Below are positions 1 through 64,000 of a stretch of 64,000 nucleotides of DNA, one piece after another. How positions within the stretch are numbered: the stretch's first letter is position 1; every line of letters begins with the position of its first letter. The DNA lies in NCBI GenBank assembly GCA_964016885.1, contig OZ024743.1, forward strand, positions 217,434,001-217,498,000, read 5' to 3'. The notes beneath the pieces are model-generated. The model saw nothing but the letters and a program-made list of their open reading frames with translations, made no database searches and was not told where the DNA came from. This stretch comes from Eledone cirrhosa (Eukaryota). The position numbers were made by a program, and so were the translations under genes.

Positions 1-439
1 ACTTCATCAGCGGGATATAATTTTCTGATGTCTGGTTTCCACAATTGTTGATAGTTTTCATTGTTAGTCAGTAATACCTGCATAATTGCATAACGTGATC
101 AAAGAGGCGTGAAATTCAAGTAATTAACTGGAGTGGATTTAAATCATCGCAAGACATATTTAATGAATTCAAATTTGGGTTTTATGTAGAGAATGAAAAA
201 CAAATGCTTAACAGCAATTGATGGCGACTTTCAGAGAATGAAAAATTAAATCCAAAGAAAACTGAATTTCGAATTTGAAGAAAATATTTAATTTTATATA
301 CCAAGAAGTGGTTCACATATGTTAGTGGCTGCAAATTACGTTAAGGAAATCAAATATATGTATATTGTAATTTGTTAATTTCCTAATTTACAAAGCTACT
401 GTCATTTCAATAACTAATCAATATTAGGGTCCTTTATGG

Positions 440-552
440 GTTCAAATACCGCCGAGGTTAACTTTGCTTTTCACCCTTACGGGGTCGATAAAATAAAGTA
501 CCAGTAATGCACTGGAATAATTGCTGGCCTTGTGCCAAAAGTAGAAATAATT
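440..552 (+). mobile_element. 5'-truncated tRNA-derived SINE (family A)
   Basis: B-box-like GGTTCAAATACC, then actttgcttttcacccttacggggtcgataaaataaagtaccag and the tail gctggccttgtgccaaaagtagaaa; matches copies at 23197, 51515, 53320, 58252 and 61132. Confidence 0.8.
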
Positions 553-585
553 AATATTAATAAATAAAAGTATGTACTTATAATG

Positions 586-587
<2 letters not shown>

Positions 588-635
<48 letters not shown>

Positions 636-719
636 TGTGTGTGTGTGTATATATATATGTATATATATATATATATATGTATATATATGTATATATATAT
701 ATATGTTTGTATATATATG

Positions 720-783
<64 letters not shown>
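588..783. repeat. compound (TA)n/(TG)n microsatellite, representative of dozens in the window
   Basis: Read directly; explains the YIYI, HTHT and CVCV ORFs in the track. Confidence 0.95.
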
Positions 784-784
<1 letters not shown>

Positions 785-1035
785 TCGTTTCTTCTGGCAA
801 TTAATTTGAAGAAACAGACATTCATTCATTAAGTGAAATAATTAAAATTTCACAGGTCACAGGTCGATATTTCAATGTGAAGATGCGGTGCTAACCAAAG
901 TAATTCATACAACCTTGTGGACGTCAGTCAACGTGGCTGATGTGGGGTGTCAATTGATATTAATTTGCAGCTATTAAACGGTATCTAAATATTTGACTAT
1001 CATTTTCATTTGCACCGATCCCTTTATCGATTCTA

Positions 1036-1190
1036 CAGATGAGTAAATATAGAAATTCGAGTCACTCTAACTGATAGAATCACCAAGCAAACTTTGAAAT
1101 CATAGCTTTCTGTTTAGATGAATAAATATAGAAATTACTTCGAGTCTCTACACCTGATAGAATCACCAAATAAAACTTGAAATCAAAGCC
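1036..1190. repeat. diverged ~80-bp tandem duplication
   Basis: gatgaRtaaatatagaaatt...ctgatagaatcaccaa...ttgaaatca occurs twice in succession. Confidence 0.7.
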
Positions 1191-1657
1191 TGAAATAAAA
1201 GCAGAATGAATGAGATATTGGATAAAGCACTGTAGCTTTTGAAAATATCGATAGAAAGAACACAGTTGAAACATTGGTAGCCACATGTCTGCTAATTCAG
1301 GGCCGGGGCGTGACTAAACGTCAACAAAACGAGTCATTCTACAGATTAGGCAATTTACCTGAATCGAGTTTTATAATTGGATTGCACATCCTCTGCGTCG
1401 CTGGACTGTGGGTATGACGGAGTGAATCGATCACAGCAACTGTGGTATATTGCTAAAATCTTAATAATACTTTACTCATTGATCTTCGATTTTTATACGC
1501 CAAACGACGAAAATTAAAACTTTTCTCACTAACCTAACTAGTCTAGCTCCAACAACACTTGCGTCAAAAAGAATACATGGAACACACCACTGCTGAATAC
1601 TGTACATCGGTGCTACTGTTCGCTGTATTTACTGTCTGAGCTAGACGTCTTTCTATA

Positions 1658-1771
<114 letters not shown>

Positions 1772-3043
1772 ATGTTTATAGTTACATAGCTAACTATGAT
1801 GAATATGATCATTGACATTCAACAAAATTATATTACTGTCATTTGCCTTCTTTCATATTTCCATTAGTTTGTCCTTCATTCTCTTCACACATTTTGATTT
1901 CTTCCCTTTTTCCCATCACGTATTAATGAATTTTCTATATTTGCTAACGGCCCTGATCGTAGATGTGTATAGAGTATTTTGCTTGTTAATTAATCTTACT
2001 GAGTATGCTCTATTTCTGGTGAATACGAAGACTTGAATCTCAAGGGTTTTAAATGTCTGCTCAAGATTCCATCCATTAATTTAGTTATGTTTAGTCAGTA
2101 AGGGATAGATTCCAAGATGAGATAGTGATAAATCACCACTAGTGCAAACATCTTATAATTGCCACGTTCCCTAATGATGTGATAAATCCTAAACGATGAT
2201 ACCGGGAAACTGTCTGTGTAGACATTGTGTATGATATTTGTGTACAACCTTTGCAATTTTCTTTATGATTTACTGCGCTATTTAGTGTTTAACTCTATAA
2301 ATGACTACAAAAACTCCTTGCAAGAAATATTTCTATTATTCAGTTATCACTCATGACTATATATAATCTGATTTAAAAGATAAATATATTTTCAGACATT
2401 TTGTTTTCAAAACGTTTCTATATGAGAATATAGTCATTATTCTATTAATATAATCATTATTCTAGATATTGCGTTGTGCTGTTCAGCAGATTTGAACTAT
2501 GTACCATAATAGCTGAAAATAAACATTTATTGAATAACGACAATTGCAATTTCATTTTACATAATTGCTCGAAAAAATATTATGATTTAAGCAGAGGGTT
2601 TCAAGAGAATTAGCAAAATTTTACACGCATAAACTGAGGACCTCGAAAGGTACAGGAACCATATTCCTTTCCTTACGGATAAATAGATTTTAAGCATCAT
2701 GTTGTTTCAGCATCTAGGCTAGCACATATAAATATTGTATAACGATAATCGTCTATTTGAAATTGTATCAACGTTCTTCATTATTATCTTGAATAGTTTT
2801 TTGACACACATCTATTTCTGTTTCAGAATTCCAGTCTCCTTTATATAGTACCCTTTCTCTTAACGTTGTAATAGAAATAACAAATTCAACCTGCATTCGA
2901 GTAGTGCTTTGACGTTGCTATATCAATCACTACAATAGCTGTACAATGCATAATGCTGATTGCCTAGGGAAAGAGAGAAATTTCGTTGTCACTCTCTGAG
3001 TAACCCCTACACTCTCTCTTTCTCTTTCTTTCTCTCTCTCTCT

Positions 3044-3085
<42 letters not shown>

Positions 3086-3166
3086 GAGATAAGTGGAGCA
3101 AGCCAAATTCAAACCATTTTTTAAAATAAATAAAAAAATATAATTTAAATATTTAGCTATTCCATT

Positions 3167-3249
3167 TGCTTTTACCGACGGTTTCGCCTCACAAAAGATT
3201 GGAGATCCCTAGGTACTTCCACTGGAAATGTTCGGATCATCAGAGACCA
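3167..3249 (-). ncRNA. type I hammerhead ribozyme motif, copy 1 of the 484-bp family
   Basis: Minus strand CTGATGA...GAAA-CCGTCGG-TA; stem III ACCG-T-CGGT; stem I partly mismatched. Confidence 0.6.
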
Positions 3250-3650
3250 TTTTCCCTACCTAGGATAAAAGCCCCGGTAGGCAAAATATATTGCCATCTG
3301 CCAGCTAGCACAGGATCGAATAGGGCCGTAAACTTAACCTACGCATGAACCATCCATTAGTAGAAGCGGAAGTACACATAGACGTATTGTCTACCTCACC
3401 ACTAAAAATAGCAGCTAAATAAAACAACAGATTTGTTCTCTACATAACGAAGAATATTAAAAGAAGTTAATATGCCCACAGGTACTAAGTACCCCTGGAA
3501 ATATATAGGATGCCTATGATACAGTGGTTGTTCTATGGTATTAATTTGACATACCAGAACTATAAAACTGAGATAAGGGGAGCAAGCAAGATTCAAACAA
3601 TTTTTTTAAATAAATTAAAATATATAATTTAAATATTTACCTATTCTATT

Positions 3651-3733
3651 TGCTTTTACCGACGGTTTCACCTCACAAAATATTGGAGATCCCTAGGGAC
3701 TTCCAATGGAAATGTTCGGATCATCAGAGAGCA
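3651..3733 (-). ncRNA. type I hammerhead ribozyme motif, copy 2 of the 484-bp family
   Basis: Minus strand tgctct-CTGATGA...GAAA-CCGTCGG-TA-aaagca. Confidence 0.65.
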
Positions 3734-3875
3734 TTTTCCTTACCTAGGACAAAAGTCCCGGGGACGGCGAAATATATTGCCATCTGCCAGCTAGCACAGG
3801 ATCGAATGGGGCCGTAAACTTGACCTATGCATGAACCAGCCCTGAGTAGAAGCGGAAATAAACATAGATGTATTG

Positions 3876-3923
<48 letters not shown>

Positions 3924-3925
<2 letters not shown>

Positions 3926-4078
3926 ACATCCAGTTCCTCAAACAGCCGCCTGATCTGCCCAGTGCTCTGGGCTGTGTAAAGAGGCTCTCCTAGTAGGGTC
4001 CTAAAATGGTCTAGCCATTTCCTCTTCCTATCCTCGGGCCCCGTTCCCTGGATCTGACTCGAACACCTTCTCTTCCTC
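3924..4078 (-). pseudogene. RTE-like LINE internal ORF fragment, inverted relative to the adjacent 3' end
   Basis: IQGTGPEDRKRKWLDHFRTLLGEP resembles the W..HF..LL linker between endonuclease and RT. Confidence 0.6.
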
Positions 4079-4079
4079 A

Positions 4080-4482
4080 ATGTATGGGTCTGAGACTTGG
4101 ACACTGACCAAGAAACTCACTCAGATGGTGGATGGGTGCTACACGAGAATGCTGAGGATGGCTCTGAACATTAATCAGTATACACTGAGGATGAAAAACT
4201 CAGAGCTGTATGGGAGCATCCCAAAAGTCAGCTCAAAAGTGACACAGAGGAGACTGAGGTTAGCTGGACATGCTAACCGACATCCAGAGTTGACATTGCA
4301 CTCAGTGCTCCTTTGGGATCCCCTACATGGACACACTAGAAGAGGAAGACCAAGGTTAACGTATGTTGATGCCCTAAGGACAGACACTGGTCTGTTGGAG
4401 ACGCAAGACATGGCAGCGATAATGAGGGACAGAGACCGCTGGAGAGAACTCGTCCATGGATCTCGGGAATTTTACCCGCCTT

Positions 4483-4484
<2 letters not shown>
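4080..4484 (+). pseudogene. RTE-clade LINE 3' end (C-terminal ORF fragment)
   Basis: YGSETWTL..DGCYTRMLRMALNI..RRLRLAGH..LLW.P..RRGRP..Y..DRDRWR, followed by stop and (TA)n. Confidence 0.9.
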
Positions 4485-4543
<59 letters not shown>

Positions 4544-4544
<1 letters not shown>

Positions 4545-4780
4545 GGCCGATGAGTACCTGAGTCTCATGTGATTTAATAATAATAGTTTGTCTTCGATGA
4601 TCGATTACATTGATTGATTTCTTCGATGAACGATTACTTAGATTGATTTGTAGCCGCATTCTCCAGGTGTGATGTAGCGCAATAAGGTTTCACTTATAAC
4701 TCCACCTGGTACATATTCTGCTAAATAATATGTTTTTGGCATATATACAATATACCGTGTTTCTTTTACGATATATGGCT
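4544..4780 (+). repeat. pseudo-LTR-like repeat with degenerate hammerhead; inverted partner at 9415-9658
   Basis: Shares tagtttgtcttcgatgatcgattacatt and cacttataa..cacctggtacatattct with the reverse complement of 9415-9658. Confidence 0.75.
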
Positions 4781-4824
4781 ATATATATATATATATATAT
4801 AATATATAATATATATAAATATAA

Positions 4825-7252
4825 TTGGTGTTGGATACTCAAAGCGTCCGTATGCGGTAGGCCGTATGAACATTCGATGCCCTCGTAGGGCAGAGAATGC
4901 AGGGCGCGGAAACAAGAACCTGAAAGATCTCAGCTCCAAGATTAAAAGCATGTAGAGGTTCCCGCACTTACTTGTACCTTCGGATAAGACGGCTAACATT
5001 TACAGGATGAAACACAGAACCTACGGAAAATGCATGGAGAAAGAGATTAGGAAATTTATAGGATTACGGGTCACGACAAACTTGACAGAATAAACAACAC
5101 GACCAAAAACCTAATGAGAGGACTGGAAGTAGCATACAAGACTAAACAGCAAGTGAACTTCGTGCAGCTAGACGTAGCAAATTACTACGCCTCTATCTCA
5201 CCAGTAATTGTAAACAAGGCCCACGTGAGCGCTATGGCAAGCTCCAACTTAACTATAGGTGAAGTGGACATCATTATAGCTGCTGAAAGATGCTCATTAG
5301 GTTTGACGGTAGACTGTGGGAAAGCAGGGACAGACCCGACAGTTTTGACATCCCCATGGGCTCGAGCGACTCCGCACAGGTGACGGACGTGGTGGGAATT
5401 TATCTACTCCATAGGTTAGCAGAGGAGATTCCAGGGATAGGCGGAGGGATAGATAGGGACGATGCCATATTTACCTTCCGCTCATTAAACTCTATCCAGC
5501 TGGAGCGCATACGGAAGCGCATCTCACATTTCTTTAAGCAGCACGGTTTATCCGTGCTAACAGAAAATAGCACTAAGACATTAAACTTCCTAGACGTATC
5601 CTTGGAACTGGATAGAGGTTTATACCGACCATATCACAAGCCCAACAACGAGAACCCGCAGTACGTAAACAGGCACTCAAACCACCCCCAAGTGGTTATT
5701 GACGCCATAGTGAAGGGGGGGTATCCACCTGAGTATCCACACTGTCCGCCAACGTAGATGTGTTCAATCAGCACGCCGACTACTATAATGAGGCACTGGG
5801 AAGGGCCGGGTACACAGAAGCCATAGTGTACACCCCGGACAAGGGCAGGCGGCATAGAAAGGAACACAAATACCCGGATACCACTAGTAATAACTTAGAC
5901 AGACAACTTACCCATAAGCAAACAACTAACAGTATAGATAGGAGTATTAAACACAACAGTGATGACAGCACAACGCATATACAGATGACGGAACTCTAGG
6001 GAACACAACACATATGGACTGAACAACAGTAGTAACGCCTGGCACCAGAACGGGCAAACCAAAGATAGTGAAGTAGATAACACAGCACGGAGCTTTAGGG
6101 GTAATACCAAGACTAAGAAAACCACCAATGATACGCCAGGATACTCGGGTAGCGAACAGAGACCGAAAATAAGGCTAGCAAATGTGCCCAGAACAACATA
6201 GTGAGAGAAGGCCTTTCCACAGACTTAAGTAATAGTTCTATGCATAGGGATAGAATGGGGAGGGGGGGTCAATTCTGAGTAGGGCTTAACCTGAGAGAAC
6301 AGCTTGACAATGCGCGCACTAATAGTAGCAGACGACGAAATAGAAATAGATGTAGAAACGTAACATGGTTTAATACACCATACTCGCAGCATATACGCAC
6401 TAACGTGCCAGGTCTTCTTCAGGTCATTGGACGACTGTTTCCCGGCATCGCACAGATACCACAAAATTTTCAACCGACACATCGTGAAGTTCTCATTTTC
6501 CACGGCACGCAACGTGGCAGACTACATGGCCAGGCCAACGCGTTGAAATTGAGGACACCCCACGGGCGCAACGATCAGGCACCAGACACGCTGAGGGCAG
6601 GGGTCTGCGGGGGAGCACGCGGAGGGGGCTGATTGTTCTGGTGATGTGCCTATGGGCAGAGCTGCGGCTTCGGAGGGCCCCATACTTGCCAACAGAGAAC
6701 AGCTGGTGGTGAACACTGAGTCCACCGCTCCGCCGGAGCACCACTCGAGGACCGGTGAGAAACCAAATAAGACGCCAGGACCACGTAATGGGATTTACAA
6801 AAATGATGCACGGACATGTAACTGCCGTGTCCGAGAGGAGTGCCCCCTGCAGGGAATGAGCCTACTAAGGGCGTTGTCTACAGATGTGTGGTTACCAAGC
6901 ACAAGATAGGCACACATATATCGGAGCTACACCCACGACTCTTAAGTCGAGGATGTACAACCATAAGAGCTCATTGAAGGACAGGAACAATAGACACTCC
7001 ACCAGATTGGCGGGCTTAGTATGGAGACTCAAAGACACTGGCATAGAATTTGACCTCAGCTGGAGTATTGTGCAGCATGCGAATGCGTATTTGGTCGGAG
7101 ACAGGAAGTGCAACTTATGCCTGTCCGAGGCTATGGACATAGTAAAACTTAAGGGCGACGCAGTCAACCTCAAGTCTGAAATCGTCATGGAATGCAGGAA
7201 CCAACGTAAATGCAGGCTCTCCGCCCTAGTGATACCGGATGAATCTACCTAG
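4825..7252 (+). mobile_element. Penelope-like retroelement (Naiad-like), 5'-truncated and frameshifted RT plus GIY-YIG endonuclease
   Basis: LVPSDKTANIY, FVQLDVANYYASIS, FDIPMGSSDSAQV, DRDD (decayed YRDD), NFLDV, YVNRHSNHP, WFN.PYS, KIFNR, CNCR..ECPLQG, YIGATPTTLKSRMYNH, CNLCLSE. Confidence 0.9.
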
Positions 7253-9235
7253 CGCACCACCGGCACCACAACACCAGATGGAGCGCATGCAACGGACCAC
7301 GATAGAACACTGCATAACTGTGAATGCATGACAGCACAAGTTGATAACAAAGACGGATCCAACGTTGCCTACCTCGTAGAACATCTTAATAGCACCATCA
7401 CACCAATTTGCGGACGACGACTCGTTACAAGTAGGATTAAGTCTACAACCCTAATTTTCAAATATTTCAAATTTGTAAGTTTTTAAATTTTTAAATTGTT
7501 GATTTCCGATATTCGATTCGTGGTGTTTAATTTGTTACTTGGATGATGGACATGATGCTTGTTTTAAGGTTAATGTCGCAGTTAATTGTAATGTTGATGT
7601 TAATTTTAATTTTAATTTTAATTCTAATTTTAATTCTAATTTTAATTTCAAGTTTTAATTTTGTCGTTCCATGCCGCTGATATACACACGCACACAACGC
7701 CTGCCGCTAGCACATTACAATCATGCATACGCTCTACGTGCATTCCATATATACTGTTATGAAACTCATACACTTTATATTCCATGTATACATCAAACCC
7801 ATGTACATCTCATATATACTTTTATGAAATGGATGTTACACATAACCACAATATATATAACTTGTTTGTGTACGCACGCACGGCCCACATCTATCCACAA
7901 GCCACGAGACCTGCATCATGCGCATGCTCCCACCCAGTGCCTTAGATCACCAGGCCCATGTATATCATATAAACATTTGCACCACAGCCCCCAAGTATTT
8001 ATTGTATGCAACTAATAATGCCCGGGTCCCCCTCTGCATCCTTGTCATGTATGCATTCTCTTTTTCAGGCATTTTATTTTATTGTATTTTATCTTATTGT
8101 ATTTTGTTATTGTATATTATTTCATTATTATATTATTTTATGTTATGTATGTACAGGAATTGTTATATATGTGTCACCCATGCTATATGTGATTAGTGCA
8201 AGGATATTGTGCTGCCTTAACATTTAGGCATTATGTTCAGTCACCTTCGGATTCATACCGCCTCGTGATCTGGTTGGGTCAAAGCCTCAAAAGCGTTGTC
8301 TCATACAATACTGTGCACCATCTGCGCAGCTGCGCGTGTGAAGACGAATGAGGGGTACTCATCAAGTATATGCCTCCGGTATGGTAGCACGAGGGTGCAT
8401 GAATGTATGTGTGTCCACACAGACATGCATGAGCATGGGTGTGCGCATGCCTGGGTCGATGTATCTGTCTCAGCATGTCTGCGTGGGGGTATGGATGAGT
8501 ATCTATGGATTTTCTTTTCATCTGTCTATATATGTGCAGCGTCTTGGCTATGCGCGCTCCCCTGAGTCCAGTGTGTGAGTGTAGAATTGGGTGTATTTGT
8601 TGAAAACACCTCTGGTATTGCCTTTCTGTTTGAAAGGCTGTTGCAAGCTTTCATTTAAAAACGTTCTTAATACAGGTTTTTTCTTTTTCCTTTTCCTTTT
8701 TGAAATATGTATGGTGGAGGGTATTCTAAGGCTGTGTCCTAGAAATGTTATGCTAAATACCCCTATGATTCGTTTTTTTTTTTAATTCCCGCGAAACATT
8801 ATTTATGATGACTGCCGCATACAGTATAATTGCGGGTTTGTACCTGACCGATGTAGACTAAGGCGCCTAGGGGCAACGAAGACGTCTAAGTGATGCCAGC
8901 CTTTCACGATTACAGCCCCTCTCCCACCACAGCAGTAATTCTGATATATGAAGAAATTTTGATTGACAGGTGGAAAACGAAAAGAACCAAACAGTGGGCA
9001 ACCATGAGTAGCTAAAATGACAACAACAGGATCTAAATCAACAAACGAAGGAATTCGATGTTAAAGAGCAATGGGAAAATCTGATTCGTAGAATCGAGGC
9101 GCATCCGAGGACCGCGTGATTTCAGAGTCAGGTTTAATCACAACATCGATCGTGCCTCGAGCTGGTGGACCGAGAAACAATTATAATATGTCCAATAAAT
9201 TCCTTTCGTCGCAACACTGATTCTTTTTTTCTGTG

Positions 9236-9379
<144 letters not shown>

Positions 9380-9414
9380 CCAAATGAAAAACATATTTAT
9401 ATATAGAAAGATTA

Positions 9415-9658
9415 ATAGCCAAATATCGTACAAGAAACGTGCCATATTGTAGTCATACCAAGTACATATTCTATAGAAGAATATGTACCAGGTGAAATTA
9501 TAAGTGAAACCATATAGCGTTTTTCATACCTGGACAGAGTGGCAAATATCAATCTATATAATCGATCATCGAAAAAATCAGTTAATGTAATCGATCATCG
9601 AAGACAAACTATCGCTTATGATTAAACCACATAAGACTCAGGCACACATCAGAGGTTT
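9415..9658 (-). repeat. inverted copy of the 4544-4780 repeat with degenerate hammerhead
   Basis: Minus strand aaacct-CTGATGT-gtgcctg...caggtat-GAAA-aacgcta-TA-tggttt. Confidence 0.7.
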
Positions 9659-9816
9659 AATCTCACTATTCTAAAGGAAAATAGAGTGAACATGGTGAAT
9701 AAATCAATATACCTGCCAATATACACCGTAGAATGGATTCATTTCGAAGCTGGTTAGACCATTACGACACAGAGTACTCCACACTTTGGGTAGTATATAT
9801 ATATATATATATATAG

Positions 9817-10295
9817 TTTTTCGAATATTAATAACATTCGATTCGTTTGCAATTATGCAAACAAGCCTCAATGTTAAAGCCATGTCAATAGAATGAACAC
9901 TTCATTCTTGCTCTTATGCTGGCATGCGAACAGAACTGCAGACACTAATGTTTCTGGGTATCACCCTTCATCAGTACGGCTCACTGTTCACCTGTTAGAG
10001 CTAGTGAAAATATATGCTATTTTCAAAAATACACAGTGACTGATCGGCATGATCTGCATATTAGCAGACTGGCTGATCATTCAGATCTGCATATTAGCAG
10101 ATCCACTGATCAGCCAGATTTGCATATCTGCAGACTGGCCAGTCAGTTTCCTGTATACGAGCGATAAATGACCGGCTTTGCCAAATTCAAATAAAAAAGA
10201 AACTTTCGCTCTACATGGCTGAATACAATAAAAGCAATCTGAGTTTTTCGAATATTAATAATAACATTCGTTTCGTTTGCAATTATGCAAACAAG

Positions 10296-10297
<2 letters not shown>
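9817..10297 (-). repeat. ~426-bp non-coding unit with ~55-bp terminal direct repeat and a hammerhead (retrozyme-like)
   Basis: gtttttcgaatattaata..cgtttgcaattatgcaaacaagcct at ~9817 and ~10242; three internal gatctgcatattagcaga-like repeats; (TA)n on both sides. Confidence 0.75.
9935..9980 (-). ncRNA. minimal type I hammerhead ribozyme motif
   Basis: Minus strand gccgta-CTGATGA-aGGGTgatACCCa-GAAA-CAttagTG-TC-tgcagt. Confidence 0.65.
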
Positions 10298-10368
<71 letters not shown>

Positions 10369-13300
10369 TTGTGTGCGTGTGTCAGTGTGCATGCGTGTGT
10401 GTGTGTGGTTGCTGTTTTTGCGTGTATATATAGTAATAGAATTTCTGTTTGAACTAAATCTTGTATAATTTCACAATTTCCAACCCTGCAGACAAAAATA
10501 TTATACATAATTTTAATTCACCTTAGGTACAATTTTAAATGTAAAATCATATATAAAGTGCTTCATTTCACCTTGAGATATTTTCAGTGCAACTAAACAA
10601 TGTCCGTATAAATTTTTTTAAGTTTATCCTAGTAATTAGTATTTTTATATATTTGAAAAATTTAGCATTTTAACAACTGGGAAGAATTTGTTGTTTATTT
10701 AAGTACACAATATTTTCTATGGTAGAACGATGATAAACTAGACATTAGAGCTAACTATCTGGGAGTTCTTCAATGGAATAATGTTTGCAACATATTCAAG
10801 ATAAAATCTTTTTTCAGGCTGGAAGCAACACTTAGCATAGCTCTTGTGAATTTATGACTATAATATAGAAAAAATCTTACTGTAAAGATTTAAGTATAGC
10901 TGACTTTGTGCTATGTAACAAATATAGACAGATACTCCATCGTCTGATTGATACATCACGCGAATCAATTTATTACAGCTTTAACATTGATTGTAGCCTC
11001 ATATTGACTGTGCATATGGAAAATCTGAAAACAAAGGTAAGAACTCGAAATAGCAACTTGTGAAATCTCATAATATATCACTCTACAATTCCCATTTAAA
11101 CTCTACTGCTGATTGTATTTGTTTTTCTTAGAAATATATTTTCGGTCAAAATACTAGTTGAAGTATGCAATATAAACTACCATTCCATCACAACCATTAA
11201 CAATAGTAGCCTGATTGATGTCGCTGTCTCATGTGATAGAAACAGAAAAATCGGAAACAGATCAAAGCAATCAAATCAGGCCAGTGATTCAAACAATTCA
11301 ATGTATAAACTCAGCTTGAAATAAACCGGCTTCAAACCAATAAAGAGCTTTCTGCATACAAGTATCCCTGTGGAGTTTTCTCTAAAAGAGATGGAATAAA
11401 TAAAGAAAACGTGCATCGGAAATGAAACATAAACATCATGAAAAGCAAATAGAAACTGCATAGATGGCGTTTTTGAATAAGGAAACATCAATACGAATAA
11501 GGAGATATAAACCTAAACCGAAGGAAAAGTGTTTAAATCAAGGTGTCGAAAATACTGGCGTAAGAAAATGAATGAACGAGGTAGTTCAATAAGAATAAAA
11601 GAGATACAAATCAATTTAAAGAATTCTTTAAGAAATATTGTTGGGGGAATCGTATATTATTTAATATAAATATAGTTATGGTTAGTTAAGAATGTCTCAA
11701 AGGAATGAAAATGTTTGGAATTCTCTTTTTAATTTTGATAAGCGTCTATTATAATTCATAATATATGTTGTTGTTTGTAACTACTGATTAGAGTATTTCA
11801 GTGTTTAAAAACGAAACTATGTTCCCTTAAGGTGGTGAGAATGCGAACGTTTCCTTCTATGTAGTAAAGGTTGCCTTTGATTAACGGCAAAATGTAAAGT
11901 AATTCAAAATAAATCATGGAATAGAAATTTGTGTGGGAAGTGATCTGATCGTGGAAGGACCATTTTTGTAATTTAAAAAACATTCTGGTTTATTTTCCTT
12001 TGTTTTAATTAATGGTAGTACTACTACATATAATGAAATGAGGAAAAAATCACTTCGAGCATCTAAACCCTCACGACAGAAGAAACAAAGATGCTGCCAT
12101 CTAAGTCGAAAATGTAGAAAACTTTATTAAAATTATTTCCCCCACTAGAATGGAGAACATTACAATTGTCTAATTAGCTCTCAAAAATGGTTGTACTGCA
12201 CGCAAATATAACATCAGAAGAACCGTAATTACATTACCAAATACGAAGCCATTGTTCTCTCTATTCATGTTGTTACGTAGAGTTACTACATATTATTCTC
12301 AAAGCAAATGATATGAATCACGAGAATTAAGGCCATGGGATATCAGTAGCTTCACCTGCTGTTTCTATATCACTGAAATCTCGATTAATCTAAAGTTCAG
12401 TTACTTATGTTTACTAACATTAACATTTTATTTTATTAAGTTTATCAAACTATATAGCTCAGGGCAAATGAAAAAAATCTGATATTAATTTTATTTCAAT
12501 AAGAAAGCTTTATTCACTAATTATATACAAGGTAATATTTGTTTCAATTCAACCAAAGCATACGAACTAAATTAATGGGATTGTATCATACATATACATT
12601 TATTTTGACATCATTACCGTAATAGCATATATGGTAGATAAAGATTTAATTATTACAAAAAATATGTTTACATAAGTTGTAATAATTTTAGGTAATCTCC
12701 TTTATCTGCAATCATGTTTGAAAATATATACCACTGTATACATTTGTCAGCTGAAATCTCATCAAAATAACCCTCATCGTCAAACAAATATCAAGCTCTT
12801 CTAAATATAAATAGGTAACGGAATGACAGTAATGTAACCAACCATCAATGTATAATATATAAGAAGACTTTATTTTAGAAAGTAGCTAACTTGTAGCTGA
12901 CTATGGTTTCTCAATAACTGATGAATGGATTTAAACAACATATAAAATGGTACAAATAAAGGTTTGGTACACCCACGTTATTGAGTGTAACATTCTACTT
13001 TGTTCATATAACAAGTCTTAAGAGAAATATATCTCGCCATAAATTGCCGCTAGAAACTTGGTTTGAATAGAATCAATGATTGGCCGACTGGATCTCCTTC
13101 TGAGATACGTTGAAAGGAATTATTGTTCATGAGATTATGTTTATAAAAAAACAGCGAAAGTAGCATTTGAGATAAAATGTTTAGGAATCAATCATATATT
13201 TCTCCAAAATTATATGTAATCCCAGATGTTCTATATAAGCGCCTACACCATGTTGACAATGAAAACGAATAGGAATATTTTAATTAATACTTTCAGAAAG

Positions 13301-15079
13301 AATAATATATTTATTACAGGAAATGAATTCAGTAAGTTGCATTTGAATACTTTGTTTCTCAATAAGTAAACGTAAATCGTAATTGTTTCAACAAAATGTG
13401 AAACACGGTTAAGATGTCATAGGGTGCCAAATCGGCAGTAACACAGGCAACGTGAATTAATATATTGGAGCAACAACCGTTATATTGACTCTCAATGTGA
13501 AGAGTGTGCCTTTGAAATCCGCGAAAGAAGATAAACGCATATTGCCTGAATACACAAAGCAGTACACACCATTTGTGATATGATATCACTGATAACATAG
13601 GATGAAACCTGGTATTAACACATAATATGTTACCTACTTCATAGGCACCTAAATGAGGATGTCATCACGATATTATCTATATAATGTAGTTCGTAGAAAT
13701 AATAGTCCTGATGATCAAATTGTGAATCGTTAAAGTGAAGAGGTGGGCGAAATCACCAATAATATGTAGGAATAATTTTGGGATAATTCTCTCATAAGCT
13801 CTATAAAATATAGAGATAACGAATGAAGCATAAGATCCTAAAATTTGTTAAAGAAGGCGTCCAAAGTTCGTCAAAACAATATGTTGATTAGCAGACTTTA
13901 ACAGAGTTTAAAGATAAAATTTAAATGATGGGAATTTAATGAGATATCAGCACATACTACATCCAGAATTAATGTCCAGATGTATAGCTGAGATAATTGA
14001 AAGGCTTGAATATATAAATAGCTGTCTCAACAACAATAAACTTGGAAAGCTGATCTTCCCTCACCAAATAGTACACAGTTAATTGGAAACTCTCAGTTAC
14101 AAGTCATTAATGGAACTGTAAATTTACAGACGTTAGCCTGTTCTTAGTAGCTGTAAATACATACATGTATAGACATATACTAACATAGCCATACAACCAC
14201 ACACACACTTACCTACATGCACACAAACTTACCTAACTATATAACTAAGTAGTTTATGTTGGTAAATACACCTAAGTATATGACAAATGAGTTTATACTG
14301 AAAGATGAAAAACTTAATGACATATTTGAAAAATAAAACCGGAATCCTTTATTGGTTATAACTTTAGATATTTTTACAAATACTTATGGTAAAAGGTGAT
14401 GACATTTAAATTCTTGAGAAATTAGGTTTCTCAACACCAGGTACGACACATCTAATCAAAAAAATACATGTATAAGACAGTAGAAAAAATGTAAAACTGT
14501 TTCAATATTCTATCTTTGTATACACACGTATATATATATTCATGCATGAGCCAAAACCTAGATTCACATATGGATTGAATATATTCACACGTTCGGCGCC
14601 TAGGTATTTATCGTCGTATGCTATCCTTACAATATGCGCCCCTTTTCTTAGTTATGCATTCCATTATCTTAAATATAATAATTTATTTTTACAGTTTGGC
14701 AAACTGACAAACTTAAATGTTGACACTTCTTGTTCTGAATGACTAAGACTTCAATTCTCCGTTCAGTTCGAACACAATTTATGTGAGAGATTATAACACT
14801 TACCGATCCTCCCTACCTCATTCGATATTTCCACGACAAGTAGAGAAAACAAATATGCGTTTGGCAAAGTAAAGCATAAATTCCATGCAAGTTGAGGATT
14901 AAAATGTACAAAGGACGTAGGGCATCTCGAGTTAATCCAAAGGTAACGGTCTACTTACTGTATGGTAATGTTATTCAAATAGCATATATATAAAGAAAGA
15001 CAACCAAAACAGTTAATTATACATTTAATTGACCGACGTATGTTGGGCCAGTCTACATATGACCGGGCACTACACCCTA

Positions 15080-15314
15080 GCAGACCATCTCGTCAGGGTC
15101 TCTAAAACAACTAAACTAACATTAGCAAGACATCACTTCCCGTTGTGTACATTAGTGGTCAGTATCGACCAGTGTAAATATGTCATGATGACCCAGCTAA
15201 GACATCATGACATCTTTACACCGGCCGGTAATGACCACTAATATGCGCAACGAAATGTAATATCGTGTTAAAGTTAATTTAAATGTTTCTATAGACCCTA
15301 ACGAGCTCGTCTGC
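15080..15314. mobile_element. fold-back (MITE-like) imperfect palindrome
   Basis: Arms pair along their length: gcagac/gtctgc, agggtct/agaccct, attagtggtca/tgaccactaat, atgtcatgatg/catcatgacat. Confidence 0.75.
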
Positions 15315-15420
15315 ATGAGCATATTGTACGTTCTTGTGGAGATTGGAGAAGCATGTGTAAATAAATGTAAATTAAATAAATTAAATGTACAATTAACAGT
15401 CCTGGTTGTATTTCTCCCAC

Positions 15421-15511
<91 letters not shown>

Positions 15512-15514
15512 GTA

Positions 15515-15700
15515 TAGGAAAAGTGTTAGGATCCCGACGGCTGAGATCCGGCCGTTTCGACTACTAAACCCGAACGCAGAACTGTCGAAACGGCCTGAGC
15601 TCAACCGTCGGGGTCCTGACTCTTTTACCGCTCTACTACCCTACGTATCGAGTACTCTGGTGCATTATTGTCCACCTGGTTCCTTACCACACTTTCTTTG

Positions 15701-15703
<3 letters not shown>
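15515..15703 (+). repeat. hairpin-headed repeat containing the 3' half of a hammerhead; related copy at 56225-56419
   Basis: Inverted repeat 15517-15625 containing GAAA-CGG..CCG-TC; tail gtccacctggttccttaccaca shared with the reverse complement of the 56.2 kb copy. Confidence 0.75.
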
Positions 15704-15742
<39 letters not shown>

Positions 15743-16394
15743 CATTTTAAAATATTCACACATTCCAAAATTTATCAATAACGATGCATTCACCAATCAA
15801 GTCACAAGTACAGATCTCACTTTATCTTTCCCTACTACAAACATTCTAGTTCGATACACCATTCGTTAGATAAAGAAACGGTGTCAAAGATCTCAGGAGC
15901 TGCAAATTGAGGGAAAATGCTATTGCTAAAATAGACATGATTTCAGAAATATTCTTTAATTTTATTACTAACGAAATCAGAATCTACGTGAAAAACCTTC
16001 TAAGTATTTTAAATAACCTGTGGATAGTTTATTTTCCCAATGCTAGATCATCGATCTTAGCAAACTAGAACCAAGTAGAACAGTTCCCAGTAACTCGTAA
16101 AAACAATTGAAAAATAATATTTCTTTATTTAAGGCTAACGGTTATGAAACTACTCTTTACAACTTTCAATGTAAATAAAAAAAAATAGGATACTTCTCCA
16201 TGTTGTATTATCCGCATATTTCATAACAATTTCTTTTTAAATAAACTATTATTCATATGAGTTGGATACAAGTGAGGGTTTTTATTTGAAATACATACAT
16301 ATGAAAGCTACGCTATTTACATGAATCACGGAAAAAATATGTTTATCTACTACTTTGCAAAAGCTTTATTCTTTTTTGCATTCATTAATTTATT

Positions 16395-16580
16395 ATTTTA
16401 CTGTTTTCAGTCATTAGACTGCAAATTTGTTGTGGCAACACTGTCATAGGCTTTAGCCAACATTATCGATCCGGTTACTTACATTTCAAGACTATTCTTA
16501 ATTTTATAGATTTCTATGTTCGGACCACTATGTCAGGGACATTAACGAACAAGAGACATAAGGAACACAAACACGGACCA
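16395..16580 (-). mobile_element. old, degenerate Octopus-type SINE
   Basis: ttttactgttttcagtcattagactgc...atcgatcc..tactta...ggaccactatgtcagggac resembles the abundant octopus SINE consensus (from memory). Confidence 0.55.
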
Positions 16581-17379
16581 CCATTTATATATACACATTT
16601 AAATAATCTAAATATAATTTATTTTTCAAGTCAGTACTGATGACAATGGTCGTCTGCTCAGGGAACTAAATGGATTCAATAGACCAATCAATGCAGTTGA
16701 TTTAAAGGAGGGAACTGGATGGTTCAAATGGATCGATAAGCGTGCTAGATTTAGTACATTTGAAAGCTGGGGAGTAACCGATTGAATTCAAATGAATTAG
16801 CATATGGTATCTACTTGAGGTTCACTACCTTGGTCGCAAGTGGAAGCGGACTGTTGAATATTCTTTAGTTGTTTTGAGTTTATTGGGTTTTTTTTATCTA
16901 TTGAATAAATTTCCGGGAAATTCGCATAGGACCACATCCATCACATTACATTATTTCGTCTGTAAATGGAATTTTATTACGTACTGGTGTCGAGATGACT
17001 GTGTTATTTGTTTGTTCCAGCATACACTATTATTTGTTCTAAATTCATAGCAGTTACGGATCGAATTCATCTCCATCAATATCATTTCCACCTTCCACTT
17101 ACTGTTTATAGGTGATGGTTTTAAGTTTTAATAATGCATAGATACATTTCTTTAGACACAAGGGCACAAAAGAAGGGGACAAATACAAATGGGGAGTTAC
17201 ATAGAGGTATATGAAAATAAAACTATTAATAAAACTATTAATAAAATAACAAATAACAATTGAAATCCCCAATAGGGAGGAGGCGTTACACAGGGGTTGT
17301 ACACACCCTTAAAAAATGTACAACCCTCATCTCCGGGAGCACGAAGAGTGAGTACTCCCTTCCTCTCTTCCTCTTTTTC

Positions 17380-20300
17380 CTCAACCTACAGGCTTATATA
17401 GAGAGAAAGCCCAACCACTCGGGCCATCTTTGCCACATTCACCCACCTTTTATAAAATTTGCTGGGGTACAGCACCTCTCTCTCCATCCTGATTCTTCTT
17501 CCAAAATGATATTTGAAAAAACGAATCAGTTGTTCGCCGGAGAGAAAGGTGTCCGACCTCAGCCCTTTTAACCTCGTCCACCATATAACCTCTTTCACCA
17601 TAGCCATAACACATAGGAAAACCGCCTCTCCTTCGTTTTTGAAGGAGGGTGGCGGTTTGATCATGACAATGGACTCGGTGTTTCAACTGGATTGGTCCCA
17701 CCCGCGACAAAAGTCGTTCTACATAGCCCCATAGGTCGGTACCGCCCGGGCAGTGTACAAATGCGTGCGCGACAGTTTCCTCGTCACGCATGCATCTCGG
17801 ACAGATCTTTTTCGAAGGGTCCCTGCCGGGTTCGTTTGCCTGAGGACTGTGAGCGTCTGAGCACATTCGATGTGCCAGTCGCCCATTTTCTTCGGTCTTT
17901 TCTTGACCCAGGACTGCAGCTCGGTCAGCGAGACGAGTCGTGGGAAGGCTCGCCTCACGAACGGGGCCCACACCGGTTGTCCGGTGAGGAATACGTCGAA
18001 GTGCCGCAGCCTGAGCGCGTGTTTGCGCATCGTCAGCCACGGAATCTCCAGCCCTCCGTTTGACGGGTGTTGGCAGCAGATGGATCTTCTCACCAAAGGA
18101 GGCCGATTCTTCCAAAGGAATTGGAAGAGCGCGCGCTCCATTTAGGTGAGCGTTTTGGCTGGACAAGGAACGACGGTCAAGCGGTAGTAGATGACGGACG
18201 CTATAAAATTGTTCGCCACCTCCGCTCAACCTTTCAAGTATAGTTTACACTCGGCCCACTTTTGGGTGACCGCAAACACCTTGGCCGTCACCTCGTTCCA
18301 GTTCTTCTCCACCTGGAGGTCCGGACCAAACCAGACCCCGAGCAGTTTACCGGTCCTTCCATCCAGCGTCCGACGACGCCATCGGAAGGCATCGGTTTGC
18401 CTCTCCACGTTCCGAGTTGCAAACCGACGGATTTGTCCCGGTTCAGCTTCGCTCCTGTGAACCTTTCGTATTCCTTCAGTAAGGTGCCGACTTCCCCTAT
18501 TTGCGTGGTGCTCGACACCATTACTGTCACGTCGTCGGCGTAGGCCGACGCGGCTTTTCTCAGTCTCGGTTCCAAAGGGATGCCCTGCAATAGCTCCAAC
18601 ATCCGCAGTAGTGGCTCGAGTGTCAGTACGTACAGAAGGGAGGAGAGAGGGCATCCCTATCGGATGGATCACCTGATATGGAACGGCTCCGAGAGGGAGC
18701 CTCACCTTGTCCCTTGAGCAGATGTTGCTGCTGTGCATTGCAACAATCCAGCCCCTCCAGCACCGCATCCAGGTAACGATGGTGAACCCTATTGAAAGCC
18801 TTAGACTGATCCAAGTTGATCGGGACCCACCGAAGCCGGGTTTACACCCTACACTCTCTATGATGTATCGTATGAGGTGGAGGTTGTCGTGTATGGACCT
18901 GGTCGGGATTGCGCATGTCTGCTCTTCTCTCACCAGATTTTCGACGACAATCGCCAGCCTCTTTGCCAACACCCTGGCCAAAATCTGTAATTCTGTCTTT
19001 AGCAGAGTTATGGGTCGGAAGTTGCCCTTATTCTTGTCCTTCCTGACTAACGTGACTACGCCTTTGGTTACAGAACTGGGAATTCTCCCGTCCTCCTGAC
19101 AGTTGCAGTAGACCGCTTCCAGGAGACCGGAGAACAAGTCCGGATTTGCTACGTAAAATTCGTAGGGTAGACCGTCGAGACCTGGAGATTTGCGTTTGCC
19201 GCATTGGCTCAGCACGTCCCCTATCTCAGCGGCCGAAATCGGCCTTTCGCAGAACTTTGCTCCACTGTCCGAGAGTGCGGAAGGCCGTCGAGATATGGAC
19301 CGAAATCCATAGCCCCTCCCGGCGTGCCGCCCTGCCCAAACAGTTGAGCAAAGTGCCGCTGAAAGGACGCGCACATCTGTTTCGGCTCACGTATCACGCG
19401 TCCGTCTTGGTCCTTCAAAGACCGAATCGTGGACTCGTTGCCACTTTTCGCCTCCGTCACTCGGGCCCAGCTAACAGATTTCGCTCCATCGTTTCCCAGA
19501 GTACGTATTTTGCTCCTGACAACGCAGCCTTCATGATTTGCGTCGAAGCACTTGTCCAAGGCCGTTCTCGTTGCTAGCACGCTGGCTACGTTGCCACTCG
19601 TAAGTGCCTCTTCTACTTTATCTACCAGTCCTTTTCGGTCTTATTTCTATCTAACACTAATTCTTTACTAAAACCTATCGAGTCTAATCTAACTGCCCTC
19701 TTGAGAGTGTACCACCATCTGTTGTTGACAATGGCCCCCGTCAAGTGCTACTTAACTAAAGTGCTAATCCGACTACTGTAGGCTTTGCATGTCGGTAACG
19801 ACATGTTCAGCTTCCAGTAGCCGGGTACCTGTCTCTGTGTTCTCTCAAGGTTGACTAAGCAGATCACTAGTCTGTGATCTGAATAGGCAACCATGAACAT
19901 TTGTGGACAGCTTAACATGTCCCTATCGCTAACTCTAACTAGAAACCTATCTAGGTACGATCTAGATGTTCCGCTATGGTTGGTCCACGTCCACAGTGGC
20001 ACAGTTGGAAAATATAGTCGATATCTATCGACCAGTTGAAATCGGCCGATTAACTGTTTGATGCTGTTACACGCCCTCGGGAAATGCTCCCACATAGTCC
20101 CAACGTGCATCTTGGATTCCATTCCAATCCTCCACTAACAGCAGGGAGCGGGACGTTCCCAGAAAAGTCTCTAGACGTTTGAAGAAGTCTAGCGGCCACA
20201 AGCCTAAAGGCTCCACCTTCACTACCGTCAACGTCTAGGACCATCAGTCGACCGTCAGGGTCCAGATGTACCGTCTGTGTTACGAGGTCCACGTGTTTCC

Positions 20301-20521
20301 GCAGTAAAACGGCAGCTCCACCCCCACCTCCCGGCTGACAGAGAGTTGCGTAGATCTCAAAGTCGTCGAGATGGGGGCCAGTTGTCGTTCGCTGTGGATC
20401 CTGGACTCGCAAATGGCTACTACATCCATACTCTGCGACTGATGTCGTTTAAGTGTTTGCCCTGTTTCCAAGTCATCCCTAGGCCGCGTACATTCACACA
20501 TCCAACTCTTATATCGGCTAT
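17380..20521 (-). pseudogene. LINE ORF2: AP endonuclease, reverse transcriptase and C-terminal zinc knuckle
   Basis: VGCVNVRGL, VVAICES, YLDRFLV, YSDH, GYWKLN, KSPGLDGLPYEFY, NFRPITLL, DQSKAFNRV, AYADD, CPRC..EETVAHAFVHCP, spread over several frames. Confidence 0.92.
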
Positions 20522-20559
20522 GTTGGTGCTGAAAAGTTAAAAGAAGAGGAAAAGAAATC

Positions 20560-22206
20560 ACTCACCTCTTCGTCTCCTGGGGACCAGGCTGAACAATTTC
20601 CATGGGGGTGTTGGAGGGGTTGTTTGGCGGGGTGGTGGTCTCTGGTGGGGTGGGGACGGAGATGTTTGGTGGGGACGGGGTGTCAGGTGGGGTGGTGGTG
20701 TCTGGGGCGGGGGTGGGGAAACATTTCAAAAGGACGCGGTTATAGGGTTTGACGCAGGGCTTACCTACGTCGTTAGGAAATGTTTCTTTTAACTGTTTAT
20801 GCGTGTCCATGGAGACCCTAATCATTTTAAGATTAGGATTCTCTGAAGAATGTGTAAAAGTTTTCCCTTCGGTCTCCACCGAAGGGTTTTATATATGGTG
20901 TCTGTTAAAGTTTTTTTGTTAGTATTTATGTAGGTGTAACATTTTTGTCGTGTCGTGTTGCTTTTTGTCTGTGGTTCTTGTTTACGTGTTGTAGTAGGTT
21001 TTGTTTTCAGGAGGGGTTGTTTTAGTTTGTGATGTTTGCGTCGCTTGTGTTGGTGTTTGTGTGTTTGTTGCATTTATCTTTTTACTGGTCGGAAAGACTC
21101 TTCCTTATCGTCACTGTGTGACGATGATGAGGCCTCATCCGTGTTGTTTTGGGATGGGTACATTTTGGGGAGCTGTTATGTGTGTGGGTGTTTCTGGAGT
21201 TGTTTTAGGTGGAGAGGGGTAGGGTGGGACTGTGTTTGTCGTTTGTTTTGCTGTCACTATTTTTTTATGTTGTTGTTGTTGTGGTGGTGGCGGTGGTGAT
21301 TGTTGTGCTGGTGTTGCAGGTGTAGGCAGTAATGCCTTTTTGGGGCTAGTTAGCCGAGGACAGGAAGCTCTCAGGTTACCCCTGCTTAGGCAGTGGTAAC
21401 ATGAGGGCCGCATACCCTCGACCGAAATGTTTATGTATATGAGCCCATCCAGCAGCACACGATCCAGGATCCTAGCTATTCGTTCTGGTGTCATTTGGAC
21501 CAGAATTTCCAGGCTAGTTCCGCTGAACAGGTCGCCGGAGGACTTACCTACCGATAATATTGAGTCTTTTTCGAGGTTTAAAATCCACATAGTATCCACC
21601 AAATATCAATATTTGGTGTGATACTTTGGATTTTTATTTTCTGTTTTCTTTTCCCCATGTAAGTGGGGAAAAAGTTGAACAACGGTGACACAATTGGCGA
21701 CACAGAATATTTCTGTGCCGTCAGTAGGTCTTTCATCAGAATGGATAAACTCCCGTAGAGATTCTGAATAAAAGCAATGTCATTTAATGCATCTTCTAAA
21801 ACTAACTCAATTTCGCTTTGTGAAAGTTGAGTCGGTTTTCGGGTTTTGTTTGAGACTGTCCTGAAAACCACAGTTTTCAAAGCAGCTTCTCATCGCAAAT
21901 CTGGGGGAGAGTTTATGGAGTATGATCCGTTCTCCCCAAAAGTGATGTACTGTCGGGCGTTATTCAAAAGCTCATTTGCATTTGAAATATCTACCGGAGT
22001 GTAGCTTACCGTTTTTTTACGGTTTGCACAAACGATATTTTGTCGTTTACTTCCTTGTTGCAGTTATAGGTCTTGTTGTTGTTGTTATTGTTCTTGTTGT
22101 TGGTGTTGTTTTCGTTCATAGCATCGTTGTTGTTGTTGTTGCTGTTGCCACCAGTTGTGTTGTTTTTGTTCATTGTTTCACACTTTAGGTTTTGGTTTGT
22201 TGCCAT
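20560..22206 (-). pseudogene. LINE ORF1 (gag-like) remnant with zinc knuckle and Pro/Thr/Asn-rich segments
   Basis: ISVEGMRPSCYHCLSRGNLRASCP (decayed CCHC); lies upstream of ORF2; frameshifted. Confidence 0.75.
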
Positions 22207-22895
22207 GGCAACATCAAGTTTCGGTCAGAGGTGGAGAAAATCCTTCCTCTTGCTGACCTTTGTCTTTGACATCTGCTACTATGACAGTGGCAGGGGGAAG
22301 CTGTAAGCATATATTCCCCTTTCCTCCTTCGAATGTTGGTGAAAAAGCTTCAGCCTTTTCTTTTTTTAAATGTTAGTTTTTCCAAAACATTTTCATGAAC
22401 TAAAGGCGTAGAATATTTTGAGAAACTGACCATATCAAAATTTGACCTGGCAATCCCTCTACACATTGGTATAAAAATGAAAGTTCACAGTTGAGAATTT
22501 CTATAGAAATTTAGGCAGAACTGGCCAGCAAGTTTCACGCGTGTGTCCATCCCAGAGATAATGTTACAGATGGTATTTAGATTAATATTACAAAGAAAAT
22601 ATCTGCCTGTATGCCTCTGCATGTATGAACCTATCTCTATACGCAGACATGTCAGTTTGTATTTATGTATACTCTTTTCTATATTTAATGGAAGTAAATT
22701 TAGAGAAAATATTTTTCTGAAAACAACTCGTTCATTAGAGGATACACTCTCTTTGCAATTGCAACTGGTATTTAGCATAAATATGACGATTCTAATGAAT
22801 TTGTATTCTGTAGCAATATTATCCCATCAAAATTATGAATTATTTTTAAAATATTTATGGGAAAATCTGTGATTGTTCTATAAATTTTACGTAAT

Positions 22896-22951
<56 letters not shown>

Positions 22952-23196
22952 TATATACGCATGCTCCTACATTAACGTAAATGTTCGGTGGAACTTGACA
23001 AGTCTGATGAGTTATATTTTTAGCTATGAATGAGAGATGATTGTGCAGTCTTATTATGAAAAGCGTTCGCACCATGGTCATCACATCATGTTTTCATACA
23101 TAGTATATTACCCGGACGACATCTATTATATAGGTCTTTGTCTTCGAAGCTATGGTGAGAGTCGCGAGAGATTTGACTATTATTGTTTTATATATT

Positions 23197-23380
23197 TGTT
23201 TCTACTTTAGGCACAAAACCAGCAATTACCCAGTTCATTACTGGTACTTTATTTTATCGACCCCGTAAGGATAAAAGGCAAAGTCAACCTCGGCGGGATT
23301 TGAACTCAGATCGTAAAGGGACGTAACTATGCTGGAAAGCATGGCGTCCGACCCTTACCGATACTGCCAATCCACCGCCG
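23197..23380 (-). mobile_element. full-length tRNA-derived SINE (family A) with 16-bp target-site duplication
   Basis: TSD tattgttttatatatt at 23181-23196 and 23381-23396; A/B-box-like head GGCGGTGGATTGGCAG...GAGTTCAAATCC on the minus strand. Confidence 0.9.
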
Positions 23381-25337
23381 TATTGTTTTATATATTGATA
23401 GTTGATTATTTTTCTAAAATATCAAGTCTCTATGTAGAATAAGCTTTTTCGCATGATTCTCAGCGTTAGTTGAGAATTGCTTTTGAGCATACTTTTATTT
23501 CTGAGAATGAAAACATCATAATAAAACTTGAACATATTTTCAAAAGATATAACATCTTATTCTCCTCCAAAAGTAAAGAAGAAAAAGAGAAGAAAATTTT
23601 GTGAAGGAGAACGGTGTCGGCGCCATTTATTATTTTTCAAAATATTCAAGGCATGTTCTCCTACTGTTTATGAATCACATATGTCACTTATGAAATTGTG
23701 ACTAACTAATAAATCTCATGTTATAGAAAGAAAATAATAAAGAAAAATATAAATACTATGGATTACCTCATGAATTCTTCATTTGACTTGATCATTTTAT
23801 TTTCGATTTTTTTCTCCGGCAAAGTAGCATTTACCTCTGTTAACTCTAATGTCGGCTTCTTTCAATCTTGGAGGTTTCACAATGAAATAATTTACAAGAA
23901 ATGTACTTCATACGCAAAAGAATATCTGTATATGGCACCAAAATTGGTTAACAGAAAATGTCTTGGATTATTGATTGGACTGAAATATTTACTACATAAA
24001 CCATATGTCTATCACTTTCTCTCTATTTTTATTCCACGTTCTAAGTATCACCTAATACTCTCTTTCTCTTACTGCATATTTTTTGTAGAGGGGTTTAAAA
24101 GAAAAGGCGGTTTATTTTAACAGAACTGCTGCTTCTTATATATTTCACCGAATCGTCCATGCGAGGGATAAAATTATCTGTGATACTCAGAGTTTATTCT
24201 ATATCCTTCTCTGATCTACTTTGTCTTTTATCTTCGTGGTATTGATAAAACACCACCTATCTAACAATTATTGTACGGTTCAAAATAATCGATGGTTCAT
24301 TCTTGCAAAATATGTGGAAGTCATTCATCATTATTTAATGCAAAAATAGAAGCTACATTTATTATTAATAATATATTTGCAACATGTTTTATTCTTTAAA
24401 ATAAAGAAAAAACGGTAGCGTAAATGTTATTGAAAAATAGCCAATATTTATGGGAAAATATCAAGAACTATATTTTATAATTTGCTATTATTTCCAGTAT
24501 TACTGCAAAAAATTCTATCCTTAGATATCGATAGTTAAACAACAGAATATATTGAAATATTCTGATATTTACTTCGTCATTCATCAGTTATTGACTTTAC
24601 ATTTCATCCGTAAAAGAATTGTGGAAACGAATGCACGTGAATTCGATCTAAATGACATCTCTCTCATATATATATGCAACCTTTTACCTATCGAACATAT
24701 CAATAATATTGATTTGTGTAAACGAAATAGTATAGAAAATGAACATCTGAATCAAATAAATATTTGTTTTATTACGAAGAAATATTCACAAAATACTCAT
24801 ACCAATCCTCTCTGCCTCTCTGGTGTTTCAGAAACATTGATACAAATTCTTATTTAGATTTTCTGATTTTACATTTATCACCGCCATATTTGAGTACAAG
24901 TGTTTGTAAATACTAGTTATTTCTAAGTTTACACGCGCGTAATTTCTTTCGCACTCTTACCCCCCCCCCCCGCACATACACACAATGGCATACATATATA
25001 AATATACAACTTCCTCCTAAGAGACAAATATATGCATTAGCGCTGTGTATTTCCATTGAAATAACAAATATCCTAAACAAAATCACTAAAGATGAGATCC
25101 AGAGAACTATACAACCTCGATTTTCACACACTAATAGAGCAAGTGATCAAACAATACAGACATAAACATGACCCGACAAATATTTCATACATTGTAGAAT
25201 AACACAAACAATATAAAAGGCATTATATGATTCAAACACATGCTAACAGTAGAATAAATATCATCATCTATTATAAAAAAAACCAACATCTAACAAAACA
25301 CAAACGCTTTACAGTAATTCATAAACGAATTCTAATA

Positions 25338-25586
25338 AAGTCTGTATCGAGCCCGGAAGCTCACCAGGCCGATGCTGATCCCAATGGGGTGAATTGATTG
25401 AGAGTACAAGACTCCCATTGGACAGGTTCCCAGACCATCGCAGGTTTAAACCTCCAGCTGGTACTCATTTTAAAGTGTTTTAAGTGTTTTACTCACGAAC
25501 AAAATAAGCAACCCAATCCAGGAATCGAACACATGACATTATTCTCATAAGTCCGACACACTAACCACTAAACCAGACGCTTCCCC
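25338..25586 (-). mobile_element. tRNA-derived SINE (family B, CORE-like)
   Basis: Minus head TGGTTTAGTGGTTAG...GTTCGATTCC; related to 49575-49777 and 52780-52935. Confidence 0.7.
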
Positions 25587-26384
25587 TTAACTCTAATACG
25601 ATATTAATAAACACTAAAATTCAAACGTTTTTGTCAACTAGCCGCAAGTATGTAAAATCGTGAACGAGCTACAATACAAATGACGAATGTGATTTATTGA
25701 TTCTATTGCAACGTTAATGTAATGATCCCGCTGGATCACTATGTATTTCTTACAATCAGCTCTTACAAAGCAGTACCTCAAGAACTCAATAGTTCGGAAA
25801 CTTGAATGTATAAATTATCTATACGCTACAGAATTCCAAACGAAATATATGTTGAAAAGCAATGCTCAAATGAAGACAATACTGATGATATATAAATCTA
25901 ATGGTGGACTATGATCCAGGTGTTAATGTTATACAAACACTGGTCTCAATTTTCTAATAGATGTAAAGATCAAGAATATCCGTCAGATGGCCCAATAAAT
26001 ATGCACGAATACACACACACACCCTCGTCACACACACACCCTCGACACACACACGCACGCACTCGCGCACACACACATACACACGCGCACACGCACACAC
26101 AAAGACCCATGGATATAATTTAGTCTTTTTTAATAACTACTTTGATTAGCTGTAACATGGCGATTAGAAATTTGGTTCCGTCTGAGGGCGCAGGAATTTT
26201 TTAAATCATGAGATGTTGTGAAATTAACCCCAATGAAGTTAGGACAGACATATATGAACTTATATACAATATGTTTGGGTATAATAAATATAAACATATT
26301 GTGTGCATATTAAGCTGTAGCTCTGTAAGAAAATTATACGCATTTCATATTATCATCAGCGTCAACAATCTATAATTATTACTA

Positions 26385-26746
26385 TAATGTGCTATTGGAA
26401 AGAAATTTGACGGAACTTATACAAGAATGATTCGAGCTGTCTGAACATCTGCTGGAGACAAAACCTCATGAAAGAACCTTTGGGAAATTTGCCATCAATA
26501 TCACACATAATCAGAGAAAGAAGAACACGGATCGCTGAACATTGTTGAAGAACAAAGGATGAGATTATTAGCGATGCTATTCTTTGGAAACTGAACCATG
26601 GGTATGCAAATGATTGTAGACTATATCAAACCTACATAAAGCGAGGATTCTGAGTGCAGCCGAGAAGACCTACCATGACTGAACAGGCTGAAGAAAACGA
26701 GTCATGGATATCATGGCAATAAGCACGCCCGGGTGATAATAATGAT
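26385..26746 (+). pseudogene. degenerate RTE LINE 3' fragment
   Basis: DGTYTRMIRAV, IRERRTRIAEHC, ILWK.NHG; homologous to 4080-4484; ends in a gataataatgat tail. Confidence 0.75.
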
Positions 26747-27984
26747 ACAGTTTACGACTACTTACAGATTTTGTAAATGAATCATATCTAAGATGGCTCA
26801 TTTACATATAACGAAAGTTTGACAGAGTAGTAATGATCAGCATTAGCACTAACACATCGTGGTAGAGATGGTTTGTACATGGACCATATATACATGGACC
26901 ATATACAATATGTTTTTATAATATATACACGTGGTATTTGGAGGTTTTTTTGTTAACTCGTCAGCATATTAATGAAATGATCAATGTATGTAGATATATA
27001 AGAAAATAATAACACTAACTCTAAATATCAACATTACATGTCACGGAAATATTCCACAGCAGTGTTCTGCATACGGCAGTCTTACATATGTAATATAGTG
27101 AGATCAATATATTGGATTAACATTGTTTACCATTGCTATTAGAAACAAATCCCTTCAGGCACGTTTAAAAACTAAAACAACCCAGAAATATAATTCTACA
27201 AAAATGTAAGTTTCATGCGATGAAAACACAATCTTCAGTCATTCACTGATTTATTTTCGTTTGTTGTTTTATTCATATGTGTTAGTTATATATATTTACC
27301 AAACAAAATATGCTGCACAAAGGTGTAAAAAGAAACAGGGAAGATTTGACGAAAACAAAGTTGAATTCTTTTGTAAAAAGAAAACGAATGACTTGCGGAA
27401 AACTAGAGCTCAATCTCACTTTCCTTTCATATCATAAATGTATTTGAGATACTGCTGATATCAAGTATAACAGATATTTTGTAGAGCACAATTCTTTTAA
27501 ATTACAACTAGTAATATTTCTGGGAGACGGCAGACTCTCTCTCATTGGCGTTTTTGACTATGTTGTTACTAATACGTATATAATCAATGAGATTTGATAC
27601 ACCTGTTAAATAACTGATTATAATCGTCTCCGAATAAAGATTTTGCTGGATCACTGTCAAGATGTTGCTACTGATGTTGATGCTGCTGATACAGTTGCTA
27701 CAGCTGATGATGCTGATACTGATACTACAGCTACAGCTACTGCAGCTATAACTGCTGCAGCTGAACTCCTCTTCATTTCTAAGCGAATCGATATTAATGT
27801 AACAGCATAATAAAACCAATGTACTATGCATGTTCCCTAATTCAAATTGCTCACATCTGATATGGGGTCTAGAAAAGATGGCCTAATGAAGCTCGTCTTC
27901 TACACCACCCAGTTGGCAAACCACAGTCAACGGGTATCTTCTAATGTAGTCGTAGAACACGAAGAAAGAAAAGTAGTTATACAT

Positions 27985-28140
27985 CCACTTGCGAGGTTGT
28001 GAATGGACTGAAAATTGCATGCTGGAATATATTGCTTGCTAGAAGGTTGGAACACAGATTTTAATCACGCTCGTCACCAGGCTACGGACGACAAGCCCCA
28101 ATTTCGTTGCTAGCACCTTGGCCAAAATCTTAATCTCTGT
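27985..28140 (-). pseudogene. small L1/Tx1 RT fragment
   Basis: TEIKILAKVLATKLGLVVRSLV aligns with TELQILARVLAKRLAIVVENLV in the 17-22 kb LINE. Confidence 0.7.
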
Positions 28141-28405
28141 GGTAGTGGCCTGAAAGGTATGGCATATTGTTGATTGCTCAGTAAGAGCGCATAAAGATGA
28201 TGCGGCCAGAAGGACCTGTAGACAAGGTTTCAAGCTTTGATAAAACAGATCAAAGACCGAAATATATTGAAATCTTAGGTAAAATCTGTTGATGTGTTTT
28301 GTCCTTTTAACTTCACATAATTACACCCTTGTTATTTCGACACACACTTACATACTCAAACTCGCGCGCACACCCACGCACGCCCACACTCATACGCCCC
28401 TCCCC

Positions 28406-28497
<92 letters not shown>

Positions 28498-29590
28498 CTT
28501 TTGGTATTTCAGGCTAAAGGGCCATTATTTATGAGAATTTCGTGTAAAGATTATAAAGTTTGAAAAATAAAAATCGATATTTTTGTCTCATATAATGTTG
28601 AATAAAATCTGAAAAATTCATAACGTCTCTTTTTCAATCTGGTTCAATATAAATCATCGCATTTCAATAGTCCAGAGAAATAACATAATTTTGGGCGGGT
28701 GAATTCCATTCTCCTATTGAAATGATAATAAACGTAGCCATTTCTTCACAATGACATCGATACACATGTTCAAAAATGTTCTATCTTTTCATATTTATAT
28801 TTTGTCTCACGCTGAAATGTTGTCAATTAAAAGTTTTCCCGAAAGAAAGTCATTGATTAGACATTTAAAACTATTTCTCTACTATTCACATTTGATCCGA
28901 GAATTTAAAATAAATGTATATAGAAACTATAATTTATTTCAAGACAAACGTTGATATAACCCGCCAGAAACGTCTAAGGTGATTAATCATTGAGGTTTTA
29001 CGACTGCGCCTTATTCCTACCTCTGAAGGTGAGGTGAAGTAAAGCGTATTGAATGTTCATTATTGTCATAGATATGTTATACCTGGACGAGAGTTGTCTT
29101 CACACGCGCAATGTTATTCCACTTCTCTAATGTTGGTATGTTAATGTGTGATACATGATCAATTCGCGGATCTTTTTCATTTATATTATACATGAATAAA
29201 TTTAGTCCTTTTTTTTTCATTTAAATGCAGGCAAAGGAACCAGAGAATGTCCAAATGATATACCAATGGTTCTCATAGACCTAGATCATGAGCCCAATTC
29301 CTATCCTACTGTGCATTGTCTTCTAGTAATTCATTCTTCTTTAGCTGTTTAGCCTTAATCATTAATAAAAGAATTTAAGTTGAATTATTTTGCATTGCTT
29401 TTGTTTTTATGTGAACTCATACATCGGGATCAGACTATAGTTAGGTATACAGGTATTTAATGTAATACATACACAATATACACTATTCCTTTTCAGATTC
29501 GATTTTCCACCTGGAAAATGTTCCTCGCCAATTCCACTCTTCGCGAAAATTACTCTCCTGTGAGCCACGTGTCTCCCATTTAATAGCTAT

Positions 29591-29871
29591 TGCTGGACTG
29601 GTGTAATTCCTGGTGTAATTATAGTATGATAATTTCAGTGACCGGGTTCAGTATGAATCCGGTGACATCATCAGGTATTCGAAATTAACAAAGGAATATA
29701 ATAGACATGTTCGGCCGCCCTCCTGTCTCTGATTTTCAGCCCCATGGATTTTGTCTATTATATTCTTTTGTAAAATTTCGAATACCTGATGATGTCACCG
29801 AATTCACACTGAACCCGGTCATTGAAATGATCATAGTATAATAAAGCTTTTAAGGAATTGAACCAGTCCAG
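29591..29871. repeat. inverted repeat with a hammerhead motif in each arm
   Basis: ~115-bp arms (e.g. ggtgacatcatcaggtattcgaaatt / aatttcgaatacctgatgatgtcacc) with a ~45-bp spacer. Confidence 0.85.
29782..29839 (+). ncRNA. type I hammerhead ribozyme motif
   Basis: atac-CTGATGA-tgtcaccg..cggtcatt-GAA-ATGATCAT-A-gtat; palindromic stem III; AATAAA immediately downstream. Confidence 0.75.
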
Positions 29872-29980
29872 CCCCAAACGAAGACGGGTGAGTTGCATTA
29901 TGTAGAGTGCTCTCCTTAATATTAAATCGAGGTTGACCATACGGAATGACCAGTTGTATCCAGTGGTGAACCAACAAACC

Positions 29981-30017
<37 letters not shown>

Positions 30018-30021
<4 letters not shown>

Positions 30022-30680
30022 AGATAAGCGGAGCAAGACTTATTGTCTACCTCGCCACTAAATATAGCAGCTAAATAGAACAACAGATTTGTTCTCTACA
30101 TAACGGAGAATATTAAAAGAAGTTAATATGCCCACAGGTACTAAGTACCCCTGGAAATATATAGGGTGTCTATGAAACAAGGGTTGTTCTATGGTATTAA
30201 TTTGACATACCAGAACTATAATATTGAGATAAGCGGAGCAAGCAAGATTTAAACAATTTTTAAAATAAATTTAAAAATATAATTTAAATATTTACCTATT
30301 CCAATTGCTTTTACCGATCGGTTTCACTTCACAAAAGATTGTAGATCCTAGGGACTTCCAATGGAAAAGTTTAGATCATCAGAAAGCATTTTCCATTCCT
30401 AGGACTAACAGTCCCAGGAACGGCAAAATAGATTGCCATCTGCCAGCTAGCACAGGATCGAATGGGGCCGAAAATTTGACATATGCATGAACCAGACCGT
30501 AGTATAAGCGGAAGTAAACGTAGACTTATTGTCTACCTCGCCACTAAAAATAGCAGCTAAATAGAACAACAGATTTGTTCTCTACATAACGGAGAATATT
30601 AAAAGAAGTTAATATGCCCACAGGTACTAAGTACCCCTGGAAATATATAGGGTGTCTATGATACAAGGGTTGTTCTATGG

Positions 30681-30683
<3 letters not shown>
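30018..30683 (-). repeat. second array (~1.35 units, period ~486 bp) of the 3081-3878 hammerhead repeat family
   Basis: agacttattgtctacctcgccactaaa at ~30036 and ~30522; high similarity to 3081-3878; (TA)n flanks. Confidence 0.9.
30306..30388 (-). ncRNA. type I hammerhead ribozyme motif, best copy of the 484-bp family
   Basis: Minus strand tgcttt-CTGATGA...GAA-ACCGATCGGT-A-aaagca; perfect 6-bp stem I and 10-bp palindromic stem III; stem II poorly defined. Confidence 0.75.
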
Positions 30684-30711
<28 letters not shown>

Positions 30712-30839
30712 AGAAGCAAAAAATTGCTTATTGTGATCCTGTTCTTGGTTAAGAAAGCCAGTTTCATGGATGGTTTCAACGTACGGTTAGGGGTAACTCC
30801 ACAAGTTTGTAAGAATTCCGTTCAATCTTGGAGTATAAA

Positions 30840-30934
30840 GTATAAAAGGGAAAACACAGGTAAGCATTAAGAGAAATGTCGTAAATACCTGGATAAAATC
30901 CTTCTCTTAATGCTTACCTGTGTTTTCTCTTTTA

Positions 30935-30937
<3 letters not shown>
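30840..30937. repeat. hairpin with ~36-bp arms abutting (TA)n
   Basis: gaaaacacaggtaagcattaagagaa / ttctcttaatgcttacctgtgttttc. Confidence 0.85.
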
Positions 30938-30995
<58 letters not shown>

Positions 30996-32565
30996 TACAT
31001 ACATATATACATATATATATAAACATATATATACATATATATACATACATGCATAAATGCATAAATTTATGTGAATAGATAAATTGCAAAGCATTCGGGA
31101 TTTGTCACATTTTATGGAGGCTATATTTTTATACAGATGTTTCCAATATAAATTTAGAAAACATTTTTAGTAGCGCTGAAAATCGACCTGACTAAAACGG
31201 CGGAGGAACTCAGATGACTCAACGGCCATCCAGTAATGTTTTATTTTAGTGGAACAAGAGACTCCTAACCTTTATTAAGACATCTCTCTAGAAGAAACCC
31301 ACTCTGAAATAAAACCTGTTACTTCGTTTGCATCGAAGTGTGTAGACCAGTTCAACTTTTTGTGTAAATGTGTTCGATGTTCAGAGAGTCGGATTGGCTC
31401 TGTGCAAAGCCCTTTATCACTTGAAAATGCATCAAGCACAGGTGTCATTTGTTTTTATCATGTATGGCATTGCTGGCGATAGGCAGGTCCCTAGCAGGAT
31501 TAAAACGCTACATCATGCTCATGCTTAAGTATCCAGGTATAGCATTACTCGAAATCGAGTTCAGCCATCATGCATGTATGTATCTATGTAAGTATGCATG
31601 TATGTATGTATATGTGTATGTATGTATGCATGTATGTATGTATGTATATATGAATGAATGTATATACGTATATGTGTGTGTATGTATTTGGATATATGTA
31701 TGTTTTGTAAATATACAGTTTGCAGCAATTTTCTTAAGATTACAGTTTAGTATGTTTCGTTGTCTTCGACGAAATTAAAACTGTATTGAATTGGAAAACT
31801 GTCCAGTATCTTAACTATTTTAGACTGTAAAGCTAACCGCTATCAGCAAGATACAAGGATGGTTGGCAATTTCATCAAAGCTGAAATTATTCAGCGTGCT
31901 AAATGCATTTTGGCCAAGATACTAACTGATCATTTAACGAAAAGCTAAGAAACGACATAGCTTGTCTCAGATAACTGCATGGCGTTGCTTTGAAACAGAA
32001 AGCTTCAATAATTACGTCCCCTACGAGAATAGTGAAACGTTAAGAAGTGATGAAGAAGGAATGGGACAAAGAGGAGATAACATACGCTATATAAAGGGAG
32101 ATTGTGACTACAATAATTTTTATTCTCATTGTATTTTCATGTCGTTGGAATAAATGAGGATGATACTGCATTAAAAACTGCATACATCTCATTATCGAAA
32201 CGCCCTTTTGTACAACTCTAGAGGAAGAATAGTATGATAAATATGTAATCATGTAACGTTTATGCACTTAAAAGAATATATATATGCGTGTGTGTGTGTG
32301 GCAGTAACTCTATAGTGATATGTTTACAGAAATGTTCTTACTATCAATGTATATATATGTATATATATATATATATGTAGATAAATCTACCAAAAGTTTA
32401 CGGTAGTGTCCAATCCGTATGAAGAACTCAATGTAATCCGGATATCATGAAAAGAGAAGATGCATTCAAAAACTACTTTCGGTGAAAAATAAACGGAAAA
32501 CAGAGTCAATATAAATTAATAAAATAATGAATAAACAAAGAAACAGTTCCTTATATTAAAAAAAT

Positions 32566-32707
32566 TCATCATTTTACGATCGTTTCTAGGATATATATGT
32601 GTTAGAGTTGGTATGCATATTCTACAGATCTATGTACAATATTTATACAAACTATCAGAGGGAATATACATACCTACACATATATATGCTGTCTTCAGAA
32701 ATGATGA
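32566..32707 (-). ncRNA. type I hammerhead ribozyme motif with long stem II
   Basis: Minus strand tcatcattt-CTGAAGA-[atatatatgtgt/acacatatatat; ggtatgtatattc/gaatatgcatacc]-GAA-ACGATCGT-A-aaatgatga; 9-bp stem I and palindromic stem III. Confidence 0.85.
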
Positions 32708-33134
32708 TATTTGTTTATTGAAAAAAACAAAGATTCAATACAATAGGTCTGTTTGGGAACAGGTCAAAAATAATACAGATACAATATAGACACAAACACA
32801 TATATATAGTTTATCATAAATCTTTCGTTGCACATCTGCAACATCGTCAGTGGTGTTATATTTTCCTCCTGTTGTGTTGTATGTCTACGCCATTTTTATT
32901 CAGTCTGTCTATATATTTATTTATTTATTTGCTTGTTTGTTTATTTTATTGTGTCTTCTTTGCGCATGCGTTTGCGTGGGTGTATAGTGTTTTGTTTGCT
33001 GTGTGATGGGTGACTAGTGTGTGTTTATGTGCTTGTTGTTATTGTGCTTGTGTATGTATTTATTTATTTATTTATTTTATTTTATTTACTTATTTATACT
33101 TCTCTTAGGTCAGTGTTGTTTGTTTGGGTGTTGT

Positions 33135-33800
33135 TGTTATTCCATTCATTATTTCTGTTTAGCCTTGGTCTTCTAATTTCTATTTCACTGGCCTGTCTGA
33201 TTTGCCTCTCTGCTGGGTCATTTCTATGTTTAGGTATTATTCTAATTTCTATGTTGTCTATGTTACCGTCATGTTGTCTAGCGTGTTCGTATAGTACTGA
33301 CCCGTTTTTTCGTCCTTTTAGTTCCCCCAGTGTTGGTCTATCCTTTCACCTATGCTACGAGCTGTCTCACCTATGTATGTTGTTGTCATGTTTCTGCAAG
33401 TACCCTCTGTACATCTTATGCTATAGACTACGTTTCTAGTTTTACAGTTTATCCGGGGGTTCACCTTACATATGATACATTTCCTATTGGTACAGTGGGT
33501 TTTCTTAAAAGGGTAGGTTTTGCTGATCAGGGATTTTATGGTGGTTCCTGGCTTTTCTACCACCTTTATTTTTAAGTGGGTCTTTCTCAGGGCCTTTCTA
33601 CACTGGTTAGCTAATTTCGCTCCAGGGGTGGCGTCCACAAACATGACACTCTGGTATCTCTGGTTGTCGTACCATGAGGTGGCTTTCCCTATCTTATGTC
33701 TAGCCCTATCTAAGCTATTCCATGATTTGCTCCTGTATAATGGGCAAATTCCTTTCATGTCCAGTTCTATGAGGGTCTTATACTTTTCCATGGCTCCTTC
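33135..33800 (-). pseudogene. Penelope-like element C-terminal fragment (linker plus GIY-YIG), not Naiad-type
   Basis: MFVDATPG, IKVVEKPG, CTNRKCIIC, CKTRNVVYSIRC..C..YIGETARSIGER, then after a frameshift SVLYEHA..RQI..I..RPRLNRNNEW. Confidence 0.85.
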
Positions 33801-33988
33801 GTAATGTGTTTGTGTCTATATTGTATCTGTATTATTTTTGACCGTCGGTCAGTCAATGGCAACATTGAGGACCGAGTAAGTTAGATTACCGATATAAAAG
33901 ACAGCGAGAAGCGAAAACCAACCAAACAGTGAGTGTGTTCTGTTATTAATTCTGGCAATATTACACAAATATGACCCTCCCCAAGTAT

Positions 33989-34114
<126 letters not shown>

Positions 34115-34606
34115 TTATATATATATATCCAACACCCCACTCTCCAGAGCGTGAAATTAATAAACATTTGTTGTACTACCTCTCTGTTTTGTCCCTGTTC
34201 AAATTTTTCCATTATATATATATTTATATATATATATATATCCAAAATTAAATTAAGTGTTGTCATGTCTGAGAGACATGCGCCATATACTCTGCAGAAT
34301 AAGCTCAAAGAATAGATCCGACCATTTCATATCAACTTGAAATAGTTGTTTGTTCTCCTTTGGTGACCATCCAGGATTTGAATACTGTGATTTACTGATT
34401 AATTGGTGAAATATATTTTTTATTTAAAGAAATTGTTACAAAGGGGATTAATCATTTTAAAAGGTATCTATATTTGAAGTTGTAGTTAAATTTTAATTGG
34501 TTACCTACCTAGCTATGTGTGCTTACATACTTTACAAATTATTCCCTGTGATTGTTCCATATGTTTATTTTATATATATATATATATGTCATTCTATTTC
34601 TAGTTG

Positions 34607-34675
<69 letters not shown>

Positions 34676-34681
<6 letters not shown>

Positions 34682-35531
34682 TAACACATTAAAGTTTAAC
34701 CAAAGAATCGCTGCTTTCACCCTTAACGGGATCTTCTGAAACTAAAAAAGTCAATATGTCAAAGCAGAAGTAAATATTTCAAAAAACGTTGCATCCGAAG
34801 GAAGACAGGAAGACGATATTTTGGTTCGTGGAAACGTTCCCTGTCAAAGAACGGAAAAAAACGAAGATAATACGTCATTATTTGGTGCAGTGAAAACAAT
34901 TACACGCGAAGAAAAAACAACGTTTATGGTATAAATGAAGTCATAGACTAATATTCTTTTAGGTGGTTCATAGAGACGTTCTCTGGCAATGAATGGAAAA
35001 AACCAAGATAATACGTCATTATGTGGAACAATAAGAACAATTGCACGCAAAGACAAAACCATGTAAATGGTACAACTGAAGTCGTAGACTAAAATTGTAT
35101 TTAGGAAACCGAATGATTCTCGACTTCACAGTTAAGAATAAAGTAAATAAAATACAGAGGTAATTGAAATTAAATATATACATACACACATCCATATACG
35201 TACATACACAAGCATACACGAAAACACTCCCCATGCGTATGCAAATACAAGCACGTACACAAAACACACACACACACACGCACACACACGCGCACGCACA
35301 TACAGAACCCACGCAACGCACAAATTCGAACGTATATACCAAATACACATAAAAATAAATAAAAATATATATATTACCTCGAACCAAAGTATCGTCTTCC
35401 CGTCTTCCTTCGGTTGCAACGTTTTTTGAAATATTTACTTCTGCGTTCTCGGATTGACTTTTTTAGTTTCAGAAGTCCCGTTAAGGGTGAAAGCAGCGAT
35501 TCTTTGGTTAAACTTTAATCTGTTATTTTAA
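34676..35531. repeat. ~155-bp inverted repeats enclosing a ~140-bp tandem duplication
   Basis: 34676-34828 is the reverse complement of ~35380-35531; agataatacgtcattat occurs at ~34866 and ~35006. Confidence 0.85.
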
Positions 35532-35620
35532 TAAATATTTGCTTACGGTTCTTATATATCTGATATATATTTATCCTTAACGAGCCCTCTTTGGATTTTA
35601 GTCTTCAAATTTATTATTAT

Positions 35621-35666
<46 letters not shown>

Positions 35667-35686
35667 ATATATTTATATATATTTAC

Positions 35687-35766
<80 letters not shown>

Positions 35767-35959
35767 AGATAGATAGATGCCATATACCGATTGGCTGGGG
35801 ACTTTATTACGCATTTTAATGCAGGAAATGTAACACAAACACCCTACAACAAAGTCATTCTGAACTATATGTGATTGGAATCCGTATAAATAAGCGCGTG
35901 TCCTGCAAATTGAAATGAGTAATGTTAAGTCGTTTGATGCGCCTATCAAAGATCGTGGC

Positions 35960-36200
35960 ATTGTGAAGTTGGGTGGCTGTTTGGATTCTGTGGAAATTCA
36001 GGAGAAGAGACCGGGAAGACCTGTTTATATTGTGTAAGATATTTGTTTTTAGTCAACTGGAATACCGATCTCATATGACTGTAGAACTTGAAGCAATCGA
36101 ACGACTCAACACCAATACATTTGCTTCATCAAACAAGAGAAATTACTGGGAGAGTCTGAAGGAAATACAGCCCTGTGCCCTGGAGCATATTCAATCGTAT
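35960..36200 (+). pseudogene. degenerate CR1-like LINE RT C-terminal fragment
   Basis: WILWKFRRRD..LFILCKIFVFSQLEY..ELEAIER..NYWESLKEI. Confidence 0.65.
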
Positions 36201-36758
36201 ATATATATATAAATGGACGTGGAATAAAGAACACGCGCCTTGTCCGTTCCCTGGTCGCTTCAGTTTGGATTGCCTCGGGAACGTAACCTTATTATATAAG
36301 AAGCTGTCTGATGATGCCATGGCACTGGGTACACGGAAAGTGAGACCACTGTCATCATTGAAATATATATCACAGCATTATCAATCAAGGACTTTAACAT
36401 CTGAAACTATTCTATATATATAAATATATATGTATGTTCCTACTATATCAGACGTTAAACTAATATATTTCATATCTCTTCATTGTACTGAAACTTTCAT
36501 TTACGGTTCGCATATATATATATATATATATACATATATATGGGGTAACAAGTTATCGTTATAGGTAATCCAGTTAGTGGTTGTTAGTACTCTGCGTCGT
36601 GGACAGTTTTAACGCACGGCTTTGTTTAACTCAACAAGTTGTTTCTATAGCTAGGCAGTGAGTTCACGATAATTCCTATGTAGGTTATACTTGGAGTAAT
36701 AATAGTGAAAGAATGAAGAGTAACATATTTGGCCGTACAATAAGGGGCTTTATTTCAG

Positions 36759-36869
36759 ATATTGACAATTGTTTTATTGATGAGGTGAATCTAGAAGTCG
36801 CTAATCGCTCGAAGTTGCGTCATTTGATCTCTATTACATTATTTACCTCTGACCAACTCCTCAGAATAC
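36759..36869 (-). ncRNA. pLTR hammerhead copy, probably inactivated
   Basis: Same fold as 41176-41286 but GAAA reads AAAA. Confidence 0.6.
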
Positions 36870-37489
36870 AAAAACAATTCACTCAAGGTAAGATATATAT
36901 AGAGAAATAGCGTATAATCAAAACAATAACATCAATAATAAAATATATATGATAAATAGGTAGAGAAGTTACAGATGTAAAAAGTAAAAAGTATAAGATA
37001 ATCAAAAAGATGCAGTAAAAAAGTAAGAAAATGGAGAAATAATACAAATATAAAGAAATAAGGATAAGTGAGAGCATGTAAGTACAGAATATGATAGTGG
37101 TGATGGTGAGTAAGTGTTCGTACAAGGATTCTGTGGTGGGTTTAGTGCTAACTATTCGAAGCATACATAGATACGTGTAGAGAGTCTGAGGTAGTGACAG
37201 AAAGAAAAAGCAATAAATTATAGATTAATTGGGAGATACTAGTAGGAGATTTAAGGGCTAAGGGTGGATGGTGAAGGGCGGTTTGACAAATGCGTGTGGT
37301 AAATGTTTTGCTGATTGTCTTGTCTTAATAGTATTGATGCTGTTTCAGGGAGAGAGGGTGAAAGATGTTAAAACATGTATGATCTAGTGACCAGTTGGCC
37401 GTTTGACAACTAATAGCGGTGTGATGGTGCGTGTTCCATACGTTAAAATCCAGGTGGTTCAGTTCTAATTTTGGGATTGCCGGCTCGAA

Positions 37490-39866
37490 TCACGGTGATT
37501 TGAAATTTGTGAACTTGGTAGTTATGTTATGCCTACATAAAATTGATCTTTCTATTTTGCTTTTAAGCAGCATCTTATCGTATCTTAAAATATCGAATAG
37601 CTCCATATTACGAAGTCCGCAGTGTGACATTCCATTGTTGTAGGCCTTTGCTTGCGGTAATTTTGACAAGCTAATCCTATATTACTGGTTTGTGTTTTTA
37701 AGCTGCCAGATTTTATTGGCGAGCGTCGTAGAGTTCTCGAGTCTACGGTTCTTCATGGAGTATCTGTGGACGCACCACCTTTTTTTTTTAAACTCCCCAG
37801 CCGTGTAGTGCCAAGTAGAGTTGCCTGAATTTACAGTACACAGGTGCACCATACTCGAATCAGGCATCTATTTTGCACTGGGCACTTATTCGGTAGGCGG
37901 CAGTTACAGTTGGAGCTTTTCTGTGTGCAGGTTCTCCGTTGCGGTTTTGTATGTTGTTGTGGGTGGGTTGAGATTTAGGCCTATTAGTGTTTGTTGTGAT
38001 GCGCCCTAATGTGTTTGTGGTTGCGATGTTGTTATGTGTTTGCGTTTTGTATTTGGTGTTGTGGTGTATGTTGGTAGGTTATTTTCTTTAGAGATATTTG
38101 TGTGGTTGATTTTACGTATGTGTGATACTATGTTGGCTGCAGTAGAGTAAGATAAGTTGATAGTTCTTCTATTACAGATTCTATGGTATTTTTTTAGTTT
38201 AGGGAAGTGTTTGTCTATTAGCTTAGATAATATAGAAGATAGTTTGGTTTTTATAGAGGAGTTGAATATTGGGTTGAACCATAGGTATTTTCTATCTCTG
38301 GATCTTCTATAGTTCTTAGGGGTCCTTATATTAGTGTTCGGTTCAGTTATTTTTGGTGCTCGTTGTCTAATTCTATGCTTAGTCCTATGCTTGTTATTTC
38401 TATAGGTGTGGATAGTATAGTTGTCTTTGGGTTTGTTGCTGCTGTCTCTATCTGGTATGTATTCCAGCCCCTCTTTATGTCCTATCTTATGTAAAGCTAT
38501 GTTATAATAGTTTGCGTGTTCGTTAAAAATCTCTAGGTTAGAAGATAGGCTAGATATTCTAAGGGATATACTATGTGCTATGGAGTTAATTATGGATCGG
38601 GGGTGGTTTGAGTTATAACTAATGTAGGCTAGATTATCTTTATTTTTATGGAAGGGCACTATTAATCCTGTGTTTAGGTTGAGTGTTACATCTAAGAAAT
38701 TTGCTTTTTTAGAGTTAAGTTCGAAAGTGATACCTAGGCCTACTTTGTTGAAGAAGACTGATTTTTTTTCGTGATTTTTCCATGTTTTCATTATTTAAGT
38801 TTTTGGCTAAAAGGAATGTGTCGTCTCTATAAATTCCTCCCTATGGAAGTTGTGCGCTATATATATTCCCACCAAGACCGTTACCTGTGCTGAGTCGTTA
38901 GAACCCATTGTGATATCGAAGCTATTCTGTCTGTTTGTTCGTTCCCAGTAACTATTTTCGAATCTAATGATAGTTCTCCTAGGAGCTAGTATTAATTTAA
39001 TTTCAACCGAGGTAAGGTCCGAATTTTTCTGGGCAAAGGTTAGCGCTTTATCTAGGGTGACTGGGGGATATGGATGAGTAGTAGTCATTAATGTCGAACT
39101 GTACGAAGTTGGATGTTTCTCTACTGTCTATTTTGCTGAACCAGTCTATTGCTTCGTTAGTGTTAGCCTATAGCTTAAGTACTAGTTTTTCCATGATTTG
39201 TGCGATTACTCTATCTAGTATGTAGTTGCTAATTCTACCTATATCCGACTTCGATGGGCATATTAATCTAATTGCGGGGTCTATTTCGAAATTATTTTTG
39301 TGATCCTTTAGGTTAAATGTGGGGTTACAAGGGGTTAGAGGCTCGGTTATATCAGATATTTTCAGTTTTTTTACTATGCTAAGTCCTTCCTTATTAATGT
39401 TAGTGAGTGCAGATTCTATTGGTTTTTTTTTGTATTTTGGGGGAAGTTCACGGCGTATAAAATTATTTTATGTATTAAGGCTCATGGTGTATACGTTTGA
39501 TGTTTTGTACGGTTTTACTATAATGCCGTTGGTGTTGTGTAGTTATTTTAGTAGTGCATTGATGTCGTTTTGCAATTTGTTGTGATGTGTCCGTTTTTTT
39601 TATTTGGTTCCACTTATCATGTTCATGAGGTCGAGTTCGAAAGCATCAGGCTGGGGGTTATTCGGTGGATTTTTGAAGGATTTGAATCCGTATTTTTCCC
39701 TAGTAAATTCCTCCGTGTTATTAGCGTAACCTTTATCGTAACGATAGGCCTTCCATCGGATTCGACGGATGAAGTCATTAGCATGCTGTATCATGCCGAG
39801 TGTATAGTCGTTGTTTGTAGGTATAGGTATGTTTTTCAATGACATGCCTATGTGGTGGTTTTTCAT
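37490..39866 (-). pseudogene. PLE RT plus GIY-YIG ORF with several frameshifts and stops
   Basis: MSLKNIPIP..FIRRIRWKAY..YGFKSFKNPP, FDITMGSNDSAQV, NFLDVTLNL, YISYNSNHP, WFNP.F, CNCRLPNKCPVQNRCL, NSTTLANKIWQLK. Confidence 0.9.
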
Positions 39867-40135
39867 GTTAGTGTCGTGCGTTAAGGTTGTTGCTCAACCT
39901 AGTGGGAGCTGAGTATATGGAGTAACAAGTTATCGTTATAGGTAATCTATTTAGAGGTTGTGAGTACTCTGCGTCGTGGATAGTTTTTACGTACGGCTAT
40001 TTTTGACTCAACAAGATGTTTCCATAGTTAGGCAACGAGTTTGAGGTAATTTCTATGTAGGTTATACTTGGAGTAATAATAGTGAAAGAATGAAGAGTAA
40101 CATGGTTGGCTGTACAACAAGGGGTTTTATTTCAA

Positions 40136-40246
40136 GTATTAACAATTGTTTCATTGATTAGGTGAGTCCAGAAGTCGCTAATCGCTCAAAGTTGTGCCAC
40201 TGGACCTCCATTACATTATTTACCTCTGACCAACTCCTCAGAATAC
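40136..40246 (-). ncRNA. pLTR type I hammerhead (GUU triplet)
   Basis: Minus strand gtatt-CTGAGGA-gttggtcag..ctaatcaat-GAA-ACAATTGT-T-aatac. Confidence 0.8.
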
Positions 40247-41175
40247 AAAAACAATTCACTCAAGGTAAGATATATATAGAGGAATAGCGTATAATCGAAA
40301 CAATAACATCAATAATAAAATATATATGATAAATAGGTAAAGAAGTTACAGATGTAAAAAGTAAAAAGTAAAAGATAATCAAAAAGATACAGTAAAAAAG
40401 TAAGAAAATAGAATAATAATACAAATAGAAAGAAATAAGGATAAGTGAGAGCATGTAAGTACAGAATATCGATGTGATGATGTGTATTCCATACGTTAAA
40501 ATCCTGGTGGTTTCTGTAGGCATAAAATATCTACCAATTTCACAAATTTGAAACCAACGTGATTCGAGCCAGCAATCCTAAAATTAGAACCGAACCACCT
40601 GGATTTTAACGTATGGAATACACACCATCACACCTCTATTAGCTATCAAACGGCCAACTGGTCCCTACATCATAAATCTCTTAATATCTCTTTCACCCTC
40701 TCTCCCTGAAACAGCATCAACCCCATTAAGACAAGACAATCAGCAAAACATTTACCATAAACATTTATCAAACCTTCCTTCACCATCCACCCTTAGCCCT
40801 TAAATGTCATTTAATTAATCTCTAATTTATTGCTTTTTCTTTTTTCTGTCACTACATCAGACCCTCTACACGTATTTATGTATGTTTCGAATAGTTAGCA
40901 CTAAACCCACCAAGAATCCTTATACGAACACTTACTCACCACCACCACTATCATATTCTGTACTTACATGCTCTCGCTTATCCTTATTTCTTTATATTTG
41001 TATTATTTTTCCATTTTCTTACTTTTTTACTGCATCTTTTTGATTATCTTATACTTTTTACTTTTTACATCTGTAACTTCTCTACCTATTTATCATATAT
41101 ATTTTATTATTGATGTTATTGTTTTGATTATACGCTATTTCTCTATATATATCTCACCTTGAGTGAATTGTTTTT

Positions 41176-41286
41176 GTATTCTGAGGAGTTGGTCAGAGGT
41201 AAATAATGTAATGGAGATCGAGTGACGCAACTTCGAGTGATTAGCGACCTCGAGACTCACCTGATCAATGAAACAATTGTCAATAC
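41176..41286 (+). ncRNA. pLTR type I hammerhead (GUC triplet), intact
   Basis: gtatt-CTGAGGA-gttggtcag..ctgatcaat-GAA-ACAATTGT-C-aatac, followed by AATAAA. Confidence 0.88.
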
Positions 41287-41354
41287 CTGAAATAAAGCCC
41301 CTTGTTGTACGGCCAACCATGTTATTCTTCATTCTTTCACTATATAAAAAAAAA

Positions 41355-41404
<50 letters not shown>

Positions 41405-44400
41405 GTGTGTGTATATATTATATATGAGGGGGGGTATTGATATATACATGTATATAATATGTAGGCATGTAAGCATGCCAGAAAAATGCGAATTTCTCTG
41501 TAAATTTAAAAAGATTATAAACATCTTTAATCGATTTTCGGATCGCATCAGAAAATATGTATATCACCCAATCAACCGCAAGGAAACATGTATTTGATAG
41601 GAATATAATACCCATTCGCTCATAGCATAATTCTGAAATAGACGTAGTAATTTACATATTATCAGCGCTGCAGCTGAAGTGTATAATAATGTTATGTGTA
41701 TGAAACTGATACTTCACAAACGCGTATAAATATATATACCTATCTAATATGTAGGTATAATTAAAGATATTTATCAATTTTTCAATTGACATGGACAACT
41801 ACTATAGTGCTGGTAGGAGATAGAAGTAGGTCAGTTTACTAAGGGAGGCCAGTTTCCTCTTTGGTTATTTTCTCTTGCTCTTAAAGGGGTTATAAACAAA
41901 TTATTTCAAGTTGATTTATCTAGTTCTTTATTATTTTATTGACAGTATAATTTTTAGGTTAACTCCCTGCAGGTGTCTACAGCCGGTCTACCCCTATCAC
42001 TTTCACATTGTTGAAGTATGCTTCTATGGAATGGTCAATTTTTTACACTGTCAAATAGGAAAGAGGGGGTGCACTTAAACTAGGTCATGAGTCTATGGTT
42101 ATGAGCGTGTGCGCAAGCCAGGTCAAAATGTAGTAAGTACGTGTCATCGTAGTCCGTGCATGTGTGTATGGTCATATATTAGTAGTATATCACGTGTGTT
42201 CAACTACACGTGACCGATTTATCACCCACATGGGCATACACGCAGACAGACACACAGCACATTCGCACCTGTGTGCACATATACACTTATACACATACCT
42301 GCAGGCATAAAGGTAAATGAATAGAGAAAATAAATACAGAAAGGAAGAAATCACATAATAAATATACGCGAGGATCGAACTTTAGATGCAAAAGGAATGG
42401 TTAATTCGGCTCCTAATCAGTGAGGGTAGTAGGTATTAAGTATGGAAGCGTGGTGTCAGCAGATGTTAAAGGAACTACCCAAGGGAAACGGAGGAGTCCA
42501 CCCCTCTGATTCATAGATTAACTAGTGCACTTGCACATCAAGATAGAAGGAGGATACGAAGTGATATGATATCTGGGTTATGTTTACGATTATGAGAGAG
42601 GGGAGTCAAAACAGATGAGCTAAACAAAGAGTTTTTTAGGTTTTGATCTTTTGTGCTTATTGATTATATGGGACCCTCCGTCTATAATTTCAATGGCTCC
42701 CGTAGTGCATAAGTCACAACCACTTGCCAAACATGTCCCCTCATACTGTTGTGCATTTATAAGCCTAGAACATGACAAGGAGTGTTGTGTACTGTCCTGC
42801 ATAAGCTCCCATAGTAGCCCATATAGTGACGTTTTCTCATGCCTGTCAATTCTTTTCAACACTGAGCATGATGGTAGATATCAACAGCTGCAACCAATAT
42901 GATATGAGCTTTCAGCCATGATGGATCTCACAGACTGAAAACACAAGCCAGTCCTTAATATATTTCATCTCTCTCTTTAGGAAACCTGAAGTTCCAAATT
43001 TTTAATAGAATATTATTCTTTTTAATTAACATCAAGTAATTTAGGCGCTTTTCTTTTTGACCTGCACCCACACCTTTTTCTTCTAGATTGCTTTCAGCTT
43101 AACGTATAACCTAAAATGTTTTTAAAAAAGCTTTATATTTCTTTCTGTATTAACCCACCTACAGTGATATATATCTGCTTTTCTTTACACGGGAAAATTA
43201 CCCCCTTTATATGTTACTCCCTGTATACCTATCACATCGTTACTAATTATTAACCCTTTTTTAGCAGTCTTCTATAAATGAGGATAAGGAACACGACCAT
43301 TTCTAAAAGGCCGAACAGAAGAATTGGCGACAATAAGACACTTGTATATTGTATTGCTTTGCAGCGCCTTTCCACATTCAGATATTTGAGATCCGCAAAG
43401 TAAGAACAAGCATTTTTTGTGGCAGATAGGGTATCGGAAGTGCCTCTGCGGAAATGAAATACAAGTAATACATTTTTATCGTCACTGAAAACCCTATATT
43501 GAAGCTTAGTATAGGTGGTGCAATCGAGATCCTCCGCTCACCTATGCGATTCTATGATCCGTTGTTGAGCTTAACAACTAGAACTTTGTACTGCGATGTC
43601 GATATACCTTTTCGTCATCGTGTGAGTTAATGACAGTAGCAGAGATGCACTGCATCTTAAAAGAAATGAGTCAGGGCGTACAAAGTGGGGTCGAAGTCAC
43701 TTTTGCAGCGTATATATATATATTTTATTGTCATTTTACAATCAGCTCAGGCTACAATCATAATGACGGACTTTGTAACTGCGTTGAGTACTTGGTAAAA
43801 CGAACCACCTGTAACTGTAGTTACATCTTACCTAAAACGCACACATACACACATACACACATGCACACAAACACACGCATGCACACAAACACATACATAT
43901 ATATAAATATTTACATATATAATATATATATATATATGTGTATATATATATATGTAATTATATATATGTGTATGTGTGTGTGTGTGTGTGTGAGTGTACA
44001 TTACTTATATGAATAAGTAATGTACATAATGTACACGTATATGTCTAAATTGTAGGCAAAAATAATTTATCATACGTTAGATATGTTAAATTCTATGTCA
44101 TTCAGATTCAACCATTTTCAGCATGCAAAAATATCATTATTCATTGTATTTGGTTTATTCTTCGTGTTTGACATCTACACATTTATCAATAATTCAAATA
44201 AATTTCCACTTTAACAATCAGTATTTGCTTGCTCTTACTTACAGTTTTGACAGAATAACTCTTATTGTTGATGTAGTCGACATTATTGTTTTGAAATCAT
44301 TATTCTTGCTTACACTTCTCTTTCCCAAACAAGGTTCTTCCACTTCATGATGTTGTTTGTGTTGTAGATGTCATCCGTTTTATTGCCTTTGCTGATTTTG

Positions 44401-45064
44401 ATATTGACGCTCAGCTTATAGTATTTTTTCTACTTTTCTAATGTTATTCTTAATGGTTTGTTTTGTTATGAACATTGACACTCCTATTGATCATACCTAC
44501 TTGTTGTTGATGATGTTTTTCAATATTATCGTTGATGTTAATGATGTGGATCAACATCGCCTTGAACCTTGATTAAGGAGAAGTATTTTCAAAAGCGTTC
44601 TAACCATGCAAATCCTCGTTTTTTATTATTTAAAGTTTCTCTTCGTTCTTATAGTTGTTGTTGTTGTGTATTGCTGCAATGTCAGACTTGATCAGGCAGA
44701 CCTATAATTAAATACATTCTATCTATTGCCATCTATTTTCACACATACTATATTTAGGAGAAGCATTATATAATATTTCCTTTTACTTTCAAGACAGTAG
44801 TCTATCATTTGAGAAATATTCAGCTACTATTCTTAGACGTTCAGCCAAATAAATTAGATGATTCACAATTTACAAATATATCATGTTTATGCGGTGATAG
44901 GGCCTACCTTTCAAGAGATGCTAAACAGTGAATCATTATGGTTGATAAGAAACTCTCGGGAGAACTGGACAGCAGAAGTTCCCCAGAGAAGGAAGCCCTC
45001 TCAAACAAATGTTTTGGCCCTTGTGAATATTAGACTAGCCCGCATAAAATTGTAAACTGAATTA

Positions 45065-45150
45065 AATATTAAAACATGTAATTAATCATTACATGTTTTA
45101 ATATTATATAGGCTTACAGATATATAGGCTTACAGATATATAGGCTTACA
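45065..45150. repeat. 18-bp-arm hairpin followed by 3 x 16-bp tandem repeat
   Basis: aatattaaaacatgtaat / attacatgttttaatatt, then (tatataggcttacaga)x3. Confidence 0.8.
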
Positions 45151-45499
45151 GAAAACTAGTTGAGATAGGAAGTAGCCGTATGGACTTCTAATAATTACAG
45201 ACAAAATTTGAGTTTGGCATTAGATAATTTTTCTAGGCACATGTAACCCCACAGGAATTAAGGCTGTATACATTTATTCCACGCACGTTTTTATCTGTTG
45301 AAATAATAATTAATCTGAAAAAACTCAGTGTATACAAATTTTGGTTTTCATTATTGTTTTCTAATTGTTCAACACATAAAATGTGGGTATGGCGCAGCAT
45401 CTACAAAAAACAAAACACACAATTAAAGGGAACAGGAAGGAAGTAGAACGGAAAAGAGAAAAAGAAAGCAGGTTCAAGTGACGAATGAAAGGGAGAGGG

Positions 45500-45780
45500 A
45501 GAGGCACAGTTACTACACGCCAGTCTGAGCAGTGGCTCAGTCGCGCCCCATGGCAATACGGCAAAATCGTTACCGCCGAGAATGGTCAGATACATCCACT
45601 GCAACAGCCACCCCACATCCCGAGGCTCCTTCTTCAAGCAGGCCAGCGTCTTTCTGACTGACTGAGGAAGTCAGAAGTGAGGGGCCCAATTACGCCAGAA
45701 GTTTCCTCAGAGACAGTTACAAAGAGGAAGCTGTCGGTCAGGCTCCACTGATCAGCACCGTTTTTCTGATACACAGGAAT
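45500..45780 (-). pseudogene. possible decayed L1/Tx1 ORF1 fragment
   Basis: GC-richer patch; EPRDVGWLL weakly resembles TPNIDIWWIL in the 21.6 kb ORF1. Confidence 0.3.
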
Positions 45781-46491
45781 TAAATGCAAATTCCCCCATG
45801 GTAGGGTGTGAGACCAGAACGTAATGATACGTATTTAAATACCGAAAAATACGTTTCATCCACACCTCTACTGATTCTGGTGATTGGTGTGTAGCATTGG
45901 CACAACATCAATACGTGTCATGGAAGAGGATATTGGTGAAATAGACCAATGCTTATTTTATTCACTCTGGAAAGTTCAAAGACAAAATCGACCCAGGTGG
46001 AAGATTTGATTTGGTATTTTTAATCGTCTTTTCTACAAAATTCCCCGAGATCTATAATTATAGTTAGTCCAGCTGACTGAGAACTCTTTTGTAAATATAA
46101 CCAATAAGAGAGCTGCTAGGTATAGTATCCCTATATATTTCACCCAAAGCACAACTTACTGTCTTAAAAAAAGTAAATCATTTGATTATGAAGTCCGTAA
46201 CAGTATTTCGGAAAATGAAGAGGAATGGCCACTACTGGAAAGGCTTCAATCGTAGATCTTCTCGATATGCAACAACAATAAACACATAATTTTCTTCATT
46301 ATTCTATTTCTAAATATTGAATAACTGTTGAATTTTCAACTGTTGACCGCTCAATAATTAATTATTAATTACTTTTAGAATCTTATTATATTTCATCAAA
46401 TATTCTAATTATGATATAATTAACAACAAACCGTTGCTGATAAGTTTGGCAATTTAGTCAAAAATTCATTGTGTATTTGTGATACAATGAA

Positions 46492-46492
<1 letters not shown>

Positions 46493-46522
<30 letters not shown>

Positions 46523-46720
46523 CTTCTTCTTCTTCTTCTTCTTCTTCTTCTTCTTCTTCTTCTTCTTCTTCTTCTTCTTCTTCTTCTTCTTCTTCTTCTT
46601 CTTCTTCTTCTTCTTCTTCTTCTTCTTCTTCTTCTTCTTCTTCTTCTCAGCCCACTTATTACCGAGACGACCCTAAGGAAAGAGTTCTCAAACACACCTT
46701 CCAGCGGGTCCTGTCAGGAA
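46493..46720 (-). mobile_element. RTE-like LINE extreme 3' end with (GAA)n tail of about 50 units
   Basis: Minus strand PDRTRWKVCLRTL..stop, directly followed by (GAA)n at 46493-46647. Confidence 0.6.
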
Positions 46721-46759
46721 AAACCATTTCCAATTGAACCGTTGCAGTGTATGCAACAA

Positions 46760-47150
46760 ACAAAGAGTTTGATGATGTCCTTGCAGCGCTAGATGTAGTT
46801 AAAGCTGAGTAATATGTTCTAATGGGAGACTTCAATGCAAATGTTGGCACCAAGCACATGACATGGAATCGAGTGGCTGGAAGGAACGGTCATCCCGATC
46901 CATGTAGAAATGGAGAGGCTTTAATACAAATCCGTTCTACTAATGGGCTCTCAGTTATGAACTCCATCTTCCAGCCCAGAGATACACACATATATACATA
47001 GCATGAGGTGATCCTGGGACATATATCAATAACTGATTTTGTTATTTATTCTATTCGATTCTGGGCTTGATTTCCGTGTTAAGTGAAGTGCTGAGTTGTC
47101 AACTAATCTCCATCTGCAACTCCTGACTATCCAAAGTCAAAGTAGCCCAC
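46760..47150 (+). pseudogene. RTE-like AP endonuclease fragment
   Basis: VLMGDFNANVG, GRNG..NGEALI..NGLSVMNSIF..YT, I.DFVI. Confidence 0.8.
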
Positions 47151-48021
47151 AAAATGAGCAGGTAAGGTCTACCCACAATATAAAGTGTGAAGTGTTGGCA
47201 GATAAAGAAGTCAGGACCAGGCAGGCGCATACTATTGTATACAAATTCAGAGAGCTCTTTAAAAAAATATGAGTACGTTTATACGAAGTGAAAATTGGTC
47301 AGCTCGGTTGTTTCTGGTTCAGCTGTTAAATACTGTGGGCAAAAGTGTTTTGGTTTGGCGCCCAGCGGCTAGAGGAACTCTTAATATCGATCAGAACAGC
47401 ATCTGCGTGAGTGTTCATCTGGAAGAAATGACTAATCTCTCGAAGGCTTAGGTCACAAGAGCAATTAAATAGTGAATTACTATGGTGATATGTATCTGTC
47501 TTCCACACAGTCTCTCACTCTTTATATTTTTCTCTCAACATTTTGTTATTTTGTATTGGAAAAGTATTTACAGATTACGACCATCTCGGCTTACAATCAG
47601 ACTTATTCGTGAACCGAGGTTCTACTGTATAGAAATGTGCTATTTGAATGAAACCTGAAATGGGATTTCGGTTATTCCGATATAAAATTTTGTCGTAGAG
47701 TCTACAGATTCTAAATCTACTATGCATACTATGATTTTGAAAGTCATTGCCCATTATGACATGCGGTATTTACAGAACTCAATCAATAATTAAATAAAGA
47801 TCGTGTATATAGGACGGGTAAGCAACGAAGAAAACCACCACCTGTGTTCATCAGTTCCACCCCAGTCTAGTTACATATCATCTTCAAATACTTCTTATAA
47901 TCTTTAAGGATTATAATTCAACAATTGTATGAAAAGCGATTTTTTCTTTTGCATTTTGATGGCAGGTATGTATGTGCTTTGTTTGTGTTTTATTTTACTA
48001 TTATTTTTGTATTTTTATCAG

Positions 48022-48078
<57 letters not shown>

Positions 48079-49064
48079 AAACACTGATGAAAAAAAATAA
48101 AATATATATATTGTTATTGTTGGCTGTTGTTCGGTTTTGTTGATTCCACTACGAACCAAATCGTACAAACATAGAATGCCATAAATTTTCAAATTATAAT
48201 CATATATTTTTACAAAAAGAAAAAGAACAAACGAAAATATTGCCCCCTGTATTTTATCGATTGTTCGGTCTTTCGCAGCATGGGATCCATTTCTGTAAAT
48301 AGTTAAATGAATTAGATTTATTTGAAGTTAAAAATATAGGTATGTGTACAGATAGGTAGCTCATATTAATGAGTTGTATTGTATAAATGTGAATTTGAAG
48401 TTTTATAAAACCTAGCTGGAGACACGTACTGTTAAAATGTCAAATTAAACTACAAAACTAGGAAGAAGATAAATTGGTTTGCTAATTAAATGTAAGAGAC
48501 TGTCTAAAAGAATGATCCTAACGTAGCATATGTTTCACAACATCGATGTGATGTTTCAAAACTCTGATCGATACCTAACAAATATAAATAGTAAGTACTA
48601 CGTGCAATTTGATTCCGACATTTTTCAAGACAAAATGAACATAAATAAAAATAACATCGTAATGCCGTACTTAAAAACATGTTGTTTTCCATTTCTATTT
48701 CAGAATATTCTAATAGTACAATACCCTTATTTTGTTTCCGGAAAATGTCTCAGTAATCTCTGTAGAAATAATTCACAAACGTCGCGGTGGCAATCTTGAA
48801 ATAACAATATAGCATTATCTTTTTCTTCCTATTGTTTACCATGTTTTATAGGAGACAATTTGAAGCTATTTAATTGCATACAGTTTTTTTGTATTGCTTC
48901 CATCATTTTGACAAATAGATCCGTGCTCTGTGCTTAAGAATTTTACGCAGACACAAAACAATATACAAGCATACGCACGCACACACACACATTTATATAT
49001 TTATATATATGTAAGTATGTGGTGTATGTACATGTATAATATACATGTGTATGTATATATCTAT

Positions 49065-49149
<85 letters not shown>

Positions 49150-49574
49150 GATATATAAACACACATATATAAACACACTTATATATATATATACATATGG
49201 AGGGTACTTGTGTGTGTATGAGTGTGTGTAAATTATGTAAGTGCATATATATACTTGCATCACATACAAGCATACATACATAGTTAGATATATACGTGCG
49301 TATCTCTTTATTATTGTTTGAAGTTAACAATAACATAAATTTTCACAATTCTGTACCTCAGCGGGATATTATTAGAATATATAAACAAATGTTTAAAAAT
49401 TAAATCTATTATTTTAATATAGATTATAAGTATCAATTTGATAAAGAACAGATGATGCATCAGCCTGACTCGCATCACTTATTTGTCGATTACCGGAAGA
49501 ACATATTGCGAATTACATTATTTCCCGTCAAATTATTTGCCTTTCTTATATTCATATACATATATATATAAGTC

Positions 49575-49776
49575 TAAAGTTTGTCTTAAGCCGGTTCTTA
49601 CACCAGTCCATCGCAGGGTTAAACCCCCACCTATTGCAAGTACTCATTTTCAGCTGAGTATATTGGAGCTACGTGAAATGAAGTATTTTACTCAAGAACA
49701 CAGCACGCAACCCAGGAATTGAACCCTCAAGGTTATGATCTTAGGTACAATACCCTTACCACTAGGCTGCGTGCCT

Positions 49777-49777
<1 letters not shown>
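49575..49777 (-). mobile_element. tRNA-derived SINE (family B)
   Basis: Minus head GCCTAGTGGTAAGG..GGTTCAATTCC; gtgttcttgagtaaaatacttcatttcacg body. Confidence 0.75.
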
Positions 49778-49817
<40 letters not shown>

Positions 49818-49860
49818 TTTTTTTTTTTTTCCTGGACTTTTCCGATGGAATTACTTCATT

Positions 49861-49986
<126 letters not shown>

Positions 49987-50178
49987 TATGTGTGTGTGTG
50001 TGTGTGTGTACAATGTGGTCTCAAAGACCGGGATGGATTGCGAATGTTTTAGAATTAATAGAATAAGAAAAACTGAAGGCATGTATAGTCATAAAAATTA
50101 CCTCAAAGGACAGAGAATGTGTTGGCCCGCGGAAGGGATAGGAAGAAAGAAATAAAGGAGAAAAGGAACGAGACAAGG

Positions 50179-50274
<96 letters not shown>

Positions 50275-51257
50275 CTTTTGACTTCTTCAGCTATCGGACC
50301 GGTTGTGATTTCACACAATTTAATTGAGGGGACCACATAAATTTGCCGTCCCGTGCAACAGAAAAATGATTACTTCTGGTGATAGGATATGTGCGCGGTA
50401 AAACAAACAAACTAAATAGACAGACAGATAGATCAGAGAGAGAGGGGGAAGTAAGATGTGACCTCTCGGCACCAAGTTGCCGCTAGAATAGACAGCAAAA
50501 GCCCCGAGGTGGCGGAAGTGGCAGAATACTTACGTGACAAGAAGGGGTAGTCGGTGGAAGAAGGGGGAAGAGAAAAGCGGGAAAGTAGGAGAAAGGACGG
50601 AAGAAGTGGAAAAGTAAAGAGACGGAAGACGATAAAAAAAAAAGAAGCAGCAAAAAAGGAGAGTGGAAGGGCGGGTGAGGAGTAAGGCGAAAGATAAAAG
50701 AAAAGAAATAAAGGGAATGAAAGTTGTCAACGACCCTCATACGATGGTATCCGTCTGAAATAAAACCTGATATAAACATGATATGCATATAAACAATTGT
50801 GTCTCGAAAACCGAGATGGAGCGCGAATATATTAGAATTCATAGAATAATGCGCAAACTCAACACATATAGATTATATGAGTTGATGAAGGCAGTCATAT
50901 ATTTAAAGCACTAATGTAATTTTCTCCAAATCCAGATTGGCGAAGACAGATCAGAGTTAAATCCAATTTGTAAATTCCCACTCATCGTAGTATCACCAAA
51001 TCACAATAAATGAAAAACTAATCATCATGATCCAACACATTAATACATTATTTAATTGATTTACATACGAAGATCTTCATATCTGGAGACACGGGAACTT
51101 GTCGTCGGTAAATATATTTCTTTTCTTATATTATCAACTGTTTCTGACCATTTCTCTACAAAGGAATTAAATGCTATCTCTTATTGAATTTGAATGAAAT
51201 ATATGTATATCAATTAAATAATGTATTAATGTATTGAATCTTGGTAATTAATGTTTC

Positions 51258-51290
<33 letters not shown>

Positions 51291-51378
51291 AGCCAGACAC
51301 GCAGATGTTTCTTTCCCCTTCCAGACATAAAGCGTGAAACTAAGAAGTTTTGCACCTCTGTTTGTTATCTCCTTTAAC

Positions 51379-51430
<52 letters not shown>

Positions 51431-51514
51431 GTTGTATATAGAAAAATGCTTCCGAAGGCGCTATGCCGGTTGAGCACTCGATGCTCACGCAGAGTGTAAT
51501 GATATCATTTTTTT

Positions 51515-51696
51515 TTTCTACTTTTGGCACAAAGCTAGTAAATATCCAGTGCATTACTGGTACTTTATTTTATCGACACCGTAAGGATGAAAATCAAAGT
51601 TAACCGTGACGAGATTTTAACTCAGACCGTAAAGGGGCGTAACTCTGCTAGAAAGCATGGCGTCCGACCCTCTACCGATACTGCTAATTCACCCGA
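51515..51696 (-). mobile_element. tRNA-derived SINE (family A)
   Basis: Colinear with 23197-23380. Confidence 0.85.
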
Positions 51697-51698
51697 AA

Positions 51699-51985
51699 TA
51701 TAAGGAAGAAGGATTCAGTGTTGCATCATAACATATTTAATAACACTGTCGATCAGCTCGAGGCAAGACTCTGTAATTGAAAGGTATTCAGTTATGCTTA
51801 GTATATGAATTCGTCTCCGATTCTATGTGTCACACTCTACTAAGCGTATCTGACGACCTTTCGATTACAGAGTCAGGTTCAATCTATAATAGGTCTTGCC
51901 TCGAGATTATGGATAGTGAAACATATGTAATATGTTATTAAATATGTTATGATACAACACTGAATCCTTTTTCCTAATCCTTATA
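51699..51985. mobile_element. fold-back (MITE-like) element
   Basis: aaggattcagtgttg..ataacatatttaataaca / tgttattaaatatgttat..caacactgaatcctt, with inner pairs ctcgaggcaagac/gtcttgcctcgag and gactctgtaat/attacagagtc. Confidence 0.8.
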
Positions 51986-52171
51986 GTATACAGACACTCA
52001 CACACACACACACTGTATATATATATATATATATATATATACAGTTAGAATATATATATATATGATGTCTACAAAGAATACTGGTTGTTCACGCGGAGGA
52101 ATATCTGTGAATAACCAGCTCACTTTGCTGAAAGTTCACCTGATCATGTAGAATAAATAGAACTCTCTGTA

Positions 52172-52486
52172 ATTTTGAAAGTAGGTTTATAAGTATGAAT
52201 TTTCATAAAATTTTCGTAGTTGTATTTGTGGCCTAGCGGTAGGTAATAGAGACGGTGGAGATCCTGACCTTCGGTTCAATCCTGGTCAGGAAGTTCATAT
52301 AAACTTTTCAGTTTTTATTTTACAATCAATAGAAACAAACTGAAATGGTTTACCGGGAATCCCTACTCCCGACCAGGATCGAACTTCAGATCAGGATCAA
52401 CACCGTCTAAGATTCCTCCATCTAGGCCAACGAGGCAGCTACAAAAGTGTAATGAAAATTGATAATTATAAACCTATTTTCAAAAT
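52172..52486. mobile_element. palindromic element with a tRNA-like segment in each arm
   Basis: Termini attttgaaa.taggtttataa / ttataaacctattttcaaaat; A-box TGGCCTAG and B-box GTTCRATCC on opposite strands. Confidence 0.7.
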
Positions 52487-52779
52487 CAAAGTTAAAAAGA
52501 TATGGTGTCATTCACGGCTTTCCTAGAGCTATTAGTAATATTTTGGGTCGACTTCTGGTCATTATTGAAAGTCTCTGGATTTTGCAAAATACATAATATT
52601 TTTTATTGGAGAAGGAAAGATATTTTTCCGCAAAAATTTGATTGCACTGTTTTGTTCCACTTATGTATTTTTCGAAAATGTTATTTATTCATTATAAAAA
52701 TTAAATGATAGCACTCTATTTGTAGGTAGGCCCCCTTCAACTCCTGGCAACCAATATTTTAGACCCAGTCCGCCACTGC

Positions 52780-52935
52780 TTGTCATCATGATGTTTGTGT
52801 TTGAGATTCCTTGACTAAAAGATACGATATGTTCTTGAATAAAAAAACACTTCATTTCACGTGGAGCCTGTACACTCAACTGATAATACGCAAAAGCTGC
52901 AGATTAACCCTGGTATTCCCTGGTGTCTTGTTTCA
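52780..52935 (+). mobile_element. degenerate SINE (family B)
   Basis: tgttcttgaataaaaaaacacttcatttcacgtgg..cactcaactga matches the reverse complement of 49575-49777. Confidence 0.55.
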
Positions 52936-53319
52936 CAAGGAGCCATATACTCTAATTCGATTACCGCCGTAGAAAGATGAATCAGGCGTTAAGGAATATG
53001 TCAAATAAAATCTTGTAATTCTACACAAACAAAATAGTTGCAACAAGAAACGATTTCTACAAATATAATCTTAGAAAAGCATGTAAAATGCCCCAGCAGA
53101 GCATCGAATATCGTATCTTTCAAAATCTGACAGATTTCTCTAATGTTTGAGCTAAGGGACCTCTGGCGATAGACGCCGTCTAAATTAAAGGGAAATACCT
53201 GACATTTGGATGCAATAACATTCTATACAATCTATTGGTGTGCCGGGTAATTTGAAATTCTTTTAGGAAATTTAGAGTTCCCGATATAACCTTAACATCA
53301 GTCGATTGCTATAAATAAT

Positions 53320-53407
53320 TGTTTCTACTTTTGGCACAAGGCCAGCAAATACCCAGTGCATTATTGGTACTTTATTTTATCGACCTCGTAAGGATGAAAG
53401 GCAAAGT
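53320..53407 (-). mobile_element. 5'-truncated SINE (family A) with 18-bp TSD
   Basis: TSD tcgattgctataaataat at 53302-53319 and 53408-53425. Confidence 0.88.
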
Positions 53408-54593
53408 TCGATTGCTATAAATAATGGTTTCCAAATCTCTCTCTCTCCCCCTCTCTCTCTCTCCCTATCCCTCTCTCCCCCCTCTATCTCCCCCTCTCTC
53501 TCTCCCTCTCCCTCTCTACAGGTACATATGTAATTATGTTACCCATAATACAGATAATTATCAGGAATATCTGATAATTATATTTGAATAAGTCGGGTAA
53601 ATTAATATAGGAGAGAAAAAATGAGGACAGAAAAGCCCAAAGGAATCGACCCACGACTACTTCTAATGATTACACAGAGCGCATATAGTCGCTAACTGCC
53701 AACGTTTTAGAAGCTATAGGCTTCGAGTTAGAAATATAAACAAAATTTGATTAATTTTCGAAGCATTGGGAAATTTGAAATTTGAAAATGTGTTAGCTAT
53801 GGCTTGTTGAAATCTTATTTATAGTTATCAACTATTACAGATAATTCTCTCTCAGCACTGCGATATTAATAGCGAACTGGGTAACACATTTACATACTAT
53901 TATTGCTTTAGCTGCTAGCTAAATCACCTGTATATTAAAGTGTGCACTAAGCAGCTGAAATATGGTATAAATACAGATCTTAACAGACAAAAAATGATAC
54001 AACCGTATGTAAGCCACTATATTGAGCTTGTAAATATATGAATATATCAAATTTACTTATACTGAAGATGATGTACAGACTATTTAGTGTATTTCGAAAC
54101 TCCCAAAGCAAAATACACCACGACCGACGCATGTTTCTTTTTTCCTTTATATTTGTTCCCAATTTTATTACTATTTTTATATATTTTTAATAAAACATAA
54201 CAAACATAATTCCAAAACAAAATATAAATCAATTTACCAGTCTGTTATATCTTCGAGTCAGATTTTAAAAATATATTATCGTCCAATTATGCACTGAAGC
54301 GTTTGTTCACAGAACCTTTTACATCACATTTCCACCCGCCCCTACCCTACCTCCACAAACATATATATTCTTACATATATACATACATGTTGCTATCTAG
54401 TCTTATTTGGATCTGTTTTCTCGAAGTATTGATCTAATATGATTTCAAGTCCTTTTTAATCTGCTGTGACATAGATTTCCTATTTTGCTCTATATAGGAT
54501 GGATGTTAACCAACGTTTATTATACACCCAAATAATTTAAGCACATACATATATATATGAAGATTTATATATATATATTTATATATATATATA

Positions 54594-54632
<39 letters not shown>

Positions 54633-55685
54633 GAAGATTATATATATATATATATACACACACAGAGAGAAAGAAAGAAAGAGAGAGAGAGACATAACAT
54701 ATACCTTTAAAGGGGTTGTTTATAGTTTACATATATTATTTTTCATGATTTATATATTTTCTATCATTTTATATACACCAGGTTTCGATGAGGTGTCAAG
54801 GATTCCATGAAACAGTCGGTTGTGTAAAAACATTGGTATCCTTGAACTACAGCCAGCTATACATGTTTTGATAATTACTAACTTATTTCAACGTATGTAT
54901 CACGTAATTTATTTTATCACATAAACTACGTTACACTCAGAGGCTATTTGTATCTAGTTGTTTTGCTCTTCTTGATTTCATCGCCAATCCTGAATGGGAG
55001 ACAATTGTCTAAATCCCTACTTATTCTTGCATTTCAACAATATGAGGATATAGGAGCTAGAGGTAAAAAAAAAATATATATAATTTTGTCTTTTTCAGGA
55101 CAGATTTTATGGAGTGCCGAACACAATTATATAGCTAAATGTAATTACCTCCCTTTGCGTCTATTCTTTAAATCCTGCTATCGAGCTTTTGAATGTCATG
55201 TATCCGGCATCAATAGAACACTACAGAGTACCCTATGAATTTGTGGTCTTTGTAGTAACTAATGCATTTAATCATTGTAATGTCATTTATATGAACGTGA
55301 TCTCATACAGCTTGAATACAAACTATAATATATTGTTATGCCTGGTTGAATAATATTTCAATTACAAGCGGTGTTTCATACTAATGACATTAGACAAAAA
55401 ATCCAACATGTCTCATTATTCGCAATGTCTTCCAGCTATTTACTTATCATCTATCGTGCACTGGAATAATAGTAAAAGCCGTAGCACTGTTGCTTAGTTT
55501 CCATAATTAACCAGTCAATCCTAAATGCTATCTTACATTATTTCCCTACAAGTAACTCCAAAACTTGTTGAGTGCTTTATATCAGTTATAAAATATTTAC
55601 TTGTTGTAACCCAACAATTTTAAATAAAACTTTTGCATATATATGTATATGTATATTTATATATATATATATATATATGTGTATA

Positions 55686-55773
<88 letters not shown>

Positions 55774-56082
55774 TGTGTGTGTGTGTGTGCGTATGTGTGT
55801 GCGTGTGTGTGTGCATTATTCATTACTGAAGGTTAAAATATTGTTCTACGTCTATTCTCTCACGGTATCGTTTACTGCTCTGAAGTCAGGGTCAGAATAT
55901 AGAAACTAGAAAATGTCATACTGCTGTCACAATATATGTCGTTATTCTGAACAGCTATCAGTTGATACCGTTGACAATGTTGTTATGTCAAAGGGTTCAA
56001 ATGGACAGCAAATAAAGCAAAAAGTCTCTTTTACACTCCCTTTCTCTCTATCTATCTACCTCAATATATCTCAGTCTCTCAA

Positions 56083-56419
<337 letters not shown>

Positions 56420-56673
56420 ATATATATATATGTATATGTATATGTATATGTTTATATATATATATATAATTTAGTTATTCCTGCTTCCTAACTACTGCTC
56501 GTATATGTGTATACATTTTTGAGTGCATATATATCTGTGTATATGTATGTGTATGTATTTATGTTCTTGTCCGTATTTCTATGTAGACGCAAATACGCTT
56601 ATCTGAGAAGTATATGTCTACGTACCTTTTAGTATATGTGCGTAGTTGAGTGTGTGTATGTTTACGTTCTAGA

Positions 56674-56716
<43 letters not shown>

Positions 56717-56819
56717 TTCCCTTATTTTTATTTTCACCCGGTTTTTTTTTCAGCTTCACTTTCATATTTCCTAAATTTTCTTTTCAAATCCATATTTAAT
56801 ACATACACCTTGTTTTTTA

Positions 56820-56880
56820 TTCATTCTGACGACCGAAGACAGACACAATATCTGTCTTCAAGAAACCACTGGTAAATGAA
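56820..56880 (+). ncRNA. type I hammerhead ribozyme motif
   Basis: ttcatt-CTGACGA-cc-GAAGACAGA-cacaata-TCTGTCTTC-aa-GAA-ACCACTGGT-A-aatgaa. Confidence 0.85.
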
Positions 56881-57038
56881 ATAATTATCTTATGTTGTTT
56901 ATTACATAACTAATAAGCTCTGTAGCCTACATAGAGCACTCTTGTTTCCTGTACCTTTCTGACGGAAATACTTCATTTATATATATATATATATATCTGT
57001 CGATCTTACTATCTCAAATGAACTCACCCTCGCTCTAT

Positions 57039-57204
<166 letters not shown>

Positions 57205-57338
57205 TTATATGAATGTGTATGTGCCTTTGATGTGATCGTGTGTCTGTGTATGTATCTTTACCCATATGTATATATTTAAATATATCTATATATATATATA
57301 CACAATCAAACGCATACACGTGCGCTTGCTCATCCCCT

Positions 57339-57370
<32 letters not shown>

Positions 57371-57452
57371 CACACACGCACACATACACACATACACACA
57401 GTCACACACACACTCACACACACACATACACACACAACACATACACTCACAC

Positions 57453-57493
<41 letters not shown>

Positions 57494-58104
57494 CATACAA
57501 ATTTAGAGATGTAAAATATATTATGCAGCTGTTTACACACAACAAGCACACATAGAAGCACTCACACCAAGCTCTTGTTTTGATTTCCATTTCTCTTATT
57601 TTTATTATTGAAATACGCGTTGGATTCTGTTGATATGTTTATATGGGCACTGATGTATAGAAGATGTATTAGGCTTGTGTGTGGGATTTAAATATAATAG
57701 AGAATAATGTTTGGAGAATAATAACCTTATTGTATTTCCGTTTCTATTGTGTTATATAATGTATTTTGCAACACTTCACGTCTACACGGAGTCTGTATTA
57801 AAAATAATTCCCATGTTTTAGCAAATATCATGGTTCTCCATACTTGAGAATATGTAAAAAGAAAATATTAATAATAAGGACAGATTGCTGAATATCCAGA
57901 GCTAGTTTTGTTATCAGAGAACCACATGCACGCAAACATAGACCGCACGTAATATACCCATGTATGTATGTATGTATGTATGTATGTATGTGTGTGTGTG
58001 TGTGTGTGTGTGCATAACATTCTACATATGTTCCGTTCAACGGACCCAGGTCTAGGACATTTAGCATTTAACGAACTAAAGTATATATGTATGTGTGTAT
58101 GTAT

Positions 58105-58178
<74 letters not shown>

Positions 58179-58251
58179 CCCCACCCCCCGCTAATGGTAG
58201 CGTGTTAAGCCAACTATCACAAATACGTATCTCTTATCATTTGGTCGCTGA

Positions 58252-58473
58252 GTGCTGTGAATTGGCAGTATCGATAGAGTGGAGACAACATGCTTCGTGG
58301 CATAGAGTTACGACCCTTTACGTTCTGAGTTCAAATCCTGCTGAGGTTCAGCAGTGGTTCAGCAGTGCCTTTCAACCGATGAAATAAAGTACCAGTAATG
58401 CACTGGGATCATTTTAATCGACTTTCCCTTCCGCCAAAATTGTTAGCCATGTGCTTAGATGAGAAACCGTTAT
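58252..58473 (+). mobile_element. tRNA-derived SINE (family A-related, older)
   Basis: gaattggcagtatcg..ctgagttcaaatcc..aaataaagtaccagtaatgcactggg. Confidence 0.75.
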
Positions 58474-59274
58474 TTGAGATGTGAGTTAAAATCTCGTCTC
58501 GTCGGAATTCATCCTTCTCCATGATTCAATTATATATATATATCAGTCATAAACCGAGATTGACTGTAACCACTGACATTCTACAAACAAGAATTTCTGA
58601 CCTCCTGCCGATGTCAGAAACAATTTACTCTTTATTCTGTTCCGATACACCGCCATTGTGCAATAATTCTCCTGTCGAGAATAGAACCTACGAAATATTT
58701 GTGAGTAAATACAAGAGAATTTTCAAAAGATTCAAATATACTTCCTCAAACTGAAAGAATGATAAAATATTTTTTCGCACTTAGATGTATCTTTATTTAT
58801 TTCCGTTTTTCATCTAATTTTTTTTTTTACTTCCTTACCTTTAATATAAAGATTCAGTAAAGTGGTTGTTCTCAGTTTTGATTAGAAGTTACCTTAAACC
58901 ATACTCTTTATCCAGGTCACGGTTATTTCTACTTTATCACAAAAGAAACTCTGGAAAATGTCCAAACTTTTGCTTCTGTAATAAAAGCAAGCAACGGCCA
59001 TAAACATCGAATGACATTCTCTCCGTTTAGGCCATTAGAATTTGTTAGTATGGCGCTATCATGTCGAAGCTTTCCCATAGATCAAAACTACATTTATTCA
59101 TGCATATATTTATGTACGGAGACAACACTCGTATATCAGACGGACAGAATCATATTTATATTAGACGCTCATATAAAAGAAAATAAAAACAAAGTGTTCA
59201 GACATATAATGTGTTCGTTCTTATTTATATCGAGTAAAACTTACTGAATAGCCCTCTCCCTCTCTCTCTCTCCA

Positions 59275-59470
<196 letters not shown>

Positions 59471-59492
59471 CACATATATACATATATATGAA

Positions 59493-59541
<49 letters not shown>

Positions 59542-59562
59542 TTAATTATTCATATATATGTA

Positions 59563-59723
<161 letters not shown>

Positions 59724-59995
59724 TCATATTACAGCGGGAGGGACAAATGAACGTTGAACGTTGAACCACATCAACCACTTTGAAGAAGCATTACTAATTG
59801 CCGTTTATTGACTTATACACCAAACAATCGATTTTGCTTATCTATCTATCTAGCTATCTATATATATATCTTATTTTATTATATATAGTTTATTGTTATT
59901 TATTAATGTTAAAGTTATTTTTATGTAAAACCCCCGCCGTCACGGCTTGTAATGTCCCAATTTTTGTACGCCCCTGTTGCAAATAAAGAAAGATA

Positions 59996-60200
59996 TCTAT
60001 ATATATATAAATGCAAGTTTACGATTCTGTGTGTCCGCCTAAAACTAGCAAACTACCGGACCAAACTCCTCAAAATTACATGTATATATTCACTATACAC
60101 TCGGACAGGTAACGGTCGAAAAAGCTTTACTTTGCAAAGCAAGGAATTCATTTAAATTCAATTTATCTTATTTTCTATTGAATATCAAAAGAGATCATCC
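59996..60200 (+). mobile_element. probable Helitron 5' terminus (non-autonomous type)
   Basis: A|TCTATATATATATAAATGCAAG..ctgtgtgtccgc..aaactaccggacc..aaaatt resembles animal Helitron 5' ends (from memory). Confidence 0.5.
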
Positions 60201-60231
60201 ATTTTGTTTTTTTATGTCCTCCAGTCTGTAG

Positions 60232-60725
60232 ATAAGAGAGTGAGGGATGGGAGAGAGAAAGAGAGAGAGAGTTAGGGATGAGAGAAAAAGAGAGAGGGTG
60301 GGAGATAGGAGAGAGAGTAAGGGGATGAGAGAGAAAGAGAGAGAGTGAGTGGTTAGGAGACAGAGAGTAAGGGGATGTGAGAGAGAAAGAAAGAGAATAA
60401 GGGATGAGTGAGAAAGACAGAGAGTGGGAGATGGAAGAGAGAGAGTAAGGGGATGTGAGAGAGAAAGAAAGAGAGTAAGGGGATGAGAGAGAAAGACGAT
60501 GAAAGAAAGAGAGGGAAAGCAGCCAGCCTTCATTAACTTTTATTTATTTATTATTTTTACACACTTCTTAACTCTCCCGCTTCCTTAACGTTATTTATCT
60601 TTTCTTTATTTTTTGTTCTCTATTCTGTAAAAAGAGGGGGGATATGAGAGAGAAAAAAAGAGAGTGAGAGTAATGGGATGGGAGAGAGAGAGGGAAAGCA
60701 GCCAGCGTTCATTAACTTTTATTTA
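60232..60725. repeat. purine-rich minisatellite (gagagtaaggggatg(a/t)gagagag-type) with a duplicated gagggaaagcagccagc..ttcattaacttt block
   Basis: Read directly. Confidence 0.85.
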
Positions 60726-61086
60726 TTTAGTAGCTGAGCTACCAGCTGATACCCGGGTTGTTTTATGAAAGTTACAATATATTTGGCACACATTACAAAA
60801 TATTTGACCATTCAAATATGATTGCTGAATTTTAACCAAAGTATAGCAGAATATTTATTGCCGTTTGGTTAAAGTAAATCATCTAGATAAAAATATCATT
60901 TTCTTTTCAGTGGTGATTTTTTTAATACAGCCCCCTATTACAGTCAGCATGTATAATGCTTTACTCATAGATGAATCATTAGGTATATTGTCAGTGAAAA
61001 GGGCATGACCAAAAAAATACATTTAGATTTTTTTTATTTATCCTTTTCTTTCTTTTCTTTTTTTTTGTTCAATCTAAACCTCTGAA

Positions 61087-61285
61087 ATTCAAACAACATG
61101 TAAAGACTATTTAAAAAACCATAAATAAAATAATTGTTTCTACTTTAGGCACAAGGCCAGCAATTACCCAGTGCATTACTAGTACCTTATTAGTAATGCA
61201 CTGGGTAATTGCTGGCCTTGTGCCTAAAGTAGAAACAATTATTTTATTTATGGTTTTTTAAATAGTCTTTACATGTTGTTTGAAT
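61087..61285. repeat. perfect hairpin (95-bp arms, 9-nt loop) containing a duplicated SINE family A tail
   Basis: 61087-61181 is the reverse complement of 61191-61285. Confidence 0.9.
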
Positions 61286-61804
61286 AAATAAAATAATAAA
61301 ATAAATGAAGCATTTACTTACTCATTTCTGTAATTCAAGGAAAGTGTATTTAAATTTGTACACTGTAGCTTTCACCAATCTTTGCCTCTGTGGCAGTAGG
61401 ATCTTGTTTGAGGGAGATTTGTTTTCTATTTCTATTAGCTATACCAACAGTTATAGTGGCTCACATGACATACATAGATACATACACACACATGTATGTG
61501 TGTAAGACAGTTGTTTGTAATTTGAAATGGATTTTGCTAATATTTCTAGTAGATCGAGTTATCACATAGAACCATTCATTTTTTGCTGAGAAAGTAAGGT
61601 GAGATTTGAAGGAAATTTGGCTACTATTTCTACCTAACAAATCCTCACTTATACTACTTTATATAGCAGAGGTACTCGGGAATACCTGCATATTCTTCCA
61701 AAGTAACACCATGCAGTAAATTTGCGGCTTCAGAATTCCTTGCAAACTACATGACTATGGAATTAGGATCTGTATTGTCATTGAATGAGGAATTACGACA
61801 TTGC

Positions 61805-62953
61805 TCATTCCAAAGTCTCTGGATAAACAACATTCTTGGTTTTGCCCTGTGGTGCCACAATGAAGAGACAATCAGGGTTCCCAACCCTTGTTGTTCCAAC
61901 ATAGAGTTGACCATGTGAAAAGATAGGATCTGCCAGATTCAACCCAACGACTTTCAATGATTGCATTTGAGATTTATTAATGGTCCTGGCAAAACTATGC
62001 CTGATCGGAAATTGAAGTCTTTGAAATTCAAATGGCAAATCAGTTGATTTCAGAGGTATTCTGGGAATGAAACAATTGTCACCAGCAAATTTTCCTGACA
62101 TGATTGCAGCTTCTAGAACATTGGACATCATATTTTTGATGATTTTCTTGTGCCATTACAAAGTTTTGGAGGATCCAGATTGCGAAGTAGCATAACCGAT
62201 GCTCCAAGCTTCAGTATCAGGTTGTGTGGAAGAATTCCCGCTCGTTCAAGACTGTTCAAAAATTCAGTTGGATAGTTTACAACCTGGTCTTGAGAAGTGA
62301 TTGTGTCAACTGATTTGTAGCATATTTTCTCTCCCGGTAACATCACCAGCAGCCTTCTGTTGATTTCTTTCACAGCAACATTTTTAGGTGCTAAGATTGC
62401 TCGTTCACAGAGCCATTTCGGATCACATTGCCTGGTCTGAATGTTTGGAAAGACTCTGGCAATCAGTACTTGTTCTGCGTCAATGATATGGCCAAATGAC
62501 AACTGAATATGGTCATTGGAGTTCTTTCCAAGAAGTCCATTTCCCAATTTATGTAGTTGGATGGCAAACTCACTGACACCTTCGTCACCAGGCAAGTGCA
62601 CGCGCATGTTGGTTGTAAGGCTCAGCAGCCGAAAGCGGGGCCAGAGATAGGATGTTTTCAGACAGGTATTGACCTGATCAGCTCGAGTCGCTCGAAGAAT
62701 TACAGGCAGAGTTTGTCTGAAATCACAAGCAAGAACCATTGTCACTCCTCCCATTATGCAACTATTTTCTCTCAGATCCCTTATCGTCCGGTCCAAAGCT
62801 TCAATTGTTCCTTTATTGCTCATAGTAGCTTCATCCCAAATTATCATCTTGCATGTTTTCAGAAGCTTGCCCTTGGGTGAGTTCTTCTTGACGTTGCAAA
62901 AAGATTCTTCATGCCGTGTGAGATCTATGGGCAGCTTTAACATGGAGTGTGCA
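61805..62953 (-). pseudogene. Helitron-type Pif1 (SF1B) helicase, N-terminally truncated, one frameshift near 62130
   Basis: AHSMLKLP, IIWDEATM, CDFRQTLPV, LTTNMRV, ERAILAPKN, MLLRNLDPPKLCNGTR, FIPRI, RLQFP, TINKSQ, FSHGQLYV, TKNVVY; Walker A and Rep domain are absent. Confidence 0.95.
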
Positions 62954-63110
62954 ATCATTGAAAGTCGTTGGGTTGAATCTGGCAGATCCTGTCTTTTCAC
63001 ATGGTCAACTCTATGTTGGCACAACAAGGGCTGGGAACTCTGATTGTCTCTTCATTGTGGCACCACAGGGCAAAACTAAGAATGTTGTTTATCCAGAGGC
63101 TTTGGAATGA
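62952..63110 (+). pseudogene. inverted duplicate of the helicase C-terminal 52 codons
   Basis: QSLKVVGLNLADPVFSHGQLYVGTTRAGNSDCLFIVAPQGKTKNVVYPEALE followed by stop. Confidence 0.9.
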
Positions 63111-64000
63111 GCAATGTCGTAATTCCTCATTCAGTGACAATACAGATCCTAATTCCTTAGTCATGTAGTTTGCAAGGAATTCTGAAGCCGCAAATGTACT
63201 GCATGGTGTTACTTTGGAAGAATATGCAGGCATTCCCGGGTACCTCGGCTATATAAAGTAGTATAAGTGAGGACTTTGTTGGGTAGAAATAGCAGCCAAA
63301 TTTCCTTCAAATCCCACCTTACTTTCTCAGGTATGTATATAGCAAAAAGGAATGGTTCTATGTGATAACTCGATCTACTAGAAATATTAGCAAAATCCAT
63401 TTCAAATCACAAACAACTGTCTTACACACATACATGTGTGTGTATGTATCTATGTATGTCATGTGAGCCACTATAAATCTCCCTCAAACAAGATCGTACT
63501 GCCATAGAGGCAAAGATTGGTGAAAGCTACAGTGTACAAATTTAGATACACTTTCTCTGGATTACAGAATTGAGTAAGTAAATGGTTCATTCAATCATAA
63601 ACCAATGCTAAATTTAGTTTCTTATTTTATTTATGCTTTTTAAAATAGTCTTTACATGTTGTTTGAATTTCAGAGGTTCAGATTGAGCACAAAAAAAAGA
63701 AAAAAAGAAAGAAAAGGATAAATAAAAAAAAAATCTAAATGTATTATTTTGGTCATGCCCTTTTCACTGACAACATACCTAATGGTTCATCTATGAGTAA
63801 AGCATTATATATGCTGACTGTAATAGGGAGCAGTATTAAAAAAATCACCACTGGAAAAAAAAAATATTTTCATCTAGATGATTTACTTTGACCAAACGGC
63901 AATAAATATTCTGCTACAATTCCTACTTTGGTTAAAATTCAGCAATCATATTTGAATGGTCAAATAATTTGTAATGTGAGCCAAATATATTGTAACTTTC

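What the first reader, a model, noticed from the sequence alone, without database searches (positions are those of the whole stretch)
60767..64000. Pif1 helicase fragment enclosed by >1 kb inverted repeats made of its own 3' end
Seen: the last 52 helicase codons, the stop codon and ~1 kb of downstream sequence are present twice in inverted orientation around a 984-bp helicase core. The switch occurs at a shared TGCA (61962-61965 / 62950-62953), exactly where the gene is cut at the AHS motif, so Walker A and Rep are lost. The arms differ by substitutions and indels, so this is not a fresh read artefact. Known: Helitrons lack long TIRs. Inference: a template-switch fold-back produced an element with two outward-facing Helitron 3' ends. 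It may be a TIR-like derivative that moves as a unit, or a hairpin-RNA locus able to silence Helitrons.
Basis: partly seen in the sequence, partly recalled or inferred. Interest (0 to 1): 0.75.

Follow-up and report, generated by a model that had tools for sequence, protein, structure and literature searches.

The report
Dead Helitron holding its mirrored tail
This is a single broken copy of a common rolling-circle jumping gene (Helitron) whose middle has been replaced by a back-to-front copy of its own tail, likely because the element inserted into itself and then lost the centre; we found no second copy, so it is most likely an old accident rather than a new kind of mobile element.

Summary
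The inverted arms, 984-bp helicase core and TGCA junctions are real. But the unit is larger than reported: a 735-bp Helitron 5' piece lies outside the left arm and the right arm ends at a normal hairpin-CTAG|T at 64037. So this is one 4.0-kb Helitron1 copy (59996-64037) with ordinary outer ends, in which about 4.1 kb (Rep, Walker A) is replaced by an inverted copy of its own last 2.1 kb. No second copy of either junction was found, and 0 of 37 fetched family loci share the layout. The arms share rare variants (one origin) yet differ by 5%, like unrelated copies, so the event is about as old as the family's burst and not maintained. The inner arm stops at the element's 3' terminus, beside T of an A|T site, which points to the transposase: likely inverted self-insertion plus a microhomology deletion (0.5), or template switching (0.3). 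A mobile TIR-like unit is not supported; hairpin silencing is untested. The scan earlier noted a family-wide inverted-tail layout in an unrelated Helitron2 lineage of this genome; I confirmed it in 6 of 8 stretches.

The parts
59871..59995 (+). 3' end of a high-copy host repeat (flank); the Helitron sits in its simple-sequence tail
   Evidence: 1829 candidates, best 98% identical; joining the two flanks restores the tail seen in 10 of 11 other copies
59996..60729 (+). Helitron 5' piece (parental 1 to about 705-735); first base is 59996 (TC) or 60000 (start of the TA run)
   Evidence: 87-92% to 5' ends of family copies; 1.6% from the family majority over 243 columns; TC is not constant in the family
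60730..61965 (-). Left arm: inverted copy of the 3' 1.1 kb, ending CTAC|T (family CTAG|T), terminal hairpin damaged
61087..61285 (.). 199-bp palindrome: SINE 3' remnant plus 47 bp of arm DNA folded back on itself; left arm only
   Evidence: 97.5% self-inverted; same SINE at the same site in L035 and L049
61962..61965 (.). TGCA, private to this copy (family mostly GGCA, in the KSQGQS codons)
   Evidence: 1 of 100 listed matches, of 108 found; 0 of 37 loci
61966..62949 (-). 984-bp inverted Pif1 helicase core, frameshifted, decaying without purifying selection
   Evidence: Pfam; frame change; 4 synonymous and 24 non-synonymous codon changes against the family majority
62950..62953 (.). Inner junction TGCA: joins the AHS codons (minus strand) to the start of the right arm
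   Evidence: 1 match in the genome at up to 2 mismatches; microhomology is 3 nt against the family, 4 nt against this copy
62950..64000 (+). Right arm: last 52 helicase codons, stop, 3' non-coding DNA. It continues 37 bases past the window edge (L011 5001-5037) to an intact terminal hairpin and CTAG, followed by T
   Evidence: hairpin -6.5 kcal/mol, as in a family copy

Best explanation
This is one non-autonomous Helitron1 copy with normal outer ends whose middle is replaced by an inverted copy of its own 3' 2.1 kb, likely made when the transposase inserted the element into its own 5' region on the opposite strand and a later deletion likely removed the centre of the resulting palindrome. Shown: layout, variants shared by the arms, no second copy found, neutral decay. 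Inferred step 1: RepHel joined the CTAG 3' end to the T of an AT-rich A|T site 735 bp inside the same element, either on the circular intermediate (autointegration, which would give an inverted dimer that still has one intact end junction for integration) or at the genomic copy; one later G>C change gave CTAC. Inferred step 2: the long inverted repeat collapsed by a deletion of about 10 kb between two TGCA words, leaving a 984-bp spacer. Afterwards the arms diverged independently and the left arm took a SINE and a small fold-back. It most likely does nothing today.
For: Outer ends and empty-site tail. Inner arm ends within one base of the terminus, beside T of the parental A|T; by chance about 5 in 7000 positions (my estimate). 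AT-rich 3' flank fits the Helraiser target preference (PMC4778049 passages). One donor: the T>CA variant near the 3' end occurs only in the two arms against 89 exact family-type matches; a 4-bp deletion is in both arms and 0 of 31 other aligned copies. Same-donor tandem copies exist in this family: the dimer at C1:130.84 Mb shares 9 substitutions and a 27-bp deletion. Inverted self-insertion followed by loss of inner parts was proposed for Fusarium Helitrons (PMC5148889 Fig. 8 legend). Circles are known intermediates (PMC4778049, PMC5876387 passages).
Against: Needs two events, and the full inverted dimer is not seen (0 of 37 loci). The inner end reads CTAC, not CTAG; one family copy (L050) has a G at that place, which would turn the junction into a 2-bp microhomology with no need for the transposase join. 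Helraiser showed no local hopping in 701 re-insertions, which argues against the genomic version. The private T at the left TGCA is explained more naturally by repair in a hairpin intermediate. The tree does not join the two arms (star-like, weak support), and the automatic sharing score of the arms (2, with the T>CA site masked) is reached by 21 other pairs of 496. The 4-bp deletion also occurs at 2 other loci.
Confidence: 0.5

Rival explanations
1. Template switching (fold-back, FoSTeS/MMBIR type) in one round of synthesis: copying ran back through the 3' arm, switched strand at GCA/TGCA, copied core and arm again to the end, and rejoined the 5' piece by a 2-bp microhomology.
For: One event. 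Explains the private T at the stem base by repair in a single-stranded hairpin. Local inverted duplications that seem to owe nothing to the transposase are seen here: the 199-bp palindrome in the left arm and a 626-bp inverted copy of a Helitron end plus flank at C2:102.84 Mb.
Against: Does not by itself explain why the inner arm stops at the terminus; it needs a free or nicked end there, which brings the transposase back in. In the C2 case the duplicate ignores the terminus.
Confidence: 0.3
2. An unrelated family copy inserted in reverse into this one, a deletion followed, and early gene conversion made the arms share a few variants.
For: Arm-arm difference 4.99% (51 of 1022) lies in the range of unrelated copies (median 4.3%, 95th percentile 5.9%); tree does not join the arms; left arm has a SINE at the same site as L035 and L049.
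Against: The T>CA variant is in no other copy found; shared variants lie 870 bp apart with no identical tract longer than chance (66 nt against a median of 73); left arm shares 0 substitutions with L035 and 1 with L049, so the SINE site looks like a hotspot.
Confidence: 0.09
3. The locus is or was a hairpin-RNA silencer of its family, like Mu killer or the Ac composite insertions.
For: The arms would form a stem of about 1 kb; 20 identical runs of 21 nt or more remain, 678 nt in all. Precedents in maize (listing; abstract). Its age fits the family's single burst, but any transposase-made event would.
Against: Arms diverge like free copies, with no homogenisation; the left arm is disrupted by a SINE palindrome; no host protein domain was found among 45 long frames nearby, only reverse-transcriptase pieces, though short exons would be missed.
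Confidence: 0.06
4. A TIR-like derivative that moves as a unit between two outward-facing 3' ends.
For: Two inverted 3' ends exist.
Against: One copy of the inner junction; left arm is internal; no duplication of a target site at the arm ends; left terminus and hairpin are damaged.
Confidence: 0.03
5. Assembly artefact from fold-back reads.
For: None direct; the locus could not be confirmed from reads.
Against: Arms differ at 5% of sites with independent indels and a SINE in one arm only; a read artefact would give near-identical arms.
Confidence: 0.02

Closest known systems
Canonical Helitron1 / HLE1 (Helraiser type; PMC4778049, PMC11417382 passages)
   Same: Parent family has Rep (PF14214, HUH and Y-x3-Y motifs) plus PIF1, 3' hairpin and CTAG, A|T target, no target duplication.
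   Different: This copy lacks Rep and Walker A and carries an inverted 3' block; 5' TC is not constant in the family.
Composite FoHeli by inverted self-insertion (PMC5148889, Fig. 8 legend and section 16 passages)
   Same: A copy inserted in reverse into a copy of itself, outer ends kept, inner parts lost.
   Different: That was a proposal for Helitron2 elements with reversed ORFs; here the inner 3' end is kept, both junctions are resolved to the base, and the product did not spread.
Mu killer (PMC3440606, listing only) and Ac/Ds composite insertions (bioRxiv 2020.01.07.897926, abstract)
   Same: Inverted duplication of transposon DNA made by aberrant transposition or rearrangement.
   Different: Those are cut-and-paste elements with shown or proposed hairpin transcripts and siRNAs; nothing of that is shown here.
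Fold-back-tailed Helitron2-type (DUF6570) lineage of this genome (earlier scan notes)
   Same: An internal inverted copy of the 3' end that stops at CTRG|T, a spacer, then the outer 3' end.
   Different: There it recurs across copies, is 190-220 bp, 97-99.5% matched and lies downstream of the ORF; helicase only 23-25% identical to this family. Here it is one copy, 1.1 kb, 95% matched, and destroys the ORF.

Membership tests
Helitron1 / HLE1 | RepHel coding in the family (Rep with HUH and two tyrosines, Pif1 helicase) | tested here: met
   PF14214 and PF05970 in L013 and L024; HUH and YxxxY-type motifs. Lost in this copy except the helicase core.
Helitron1 / HLE1 | 3' hairpin and CTRR terminus | tested here: met
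   L011 5009-5037, just past the window edge
Helitron1 / HLE1 | 5' TC terminus | tested here: inconclusive
   TC at 59996-59997, but it overlaps the flank repeat's tail; TC directly precedes the TA run in 8 of 19 starts listed, and 4 joins to an upstream Helitron end read CTAG then five TA
Helitron1 / HLE1 | Insertion between A and T without target duplication | tested here: met
   Both possible 5' starts follow A, CTAG is followed by T, and the joined flanks restore the host repeat's tail; a TCTAT word on both sides is part of that tail
Helitron2 / Helentron (HLE2) | Short asymmetric terminal inverted repeats, T|T target, DUF6570 | tested here: not met
   A|T target; no DUF6570 in 7 family frames scanned; 23-25% identity to the DUF6570 lineage
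TIR element / MITE / Foldback | Inverted repeats at the termini of the mobile unit | tested here: not met
   Left arm lies 735 bp inside the element
TIR element / MITE / Foldback | Several copies with the same ends | tested here: not met
   Inner junction 1 match; 0 of 37 loci with an inverted arm
Killer-type hairpin locus (Mu killer) | Inverted duplication of the family's sequence | tested here: met
Killer-type hairpin locus (Mu killer) | Read-through transcript and small RNAs that silence the family | not testable with these tools
   No RNA or small-RNA data could be laid on the locus

The most novel reading that the evidence does not exclude
The locus is a dead-end snapshot of Helitron autointegration: the transposase joined the element's 3' end into its own body on the opposite strand. 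The same single step would be how the fold-back-tailed Helitron2 lineages of this genome, whose inner arms also stop at CTRG|T, first acquired their mirrored tails.
Probability: 0.15. Interest if true: 0.6.

Novelty: new member of a known kind. Interest (0 to 1): 0.27.

Why it matters
As it stands it is a well-resolved natural example of a Helitron rearranged into an inverted self-duplication, a route proposed before on indirect grounds (PMC5148889). It shows that long inverted repeats can arise in a rolling-circle element without any TIR function. It would matter more if it reflects autointegration of Helitron circles, which is testable in the Helraiser system, or if it ever made small RNAs against its family.

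Tried and rejected
Reads: no RNA holder listed, which says nothing on expression. Four public runs laid on the core and inner junction listed no joint and no piece bridging 62950; at several private sites all depth showed the family letter, so these runs seem to hold other copies only: no verdict. Tree of 33 arm rows: star-like, uninformative (5 loci dropped for lacking a full arm, 1 for lacking its start). Rfam: 0 matches. Strand bias toward G.U-compatible changes between the arms: looked at by eye, no clear bias, not tested formally; the right arm has more AT>GC changes than the left (13:6 against 5:20), unexplained, and L046 is similar. Look-ups of earlier findings by sequence and nearby place were blank. 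Paper searches listed no title or abstract start that reports this exact layout in a Helitron1; the library lacks most subscription journals and I read no supplements. A longer microhomology suggested by BLAST ends was rejected on base-level comparison.

Full report
Setting. The window is G000:C4:217434001-217498000 of a 3.0-Gb assembly. I extended it with L011, where position plus 59000 gives window coordinates. The simple-repeat and SINE content recalls octopus genomes; that is recalled and not tested.

Observation. The inverted arms, 984-bp spacer, 52 terminal codons and both TGCA words are as described. The core is a Pif1 helicase piece cut inside the TAHS motif. It has a frameshift and 4 synonymous against 24 non-synonymous codon changes relative to the family majority of 29 copies, as expected for a dead copy.

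The real unit. Mapping onto a 6.9-kb family copy (L013) gives: 59998-60732 = parental 2-705 forward; 60720-62953 = parental 6918 back to 4820, inverted; 62951-64043 = parental 5792-6914 forward. So the order is 5' piece, inverted tail, inverted core, tail. About 4.1 kb with Rep and Walker A is missing. The right end is an intact hairpin and CTAG|T at 64037. Joining the outer flanks restores the tail of a high-copy host repeat, seen in 10 of 11 other copies. The exact 5' base is 59996 or 60000, because TC is not constant in the family and overlaps that tail. The parent family encodes Rep and Pif1 and has 517 3'-end matches at up to 3 mismatches.

Copy number. The inner junction has 1 match in the genome at up to 2 mismatches, and only this locus spans it among 40 scored of 546 candidates. 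No second left junction was among 40 scored of 610 candidates; that search is a lower bound. 0 of 37 fetched family loci have an inverted arm; 6 of these belong to one tandem cluster, and all were picked as best hits to this locus.

One donor, old event. A T>CA change near the 3' end is found only in the two arms, against 89 exact family-type matches. A 4-bp deletion is in both arms and in 0 of 31 other aligned copies, though 2 further loci carry it genome-wide. Against this: the tree does not pair the arms, and an automatic score that masks sites next to gaps gives the arms 2, a value reached by 21 other pairs of 496. The arms carry 27 and 29 substitutions from the majority, 3 shared (one of them the junction T, which is not independent), and differ at 51 of 1022 sites, within the range of unrelated copies. 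Differences are evenly spread and the longest identical run is no longer than chance. The duplication therefore came at or soon after insertion and was not homogenised since (inference). The SINE in the left arm sits at the same site as in L035 and L049, but shared substitutions are 0 and 1, so I read it as a hotspot.

Junctions. Left: the inverted tail ends CTAC followed by the T of the parental A|T in an AT-rich stretch. One mutation is needed on either reading: G>C after a precise transposase join (CTAC also ends a normal copy at C2:314.4 Mb), or an earlier T>G giving a 2-bp microhomology (1 of 19 copies has it). Inner: 3 nt of microhomology against the family, 4 nt against this copy, because the left site has a private T (1 of 100 listed of 108 matches).

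Mechanism. A breakpoint at the terminus points to the transposase or to a free end. Helraiser joins CTAG to T, prefers AT-rich 3' flanks, forms circles and shows no local hopping (PMC4778049 passages; PMC5876387 passages). Insertion of a circle's plus strand into its own minus strand would, on paper, give an inverted dimer with one intact end junction, which needs no local hop (my inference, not in those passages). Collapse of long palindromes by microhomology deletion is recalled general knowledge. PMC5148889 proposes inverted self-insertion for fungal Helitrons (passages). One of two tested head-to-tail dimers of this family clearly shares private changes, the other is unclear. I give this route 0.5 and pure template switching 0.3; the private T and other local fold-backs in this genome favour the latter.

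Function. None shown. Reads gave no verdict (see Tried and rejected). No host domain was found among 45 long frames and no Rfam family. The killer-locus idea has precedents (listing, abstract) but no support here.

Comparison inside the genome. Earlier scan notes described a Helitron2-type lineage with an inverted tail. I found DUF6570 elements, fetched 8 downstream stretches and saw 190-221-bp arms at 97-99.5% in 6 of 8, each inner arm ending at CTAG|T or CTGG|T. That lineage is only 23-25% identical in the helicase. The shared layout is real; a shared mode of origin is a hypothesis. DUF6570 as an HLE2 marker is from PMC11417382 passages.

Verdict. A real, single, decayed Helitron1 with an inverted self-copy: a new member of a known kind, interest 0.27.

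Noticed in passing
window 36537-41343: Three related 570-845-bp blocks, two direct and one inverted, around a decayed coding stretch; looks like a Penelope-type element with tandem and inverted pseudo-LTRs (recalled resemblance; no Pfam hit for frame 38009-38794).
   Followed up: partly
window 56299-56420; L011 5090-5286 and 7819-7940; L012 8162-8428: Several 120-280-bp palindromes, probably MITEs or local fold-backs.
   Followed up: no
L012 3337-8009: A 467-bp tandem array of near-identical units that switches strand once, at about L012 5635.
   Followed up: no
L063-L066, L042 (C1:130.84, 247.44 and 217.3-217.7 Mb): Head-to-tail dimers of this Helitron family, all joined as CTAG plus five TA; one dimer's units share private changes; the C1:217 Mb copies lie in a roughly 50-kb periodic duplication.
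   Followed up: partly
L021 about 880-910: The 3' end of what looks like a different Helitron abuts this family's 5' end with the same join.
   Followed up: no
L060-L061 (C2:102.84 Mb): A 626-bp inverted duplicate of a Helitron 3' end plus about 430 bp of flank, 2 kb downstream, 97% identical.
   Followed up: partly
L035, L049, window 61129-61243; L041, L044: One SINE inserts repeatedly at the same AT-rich sites of this Helitron family.
   Followed up: partly
L071-L078: DUF6570 Helitrons with open frames of up to 2245 aa and fold-back tails.
   Followed up: partly
window 17453-19386: Decayed reverse-transcriptase pieces on the minus strand, probably a LINE.
   Followed up: no
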